DNA from: a virus
Lineage: Duplodnaviria > Caudoviricetes
Direction: 5' to 3' (one strand)
DNA length: 26,777 bases
Virus record (IMG/VR): IMGVR_UViG_3300029825_000757
Location: 1 to 26,777 of that record
How positions within the stretch are numbered: the first letter of the stretch is position 1; each line of letters starts with the position of its first letter. The notes under the pieces are model-generated. The model worked only from the letters and a program-made list of their open reading frames with translations. It made no database searches and was not told where the DNA came from. Below are positions 1-26,777 of the stretch, piece by piece. Made by a program: the position numbers and the translations under genes.

Positions 1-45
1 CTACTTTTCAACCCTTGACATCAATACTACTGTCTCCACATGGGT
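1..45 (-). pseudogene. rlmD: 3'-terminal fragment of 23S rRNA m5U methyltransferase RlmD/RumA (THVETVVLMSRVEK*), part of the att site
   Basis: Minus strand reads ACC CAT GTG GAG ACA GTA GTA TTG ATG TCA AGG GTT GAA AAG TAG, the typical RlmD/RumA C-terminus that follows DMFPxT. The rumA 3' end is a known target of serine-recombinase elements in Firmicutes. Confidence 0.85.
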
Positions 46-66
46 CGAGTTGATGTAATTGATGTC
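17..66. repeat. Large serine recombinase attachment site (attR or attP-like), 50-bp imperfect palindrome
   Basis: Perfect outer inverted repeat GACATCAAT (17-25) / ATTGATGTC (58-66) plus inner CTCnAC symmetry; 15 of 24 arm positions are symmetric around dinucleotide 41-42, which is the CA of the His codon in THVET. Confidence 0.75.
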
Positions 67-85
67 TAAAGGTGGTTTTTGTACT

Positions 86-162
86 TGACGTACGAGGAAA
101 CATATCAATAGGTTTTTCGCTGCTTTTTCGGAAACCGTAGTATGAGGAAACATGTCAAATAC
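86..162 (-). repeat. Two direct repeats, 50 bp apart, resembling the rlmD attB left arm (PIDMFPRTS and VFDMFPHTT)
   Basis: TTGATATGTTTCCTCGTAC (90-108) versus TTGACATGTTTCCTCATAC (140-158), 17/19 identical. Both translate to the RlmD DMFPxT motif. Confidence 0.75.
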
Positions 163-2113
163 CAAAAACATCTTTTCTAAGTAATTTATAAGTATTAGTT
201 TCTGGTTTTACCAATGGGGCCATTGCATCACGTAAAAAAGTTGCTTTTGTATTTCCACATTGAGTTAATCGTAGAACTTTCCTAGTCTCAGTATAAAATG
301 TACCAGCTGCGGACTTCAAGTCATCTGTAGGATTTCCCCTCGCAATAGATTCATTTAATGCTTTAACTTTGATTGCTTTAATTTCATCAGTTTTTTCTTG
401 TTGATCACAAACCCAGCATAACTTCTCAATTATCTCATCTTCAAGTAAATAAGACTCGAGTTCACGTAACGATAGCACTGTGATTCCTTGTTTTTTTAGT
501 TCTTTAATCTCTTCCAGACTCCTATCATCCCTATCTATTAGTTTAATTATTGTATGATAGGGGTTCACTTTTTCTATCACGTCAAATAGCAATTTCTCTT
601 TTTCCTCAATATCTTTACAGCCGCCAACCGAACAGAACACTGCATTAGGGAATTCTTGTGAAAAGATATTTTTGTAACATAGCTCATCAAAGTTTGTATT
701 TCTTGCTCCTTCTGAACTGCCTTCGCAAAAAATTATGTAATTACCATCAGATACTCTTCTCATAACTGCACTACAAGATGATATATCCGACGTATTCTCT
801 TGAATTTTAAATGTAACTTGGTTATTTCCTTCTGCTAGTTTGATTGCTTCAAGGCACAAAATACTGATCATAACTGCCGGTCCATCTTCGATATACCAAC
901 ATCCAACCTCATTCTGTTGACTTAGAAGCCAATCTTTTGCTTTCTCAAGATACCTTTGATAACCTTCCGGTTTTAGCACACCTAAAGCAATCATAGCTAA
1001 ACAAGTAGAAAGGATATCGCCGCTAGTACGATTTGATGTAAGTGGCCATCCACCTGAGGTTAGTTGTGTTTGAAATAGCAACACTAAAGCTTGATCGAAA
1101 ATGCTAAGATTGATGTTTAATGGTTTTATGCGTTTCCAAGCAAAAGCAATCACACTTGCTATCGGTATGTAGTCGACAACAATTCTATTTATCCTTTTAT
1201 TTCCATCAGGTTCAGTGCAATACCGCTTCCATGGTTTTGAAACATCTACATTTCCTACGCATATTCCGTGCAACAACGCTTCTAAGCCAAATTTCGATGC
1301 TTTTCTAAGTAATAAGTCAGATCTGCAAAAAGAAAACAGCGTGAATCCTGAATGTACAGGGTCAATTCCCGATTGGTAAGTTTGCGATACTTCTTGTGTA
1401 TATCTATTAACCCAAGGGTCATATTCATTTAAATTGAACCACTCAACCGTTCTAAAGAAAGTCGCCGCTATAAAGTCTTCTTCCTCATCCCTTGCACGTA
1501 AGAAGTATTGGAAACGGTTAACCTCATTTAGCAAATCAGTAAGCTCAGGTAATGACAATTCCCGATCTCTTGCCTTTTCTATAATGTTATCTTCCCAATA
1601 ACGTAAATGGCCGTACTCTTCAAAGACTCTACAAATTGCACATCTCCAGCTTTCTCTAATCTCATCCGACGAAACAAGGGATTCTCCTTGGCTTTTAAAA
1701 TAAATAAGTGCTTCAAGATCAGCGTTGGTTCGGGCCTCAAGTGCGATAGGATACAACCATGCATGAGCTTTCTCTACCCCAGGTTGAACATAAATAAAGG
1801 CTTCATGAAACTTTTCGCTCACAGTAATTAACTCCGGAAAAAAAACACTGAATCCAACAAGACCCATTTGTAAATATTCTTCTTCCTCTACTAGCACATA
1901 TGGTAACCTGCGTTTTACTGCATCAAAATCAATAAACTCATTTAACTCATAGATTCGTGATTGTATCTTGTCAATGTCTTTTACAGAAGGAACACCTAAC
2001 CAACAAGAATTAATCCGCTCAGTTAATTGCCATATCTTAGAGATAGTTCTTGGAGTTGCTCGTGCAATAAAACGATTCATTCTAGATACATCTAATATAT
2101 TATTACTCATCAT
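155..2113 (-). CDS. Cargo protein: unknown N-terminus + prenyltransferase/squalene-cyclase (QW) repeats + C-terminal OLD-family-like TOPRIM domain; possible defence effector
   Basis: 652-aa ORF with RBS GAAAGGAG. QW motifs LLFQTQLTSGGW and KAKDWLLSQQNEVGCW; TOPRIM motifs IIFCEG, SVGG, LIDRD and RELESYL. Confidence 0.7.
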   Translation of the reverse strand: MMSNNILDVSRMNRFIARATPRTISKIWQLTERINSCWLGVPSVKDIDKIQSRIYELNEFIDFDAVKRRLPYVLVEEEEYLQMGLVGFSVFFPELITVSEKFHEAFIYVQPGVEKAHAWLYPIALEARTNADLEALIYFKSQGESLVSSDEIRESWRCAICRVFEEYGHLRYWEDNIIEKARDRELSLPELTDLLNEVNRFQYFLRARDEEEDFIAATFFRTVEWFNLNEYDPWVNRYTQEVSQTYQSGIDPVHSGFTLFSFCRSDLLLRKASKFGLEALLHGICVGNVDVSKPWKRYCTEPDGNKRINRIVVDYIPIASVIAFAWKRIKPLNINLSIFDQALVLLFQTQLTSGGWPLTSNRTSGDILSTCLAMIALGVLKPEGYQRYLEKAKDWLLSQQNEVGCWYIEDGPAVMISILCLEAIKLAEGNNQVTFKIQENTSDISSCSAVMRRVSDGNYIIFCEGSSEGARNTNFDELCYKNIFSQEFPNAVFCSVGGCKDIEEKEKLLFDVIEKVNPYHTIIKLIDRDDRSLEEIKELKKQGITVLSLRELESYLLEDEIIEKLCWVCDQQEKTDEIKAIKVKALNESIARGNPTDDLKSAAGTFYTETRKVLRLTQCGNTKATFLRDAMAPLVKPETNTYKLLRKDVFGI

Positions 2114-2339
2114 ATTTTAAATACGCTCCTTTCCAAAATTACAAGACAATTTTAGAAACCTCGATAAGAAAATTGTCATGAGTTCGTTCTAATATTCCTT
2201 TAGAGTTTGTTGATTGGCCCCCTACTCACTAATAAATAACAACATTCTCAATATTACTGTGTATACTTAACCAACTATAGTCAATTTTAGAGTAAAAAAA
2301 CGCCAACAAAGAGACATGTTTCCCAACCTGCCAATAAAG

Positions 2340-3911
2340 TTATATTTCTATATCAACTTCAACATCAGACTTAAACTCGACAACCAGTTTATCATCAAAT
2401 ACCGTTATCTTCTCAATAAGCCGCCTTACTAGTAAATCATCATATTCCTCAAGCTCATAAGACTGCTCATTCAAGAACTCTGTCATCTCAGCAATTCTTT
2501 GCCTTTTCCCTTCTCGCTCTGCATTTTCAGCTAATGTGTTTTGCTTCAATTCTCGTAGTCGGTAAATCTCATCTGCTACCTCTTTATAATCAGCTTTGGA
2601 ATTTGCCAGTCTAAGAAGCTCGTTTTGCAATTCATCCAATTTGGTATCAATATCATCGGTTGCTTTGTCATTTTCTTCATTAAGCACTGTAGCTATATTC
2701 TCCTGCAAAGTGGGAAGGAAAGTGTCCTTACTGCCCAACACCTCATTGATGGCTCTAACAACCACTGCTTGTAATACCTCTTCTTTAATCGTCGGCGATG
2801 TACACTCAGATCCTTTTTCTTCCAGACGGCTAACACATCGCCACACAATAGATTTACACCCCCGATTGTTCCAGTGCACCCGACGGTAAATTTCACCGCA
2901 CTGCCCACAAAACACAATACTCGATAAAGCATACTTGCTGCTATACACTCTCTTCTTTCCACCTTTACCTGAACGTAAATTTGCTCTTCTAACCACTTCT
3001 TCTTGTACCTGCATGAAAATTTCACGCGGGATAATTGGCTCATGGCTGTTTTCTACATAATACTGAGGGACAATTCCGTTATTGACCACTCTCTTCTTGG
3101 AAAGAAAATCAACGGTATATGTTTTTTGCAGTAAAGCGTCACCGATATACTTTTCATTCTGAAGTATCTTTTTGAGTGTCTCTGGTCTCCACCTAGGCTT
3201 GTTAGCTGCAGTAAGAATGCCGTCAGCTTCCAACCCACGACCTATTTGTAGAAGGCTTGCCCCTTCAAGATACTCTCGGTATATACGTTTTACTACCACT
3301 GCTTCTTCAGGCACAATAACCAGCTGTTTATTCTCATCTTTGGTATACCCTAAGAACCTCTTATGATTGACATGTACCTCCCCCTGCTGGTAACGGTATT
3401 GAATACCGAGCTTCACGTTTTGACTTAAGGATTGGCTTTCCTGTTGGGCTAAGGAGGCCATAATAGTCAGAAGAACTTCACCTTTAGAGTCCATTGTATT
3501 AATGTTCTCTTTTTCAAAGAACACAGGTATGTTTTTATCTTTAAGCTGCCTGATGTACTTCAAGCAATCCAGAGTATTTCGGGCAAAGCGGCTGATGGAC
3601 TTTGTAATGATCATGTCGATTTTACCCTTCATACACTCTTCAATCATCCGGTTAAACTCTTCACGCTTTTTGGTATTGGTTCCTGAGATTCCATCATCCG
3701 CAAAGATACCAGCTAGTTCCCATTCAGGGTTATTATTTATAAAGTTTGTGTAATGTTCAATTTGTACCTCATAGCTGGAAGCTTGTTCTTCGCTATCTGT
3801 AGAAACTCGGCAATATGCTGCTACTCTAAGCTTTTGCTTCTCTTCAGGCTTTACATTATTTCCAACACGAGCACGGGCAGGTATGACCTTAACATTTCTA
3901 TTAATCGCCAT
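2340..3911 (-). CDS. Large serine recombinase (resolvase + recombinase + Zn ribbon + coiled coil)
   Basis: VAAYCRVST catalytic motif, [22 protein letters not shown]...WRC zinc ribbon. Confidence 0.97.
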
Positions 3912-4329
3912 TCTTTATCACCTCGCTTTCTATCAGACTATAAACATACTCTGCTTGTCTAAACGGATCGTCATAAAGCTGTTCAGGTGTCGGCATACTA
4001 AAACGGAACTGTTTGATGACATTTATTTTAGGAGAGGGCTTTTTGATTTTCCCAAGCATTTGCGCTCTTTTTAACTTTTCAGCTTGTACCTGCTCAAAAA
4101 TATCGTTGTCAATAATCTGAGGGTAGTAGTCATCACCAAGGTATCGTTTGTTGGTGAGCATCTTAGCCACAGTTGAGTGATAGCGCTTTATACCAGCTTT
4201 CTCAGCCGCATCTATTAGAGAAAGCCCTGAAAGATAAGCTTTATATAACTCTTTTAACTTCAATACCGCTGGCTGATCAATCACTGCTTTTCCATCTTGA
4301 ATCATATATCCATAAAGCACATGTTGCAT
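3901..4329 (-). CDS. Small recombinase-domain protein lacking the catalytic domain (middle gene of the triplet)
   Basis: YGY...[22 protein letters not shown] matches the recombinase DNA-binding domain; abuts or overlaps both neighbouring genes. Confidence 0.85.
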
Positions 4330-5895
4330 TTATCTCTCCATCCTTTCCCTTAATGTAAGTCCACATTTCAAGCTAAAACCAATTTCAGCCGGTGAAAAGA
4401 CAATAATCCTCTCGACAAAACGCTCAAACATATCCTCATTAAAGCTTTCTATGTCCTCCGCTTTTGACACGTATTTAATGAGCTGGTTTAATTCAGCGGC
4501 TATGGTCATTCCACCGTTGATGCAGCGATATAGTGCAGTTTCTTGTTCTTTGAGTAGCTCAGCTTCCAGACGTAGTTCGTTGTTCTGCTTATTATAAAGA
4601 GCAGGGTCAAGATACCCTTTTACCATAAGATTAACAAGTACCTTAACCTGCTCTGTGTTTTCTTCTATCTTGGACTCTATGTCTTGAATTTTCACAAGGT
4701 TATCTGTATAATTTGTAGCTTTTAAACTTTGTAACAGCGGCCTTAAAATAAGTTTATGGCTAAAGATAAGTTTATTTATCATGGTTACAAAGGCTTGATG
4801 TATGTTATCTTCCCTGATATAAAGCATAGAGCATTCGTCAATGTTTGCGATGTGTTTAGAGCAACTCCACGCTATATATTTGTTGTTGCCCGATCCATAA
4901 ATCCTTCGTTTAAAGGTACTCCCACATTCGTAGCATTTAATCTTTCCGGAGAAAGGATAGCGGTTCGAATATTTACTACTACCTTTTTTTATACCCTTTT
5001 CTTTACGACGCTGCTTAATAACCTTGCTTACTGCCTCGAAATCTTCATGGCTTATAATCGCTTCATGATGATTTTCAATAAGGTATTGGTCTTTTTCACC
5101 CTTGTTCGTATGCCTAATAAAGTTTTCATCTGTGTAGGTTTTTTGCAGAAGCAAATCTCCGGTATACTTTTCATTCCCGAGAATGCTTCCGACAGTAGTA
5201 GAAGTCCACTGGCCACCTCTTTTTGTAGGAACTCCTTCAGCCTTTAATTCTTGAGCAATTCTCTGCGTTCCCTTTCCAGATAAAGCATCAGCAAAAATTC
5301 GCTTAACAACCTTTGCCTGCTCCTTATTTACAACTATCTGACCATTCACATAATCAAAGCCATAAGGCGGATATGAAAGCTTATAAGTCCCATTTTGAAA
5401 TCGTTTCTGAATAGACCACTTATTGTTTTCAGAAATCGAAATTGACTCGCTTTCAGCAAGGCTACTCAAAATAGTCAGCATTAGTTCGCTTTCCATGGAT
5501 TGCGTGTTAATGTTCTCTTTCTCAAAGTAAATGTAAACGCCAAGATCGTTTAGTTTTCTGACTAGTTCCAGACAGTCTGTTGTATTTCTAGCAAGTCTAC
5601 TGATCGATTTGGTAACTATAAAATCTATCTTTTTATTTTCACAATCAGAGATAAGTCGTAGGAGTTCTGTTCGATTTTCCTTTTTCGTACCAGAAATACC
5701 CTCATCATAATAAATACCTACAAACTCCCAATCTGGATTAGCTTTGATGTAAGATTCGTAATGAGTCTTTTGTGCCTCCAGACTGATAAGCTGCTCTGTA
5801 CTATCTGTAGAAACCCGGGCATAAGCTGCAACTCTTAGCTTTGGTCCTTTTGATGTAGGAATTTTACTTTTTGTTATCTTCGTCACCTTTCTCAC
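4330..5895 (-). CDS. Large serine recombinase (first of triplet)
   Basis: VAAYARVST, TKSISRLARN, NEKYTGD, CYECG...WSC. Start moved to GTG at 5895 (MRKVTKI), behind RBS AGGGAGGTG; GTG at 5898 is also possible. Confidence 0.95.
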   Translation of the reverse strand: MRKVTKITKSKIPTSKGPKLRVAAYARVSTDSTEQLISLEAQKTHYESYIKANPDWEFVGIYYDEGISGTKKENRTELLRLISDCENKKIDFIVTKSISRLARNTTDCLELVRKLNDLGVYIYFEKENINTQSMESELMLTILSSLAESESISISENNKWSIQKRFQNGTYKLSYPPYGFDYVNGQIVVNKEQAKVVKRIFADALSGKGTQRIAQELKAEGVPTKRGGQWTSTTVGSILGNEKYTGDLLLQKTYTDENFIRHTNKGEKDQYLIENHHEAIISHEDFEAVSKVIKQRRKEKGIKKGSSKYSNRYPFSGKIKCYECGSTFKRRIYGSGNNKYIAWSCSKHIANIDECSMLYIREDNIHQAFVTMINKLIFSHKLILRPLLQSLKATNYTDNLVKIQDIESKIEENTEQVKVLVNLMVKGYLDPALYNKQNNELRLEAELLKEQETALYRCINGGMTIAAELNQLIKYVSKAEDIESFNEDMFERFVERIIVFSPAEIGFSLKCGLTLRERMER

Positions 5896-5921
5896 CACGT
5901 TCACCTCCCTTCGGGTATGTG

Positions 5922-5953
5922 ACATATTACCCCCTTGTGCCCGGTATATCAAG
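5922..5953 (-). promoter_or_regulatory. Putative sigma-A promoter for the recombinase operon
   Basis: TTGATA-N17-TAATAT just upstream of the RBS; a degenerate relative of the motif at 13582 and 14832. Confidence 0.5.
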
Positions 5954-6179
5954 GATTATAGGGCATAATCTGTGCTAACATGGGCGAGAAAGATTTACGG
6001 TTTAAAAACATGATCTTGGTAAACTCTTCTTCTGAGATAAAACCCTTCTCAAGCATCTGGCGCAGTAAATTCTCCGCTCTATAATAGTCAAATTCGCGTT
6101 GAAGCACCTCTGGGTCTAAGGGTTTTCGTTTAGAAAATGTCTGCGATTCTGTTTTCTCTATAATTTTTGTTATCTGCAT
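5949..6179 (-). CDS. SHOCT-like small protein, possible recombination directionality factor
   Basis: MLEKGFISEEEF SHOCT-type motif; RBS GGAGGT; lies directly upstream of the recombinase triplet. The RDF role is inference only. Confidence 0.75.
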   Translation of the reverse strand: MQITKIIEKTESQTFSKRKPLDPEVLQREFDYYRAENLLRQMLEKGFISEEEFTKIMFLNRKSFSPMLAQIMPYNP

Positions 6180-6210
6180 ATAGGCTTACCTCCAATTCTA
6201 CAGGGAGACC

Positions 6211-6250
6211 CCTGCACCTATATGCAAAAAATCACTGGGAATCGAACCCC
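6211..6250 (-). promoter_or_regulatory. Element-specific bipartite motif, copy A (GGGGTTCGA-N10-TTTTTYGCWTATAGSTG)
   Basis: 28/40 ungapped identity with 24248-24287; both copies are intergenic and precede a hairpin and an RBS. Confidence 0.65.
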
Positions 6251-6256
6251 TAAATA

Positions 6257-6298
6257 AGCAAAAGACCCGAAGAGTTGTTACACTCCTCGGGTCATGCT
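6257..6298 (-). terminator. Intrinsic terminator after the holin
   Basis: GACCCGAGGAGT-GTAACA-ACTCTTCGGGTC stem-loop followed by TTTTGCTT. Confidence 0.75.
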
Positions 6299-6311
6299 TT
6301 AATACTAGATA

Positions 6312-6725
6312 TTAATTATTTTTGTCAGGCTCATCGGAACGTAACTGTTCAAGCACTTCTTTAAGCTTATCGGGGATGGGGAGTCCAATAGCCACGACAT
6401 TCTCTAATATGGATATTCCCTCATTACTCAAGTAAAAGAAAATGACGGCGGTCCGAATCGCATTACCGCCGCCCAGAACTTGACTGTCAATAATATGTCC
6501 GACACCCACAAGTGTAAAAATAAGTACTTTTTTAAAGATACCCCTAGCACCAGTTTCACTTGATAGTGCTTTTTCCATAACCGCACGCATTACCCCAGTA
6601 ATGTAGTCAATGATCACAAAAGCGATTAGAGCATATATAAATCCATCAAAACCACCTAAAAACCACCCCAGCCACCCGCCAATGGCGGCAAAAATTATCT
6701 GAAAGTGCTTCCATATATCTTGCAA
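6312..6725 (-). CDS. Phage holin family protein (Phage_holin_4-like)
   Basis: Three hydrophobic segments; IDYITGV, GIFKK and FYLSNEGISILEN...GLPIP motifs; TTG start. Confidence 0.92.
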   Translation of the reverse strand: MQDIWKHFQIIFAAIGGWLGWFLGGFDGFIYALIAFVIIDYITGVMRAVMEKALSSETGARGIFKKVLIFTLVGVGHIIDSQVLGGGNAIRTAVIFFYLSNEGISILENVVAIGLPIPDKLKEVLEQLRSDEPDKNN

Positions 6726-6967
6726 TCCCGATCCACCCCCGTTGTTTCAGGAACGCCAGCTATATAGCCGAGCGTTCCTTTAGTCAGAAAATCTTCTTCC
6801 ATTGGAATCCGAAAACTTGGACCCCGCTCTCCACTAAGGGCCACACCTAACCGCCATTGGCCATCTTCTAGGCTTCCTGACTTATATGCGAAATTAAACC
6901 CTCCCCCTTTAGAAAACTCAATTAAAACTGGCCCCAACGAGAACGAGGTTTCTACTGCTTTCCCCCC
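6695..6967 (-). CDS. Putative -1 frameshift extension of the upstream holin-like protein
   Basis: Frame is open 6967-6695 with no RBS before TTG 6937; the slippery heptamer G GGA AAG at 6958-6964 lies within the short overlap with the upstream ORF. Confidence 0.5.
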   Translation of the reverse strand, partial: GGKAVETSFSLGPVLIEFSKGGGFNFAYKSGSLEDGQWRLGVALSGERGPSFRIPMEEDFLTKGTLGYIAGVPETTGVDRDCKIYGSTFR

Positions 6968-7356
6968 TCAACACCTTGCATTCCATTGTTCAAATAGACA
7001 CAGGACTCAATCAGGCTAGATAGGTACCCTTCTAGATCAGCTGTGACCTCCTGTAACTCCTTAAGAGTTTCCTTGGTCAACCTTGCCTTGACAGCTTTTA
7101 ATACATCTGACTTAATCTGTTCTTTTTCTTCATCTTTTAATTTACCGCCGTTTCGTTCCTTTAGGCTATCAACAACTGTTTGTTGGGCTTCAAGAACAGC
7201 AGCCCGAACAACATTTTCAACAGAATTAATCACCCGATTCGCCACTTCATTCTTTGACCTCTGGCGCAAATAGTCTGCTGCAAAAGCTACAGCAGCGCTT
7301 ACTGCAATAGCCATTAAAGGCAAAACTAGCTTTGTTACTTCGACAAATAAATCCAT
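6952..7356 (-). CDS. Holin-like membrane protein (LL-H-like; single N-terminal TM helix)
   Basis: Hydrophobic LVLPLMAIAVSAAVAFAA followed by a helical domain with QTVVDSLK and LIESCV; RBS AGGAGG; lies in the lysis position. Confidence 0.65.
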   Translation of the reverse strand: MDLFVEVTKLVLPLMAIAVSAAVAFAADYLRQRSKNEVANRVINSVENVVRAAVLEAQQTVVDSLKERNGGKLKDEEKEQIKSDVLKAVKARLTKETLKELQEVTADLEGYLSSLIESCVYLNNGMQGVEGGKQ

Positions 7357-7376
7357 TCCTCGATCCTCCTCTCCAT

Positions 7377-7410
7377 AAAAAAAAGACTCTTTGCTCAGTG
7401 AGCAAGCGTC
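7377..7410 (-). terminator. Intrinsic terminator after the head closure gene
   Basis: GACGC-TTGCTC-ACT-GAGCAA-AGAGTC stem-loop followed by a T8 tract. Confidence 0.7.
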
Positions 7411-7415
7411 CCAAA

Positions 7416-7733
7416 TTATACTTTCAACATGGCTTTGATTTCCAAGTATTCGTTTCGGTACTTGATGTTATCAATGAACTGAATATTGTACTGCTTTCCC
7501 TTAAAACGTATGATCATCTCTTCGTTTAAACCAGCTCTATATCTAATGGTGAATACCACCATTTTCTCAAGATGGATGGATGCAGCGGTAAAGTATACCT
7601 TTCCGTAAAGGTTAGATACTTTTGCCCATAAATTGGCTACTTCTACCCATTCTTTGGTTTGATTTCCATACATATCCTCAGTAATTCTAAGCTCTACAAG
7701 GGTAATTCTATGCCTAAGTTCACCGATGCTCAC
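7416..7733 (-). CDS. Phage head closure / head-tail adaptor protein
   Basis: IGELRHRITL...D.YGN...W...WAKV...FTIRYR...YNI..I pattern; follows the connector gene. Confidence 0.9.
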   Translation of the reverse strand: MSIGELRHRITLVELRITEDMYGNQTKEWVEVANLWAKVSNLYGKVYFTAASIHLEKMVVFTIRYRAGLNEEMIIRFKGKQYNIQFIDNIKYRNEYLEIKAMLKV

Positions 7734-7737
7734 ACTA

Positions 7738-8022
7738 TCACCAACTTTCCAGCCGATAGGGTGATAAGAGCCTTTTAATTACATCCTCCACAACTTTCAT
7801 ATCAAGATCTTCCCGGTGCTCGTACATGTTGGCGGTGATAAACAGGATAGCTTGATCTACTGTTTTGGGGACTTCCTCAAATTCATCAATACTCATTCTC
7901 AGTACCAATTCGCACAGCTGACTAGCTGTTTGAAGAAGATGGGCGATGAGCATATCTTCCTCATCGCCATCGACCCTCAAATATGATTTTGCTTCTACCA
8001 GCGTTACGGCCAATACGCTCAC
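7738..8022 (-). CDS. Head-tail connector protein (HK97 gp6-like)
   Basis: VTLVEAKSYLRVDGDEED...AILFITANMYEHRE...LLSPYR; follows the capsid gene. Confidence 0.92.
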   Translation of the reverse strand: MSVLAVTLVEAKSYLRVDGDEEDMLIAHLLQTASQLCELVLRMSIDEFEEVPKTVDQAILFITANMYEHREDLDMKVVEDVIKRLLSPYRLESW

Positions 8023-8037
8023 CTCCAGTTCCTTACT

Positions 8038-9234
8038 CTAGGCATTTTTCATTTGTAGATATTTTATCGTTTCAGGCAATATGAGTTTCCCATCCACCCT
8101 TTGGGTTGCGATAAAGCCTACTTGTCCGGTTACTGCGAATAGCTCATTTAGACGTTTAAAGTTCCTGCCTTGGCGATCAGCAATCCAGTAATAGCCAAAA
8201 TCCCCGAAGGCAATAGCCTTATTTCCGGCTGTTGCCTCGGGGACATAGGGAGAGGTAACTAGAGGTCTAGATAAGATTGTATCTGGATGACCGAGGGCCA
8301 CCGATGGCTGCCAAATATACTGACCGTTGTTATCCTTGAGTTTTCTAAGCAGTTTTACCGTTGAATCGTTCATCACAAATTTGGCACGTTTGCGATACGG
8401 AGCTTTTAGCGAGTAGAACAGGTCGAAGATCTCATCAAAGGTGATGGCAGCCACAGCGGCCGCAGTAGTGCCTAACTGCCCACCACCGACATCATTGAAA
8501 ATACCCGTGGGCTTACCTACGCCATCTCCATTAAAGAAAGCATCTTCTTCCTTGTTGCCAATTCTTCGTCCAAACTCGGTAGCAATATAACTAGGAAGGT
8601 CAAAGACACTGTCATTCAAGAGTTCCTCAGAAACCTTAATCATGGTAGCTACTTTGTGAGCACTGAGAAAAGTTTGAGAAAAGCTATCATCTGATTCTTG
8701 AATGGGACCTTCTTCATCCACCCATGTAGCTTCCCCTTTGGTAGCAACAATAGGGATTTTTCTGTCACCGGATGACGTTGTAATCACCTTAGCTAAGCTT
8801 CGAAAGACGTTTTCTTCCTCTAGTGCCTGTACTAGAGTACGCTCAAATTCATCGGGGACAAGGTATCCGCCTTCGCTTTCTTCACCAATTTTTAGAGAGT
8901 TCATGACTTCGTAGCCATGCTTATTTCTTATAGCCTTCCAAAAAGCGTCGGAGTATTCCTTGGTAGCCCGAGGATTGCTTTTCACCTTTTCGATCATCGG
9001 GTCGTTTTTGATGGCAGCAGATGTAGCCTTTGAGAGTTCGAAATCAATAGTCTGCTGTCTTTCTAGCCTTTCTATTTCTCTACCGAGGTTCACAACTTCA
9101 GCTTCCATCCTGTCGTAGGTAGCAGTATCCTCGGCGGAGATAAGACCATCATCTCCTCTTTTGGAGTCTAAAAAAGCCTTGGCATCTGCCCAGGCTTTAG
9201 CTCTTTTTTCTCTAAGTTGTAGAATCTGATTCAT
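8038..9234 (-). CDS. HK97-family major capsid protein
   Basis: N-terminal coiled-coil delta domain, GGYLVPDEF, WVDE, GDGVGKPTGI, FGDF, RVDG. Confidence 0.96.
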   Translation of the reverse strand: MNQILQLREKRAKAWADAKAFLDSKRGDDGLISAEDTATYDRMEAEVVNLGREIERLERQQTIDFELSKATSAAIKNDPMIEKVKSNPRATKEYSDAFWKAIRNKHGYEVMNSLKIGEESEGGYLVPDEFERTLVQALEEENVFRSLAKVITTSSGDRKIPIVATKGEATWVDEEGPIQESDDSFSQTFLSAHKVATMIKVSEELLNDSVFDLPSYIATEFGRRIGNKEEDAFFNGDGVGKPTGIFNDVGGGQLGTTAAAVAAITFDEIFDLFYSLKAPYRKRAKFVMNDSTVKLLRKLKDNNGQYIWQPSVALGHPDTILSRPLVTSPYVPEATAGNKAIAFGDFGYYWIADRQGRNFKRLNELFAVTGQVGFIATQRVDGKLILPETIKYLQMKNA

Positions 9235-9247
9235 CTTTCATTCCTCC

Positions 9248-9937
9248 TTAATATTTTAAGAGGTCAAGCCTCTTGTCTAAAACAGTAATGTCCATCCCTT
9301 GGGGTTTTCCTTTTCGTGGCAGCTTACCTAAAAGGGAGTTTACCACTGCCATCTTGCTGAAAAGTAAGCCTTCCGTTTGGGGTAGCTGTTCTTTTTCCGG
9401 TGAAAACATAATCTGATCCGCAAAGCCAAGTTCAATGGCTTTCTGGGCATTAAACCAACTCTCCGCATCCATTAGTTGTGATAGTTTCGACCTTGGTAGT
9501 CCTGTCTTTAACTCGTAAGCATTAATGAGGCTCTCTTTCACTTCATCAAGCATCGAGATGGCTTTGCCCATCTCCTCCGCATCGCCAAACGCAATGGTCA
9601 TGGGATTATGAATCATCATCATAGATACTGGTGACATTAAAACCTCGCTGCCTGCCATGGCAACAACTGATGCTGCGCTGGCTGCAATCCCATCAATTTT
9701 GACTGTCACATTGCCTTTATAGTCCATCAACATATTGTAGATTTGGCTGGCAGCAAACACATCGCCACCTGGTGAATTAAGCCATACAGTAATATCACCA
9801 GTGCTACTCATGAGTTCTGCCTTAAACTGTTTGGGTGTTACTTCATCTCCAAACCAAGTTTCCTCGGCTATTGGTCCATCAAGATAAAGAGTCCTCCCAT
9901 CTTTGCTCTCCGCCCAATTCCAGAATTTCTTACCCAA
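9248..9937 (-). CDS. ClpP-like head maturation protease
   Basis: LNSPGGDVF, DGIAASAAS, MIHNP, ESWFNAQKAIELGFAD. Start moved to TTG at 9937, behind RBS GGAGGAGGTG. Confidence 0.93.
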   Translation of the reverse strand: MGKKFWNWAESKDGRTLYLDGPIAEETWFGDEVTPKQFKAELMSSTGDITVWLNSPGGDVFAASQIYNMLMDYKGNVTVKIDGIAASAASVVAMAGSEVLMSPVSMMMIHNPMTIAFGDAEEMGKAISMLDEVKESLINAYELKTGLPRSKLSQLMDAESWFNAQKAIELGFADQIMFSPEKEQLPQTEGLLFSKMAVVNSLLGKLPRKGKPQGMDITVLDKRLDLLKY

Positions 9938-9941
9938 GAAT

Positions 9942-11162
9942 TCACACCTCCTCCTTAATTTGTTTTGCAAAAGCACCAGCATCTTGAAGCTGCGTCATAT
10001 TACCATTCACGAGATACAAATCGCCTCCAAGTTCTTCTGGAATACGGTTCATATCTTCAAGTTCCCTAATGTCATTGGCAGATAGCCATCCATTTTGCCT
10101 TCCTGTGGCATACCCGTTCATGCGACTTTGGTAATCTCCCCGCAAAAGCCCATCCACATTGAACTTAACAAAGTATGTCTTTTTCTCTTTAGGACTAAAT
10201 AATGCTCGTTGTATAGCCTGCTCCCACCTAGATACCCATGGGTCGAGGGTATATTTCACAAATTCTAGGCTCTGTTGCTCGATATTGGAGAAACTGGACT
10301 TCTCCAAATCACCAATCATATGAGGTGGAATCCGAAAGATTCGAGCGATTTCATTCAGTTGAAACTTGCGGGTAGCGATAAACTGGGCTTGTTCTGGTGG
10401 AATCCCAATAGGCTGAAACTTCATACCTTCCTCCAAAACAGCTACTCGGTGCGCATTGGCACTTCCCTGATACACCGCATTCCAGCTATCTCTGACTCGC
10501 TTGGGATCTTTTACTACTCCCGGGTGCTCCAGCACCCCTCCAGGATTAGCTCCATTAGCGAAAAACTTAGCGCCATATTCTTCTGTTGCTATGGCCATAC
10601 CAATTGCATTCTTGGCCATAGCAATAGGCGAGTAGCCCACTAAACCATCAAATCCAAGCCCAGGGATATGAAAAACTTCATCGCTACGAAGAATTACAGG
10701 CCCAGTATCTTTTTGGTATTCGTAATAAAGCTCTCCGGTGGAGGTTCTATCTACACTCATTTTGTCAGGCAGTAAGGGATATAAAGCTAGTACGTTTCCT
10801 CTCCCATCTCTGATAATCTGGGCGTAGGCATTCCCCCAAAGTAAAAGATGACCCATCAGTGTCTCTCGAAACACAAATGAAGTCATCTCTGGATTTGGCT
10901 CATCGTGGAGCAAGTAATAAAGCTGATGATCAGTTGCCTTTTCTTTCCCCCGGTCTGTATGCTTATAGGTATGAAGCGGTAAACTAGCCAGGGTTTCGGA
11001 TAGAATTCTTACACAGGCATATACCGCTGTAGTCTGCATGGCAGTTCGCTCGTTTACGACTTTCCCGCTTGTAGTGCTACCGAAGAAGAAAGTATAAGTG
11101 CTGCCAAACAGGCTGTTTTGTGGTTTCTTTCTAGATTTAAAGAGTCGGCCTAAAATAGACAT
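9942..11162 (-). CDS. HK97-family portal protein
   Basis: AVYACVRILSETLASLP, LLWGNAYA, GLVGYSPI, EIARIFRIPP, SFSNIEQQ. Confidence 0.97.
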   Translation of the reverse strand: MSILGRLFKSRKKPQNSLFGSTYTFFFGSTTSGKVVNERTAMQTTAVYACVRILSETLASLPLHTYKHTDRGKEKATDHQLYYLLHDEPNPEMTSFVFRETLMGHLLLWGNAYAQIIRDGRGNVLALYPLLPDKMSVDRTSTGELYYEYQKDTGPVILRSDEVFHIPGLGFDGLVGYSPIAMAKNAIGMAIATEEYGAKFFANGANPGGVLEHPGVVKDPKRVRDSWNAVYQGSANAHRVAVLEEGMKFQPIGIPPEQAQFIATRKFQLNEIARIFRIPPHMIGDLEKSSFSNIEQQSLEFVKYTLDPWVSRWEQAIQRALFSPKEKKTYFVKFNVDGLLRGDYQSRMNGYATGRQNGWLSANDIRELEDMNRIPEELGGDLYLVNGNMTQLQDAGAFAKQIKEEV

Positions 11163-11195
11163 CTACATTTATCACCTCCTACTCCCCAAAACGAG

Positions 11196-11226
11196 CATAA
11201 AGAAAGCACCACGTAAAGAGGTGCCT
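11196..11226 (-). terminator. Terminator-like hairpin after the GIY-YIG moron
   Basis: AGGCACC-N9-GGTGCTT followed by TCTTT. Confidence 0.55.
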
Positions 11227-11259
11227 GATTATTTAATAAGAGCACTAAAAAACTAAAAC

Positions 11260-11568
<309 letters not shown>

Positions 11569-11637
11569 TTATCTTACTTTTTATACCCATAAATGAACTC
11601 TCCTTTTTGATTAAATAAGTAGAGTGTCTACAAGTAG

Positions 11638-13239
11638 CTATAGAACAAGCAATCCCCTTTCATCGTAGATTGAACTCCCCCTTTGCCCCTCGTTCCTTAA
11701 TGCTCTATCAAGGGCCATAATCGTAGCTACAGCACCGTCAATTCGCTCGGTGCTTTTTCCTTTGTCTGGTTTGATGTTACCCGCCGGGTCAGTTCTGATG
11801 AAAATGTTATCCATCATCCAGCGCAAAACAGGATGCCCACCATGGGCAATCTTTTCTTCTAAAGTTAATTTCATCAATTCCTTAGTTGGCGGTGACATAT
11901 CTTTAAAGCCTTGGCCGAAAGGTACCACTGTAAATCCCATCCCCTCTAGGTTTTGCACCATCTGTACAGCGCCCCAACGGTCAAAGGCTATTTCTTTGAT
12001 ATTGAATCTTTCGTTTAAATCCTCGATGAACTTTTCGATAAAGCCATAATGTACCACATTCCCCTCGGTGGTTAGTAAATAACCTTGTTTCTCCCAGAGG
12101 TCATATTGAACGTGATCTCGCCGAACTCGTAGCTCTATATTATCTTCTGGCATCCAGAAAAACGGCATTACACTGTATTTATCATCCTCGTCCTCCGGTG
12201 GAAACACCAACACAAAAGCAGTAATATCCGTTGTGGAGGAAAGATCAAGTCCGCCATAGCAAATCCGCCCCTCAAGACTTTTGACATCTACCGGAAAAGC
12301 ACAGGCATCCCACTTAGCCATCGGCATCCAGCGAACAGACTGCTTAACCCATTGGTTAAGCCGAAGCTGCCTAAAGCTGTTTTCCTCAGCTGGGTTCTGC
12401 TTGGCACTTTCGCAGGCTGCCTTCACCTTATCAATGCTGACGGTAATACCTAGACTAGGATTCGCCTTTTTCCATACCTTTGGATCAGTCCAGTCGTCTT
12501 CTTCTTTTGCTCCATAAATTACAGGGTAGAAAGTTGGATCAAATTTTCGTCCCTCTAATATGTCCACAGCCTTTTGGTGCACCTCATAGCAAATACTCTG
12601 GGTGTCAGTACCCGCTGTGGTGATGAGAAAATATAGCGGCTGGGCCCTAGCATCGCCAGACCCCTTAGTCATAACATCGAATAACTTGCGGTTAGGCTGA
12701 GTATGGAGTTCATCAAACACCACCCCATGAACATTAAAGCCATGCTTGGAATAAGCTTCGGCTGATAACACTTGGTAGAAACTATTTGTGGGGAGATAAA
12801 CTAAGCGCTTTGAGGAAGCCAGTAGCTTCACTCGTTTGCTTAAAGCCGGGCACATTCGTACCATATCGGCTGCCACTTCGAACACAATAGAAGCCTGCTG
12901 ACGATCGGCTGCACAGCCATATACCTCAGCACGTTCCTCACCATCGCCACAAGTGAGAAGTAGAGCGATTGCTGCAGCCAGTTCGCTCTTACCCATTTTT
13001 TTAGGAATCTCTACATACGCCGTATTAAACTGGCGGTACCCATTGGGTTTTAGGATACCAAACAAATCCCGTACAATTTTCTCCTGCCAATCGATGAGGT
13101 CAAAGGGCTTGCCAGCCCATAAGCCTTTAGTATGGGTAAGTGCTTCAATAAAAGAAACTGCATAGTCGGCGGCCTCTTTGTTATAAACTGAATCCACCGC
13201 CATGAATCTGGTTGGTTTGTAATTCTTCAGTTTTCGCAA
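11638..13239 (-). CDS. terL: Terminase large subunit
   Basis: Walker A IPKKMGKSE, Walker B VVFDELH, ITTAG, GGLDLS, IDGAVA; TTG start with RBS AGGAGGTG. Confidence 0.97.
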   Translation of the reverse strand: MRKLKNYKPTRFMAVDSVYNKEAADYAVSFIEALTHTKGLWAGKPFDLIDWQEKIVRDLFGILKPNGYRQFNTAYVEIPKKMGKSELAAAIALLLTCGDGEERAEVYGCAADRQQASIVFEVAADMVRMCPALSKRVKLLASSKRLVYLPTNSFYQVLSAEAYSKHGFNVHGVVFDELHTQPNRKLFDVMTKGSGDARAQPLYFLITTAGTDTQSICYEVHQKAVDILEGRKFDPTFYPVIYGAKEEDDWTDPKVWKKANPSLGITVSIDKVKAACESAKQNPAEENSFRQLRLNQWVKQSVRWMPMAKWDACAFPVDVKSLEGRICYGGLDLSSTTDITAFVLVFPPEDEDDKYSVMPFFWMPEDNIELRVRRDHVQYDLWEKQGYLLTTEGNVVHYGFIEKFIEDLNERFNIKEIAFDRWGAVQMVQNLEGMGFTVVPFGQGFKDMSPPTKELMKLTLEEKIAHGGHPVLRWMMDNIFIRTDPAGNIKPDKGKSTERIDGAVATIMALDRALRNEGQRGSSIYDERGLLVL

Positions 13240-13264
13240 AGCACCACCTCCTAAAAATGCTCAT

Positions 13265-13295
13265 AAGAAAAGAGCCTCCGAGGAAGCTCTTTCTT
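13265..13295. terminator. Possibly bidirectional terminator upstream of terL
   Basis: AAAGAGCCTCC-GA-GGAAGCTCTTT imperfect stem flanked by A/T tracts. Confidence 0.6.
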
Positions 13296-13358
13296 TATTT
13301 GTTTAAATTTTGTCCACATAACCAGTCAATTTGAAGTTCCAGTAATCTCCCTTATACT

Positions 13359-13547
13359 CTAGTCTTCAATCGGCTCACCTTGGTCTTGATGGAAATTTAG
13401 CATGTAGAGACCTTTATACTCAGCTAGAAAGCGACCAGTATGTCGGTCAATCCCCGTAATGCTAACTCTCTCCCCCGCAGGAACCATAATACTGCGTGCT
13501 CCAGATTTTGTGTAAGCTGGGCGGCTTTCTAAAAGTGTGGCTTTCAT
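13359..13547 (-). CDS. Hypothetical small protein (62 aa)
   Basis: RBS AAAGGGG, its own upstream promoter-like motif and a downstream terminator. Confidence 0.65.
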   Translation of the reverse strand: MKATLLESRPAYTKSGARSIMVPAGERVSITGIDRHTGRFLAEYKGLYMLNFHQDQGEPIED

Positions 13548-13581
13548 CTTTTAATCCCCTTTCTGGTGTTTCTAGTCATAT

Positions 13582-13614
13582 ACATATATCACTCAGAACA
13601 GGATATATAGCAAG
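13582..13614 (-). promoter_or_regulatory. Repeated promoter-like motif CTTGCTAT-N11-TGAGTGATATATGT, copy 1
   Basis: 8-bp and 14-bp blocks, with the same spacing, are identical to 14832-14864. Confidence 0.7.
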
Positions 13615-13633
13615 CTATTTCTGTAGATTAATC

Positions 13634-13876
13634 TCAAAAAGTCGCTCTTCTTAGCTGGCACCGAGATCGGGGAGAACTTGAATCCTTCGAAACCTTTAAG
13701 GCATTAATATCTCTCCAAAAAAGCCCGTCCACCCCTTTAACCAAAATCCCATAAAGACCACTTTCTATAATCACTACTGTACCTGTTTCCACTCCACGCT
13801 CTGAACGGAATCTTACTTTCGACGCAAGCCTTATACCTCTATCTGTCATTTTGTGCCTAATCACTCTGGTTTTCAT
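13634..13876 (-). CDS. Hypothetical small basic protein (80 aa)
   Basis: RBS GAAAGGGA; co-oriented and fills the intergenic gap. Confidence 0.55.
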   Translation of the reverse strand: MKTRVIRHKMTDRGIRLASKVRFRSERGVETGTVVIIESGLYGILVKGVDGLFWRDINALKVSKDSSSPRSRCQLRRATF

Positions 13877-13924
13877 CTAGCATCCCTTTCTAGTGTGTAT
13901 TTTCTCATATAGCTATAAATAGGC

Positions 13925-14149
13925 TTATAGTTTTCTCACTGTGTCCTCGCCATATACCACCCCAAGGGTCGAACCTGAATCCCAAGTGCAAAAAATCGTG
14001 CCAGTATCATCAATAAAATCTACTGTGCCTTTATCGCCAGGCCTAAGCTTGGAGTAGGGGTCATTCATTTGAACCAATTCTACCCACGTTCCCTTGGGGT
14101 ATCGTGTGCGTAGACGTTCCACAGTCTCTTTAGAAGGGAATCTATTCAT
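13925..14149 (-). CDS. DUF4314 domain protein
   Basis: YPKGT.VELVQMNDPY..L.PG.KGTV..IDDTGTI...WDSGSTLGVVYGED; ATG at 14149 overlaps the upstream stop. Confidence 0.85.
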   Translation of the reverse strand: MNRFPSKETVERLRTRYPKGTWVELVQMNDPYSKLRPGDKGTVDFIDDTGTIFCTWDSGSTLGVVYGEDTVRKL

Positions 14150-14801
14150 CGCCTTTAACCTCCCCTTTAATTGGCACACCGTTTTTAAATGCGCTATTGC
14201 CAGTGAGGTTTTTCAGAAGAATTTTTCTTGCCACTTTGTACTCATCACCAACGAATCCCAGTTGAATTAGAAACACCCGGAAGGCAAACTTCTCGTTTTC
14301 CACATGCTTCTCTTTAGCGGTAATGCGCTTTCGTTCCTTGGCAACTTTACATAGACCATTGATAAGAAGGGTGAAGGCAGCAACCTCATCGCTGGTTCCT
14401 ATGGGGAACCAAGGAAACTTAAGCGTGGTTTCGGTGCGTTCTACCAGTAAGGTGTCAGTACCAATAGCCTTCTTAATGAGGTTTGCTTTGCTTGCGATAA
14501 GCCGATCAAGATTTTCTAGTGCTTGCTCCGTAAAATCTGCAAGCGGTACCTCAATCGTAATTCTGTCTGGACTTTCAATTTTAAAACCCCTCTTACCAAG
14601 CTCCTCCATGAGTGTTTTCGCCAGTTCCTGTTCTGTTGCCTGGTCAAAAGAAACGGTACCCTCGTTATCGATTGTTAACCCTCCCACCTCATAGGCAAAT
14701 GTTGGTGCTCCTTTGTACTTTGCCGGAGCATCAATAATTTCGCTGATTGCGGCCACCAGTTTCTGCCTTTCTTTACGTTCTACATTAAATCTAATTTCCA
14801 T
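14142..14801 (-). CDS. Conserved phage protein usually annotated 'virulence-related protein' (function unknown)
   Basis: YKGAPTFAYEV, FPWF, ENEKFAFRVFLIQLGF, LLKNLTGNSAFK. Confidence 0.8.
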   Translation of the reverse strand: MEIRFNVERKERQKLVAAISEIIDAPAKYKGAPTFAYEVGGLTIDNEGTVSFDQATEQELAKTLMEELGKRGFKIESPDRITIEVPLADFTEQALENLDRLIASKANLIKKAIGTDTLLVERTETTLKFPWFPIGTSDEVAAFTLLINGLCKVAKERKRITAKEKHVENEKFAFRVFLIQLGFVGDEYKVARKILLKNLTGNSAFKNGVPIKGEVKGDE

Positions 14802-14831
14802 AATCGTTACCTACCTTTTCCTTTGGTAGTA

Positions 14832-14864
14832 ACATATATCACTCATAAGCTGTGAAATAGCAAG
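14832..14864 (-). promoter_or_regulatory. Repeated promoter-like motif CTTGCTAT-N11-TGAGTGATATATGT, copy 2
   Basis: Blocks identical to 13582-13614; precedes RBS AAAGGTAGG. Confidence 0.7.
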
Positions 14865-14919
14865 TGATTAGTGTCAATATAGGTTTTAACTGATTGTATC
14901 CTTTGTGTAAACCTCTTGC

Positions 14920-16161
14920 CTATTCATCTGCCTTCACCCCAGGTACATCCCTATATGGTATTTTCCTTCCGCCACGAACGAGAATCACATTTTCCATAGC
15001 GCCAACCTGTCCAATATATCTTTTCACTATTACATCGCAAAACTTCTCATCCAGTTCCACTGTGTAGCAAACCCGGTCTGTCTGTTCACAGGCGATTAAG
15101 GTACTACCAGAACCGCCAAAGGGGTCTAGAACAATACATCCTGTCAGACTGGAATTCAAAATCGGGTATGCCACCAGTGGCACTGGCTTCATAGTCGGAT
15201 GATCGTTGTTTTTTCTAGGCCTATCAAACTCCCAGATAGTGGACTGCTTGCGGTCGGCATACCAAGCGTGTTTCCCTTTTTTCTTCCAGCCAAAAAGGAT
15301 AGGTTCATGCTGCCACTGATAAGGAGAGCGCCCTAGCACCAGTGATTGCTTTTTCCAGATACAAGTACCAGAAAGGTAAAAACCTGCATCAGAGAATGCC
15401 TTTCGGAAATTCAAGCCCTCCGTATCAGCGTGGAACACATAGATGCTCGCATCCTTGGCCATAGCCTCTTCAGTAAGAGTGAAAGCGTCTAGAAGAAACT
15501 GATAGAATTTTTCATCAGCCATATTATCGTTTTTGATTTTACCCGCTGTACCTTCGTAGTTTACGTTATATGGTGGGTCGGTTATCACGAGGTTTGCTAC
15601 CTTACCATCCATCAAAAGCTTAAAAGTATCAGTATGAGTAGAATCACCACAGACAACGCGGTGATTACCCAAAAGCCATAAATCACCCGCTTGGGTTATT
15701 GCGGGTTTCTGTAGTTCACCTTCCACATCAAAGTCATCATCCCGAACTCCATCTTGCAGCAGATCTTTAAAAAGCCCATCGATTTCAGCAAGATCAAAAC
15801 CTGTCATGGTAACATCAAAGTCCTCGGCTTGCAAATCGGAAATGAGCAAAACTAGCTTATCTTTGTCCCAGTCACCTGAAACCTTATTAAGAGCTATATT
15901 TAATGCTTTCTCTTTTTCTTCATCCAATTCCACAACAACGCAGTCAATTTGCGAAGCACCGTTGGCCACTAATATCTTTAGTCTTTGGTGACCGCCAACC
16001 ACGTTGCCAGTATTCTTGTTCCAGATGATTGGCTCAACATATCCAAACTCCTCCATGGAGCGCTTTAGCTTTTCGTATTCAGGATCGCCAGGTTGCAAAT
16101 CCTTGCGAGGGTTATACCCAGCAGGTATTAACTGTTCGACTGGAATTTTCTCAATCAGCAT
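14920..16161 (-). CDS. ParB-like N-terminal domain + N6A/N4C DNA methyltransferase (beta order)
   Basis: YNPR and GGHQR in the ParB/Srx-like domain; TDPPYN; HPTMKP; LDPFGGSGST. Confidence 0.93.
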   Translation of the reverse strand: MLIEKIPVEQLIPAGYNPRKDLQPGDPEYEKLKRSMEEFGYVEPIIWNKNTGNVVGGHQRLKILVANGASQIDCVVVELDEEKEKALNIALNKVSGDWDKDKLVLLISDLQAEDFDVTMTGFDLAEIDGLFKDLLQDGVRDDDFDVEGELQKPAITQAGDLWLLGNHRVVCGDSTHTDTFKLLMDGKVANLVITDPPYNVNYEGTAGKIKNDNMADEKFYQFLLDAFTLTEEAMAKDASIYVFHADTEGLNFRKAFSDAGFYLSGTCIWKKQSLVLGRSPYQWQHEPILFGWKKKGKHAWYADRKQSTIWEFDRPRKNNDHPTMKPVPLVAYPILNSSLTGCIVLDPFGGSGSTLIACEQTDRVCYTVELDEKFCDVIVKRYIGQVGAMENVILVRGGRKIPYRDVPGVKADE

Positions 16162-17317
16162 GGTCTTCTGCCGCCTTTCTCAATTCGTAATACATATCAA
16201 CTTCTTCCCACGGAAATAAGCAAGAATTAAAATGCCCATACACAGCTGTATCAGCATAAATCGCTCTATAAAGCTCTAACTTCTCAACGATAGCCGCAGG
16301 CCGTAGGTCGAACAACTTTAATACAATTTTAGAAAGACTCTCATCTGTAAGTGTTGAAGTACCAAAAGAATGTACATTCACCGCTACAGGATTGGCTTTA
16401 CCAATGGCATAAGAAAGAGCGACCTCACATCTACCTGCGAGACCGCTCGAAACGATGTTCTTAGCAATGTATCGTGCCATATATGCACCACTTCGGTCTA
16501 CTTTAGTTGGGTCTTTTCCCGAAAGCGCTCCTCCACCATGAGAAGCTAGACCACCGTAGGTATCTACCATAACTTTTCTACCTGTTAACCCTGTATCAGC
16601 ACTGGGACCGCCCTCGACAAATCGGCCAGAAGGATTTATCAAAATTTCAGTATCTTCATCTATAGGGAAATCTTCGAAACAAGGCCATAGTACCTTAGTG
16701 ATAATATCCTCTCGTAACTGTTCTTGAGTCTTGCTATCAATATGCTGCACTGAGACTACAATAGCCTTCACTCGCACTGGCCGCTCACCTTCATATTCCA
16801 CAGTCACTTGTGCTTTACCATCTGGCAAAATACCCTTAATGAGTTTGCCCTTTCGGCACTGGTCAATGCGCTTTACGATACGATGAGAAAGAACTAAAGG
16901 TAATGGTAGTTTTTCCATCGTTTCACTAGTAGCATAGCCATACATAGTACCTTGATCGCCTGCACCAATGGAACTATATGGATCATACACTCCAGTCCTA
17001 GCTTCAAGTGCCCTGTTTACCCCAGCCGCGATGTCTTTGCTCTGTTGGTGAACAAAAACAGATACCTTGTATAACTTCGGATTGTAGCCAACCTCACGGA
17101 GTACATTTCTCACCACAAACGGAATTTCCACTTTTTCGCTACAGGTGATTTCACCCGCCACGATGATTTTACCCTTTGTCGCCAAAACCTCAGCCGCAAC
17201 ACGTGAAGCCATATCTTTTCTAAGACAAGCATCCAAAATGCTATCAGCAATAAGATCACATAACTTATCTGGGTGACCCATACAAACGCTTTCTGAGGTT
17301 AATAGTCTTTTACCCAT
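16151..17317 (-). CDS. metK: S-adenosylmethionine synthetase
   Basis: TSESVCMGHPDK, GAGDQG, GGPSADTGLTGRK, HGGGALSGKDPTKVDRS, YGHF. Confidence 0.96.
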   Translation of the reverse strand: MGKRLLTSESVCMGHPDKLCDLIADSILDACLRKDMASRVAAEVLATKGKIIVAGEITCSEKVEIPFVVRNVLREVGYNPKLYKVSVFVHQQSKDIAAGVNRALEARTGVYDPYSSIGAGDQGTMYGYATSETMEKLPLPLVLSHRIVKRIDQCRKGKLIKGILPDGKAQVTVEYEGERPVRVKAIVVSVQHIDSKTQEQLREDIITKVLWPCFEDFPIDEDTEILINPSGRFVEGGPSADTGLTGRKVMVDTYGGLASHGGGALSGKDPTKVDRSGAYMARYIAKNIVSSGLAGRCEVALSYAIGKANPVAVNVHSFGTSTLTDESLSKIVLKLFDLRPAAIVEKLELYRAIYADTAVYGHFNSCLFPWEEVDMYYELRKAAEDHAD

Positions 17318-17320
17318 TCC

Positions 17321-17899
17321 TTACCGTCCTTTCCTGCCCGATAACAGGGCTTCCATAATATCATCCTGCGGATTCCCAATAAACGCTGTGGTGCAGTTTT
17401 GCTTTACAATGTCAAAAATTTCGTACCAAATCAAATTAGCTTGCTTTTGAAATGATTGACTCATTTGAACAAATGGGCTAGCAATAGCACCGCCAGTAGT
17501 TGGATGCTTACCCAAAAAACCATACGTACTAATTGCTTCTTCACATTGAATGTAGCGAGTGAATGCCTGAGCATAAGCTTCGACCAAACGAGGATTGACA
17601 AACTTCTCGCAACCACGCTCTTTCAGCCATCGCCATGTTTCACGGTATAACTTATCAGCACCCAGTGGCATACCGTCTTTTTGCAATGCACTAAGGTAGT
17701 CGCTCGGAGGCGGAATATCTTCACCTACCAAATCTGATGCGTCACTTAGTTCGTCTGGTTCAAGTGGCGTTTCAGGTTGAAACTCTGGCATCTCAAGCAC
17801 CTGAGCAGGTTTTCCTTGTGCTATTTTATCTGCAAGCGGTAACGGCTTGTCTCCTGCCCTCACGCGGCGTCCTCCTCGGTTGGTTCCATCCTTGGCCAT
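17321..17899 (-). CDS. terS: Terminase small subunit (P27 family)
   Basis: MAKDGTNRGG.R..AG, HPTTG..IASP.V; located downstream of HNH and the cos region. Confidence 0.88.
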   Translation of the reverse strand: MAKDGTNRGGRRVRAGDKPLPLADKIAQGKPAQVLEMPEFQPETPLEPDELSDASDLVGEDIPPPSDYLSALQKDGMPLGADKLYRETWRWLKERGCEKFVNPRLVEAYAQAFTRYIQCEEAISTYGFLGKHPTTGGAIASPFVQMSQSFQKQANLIWYEIFDIVKQNCTTAFIGNPQDDIMEALLSGRKGR

Positions 17900-17929
17900 A
17901 GCTCCTTACCTCCTTCTCATTGGCTGGGG

Positions 17930-18022
17930 CTTAATCCCCTGTTTGAACTGGCTTTTTTGCACGCGAAGCCCCCCGGCCGGTCCCCGGGGCGAAGGCTGTA
18001 GAGAATCCTACCCCCCTACCCC
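17930..18022. other. Putative cos packaging region
   Basis: GC-rich non-coding segment between HNH and terS (GGGGTAGGGGGGTAGG...GACCGGCCGGGGGGCTTCGCGTGCAAAAAA), the usual cos position in HNH-assisted HK97-like phages. Confidence 0.6.
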
Positions 18023-18376
18023 TTACCCCCAACGACCGCCTTCACGAGCCGTTATCGTGGAGTGGCATGATTTACATAAAGCCATTAGATTGCCCTTATC
18101 ATTGGTTCCGCCTTGGGCTAAAGGCTTAATGTGGTGAACCTCCTCCGCTGGTTTAATTCGACCAAGCTTCTCACACCTCTCACATAAAGGATGGGCAGTG
18201 ATGTAGCGATCCCTTATTCGCTTCCATCTTCTACCGTAGCGTTTGCGCTTCTCTGGGTCCCTGTGGTATTTTTCATAGCGCCTTGTTTCTTGCTTGGCAT
18301 GCTCCACACAAAACCTACCATCTACAAGTTCAGGACAGCCTGGATGAGAGCATGGCCGCTTTGGCTTCCTAGGCAT
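18023..18376 (-). CDS. HNH endonuclease (terminase-associated, HK97 gp74-like)
   Basis: CSHPGC, HPLCERC, VHHIKP...N..NLMALCKSCH; ATG at 18376 behind RBS GGAGGTG. Confidence 0.93.
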   Translation of the reverse strand: MPRKPKRPCSHPGCPELVDGRFCVEHAKQETRRYEKYHRDPEKRKRYGRRWKRIRDRYITAHPLCERCEKLGRIKPAEEVHHIKPLAQGGTNDKGNLMALCKSCHSTITAREGGRWG

Positions 18377-18395
18377 TAGTTCACCTCCATTTTGG

Positions 18396-18433
18396 ACAAA
18401 CAAAAAGCTCCCACAGGTTCCCCCGTGAAAGCT
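18396..18433 (-). terminator. Terminator-like hairpin in the late leader
   Basis: AGCTTTCACGGG-GGAA-CCTGTGGGAGCT (12 bp including G-U pairs) followed by TTTTGTTT. Confidence 0.6.
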
Positions 18434-18455
18434 CATCGTATTTTCTCACACTACT

Positions 18456-18500
18456 ATTATATCGTGGCTTTATGAGTAAATCGTCCACGATATTACTCAT
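18456..18500 (-). promoter_or_regulatory. Putative late promoter with overlapping inverted repeats
   Basis: Perfect TATAAT (18456-18461) without a consensus -35 at normal spacing; palindromes cover the -35 zone; sits directly after the late-regulator gene. Confidence 0.55.
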
Positions 18501-18958
18501 TACTTGCCATACAAAAGCAATGCTAGGTGCTGAAGTGCTCGATTCTTCTTATTGTAGGCTGAAGAACGCTCAATATTAAAGTGGTCACAGATCTCATAAA
18601 CTGCATCAATTTGCTTGTGTTTTTCATTAAGGTAGAATACCTCGAGAACAAATCGTTCGTCCTCAGATAACGCATTCCACGCTGGCTTAAACCATTCCAT
18701 GTATTCTAGAGCTTGACGGTAGCGTTCTTTTAATACATCAATTTCATCAATGGAGCCAACTAGCTTTCTTTCTCCAGCTTTCGGGTCATGAGCAGATGGC
18801 ATACCGTCTAGAACAGGAGTTGCTGGAGAGGCCATCTTTTCGTGAATAGTAGCAATATCTTCATTGGTATGCTCAATAATGTATTGCATACTACTGTAAT
18901 CCTTCAACGCATTAATAGCTGCCTGCTTCTTATCTAGGTATTGCCAAACAATATTCAT
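18500..18958 (-). CDS. Late transcriptional regulator (ArpU/RinA/DUF1492-like, C-terminal sigma-4-like HTH)
   Basis: LSEDERFVLEVFY...ICDHFNIERSSAYNKKNRAL; lies between the helicase and HNH. Confidence 0.75.
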   Translation of the reverse strand: MNIVWQYLDKKQAAINALKDYSSMQYIIEHTNEDIATIHEKMASPATPVLDGMPSAHDPKAGERKLVGSIDEIDVLKERYRQALEYMEWFKPAWNALSEDERFVLEVFYLNEKHKQIDAVYEICDHFNIERSSAYNKKNRALQHLALLLYGK

Positions 18959-20318
18959 GACTTTGAGCCTCCTTCAAGTTTACTTTCACTGCTTCAATCA
19001 GTGCTGACTGAGTTCCATTTTTTCTTTTCAACGCTTCCATAACCTGCTCATCAATAGTATCCTTGGTGATAATGTGGTGAATTACAACAGTCTCCTTTTG
19101 CCCTTGACGCCAGAGCCGAGCATTGGTTTGCTGGTAAAGCTCTAAACTCCATGTGAGCCCAAACCAGACAAGGGTTGATCCTCCAGCTTGCAAGTTTAGA
19201 CCATGACCTGCTGAAGCTGGGTGGATAATGGCAATTGGTATCTTGCCTTCATTCCACCGTTTAATGCTTTCAGCCGAATCCAACCTTTCAGCTGGGAAGC
19301 GTTCTAGGATTCTTTGTAGGTCATGCTTAAACCAGTAGGCTATTAGCACCGGCTTACCATTGGCTGCTTCTATTAAATCTTCTAGTATCTCCAGCTTCCT
19401 GTCATGTACGATGGCTACAGCACCATTCTCATCATAGACAGCACCGTTAGCCATTTGTAGTAACTTCCCACTAAGGGCTGCAGCGTTGACTGCATCAATT
19501 TCTTTCTCCTTTAAGGCCACTACCATCTCCCGTTTCATCGTCTGGTAGTGCTTTTCTTCACTAGCAGACATCCTAACAAGCACTTCATTCATCACAAGTT
19601 CGGGCAATTCCAAGTAGTCAGCACCTTTCATGCTGATCGTGATATCAGAAATCAAACGATAGATTTCTTCCTCTGCACCAGGCTTTGGCTTGTAGGAGAA
19701 AACAATCTGCTGATTACGCTTATCAGGTACAAAGTAGTCCTCTCTAAACCTGCCAATAAAGCGCCCAAGCCTTTGACCCATATCCAAAAGCCGATACTCT
19801 GCCCATAAATCCATTAGTCCATTACTAGAAGGTGTTCCAGTTAGCCCCACAATCCTTTTTACTTTTGGTCTCACTTTCATAAGGCTTCTAAAGCGCTTCG
19901 CCTGATGGGACTTGAAGGAAGAAAGCTCATCAACCACAACCATATCGTAGTCGAAAGGTAGACCACTTTTATTTATAAGCCAGTCCACGTTCTCCCTGTT
20001 AATAAGGTAGACTTGCGCCTTCTGCATCAGTGCTGCTTTCCTCTGGGCTTCATTCCCAATAGCTACACTGTATTTTAAACCTTTCAGGTGATCCCACTTT
20101 TCAATCTCAGCAGGCCATGTATCTCTTGCCACTCGTAAAGGTGCTATCACAAGTACCTTGCGAATTAAAAAGCTATCTAGGGTAAGATCGAAGATAGAGG
20201 AAAGTGTTATAACCGTCTTACCTTAACCTAAGCCCATATCCAACAGGAGTGCAGCAACCGGCTTCTCTAACAAATAATCGATAGCATACTGCTGATATCC
20301 GTGAGGAATGAACTTCAC
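18930..20318 (-). CDS. SNF2-family helicase with an in-frame TAA inside motif I (pseudogene or recoded gene)
   Basis: GTG at 20318 behind GGAGGTG reads MKFIPHGYQ...LDMGLG*GKTV..., in frame with the 406-aa ORF (DELSS, LTGTP, HGLNLQ, QTNARLWRQGQ). TAA is at 20223-20225. Confidence 0.9.
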
Positions 20319-20596
20319 TAGGCATCACCTCCCGAGATCATTGACTCTATCTGCCTTTCATCATTCAAAACATATACTTTAAAGCCAAGGCTTCTTAACA
20401 TCTCGTGGCGCTTTTTCTGTAAAGGTCGAGGCTTTAACCCCGGCGCTTTCACTTCAACAAACGATATTCTCCCACCCGGTAAAAGCAGAAGGCGATCTGG
20501 CATTCCATCGTAACCGGGTGAAACGAATTTTAATGCCAAACCCCCTACCCGTTTTGCCGCCTTGACCAATTTCTGTTCTAGTTGCTTTTCCTGCAT
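20318..20596 (-). CDS. VRR-NUC domain nuclease
   Basis: GMPDRL...FVEVKAPG..PRPLQ (PD-D/ExK); ATG at 20596 behind AAGGAGG. Confidence 0.92.
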   Translation of the reverse strand: MQEKQLEQKLVKAAKRVGGLALKFVSPGYDGMPDRLLLLPGGRISFVEVKAPGLKPRPLQKKRHEMLRSLGFKVYVLNDERQIESMISGGDA

Positions 20597-20615
20597 TTTT
20601 TGCCTCCTTACATCA

Positions 20616-20722
20616 GGGGGGTGACGCTCTGTAAAGGTCATCTATATAACTTTATATATATATACTTATTTTATTAGCCTATAAGAAAAGTCTATATAAC
20701 AAGCATCACCGAGCATCACCTT
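20616..20722. other. Putative replication origin
   Basis: AT-rich core flanked by TCTATATAAC x2 (20641, 20691), AGCATCACC x2 (20702, 20712) and an inverted GGTGACGCTC (20620); directly downstream of the primase. Confidence 0.6.
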
Positions 20723-20729
20723 TCCATCT

Positions 20730-22973
20730 TTAATCAAGAAATTCTGACTTGAGTTTTAGACCTTTTACAATCATGCCTATCTTTCTTTTATGCCTTTCAA
20801 ACCCAGCCGCATCAAGGGCGGCATAAAAATCCGTGGTGCTTCTAGCATACTCGCCTGTTCTGAAGCAGAAAGCCCGATATTCGCTGTATAACTCGCCTGA
20901 TTTCTCCGTCAACGTAGAACCTATTTCACAACATTCCGTGATAAAGTGTGAAAACCAATCGTTATTTTCCTTATATGCAGATATAGCATCCTTCACTTTC
21001 TGGGGAGGCTCGATTTTGTACTCATCGGCGATAACCTTTTCTGCCCCCCTGATGATCCACTTAAGAATGGCCCCGCCAGCGTTCTCGAAAAGGTAATCTC
21101 CATAATTTTTAACATCTTGTTTTCCTTCAATCTTCGCCTCAAAAGGAATCACAATCAGCCTGCGCCACGTTCCCTGATCTATAGCACCTACCTTCGGTAG
21201 ATGGTTGGTGTAAAGTACCAATGTATGGCTTGGAATATAGCTAAAGGGGTCCTTGTATTTTTTCTCTGCATAGATTTCATCGGTAGAACAAAGCTGCTTC
21301 ACATTGGAGGTATTGAGCCGCATACCTTCCTCCATTTCGGCTGCAATTAGAAGCCTTTTCCCTTTAGCTTCAGCCAGTTCTGGTTTGACGTTTCTACGGC
21401 AACCAACCGTCAGCATATCAGCTGAGATATTACCACTGTAGGAGCCAAGCACTCGAGATACAGTATTCCAAAACGTCGATTTCCCGTTCCGGCCTTCACC
21501 GTAGGCAATAATCAAGGCTTCCACATAGACTTTGCCAATGGCCGAAAGCCCCACGATCTTTTGGACATATTCGACAAGTTCTGTATCCCCTAAAAAGAAC
21601 GTATTTAGAGCAGCATTCCATAGATCCGCTCCTTCTTCACTCGGGTCCACCGCAGTCTGCTTGGTGATGAAATGGGAAGAATCGTGCTCTAGCGATCTGC
21701 CTTTCCGCAAATCATAAGTTGCTGATGGGGTGTTTAGCAGAAACTCATCTGTATCAAGCGTTTTTTGTTCAATCTCTAGCATAGGCCTGGCCTCTTTAAG
21801 TGCTGCTGTGATGCACTTAGTGTCCCTGCGCTTTATAGCATATTTCCTATATGCTATCGCGTTTTCATAGAGTTCATAGGAACGGGACTGCCGGCTATCA
21901 AAGGCATTTACAGCCTGTTTCGATCCCTTTGATAGCAACATCTCCAGAGCACCGTTTTGGGACATTTCAGCCATAGCCTTTTCAATTTCTGCCTCAGCTT
22001 CTTGTAGCTGCTTAGCGGTAAGTTCCTGGGCAATAGCTTGCGCTTTTGGCTTGGATTCCTCCCAGAAGCTTCCATTATAGACGAGATAATCTGTGGATGT
22101 AGAGTATCTGAGGACACTACCATATTCCCTTGCCAGAACAACAGCTTGTCCCACATCGGAAAAGTCGGTTGGTTTAAGCTTAGTATCCGAGTTATAGACC
22201 TCAGGTGGGATGTAACCTTCCTGAACTGCAACACGTTTCCCAAACTTCGCAGCACTGTGCCATATAATCTGCAGTTCCGTCTCCTCAAGCGGCGGGTTGC
22301 ATTTTTTGGCATGTTCAATAAAAAGCTCATACACCTCAGCGGTATTCCCATATCGCTTGATGAGCTTCCCAGCATAGCGGGACATTGTGCTATTGCGTTT
22401 CCCCTCGGGGATCTGTTCCTGCTCATCATCCCAATCTTGAAAATCATCTTCGTCCAGAAACTCCATCAAATCCTTATCACCATCAAAAAACTCCACCTCA
22501 ACGTTCTCAGCACCAAAAATGAACCTAGCGCTATCGAGAGCGTTCTGATCAAAGTATGGGAACACCGCAGTAATTTGCCTTTTTAGTTTGGTGTATTCAT
22601 TTTGATCTGTTATCGTCGAAGTCATAAAATAGACATGGAATCTGGGCCTTGGACCCTTCTCCTTTTTTTGCTTCATGTGATTTCTGCTAGAAGCAACCAC
22701 AAAAGGAACACCGGGGAAAGCCAGTGCAACATCATGGAATGTAACCCAATCCTTCGGGTCATCCGAGTGGTCATTATCGCAGTCCAGCACCACATTGTCC
22801 GCTTGGATGAAGTTAGCACTGCTGCGGTAACTATCTCTGTATTTAACCGAAACATGGTCAGCTTTAACGGCTTTGAGCATGGACTTCACATCGCTGATGA
22901 CCGTTTTGTTAGGATATACACAGTTAAGAACATTACCTGCACAGTCGGCTGTGTATAAGGTAAACTGAATCAT
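20730..22973 (-). CDS. P4-family phage/plasmid primase-helicase (primase + PriCT + D5-like SF3 helicase)
   Basis: LDCDND, RFHVYF, EGKRN, CNPPL, YGEGRNGKST, TNHLP, WRR; ATG at 22973 with RBS AAGGAGG and an ATGA overlap. Confidence 0.93.
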   Translation of the reverse strand: MIQFTLYTADCAGNVLNCVYPNKTVISDVKSMLKAVKADHVSVKYRDSYRSSANFIQADNVVLDCDNDHSDDPKDWVTFHDVALAFPGVPFVVASSRNHMKQKKEKGPRPRFHVYFMTSTITDQNEYTKLKRQITAVFPYFDQNALDSARFIFGAENVEVEFFDGDKDLMEFLDEDDFQDWDDEQEQIPEGKRNSTMSRYAGKLIKRYGNTAEVYELFIEHAKKCNPPLEETELQIIWHSAAKFGKRVAVQEGYIPPEVYNSDTKLKPTDFSDVGQAVVLAREYGSVLRYSTSTDYLVYNGSFWEESKPKAQAIAQELTAKQLQEAEAEIEKAMAEMSQNGALEMLLSKGSKQAVNAFDSRQSRSYELYENAIAYRKYAIKRRDTKCITAALKEARPMLEIEQKTLDTDEFLLNTPSATYDLRKGRSLEHDSSHFITKQTAVDPSEEGADLWNAALNTFFLGDTELVEYVQKIVGLSAIGKVYVEALIIAYGEGRNGKSTFWNTVSRVLGSYSGNISADMLTVGCRRNVKPELAEAKGKRLLIAAEMEEGMRLNTSNVKQLCSTDEIYAEKKYKDPFSYIPSHTLVLYTNHLPKVGAIDQGTWRRLIVIPFEAKIEGKQDVKNYGDYLFENAGGAILKWIIRGAEKVIADEYKIEPPQKVKDAISAYKENNDWFSHFITECCEIGSTLTEKSGELYSEYRAFCFRTGEYARSTTDFYAALDAAGFERHKRKIGMIVKGLKLKSEFLD

Positions 22974-23383
22974 TCGCCAACCTCCTTGCACTGTTCCGTG
23001 AAGTAGCGAACTGGCATCCCTCGCCTTTTAGCCTTAGCAATCTCTCGTTCCATTCCAGTCGACACATACCGGCCAAACACCCACAGCTCATCGCATTTCC
23101 CAAGCCAAATGAGCCCTAAGGTTAACCCTAGTTCACGTTCGCTACAGTCAGTATCATCAAGCACCTGTGGATATAGCAGGTGAGGTGCAAAGGGGACCAT
23201 CCCTTGTTCAACCGCAAAGCGCATATAAGCTCTAGCTTTTTTCAAGTTTCCTTCTATGTCACTTGAAAATGGTGAGCAGATAAAGACACAAGGTTTATAC
23301 CTTTTTTCTTCTCGTAACACGTTCTTCAAGGCTTCTGACGCAGTTGGATCTGGATACCCTTCTGCGTTATACTTGTCCACCAC
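22970..23383 (-). CDS. DUF4406-like / nucleoside deoxyribosyltransferase-like fold phage protein
   Basis: VFICSPF, PFAPHL.YPQ.LDD, CDELWVFG..VSTGMEREI. Confidence 0.75.
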   Translation of the reverse strand: MVDKYNAEGYPDPTASEALKNVLREEKRYKPCVFICSPFSSDIEGNLKKARAYMRFAVEQGMVPFAPHLLYPQVLDDTDCSERELGLTLGLIWLGKCDELWVFGRYVSTGMEREIAKAKRRGMPVRYFTEQCKEVGE

Positions 23384-24207
23384 TACATCACCTCTTGCTC
23401 AATTAGTGGTAGTACACCATGAGATTTCAAAAGCTCATAAATGAACAAGCGGCCTTTCTGTGTCCAGTAGGTATGCACCTTGGAGTGCATTGTTCCATCA
23501 AATCCAAGATAGCTATGCGTCTTGGTTACGGTATAGCCATGCTGGGCATATTTTTGATACAGTAGCCAAATTTTACCTTGACGGAACTGAACTCCTAGCT
23601 CATGCAGGTACTCATTAAGCCAGCGGCCTGACTTTCCATAATCTTTAGCAATTGTTGTGATAGATACAGCATCCTTACAATTTAGCACTACATCATAATA
23701 ACTAGCTTTTGGTTTCATCTCTGCTATCTGCTGTTCTTGAATACTAATGGTAGCTTCCAAAGCTGTGTTCTTACTACGCTCGGCTTTTAGTTCCTGTAAC
23801 GCTCTTATCCAAAGATCAGGGTTGGTGAGCAGTTCATCGGCAGCATACAAGCCATGCTTTCTAATGGAAGGTAGAACTTCATGGGTTACCCAGCGCTTGA
23901 ATTTCTTTAGTTTTTGCTCTCTCTCAAAAATGTACCCGTCACTAACTCCTCTTGCTTTTGATGGCTGCATGGCAAATAGCAAAGAATAAAGTCCCGGTTC
24001 ATTTACTATTGCCATTTGTTGAACTCCACCAGGGGTAGTCATTTGCGTATATCCCTTTTCATCATCGTCGAGAGACTGCATAGCACGACTCCTGTTTGTT
24101 TCTCCAAACACATCGCACACATCTTTTGCCACCCACCAGGTCTCGCCATTTCTCTGAACGGTCCGCACTTCTTTACCTTCATAATGAAAAACATTTAATT
24201 CATTCAT
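23383..24207 (-). CDS. Phage antirepressor (BRO-N + KilAC/ANT)
   Basis: WWVAKDVC, VNEPGLYSL, FKRWVTHEVLPSIRKHG, PKASYYD, WTQKGRLFI; ATG at 24207 behind GGAGG. Confidence 0.92.
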   Translation of the reverse strand: MNELNVFHYEGKEVRTVQRNGETWWVAKDVCDVFGETNRSRAMQSLDDDEKGYTQMTTPGGVQQMAIVNEPGLYSLLFAMQPSKARGVSDGYIFEREQKLKKFKRWVTHEVLPSIRKHGLYAADELLTNPDLWIRALQELKAERSKNTALEATISIQEQQIAEMKPKASYYDVVLNCKDAVSITTIAKDYGKSGRWLNEYLHELGVQFRQGKIWLLYQKYAQHGYTVTKTHSYLGFDGTMHSKVHTYWTQKGRLFIYELLKSHGVLPLIEQEVM

Positions 24208-24247
24208 GTTAAACCTCCACATATAGTTGTAGGGCGACAAAAACTTG

Positions 24248-24287
24248 CCCTCAGCTATAAGCGAAAAAAGGAGGGTACTCGAACCCC
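24248..24287 (-). promoter_or_regulatory. Element-specific bipartite motif, copy B
   Basis: 28/40 ungapped identity with 6211-6250. Confidence 0.65.
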
Positions 24288-24294
24288 CCTCAAG

Positions 24295-26229
24295 TTAATC
24301 TTTTTTATAAAATTTACATTCATAACCATCGGCACGAAGTAAAAGTCCTTCTGCCCAAGCCGGTGTCTGGTTCATTAGCTCACTGATATCCTTAACAGAT
24401 GCATCTAAAGCAACTTCTAAAACCACTTCGTCATGGACATGCATTACTATGTTGTACCCAGCATTGTTTAGAGTTTGCATAGCATGGCAGAGAATATCTC
24501 TCGAGATAGCTTGGACAATATTCTCAACAAACTTAGGACCATAACTTTCAATCCTCTCCCACTTTTTCGTGGTACCTGTACCTTCATAGGTCACCGATTC
24601 CCGGTCAAAACGATTTAACCCGATCTTAGGTTTTACATAGGAAAGCTTCCTGCCTGAAGGTAGAGTAATAAAAAGTATGCCGCTTCTATATTCAAAAAGA
24701 ATACCGTTGGTTTGTGTAGAACTGCGTTCCCGCACAGTAGTTAAAGCAGCTCTATCGACGTCCCACCAAAGTCTGACTATGTTGGGATTGGCATCTCGCC
24801 ATGCATCAACTAGTGGTTTTAGGTCTTCTTCGGAAAGCCCCATTTCTAAAGCACCCATGGCTTTAAGTGCACCAACCGAGCCACCATAACCCAAAGCCAA
24901 CTCCGCAATTTTTCCTTTTTGCCTAAGCGTACTTCCTTTTGTGATTTGTTCCACAGGAACCTTAAACATCTGGGAGGCAGACGCCTCATATATTTTCCCA
25001 TGAGTAGCAAATACTTCGTTTCGCCAAGTCTCGCCAGCGAGCCAAGAAATGACTCTAGCCTCAATAGAAGAAAAGTCCGCAACGATAAACTTACACCCCT
25101 CTTTGGGAACAAAAGCCGTTCTAATCAATTCTGACAAGACATCTGGAACAGCATTGTATAATACCTCCAATGCATCTAAATTGCCATCATGAACCAAATC
25201 TCGTGCCTGTTCCAGATCAGGCAAATGATTTTGCGGGAGGTTTTGGACTTGTATAAGCCTTCCTGCAAATCGTCCTGTCCTATTCGCACCGTAGAATTGC
25301 AAAAGACCTCGTGCTCTTCTATCCGAGCATACTGCGTTTTCCATCGCTGTATATTTTCTTACACTGGATTTTGCAAGGGCTTGACGGAGTTCAAGGACAC
25401 GTTCAACAGACTCAGGCACGTCTTTTATTAGTTCTTTCACTGCTTTTTTATCCAAGCTCTCCGTTTCAATGCCTTGCTCAGAAAGCCAGGACTTGAGTTG
25501 AACTACAGAGTTGGGATTTTCTAGATCGGTTAGTTCCTGCATGGTTTCAGTCAGTTCTTCTCTTGCCCGATTATCTAAGTGAATGGCTTCTCTAACTAAA
25601 TCCATGTCAAGCAAGATACCCCTGTCGTTGATCTCTTGATCAAGGTGGTAATTACGCCACTCACACTCCGGAACTGGGAATCTCCTCAATCTTTTTTGAA
25701 TCTCCAATTCGGTCTCCACGTCACGAGCATTGTAAAGTTTGAATTGTTCCCACTTATCTGGTGCATGTCCGGGTAGATTACGTGAACGACCGCCATTTGC
25801 TTTGGTGGGCTTGCAAGGTTTGGAAAAGTAGCGAATTAGGTCTTTACCTACTTCTAACTTTTGCTTTTCAAGGCCAAGAACCGCACCAACGCCTACCAAA
25901 GAAAGAGGAAGCCCAAGATAAGCAGACCATACCATTGTGCAACGCCATGAATTAGGCTCTAACCACATACCAAAATAGTGAGATAAACACACACGCTCAA
26001 ACTGTGCATTAAACGCCCACTTAATAACGCGGTCGTCTAAAACCGCACTCTGGATTTCTTTAGGTATTTCCTCACCACTTGCCAGGTCAATAACCTGTAC
26101 TGGTCCAGAATCCACACTGTACCCAAAAAGCATAATTTCAAAATCCTTAGCTTCAGCATAGCGATAGACCCCGCTTTTGGCGAGGTCCACGCTACTATAG
26201 GTCTCTAAATCAATGCTAAGAGTTCTCAT
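24295..26229 (-). CDS. Phage family A DNA polymerase (3'-5' exonuclease + polymerase)
   Basis: IDLET, AFNAQFE, YNARDV, TGRFAG...QNLP, ADFSSIEAR, RQKGKIAELALGYG, HVHDE. Confidence 0.95.
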   Translation of the reverse strand: MRTLSIDLETYSSVDLAKSGVYRYAEAKDFEIMLFGYSVDSGPVQVIDLASGEEIPKEIQSAVLDDRVIKWAFNAQFERVCLSHYFGMWLEPNSWRCTMVWSAYLGLPLSLVGVGAVLGLEKQKLEVGKDLIRYFSKPCKPTKANGGRSRNLPGHAPDKWEQFKLYNARDVETELEIQKRLRRFPVPECEWRNYHLDQEINDRGILLDMDLVREAIHLDNRAREELTETMQELTDLENPNSVVQLKSWLSEQGIETESLDKKAVKELIKDVPESVERVLELRQALAKSSVRKYTAMENAVCSDRRARGLLQFYGANRTGRFAGRLIQVQNLPQNHLPDLEQARDLVHDGNLDALEVLYNAVPDVLSELIRTAFVPKEGCKFIVADFSSIEARVISWLAGETWRNEVFATHGKIYEASASQMFKVPVEQITKGSTLRQKGKIAELALGYGGSVGALKAMGALEMGLSEEDLKPLVDAWRDANPNIVRLWWDVDRAALTTVRERSSTQTNGILFEYRSGILFITLPSGRKLSYVKPKIGLNRFDRESVTYEGTGTTKKWERIESYGPKFVENIVQAISRDILCHAMQTLNNAGYNIVMHVHDEVVLEVALDASVKDISELMNQTPAWAEGLLLRADGYECKFYKKD

Positions 26230-26777
26230 GATAGAAAGTCATCATCCACATCTGTGGCAAAGTCCTCTGCGGCACTTGTTCTACCACCTAAAGGCTCTCC
26301 ATCTCGGATCTTCTGAATGTTTCCAAGACCACATGCAATACCTTTGTTCCCATTGGAGTTGAAAGCGTAAAAGCTGATACTTACTCGTGCGTAAACACCA
26401 GAGTAAACTTCCGAACGGTCAAGAATTGGATTGACGTTTTTATCAACAATTTGCGGGGCAGTAAGACTATTTGCATTGATGAAATAACTGTCTGCATAGG
26501 CTTCATCATCAGGACGGTCAATGTCCCCATCACGCAGAGGTAGTTTGAGGGCAGCCTTGTTTGGAATCTTACCACCAAACTTACCTTTACCTTCCTCAAT
26601 AGCAGCGTTGATAGCTGCATTAATGGCGTTAAGGGTTTTAGTGTCACTCTTTGGGATAATCAAACTCACACTGTACTTTTCGGTACCTCCGTTGATGGAT
26701 TTAGGTTCCCATACATTCGCATACGACAGTCTAACAACTCCTGTAACCACTTTAGTAGGGTTAGTTTTGTTTGACAT
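26226..26777 (-). CDS. DUF2815 family single-stranded DNA-binding protein (T7 gp2.5-like)
   Basis: VRLSYANVWEP, PLRDGD, YSGVYARVS, GNKGIACGLGNIQK and an acidic tail DVDDDFLS. Confidence 0.9.
   Translation of the reverse strand: MSNKTNPTKVVTGVVRLSYANVWEPKSINGGTEKYSVSLIIPKSDTKTLNAINAAINAAIEEGKGKFGGKIPNKAALKLPLRDGDIDRPDDEAYADSYFINANSLTAPQIVDKNVNPILDRSEVYSGVYARVSISFYAFNSNGNKGIACGLGNIQKIRDGEPLGGRTSAAEDFATDVDDDFLS

Follow-up and report, generated by a model that had tools for sequence, protein, structure and literature searches.

What is the product of a phage-borne gene in which QW repeats of the terpene cyclase and prenyltransferase type are followed in the same polypeptide by a TOPRIM nuclease? 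The question is raised by a gene located at one end of a provirus record, 54% complete, whose 26,777 nucleotides are the window analyzed here. A preliminary description had viewed the product as a single-gene defense protein in which an alpha-toroid sensor takes the place of the ATPase that usually accompanies OLD-type nucleases. The gene and the sites around it are as follows.

155..2113, minus strand: whole gene, 652 amino acids, comprising helical cap, alpha/alpha toroid, linker and AriB-like TOPRIM domain (AlphaFold2 mean pLDDT 84, pTM 0.83)
2340..5952, minus strand: serine-recombinase gene cluster of the provirus (three genes), directly upstream of the gene and co-oriented with it; context, not defense protein
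2313-2323, plus strand: rlmD-like half-site, inverted copy, upstream of the gene (site search)
146..156, minus strand: rlmD-like attachment half-site reading DMFP that overlaps the stop codon of the gene; second copy at 96-106, minus strand
1..42, minus strand: displaced 3' tail of rlmD/rumA, the attR-like end of the element; the last 11 codons start at GA

The gene follows immediately after the three genes of the recombinase cluster, which we take to be serine recombinases from their N-terminal resolvase motifs, and precedes the rlmD/rumA tail at 1-42. As the recombinase cluster is on one side and the tail is on the other, together with the half-sites at 146..156 and 96-106 that both lie between the gene and the tail, the gene is the terminal cargo of the element, which is the slot to which it had been assigned originally. 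GA has been described as the site targeted by serine-recombinase elements at the rlmD/rumA hotspot (PMC4120198). The overlap of half-site and stop codon is found in three genomes, namely the window and loci L002 (5055) and L003 (9947), and in L001 an rlmD tail is positioned just upstream of the gene copy. Given this threefold overlap and the inverted copy upstream in the window, recombinase sites may have served to capture or move the gene. The Bacillota subfamily is tied to the rlmD hotspot. The gene also was thought to be AT-richer than the phage core, and this is the case: its GC content is 0.364 (GC3 0.27), below the minimum of 0.423 among 163 core windows of the same length (0.441; sd 0.010), with intermediate values of 0.38-0.41 for the adjoining recombinase genes. 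A promoter and terminator scan gave a result at chance level. Within the gene lies a single 193-nt contig from RNA run X1, which does not show transcription.

Several further observations concern the element and its hotspot. In run X2, a contig corresponding to positions 1935-3083 carried 57 differences, of which those listed all were in the recombinase, and contigs over the gene were ~99% identical; thus, the gene also occurs beside another recombinase allele. At 6312-8022 the head genes directly abut the holin gene without tail genes between them (the holin was confirmed by Pfam and the others were read from open reading frames), and the element on this reading is tail-less and possibly satellite-like. 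An open reading frame of 101 amino acids between the terminase and portal genes (11260-11565, minus strand) had no Pfam match at 1e-4, and its start is presumably GIY-YIG-like as judged by motif. In L010 (10238-11337), a 138-amino acid open reading frame and a degenerate serine recombinase beyond the rlmD tail suggest tandem accretion at the hotspot. Shortened copies of the gene are present in L004 (7992-8960) and L013 (594-1727), a frequent state of accessory genes undergoing decay.

The domains and residues of the protein are given below, numbered according to the 652-residue open reading frame (models and alignments begin one residue later).

1793..2113, minus strand: N-terminal helical cap, residues 1-107 (AlphaFold2 model; best Atlas value 0.87)
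821..1786, minus strand: predicted (alpha/alpha)6 toroid and putative sensor, residues ~110-431 (VIA, profile and Atlas)
1712..1714, minus strand: Glu134, invariant toroid residue (105 of 105 aligned toroids)
1451-1453, minus strand: Arg221 (98% of 105 toroids)
1322-1324, minus strand: Arg264 (98% of 105 toroids)
1046..1075, minus strand: QW motif 1, FQTQLTSGGW (Gly and Trp 100% in 105 toroids)
896..943, minus strand: QW motif 2, KAKDWLLSQQNEVGCW (motif position and 105-toroid alignment)
740..820, minus strand: flexible linker and effector exchange junction, residues 432-458 (pLDDT <50; homologue alignments break here)
158..739, minus strand: AriB/DUF4435-like TOPRIM nuclease with helical C-terminal part, residues 459-652 (PADLOC and VIA)
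722-724, 686-688, 527-535 and 455-457, minus strand: TOPRIM acids E464, D476, D527 with D529, and E553, respectively (alignment)

The sequence elements on which the fusion originally was recognized are all present: FQTQLTSGGW at residue 347, STCLAMIAL at 369, KAKDWLLSQQNEVGCW at 391 and SILCLEAI at 417, followed by FCEG at 462, DRD at 527 and RELESYL at 550 in the TOPRIM part. A pattern scan of the 652 residues detected no Walker A motif, and the only DxDD is the DRDD at 527 within TOPRIM, both as previously noted. Structure prediction yielded the toroid and the TOPRIM folds. The QW motifs and the TOPRIM acids are kept in homologues, which excludes chance, and 30 of 60 database matches are near-full-length homologues, ruling out a one-off rearrangement. 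Two details required revision. The QW-repeat region is indeed an alpha/alpha toroid, but it is far larger than two QW repeats and comprises six hairpins; the linker described as Ser-rich is enriched modestly in this residue (5 Ser in 22 residues), but the enrichment is not conserved among homologues. The helical cap is common to the TOPRIM and PNP subfamily, with the most distant members aligning only from residue ~110, and has no confident structural relative in the Atlas comparison (best 0.87).

The AlphaFold2 model, built from 30 sequences, places 12 main helices within residues 112-426. When residues 109-430 were compared with alpha/alpha toroids in VIA, GH88 (Z 14.5), the TEP1 thioester domain (14.3), class II and squalene cyclases (13.4-14.2) and the geranylgeranyltransferase beta subunit (13.2) were recovered with rmsd ~4 Å over 240-270 aligned residues, values of 13-14.5 being only moderate for helical proteins. 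Foldseek searches of the PDB returned the same toroid class at E 1e-3 or weaker, with no match better than E 1e-3 for either the whole-gene or the TOPRIM model, and the viral fold library gave nothing at E 1e-3 or better. Single-sequence searches were similarly uninformative, being below cut-off in Pfam, empty in NCBIfam and no better than E 0.42 in the PDB. A profile of 129 family sequences found squalene-hopene cyclase at E 2.8e-14, compared to only E 1e-3 for complement C4, and the toroid scored 0.95 to SQHop_cyclase clusters in the Atlas. The domain is predicted from these models to be a complete six-hairpin barrel of the squalene-cyclase/prenyltransferase lineage. Class II terpene cyclases are defined by the catalytic DxDD motif and thioester domains of the complement/alpha-2-macroglobulin type by GCGEQ. 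Neither is conserved here: DxDD is scattered in the toroids of five of 105 relatives and is missing from the query toroid, as the preliminary description had remarked, and the pattern GC.EQ occurs in one of 105. The barrel fold and QW motifs are common to squalene-hopene and other class II cyclases and to prenyltransferase beta subunits, but the gene product has a single barrel without DxDD, scores below the curated cut-offs and is fused to conflict effectors. The toroid has a predicted cyclase fold, but probably is not a cyclase. T370 and D/E422 are 99% conserved in the 105 toroids and, with E134, R221 and R264, are a set of near-invariant polar residues that could, judging from the alignment, form an active site. 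The high whole-chain pTM hints, as a lead only, that TOPRIM may be docked onto the N-terminal part in the model.

The preliminary description had named effector swaps on the same N-terminus as a point to check. Such swaps are real and numerous. The first search produced 60 matches, comprising the query, the 30 near-full-length TOPRIM fusions (~42-66% identity), three partial ones, 20 PNP fusions and six others. An exhaustive search with the N-terminal 431 residues produced 293 clusters at 50% identity, the best 150 of which were used for a census of effectors; in 121 of the 150, the end of the toroid is complete and is followed by a tail of at least 45 residues. Among the 121 tails from these best 150 clusters are TIR (28), PNP (22), TOPRIM (6), CHAT (4), restriction endonuclease-like (3), EAD (3) and Schlafen (2) domains, as well as single instances of a kinase, an HNH domain, a metallophosphoesterase, a trypsin, a PDC-S32-like domain and a two-helix transmembrane segment. 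The endonuclease-like tails were called by motif, and two of the three also match PADLOC candidates. No effector was recognized in the other 47 tails of this sample, many of which resemble small DNA-binding HTH or winged-helix domains by inspection, with weak Pfam support for two. The remaining 29 of the 150 clusters include fragments, four tail-less proteins and one with an N-terminal kinase. As 47 of 121 tails were not recognized and four proteins have no tail, the role of the toroid goes beyond switching toxins. The exchanged effectors look intact: the TIR Glu motif is retained in 27 of 28 copies and the PNP motifs in 39 of 43. In a quick tree of 74 N-terminal modules, from which exact duplicates and short fragments were left out, the effector label changes at least six times and PNP is nested twice among TOPRIM rows. 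Two toroids in tandem within one protein (P0189), an unannotated helical tail of ~150 amino acids that recurs in five clusters (P0198, P0215, P0227, P0231 and P0291), and an HTH-like tail that recurs in six (the P0209 group) also were observed.

All of the PADLOC matches of toroid proteins lie in the tails, no PADLOC model covers the toroid, and no NCBIfam model (June 2026, including recent anti-phage models) passed its cut-off on the toroid in the 29 members tested. The notion that an alpha-toroid replaces the ATPase suits the TOPRIM effector, but it understates the reach of a domain that stays constant while the effectors vary across a much wider family. Because the same barrel is attached to about a dozen other toxic or signaling domains, it is likely to be an infection sensor. 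A domain that stays the same while it is joined to DNA-binding tails, adaptors and toxic enzymes of many unrelated kinds is best read as a sensor, and we infer that it binds rather than catalyzes.

The effector of the query gene was assigned originally to the OLD type. It is a TOPRIM domain with a helical C-terminal fold as proposed, but belongs to the AriB/DUF4435 branch typified by PARIS instead of to classical OLD or GajA. The PADLOC model AriAB matches the C-terminal domain at E 2.8e-7 and DUF4435 does so weakly (E 0.09). When folded alone the domain has a pLDDT of 91, and among 48,161 chains the top VIA match is AriB (8v46_D; Z 9.9, rmsd 4.0, 174 residues aligned). AriB is described as a two-metal tRNase that is active as a dimer (10.1101/2025.02.04.636281), and its tRNA cleavage and acids E26, D30, D88, E90 and E122 are recorded in a second report (PMC11464382). 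The counterparts E464, D476, D527, D529 and E553 occur in the same sequence order, where pairing was by order and motif and the alignment equates model position 7 with chain position 20, and all five are kept in 38 of 38 complete copies. The best 120 of 313 TOPRIM relatives consist of 86 ABC-ATPase-DUF4435 fusions and 34 toroid fusions, with the ATPase fusions being 44-50% identical to the query TOPRIM among the matches listed. AriAB was the best PADLOC model for nine of nine ATPase fusions tested. In a tree, 19 toroid-fused TOPRIMs split from 30 ATPase-fused ones with SH-aLRT support of 94, a topology that is compatible with a single old capture, the tree being unrooted and the direction not fixed.

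Named carriers of the toroid family belong to Bacillota, Bacteroidota, Acidobacteriota and Verrucomicrobiota. The family is rare and patchy: it was not found in 400 other genomes of the phylum of one carrier, in 33 of the class of another, or in 17 and 60 congeners of two further carriers. Plasmids contained no toroid relative and annotated phages no match; one relative was found in viral contigs, in which the TIR subtype was not detected. The idea of a hidden partner gene was rejected as no neighbor recurs in the fetched loci, which represent the TOPRIM, PNP and few other subtypes. PADLOC models matched 21 of 100 neighboring open reading frames compared to three of 109 from 14 arbitrary 10-kb control stretches in five carrier genomes (p 4e-5), counts in which frames of one locus are not independent. 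When generic enzymes such as helicases, ABC transporters and amylase were excluded according to the author's judgment, the defense-specific matches were 11 of 100 and one of 109, respectively. Viewed per locus, the enrichment was modest: defense neighbors were present at six of 14 loci compared to none or one of 14 (p 0.016 to 0.077), and the other eight lacked a defense-specific neighbor. GmrSD and HNH genes are near the copy in L001 and type I restriction genes are near that in L021; HipA and DUF2971 genes flank the copy in L009. The Niallia copy (L003; L035-L036, G002) resides in an island that includes two Schlafens, HipA-HIRAN, Fic, a C5 methylase, a reverse transcriptase and unannotated proteins of 576 and 588 amino acids, and is situated beside a SPOUT methyltransferase gene that is read as rlmH.

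PNP, TIR, CHAT and Schlafen domains form part of the anti-phage effector set (10.1101/2023.01.24.525353; PMC13056530), and PNP, Schlafen and AriB are established as effectors that phages activate (10.1101/2023.01.24.525353; PMC13056530; PMC11464382). The latter property underlies the mechanism proposed here, to which we assign a probability of roughly 0.6, namely that the gene is a complete sensor-effector whose toroid holds the nuclease off until a cue arrives and whose nuclease then cuts tRNA and stalls the infected cell. The toroid would keep the AriB-like TOPRIM inactive until it binds an infection cue; the cue-bound protein would self-associate and bring the nuclease domains together; and the paired nuclease would cut host tRNA so that the infected cell stalls and infection is aborted. 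Most of the swapped effectors are switched on by dimerization or oligomerization, and activation by self-association is postulated by analogy with them. In a similar manner, tRNA is the presumed substrate by analogy with AriB. A phage protein that binds the barrel is our first guess for the cue and a small molecule is the second. A defense role of any kind can be considered probable. The more ambitious proposition that the terpene-cyclase barrel became a general immune receptor for a small-molecule or lipid-like infection cue, with the Glu/Arg/Arg/Thr/Asp pocket as ligand site and with wiring to killing enzymes, EAD adaptors and DNA-binding regulators, is doubtful; if true, it would add a new class to the pattern receptors, and the complement barrel of animals would have a functional counterpart in bacteria.

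Three other explanations deserve consideration. The protein might act in defense by nicking or degrading DNA, like OLD or GajA, instead of by cleaving tRNA. OLD and GajA occupy the second to fifth positions in VIA (Z 7.4 and 6.4 for OLD and 6.1 for GajA), OLD C-terminal regions rank slightly above AriB in Foldseek with the two interleaved (E 4e-3 to 2e-2), and identity between the TOPRIM domain and AriB is just 12%; the Foldseek ranking and the low identity mean that the tRNA substrate is not secure. On the other hand, AriB leads by 2.5 Z units in VIA with the whole domain covered, and the sequence profiles identify AriAB and DUF4435 rather than Old or GajA. A DNA substrate consequently is regarded as unlikely. 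Less likely still is a toxin-antitoxin or stress-suicide module that stabilizes the mobile element or answers stress without being specific to phages, with the toroid as antitoxin in cis. The location of the gene at element termini and in islands, the HipA, Fic and nucleotidyltransferase neighbors in L003, L009 and L022, and the presence of a related ATPase-TOPRIM gene among toxin-antitoxin pairs on a Zymomonas plasmid accord with such a module. However, a single polypeptide provides no labile antitoxin for post-segregational killing, and the combination of TIR, PNP, CHAT and Schlafen is that of anti-phage systems.

The toroid itself might still be an enzyme, a repurposed barrel of the terpene-cyclase/prenyltransferase type that would produce or alter a small molecule or alter a target protein, with the reaction or its product activating the effector. 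The kinship to squalene-hopene and class II cyclases in the profile search (E 2.8e-14) and the retention of Glu, two Arg, Thr and Asp/Glu in 98-100% of 105 divergent members, a pattern reminiscent of an active site, are in keeping with catalysis. Nevertheless, DxDD and GCGEQ are not conserved, recurrent biosynthetic partner genes were not found in the loci, and HTH-like, EAD and transmembrane tails suit a binding domain better, so that a catalytic toroid is the least probable of the three explanations. The toroid as a sensor that restrains a tRNA-cutting TOPRIM remains the preferred reading.

The gene is best seen as a single-gene anti-phage sensor-effector with a new sensor domain, and in its presumed mode of action it resembles a fused PARIS. 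The AriB/DUF4435-like effector of PARIS has five matching acids, PARIS also is carried by proviruses, and the nearest sequence relatives of the TOPRIM domain, among the matches listed, are single-chain ATPase-DUF4435 fusions. In contrast to PARIS, an alpha/alpha toroid is present in place of the ABC ATPase, and in the TOPRIM tree the toroid fusions are grouped apart from the ATPase fusions (SH-aLRT 94). AAA_21 was not found in the window, nor was an AriA ATPase found among the scanned neighbors of toroid-TOPRIM loci. Members of the OLD family (P2 Old, GajA and the retron Eco8 effector) share with the gene product a TOPRIM domain and a helical C-terminal fold, but the product has neither an N-terminal ABC ATPase nor a UvrD or retron partner, and both the sequence profile and the closest structure favor AriB. 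Because the ATPase is absent, the gene is neither PARIS nor OLD.

The sensor half has its nearest described counterpart in APE, which comprises a toroid with a long charged helix, a ParA protein and a separate effector gene (10.64898/2026.10.19.760177). The APE toroid is described as TED-related and proposed to be a sensor of invaders, with TIR, caspase and phosphoesterase effectors (10.64898/2026.10.19.760177). The use of a toroid as a proposed sensor with variable effectors is common to both (10.64898/2026.10.19.760177), but here the effectors are fused in cis after a short linker, which sets the layout of the family apart from that of APE. Furthermore, the family profile matches squalene cyclases (E 1e-14) more strongly than complement C4 (E 1e-3), and the ParA-type Walker A pattern is absent from the 221 open reading frames of loci L001-L029. 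Schlafens, Shedu, Avs and PNP ATP nucleosidases likewise combine one sensor with an exchangeable effector, and PNP, TIR and Schlafen effectors are common to them and the present family, whose sensor instead is the QW toroid. The words 'prenyltransferase', 'squalene' and 'toroid' are missing from the main text of the Schlafen paper (PMC13056530), as is 'prenyl' from the main text of the PNP nucleosidase paper. In line with the preliminary description, which had not recognized the architecture as a named system, no description of it was found and the PADLOC and NCBIfam models do not extend to the toroid. In the open-access literature, APE was the nearest idea, other papers recovered dealing with ATPase rings termed toroidal, with plant terpenes and with microbial biosynthetic gene clusters, and a listing among supplementary predicted defense genes is possible. 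The toroid family is real and conserved, and as a sensor-effector family it is apparently undescribed.

Most new defense genes reuse known sensors, such as STAND, ABC ATPase, SAVED and TPR domains. The toroid is a sensor candidate without a PADLOC or NCBIfam match, and its partners in several phyla include 13 or more effector types; therefore, study of a single trigger would explain the whole family. The natural chimeras constitute ready-made swap experiments, and the toroid-TOPRIM form offers a direct test of ATPase-independent control of an AriB-type nuclease.

The TOPRIM searches also revealed abundant single-chain proteins of 530-550 amino acids in which an ABC ATPase is joined to DUF4435 (P0070-P0155 and L030 2996-4594). 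These fused-PARIS-like proteins have moderate AriAB scores and include representatives from Faecalibacterium and a Zymomonas plasmid. On the basis of sequence, they may constitute a PARIS subtype.

Follow-up and report, generated by a model that had tools for sequence, protein, structure and literature searches.

The window analysed here, by which we mean the whole stretch of DNA (26,777 nucleotides), is an entire 26.8-kb viral contig with polymerase, primase, VRR-NUC, SNF2 helicase, terminase, portal, ClpP and capsid genes. Phages of Ca. Heliusviridae are described as having nine genes in common, the helicase among them (PMC9226167). Eight of these nine genes lie in the window, and the ninth, DUF2800, would lie past the contig end. 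For this tally of eight we took PF10991 to be DUF2815. The stretch at 155-9234 holds head genes followed by a holin and three serine-recombinase genes, without matches to tail or endolysin genes; a 652-aa ORF within it (155-2113) has no Pfam match. Genes for a SAM synthetase and a DNA methylase separate the small terminase gene from the large one (14920-17317), and a 101-aa ORF without a Pfam match lies between the terminase and portal genes (11260-11565), its start resembling a GIY-YIG motif.

The helicase gene is interrupted within the stretch for its ATP-binding loop, motif I (Walker A). As the original prediction stated, the minus strand at 20240..20214 reads GAT ATG GGC TTA GGT TAA GGT AAG ACG, and GGT-TAA-GGT places six extra bases, a stop and a second Gly codon, within motif I (DMGLG-stop-GKT). 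Conceptual translation from the GTG at 20318 gives VKFIPH...LLLDMGLG(stop)GKTV..., with this single internal stop and a frame that is then open to 18930; removal of the stop and one Gly leaves a 460-aa helicase product, and the description of the remaining gene as intact and in frame is likewise correct. The part after the stop matches SNF2-rel_dom, DEAD and Helicase_C in Pfam. Both the SNF2 N-terminal and the helicase C-terminal domains are present, and motif I, DxGLGK(T/S), is complete only when read across the gap. An intact relative (L166) matched PDB 1z63, an SNF2/RAD54 helicase, from motif I onward (E 1e-17). Near-identical contigs from sequencing runs of three studies (X3, X5 and X7) cross the junction without an indel, as do contigs of runs X1 and X11, which are possibly not independent of the window. 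These indel-free contigs rule out an assembly error as the cause of the gap. The features of the locus are collected in Table 1.

Table 1. Features of the helicase locus in the window, with positions in window coordinates.
Feature	Position	Strand	Remarks
SNF2-family helicase gene	18930..20318	-	begins with GTG; a hop would give 460 aa; automatic ORF calling gives a 406-aa piece without motif I
Predicted take-off codon GGT (Gly31)	20226..20228	-	read from sequence
Stop codon TAA, adjoining the take-off codon	20223..20225	-	read from sequence
Predicted landing codon GGT	20220..20222	-	Walker A Lys codon AAG follows at 20219-20217
Predicted long-range mRNA helix, 5' strand	20307..20315	-	gene nt 4-12, AAG TTC ATT
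Predicted long-range mRNA helix, 3' strand	20230..20238	-	gene nt 81-89; one base separates it from the take-off codon
GGAGGTGATGCC, ribosome-binding site; probably what is left of the tail of a lost HNH gene	20321..20332	-	
VRR-NUC nuclease gene	20318..20641	-	stop overlaps the helicase start; C-terminal SGGDA

The interruption recurs in relatives of this helicase. Scanning with a degenerate pattern for D-M-G-L-G-TRR-G-K-T returned 100 viral loci, all 100 of which encode this helicase, with TAA in 46, TGA in 54 and neither TAG nor TGG in any; the 80 loci with full flanks are all open for 415-470 codons. With one genome per species the same pattern gave 59 loci, 56 of them helicases, mostly from Bacillota. 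Three control scans, with a sense first codon or a non-G second landing base, produced 17 matches (4 ordinary intact helicases and 13 unrelated sequences) and no helicase with an insert, Tyr/Cys-Gly and stop-HGN inserts lying outside the scanned set. Searches blind to the site found 59 intact, 20 gapped and 1 cut-off gene among the 80 closest viral relatives, and the gap was present in 22 of 76 readable loci of a second clade and in 1 of 19 of a third. One host family, represented by 401 genomes, gave 62 matches, of which 7 were gapped; 44 of the 62 were read directly (3 unparsed) and the remainder judged from the match table. A distant helicase clade (L013, L008, L090) has a different N-terminus and a 6-nt gap with a local hairpin, and 1 of its 19 readable close relatives is gapped; in L013 the VRR-NUC gene is not directly upstream of the helicase.

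Overall we counted about 340 gapped loci at this codon, with gaps of 4-10 nt in all three frames. Lengths other than 6 nt were 4 nt (22 loci), 5 nt (94), 7 nt (18), 8 nt (4), 9 nt (10) and 10 nt (1), in a set that, like that used for dN/dS, leaves out three gapped genes broken downstream (L236, L386, L403); these three are included in the count of downstream breaks given below. Gaps of 1-3 nt were absent among the matches listed (120 loci), and gaps longer than 10 nt were absent among the 42 loci of the full length scan. An altered genetic code is ruled out: TAA, TGA and TAG are each found at the site, and the majority of gap lengths would shift the reading frame. Among 137 non-redundant gapped alleles, a stop begins the gap in 129 (TGA 77, TAG 34, TAA 18), with 8 alleles lacking it, and the final three gap bases are GGN in 116, AGN in 17 and GAC in 4. 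The predicted landing codon is often an inexact match (GGA in 49/137, AGN in 17/137), and the GAC of four alleles is no Gly-like codon. Eight loci with 4-nt gaps (L259, L293, L295, L326, L338, L348, L365 and L483) carry TGAC or TGAT and no Gly-like landing codon, and they resemble an RF2-type +1 site. The take-off codon is GGT or GGC in 184 of 186 gapped loci, in a search that did not force that base, versus 84 of 132 intact loci.

Gaps also occur at two neighbouring codons. Twelve loci, as well as L535 and L572, carry a Gly-stop-Gly gap two codons earlier, at Gly29, and L470 has one at Leu30 that reads CTT TAG CTA (Leu-stop-Leu, junction near 2511), with the downstream frame open for 431 codons and no clear helix assigned. 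CTT TAG CTA is presumably the very sequence of the classic synthetic stop-hop. When 2 x 401 genomes were scanned for the Gly29 pattern, 8 matches were obtained, of which only L572 was a helicase, the others being near control level. A hop of the P-site tRNA would yield DMGLGKT in Gly31, Gly29 and Leu30 alleles alike, whereas neither readthrough nor any one frameshift would do so.

Next to the take-off codon lies a predicted mRNA helix of 9 bp, in which gene bases 4-12 (codons 2-4) pair with bases 89-81. In the window sequence this helix is paired in both the minimum-energy and the centroid fold. A duplex of -6 kcal/mol or lower is predicted in 121 of 132 gapped alleles versus 0 of 65 intact alleles, and in 0 of the 23 intact alleles that also begin M-K/R-F. 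Among gapped alleles codon 2 is AAG in 153/165 and codon 3 is TTC in 154/165; Gly29 is encoded by GGC in 179 of 186 gapped loci, in a search not forcing it, versus 23 of 132 intact ones. Pair 12:81 covaries from A-U to G-C (15/1/4/71) in 8 separate groups on the tree and ranks 9-10 of 6441 pairs by mutual information, while pair 5:88 ranks at 125-245, a G at base 5 being accompanied by a C at base 88 in 6 of 6 alleles. When codons were exchanged at random for synonymous ones, 2% of trials on the window sequence equalled the real duplex; among 40 gapped alleles, the share was 5% or less in 35. The top mutual-information pairs, which lie upstream of the start, were rejected as an artefact of spacer-length shifts. 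Pairing of the upstream GCC with the take-off codon is not claimed, as these columns are invariant and the adjacent pair -2:90 holds in 58 of 165 alleles.

Alleles with the gap at Gly29 have a helix of different sequence that lies 6 nt earlier, with 9 of 9 pairs in 10 of the 12 loci; at least 8 pairs in this register were present in 0 of 238 Gly31-gapped and 6 of 86 intact sequences. Nine gapped alleles without the long helix were tested: in seven the same strand takes part in a significant local hairpin, and in the other two (L231 and L044) neither structure reaches significance. Folding of the whole region was no better than that of shuffled sequences (z -0.67), and a free search for any upstream partner separated the classes poorly, finding one in 137/137 gapped but also in 64/79 intact alleles.

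Because the relatives carry gaps of 4 to 10 bases at this point, mostly beside a conserved predicted helix, we consider it likely that the gap in motif I is decoded by a programmed short ribosomal hop (translational bypass), so that the usual loop, DMGLGKT, would be restored. Translation would halt with peptidyl-tRNA-Gly paired to GGU and the A site occupied by UAA, the tRNA-Gly would let go of its weak wobble pair, and the ribosome would slide 6 bases forward and re-pair on the second GGU (the next G/A-G-N in relatives), with decoding resuming at the Lys codon AAG. In the model for T4 gene 60, pairing of the exiting mRNA is proposed to drive the ribosome, with 26 nt between the P site and the structure (bioRxiv 10.1101/2024.12.09.627546). 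Because the helicase helix ends directly beside the take-off codon, and the gene 60 model needs 26 nt, this helix cannot be fully formed at take-off. It might zip from its far end as the mRNA exits the ribosome, pushing the ribosome forward; alternatively, its role might be to slow or space ribosomes. The helix also covers the start region and could in that way space ribosomes or tie hopping to initiation. That it has a role in hopping at all is our inference.

The main rival is a mixture of frameshifting and readthrough without any hop, in which gaps of 6 and 9 nt would be read through, those of 5 and 8 nt crossed by a -1 shift and those of 4, 7 and 10 nt by a +1 shift, so that the P-loop would gain one to three residues. 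With gaps of 5, 6 and 7 nt the result would always be G-x-G-K-T, the imperfect landing codons would be accounted for, and the GGU UGA C of the 4-nt alleles resembles the RF2 shift site. Such recoding requires, however, three mechanisms acting on one conserved signal. A loop that tolerates additional residues would be expected to carry simple sense inserts as well, and none was found in the scans (Tyr/Cys-Gly and stop-HGN lying outside them); gaps ending in AGY would yield S-K-T with loss of the Gly, and the Gly29 and Leu30 alleles would yield still other loops. Taken over all alleles we regard this explanation as unlikely; for the TGAC alleles it may be true.

Removal of the gap from the RNA, or from a share of the DNA copies, before translation would also unify the differing gap lengths, and it could draw on the scatter of intact alleles through the gapped part of the tree (36 changes). 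Among the contigs of 8 runs none had lost the gap bases, though contigs drop rare variants; those of two runs labelled as RNA (X19 and X20, one of them probably DNA) do not span the junction of this allele. Bacteria are not known to splice out inserts of 4-10 nt. Removal also leaves unexplained why a stop comes first in the gap and a Gly-like codon last, and we consider it very improbable.

Proteins of gapped genes diverge down to 37% identity (median 57%), yet in 269 of 282 gapped alleles the frame is open for 400 codons or more. For 89 disjoint gapped pairs dN/dS was 0.141 over codons 6-26 and 0.112 over the 35 codons after KT, compared with 0.133 and 0.070 for 22 intact pairs, values that are possibly biased since the pairs were picked by 5' nucleotide identity. 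Both parts of the gapped gene are under purifying selection. Further downstream breaks are present in 13/282 gapped versus 1/123 intact alleles (p=0.07), or in 11/235 versus 1/110 with duplicates collapsed (p=0.11), so that gapped copies may be somewhat more prone to decay. Three gapped helicases (L223, L225 and L206) have a single in-frame stop further down, with the frame open afterwards, which in L223 and L225 is at codon 35 after the gap.

That the gene is dead, disabled by a slippage duplication or bearing the footprint of an excised element, would agree with the somewhat commoner downstream breaks and with a window that has no tail genes and may be a defective element. Against this stand the long open frames of divergent proteins, dN/dS of about 0.1 on either side of the gap, a helix that is specific to gapped alleles and co-varies, and the place of the helicase among the nine genes described as common to Ca. 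Heliusviridae (PMC9226167), and we hold a dead gene to be extremely improbable. Two separate products, a 31-residue peptide and a downstream protein restarted with the aid of the SD-like TAAGG/TGAGG, are just as improbable, for although the gap resembles a Shine-Dalgarno sequence and GTG is the third codon after it in 42/137 alleles, this is the best of the candidate positions, with no start codon common to all (in the window this codon is GTT), and a restart would in any case begin beyond the Walker A Lys-Thr.

The original prediction had looked to recurrence in relatives with varied stops and dN/dS below 1 on both sides as support for recoding, and this is what the viral relatives display. 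The insertion is not unique to this genome, being carried by relatives and by the contigs of runs X3, X5 and X7, and the alternatives then offered, a slippage pseudogene or an excision footprint, fit poorly. The proposed Gly hop is strengthened by the varied stops and the dN/dS values, while the hop itself is still something that we infer from sequence. The prediction did not include the variation of the gap in length (4 to 10 nt) and among three neighbouring take-off codons, the conserved helix upstream or the linked HNH nuclease gene.

The distribution of an upstream nuclease gene may bear on the origin of the gap. An HNH_3 zinc-finger gene lies directly upstream of the helicase in 23/134 gapped and 5/76 intact alleles (p=0.035), the intact rows including L511 (actually a Gly29 gap) and the distant helicases L111 and L406. 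In all five HNH-bearing intact alleles, which represent two or three lineages only, the motif I ATG is changed to TGY, compared with 4 of 68 other intact alleles, and the motif I sequence is altered in all 28 HNH-bearing alleles. The exchange of Met for Cys in loci with an HNH gene and no gap (L121, L128, L131, L170 and L192) is a possible second route to nuclease immunity. A GGTGATGCC-like motif is present in 113/132 gapped versus 10/65 intact alleles; where a gapped locus has the HNH gene, the motif mostly encodes the C-terminal GGDA of the HNH protein. At several loci the HNH start replaces the helicase start behind VRR-NUC, and the HNH end supplies GGAGGTGATGCC; in the window, VRR-NUC itself ends on GGAGGTGATGCC. 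The window contains no member of the HNH family, and most gapped alleles likewise lack the HNH gene.

A tree built from the protein part after the gap has gapped and intact alleles intermixed, with 36 changes against a mean of 66 and a minimum of 56 in shuffles, the intact rows again including L511, L111 and L406. Several close pairs of gapped and intact alleles have 53-70% identity over the 90 nt leading up to the site and mostly 85-100% beyond it. Judging from these comparisons, the gap probably served a homing cassette as its self-protection (immunity) component, with the window having since lost the nuclease gene. The cassette would consist of the HNH gene, a new ribosome-binding site, replacement first 31 codons and the gap, and the HNH gene of the window would have been deleted between GGAGG repeats with only its tail kept. 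Both the nuclease activity of the HNH protein and its target are putative. Because L440 and L469 carry other nuclease-like genes (one with an AP2 match) directly upstream of intact helicases, several homing nucleases may contest the site. The gap looks more like a tolerated scar of a homing cassette than a device for regulated helicase output, which the original prediction had envisaged.

The closest parallel is the mobA/gene 60 system of phage T4, in which the upstream HNH nuclease gene is reported to be often lost while the gap is kept (bioRxiv 10.1101/2022.08.31.505936). Both systems have a Gly take-off codon followed by a stop, a Gly landing codon, mRNA structure upstream and an upstream HNH gene. 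In the helicases the stop directly follows the take-off codon in 129/137 alleles; the codons are matched as GGT/GGT in the window, as a GGN landing codon in 116/137 alleles and as Leu/Leu in L470; and the structure 5' of take-off is a long-range helix with covariation. The gene 60 gap is 50 nt long and lies in a topoisomerase with a GGA take-off codon, whereas the SNF2 helicase gaps are of 4-10 nt, follow GGY and vary in length, frame and take-off codon. The T4 structure is described as set 26 nt from the P site, whereas the helicase helix uses the start-codon region and ends beside the take-off codon. Codons 1-31 of the helicase lack the KKYK of the gene 60 nascent peptide, though any other peptide signal would be indistinguishable from conservation of the helicase itself; the helicase gap is too short for the T4 layout of A-site stem-loop and mini-SD, and the helicase gaps are found mostly in Bacillota phages. 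Because the 50-nt gap and the KKYK signal are absent, the helicase gap is not a member of the gene 60 type; it would work like the T4 mobA/gene 60 cassette without being one.

Other known cases share single features with the helicase gap. The nine bases at the window junction, matched Gly codons flanking a stop, would encode one residue, as in synthetic stop-hops; these were constructs in E. coli (Weiss et al. 1987, as described in Atkins et al. 2016, PMC5009743), whereas the helicase case is natural, conserved and equipped with a dedicated structure. The same review states that no natural in-frame stop hop was known at that time (Atkins et al. 2016, PMC5009743). The terminase of Streptomyces phage Hau3 is likewise a phage gene with a short gap, its bypass shown by mass spectrometry in E. 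coli and a 7-nt gap named for one relative; it differs in its trigger, the rare codon UUA, is proposed to be a regulatory sensor and was found in 3 of 100 genes, and the available text does not mention helicases (PMC10732093). Bypass elements of Magnusiomyces mitochondria are also short inserts that are skipped, several with imperfect take-off and landing matches, but they are organellar and described as independent of mRNA context (PMC5009743), whereas the context of the helicase gap is strongly conserved. No report of bypass in a phage SNF2 helicase was found in the literature searched, whose coverage excluded subscription journals and supplements.

Programmed bypassing has very few natural cases, the best known being from phage T4, and the comparison of sequences makes it probable that the helicase gap is a real, new form of it. 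We lean, if only modestly, towards a broader reading, that of a widespread natural family of short hops, including in-frame stop-hops, in a core phage helicase. A single design rule, pairing of the strand just behind the take-off codon, would have three different solutions, placed at three neighbouring codons and using two tRNAs; the helix with the start region may make hopping and initiation mutually exclusive; and an HNH cassette unrelated in gene and host to T4 mobA would have spread all of these. The family offers about 140 non-redundant natural variants of gap length, stop, landing codon and helix, and pairing of the exiting mRNA as a forward driver is therefore testable in a 100-base cassette. 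Helicase genes of many gut and environmental phages would then be annotated as truncated, as is seen in phage phi1605 (L520, MF172979), which has a 5-nt gap and whose GenBank helicase annotation begins downstream of motif I. The parallel with T4 suggests that homing nucleases have more than once used ribosome hopping to occupy a conserved motif.
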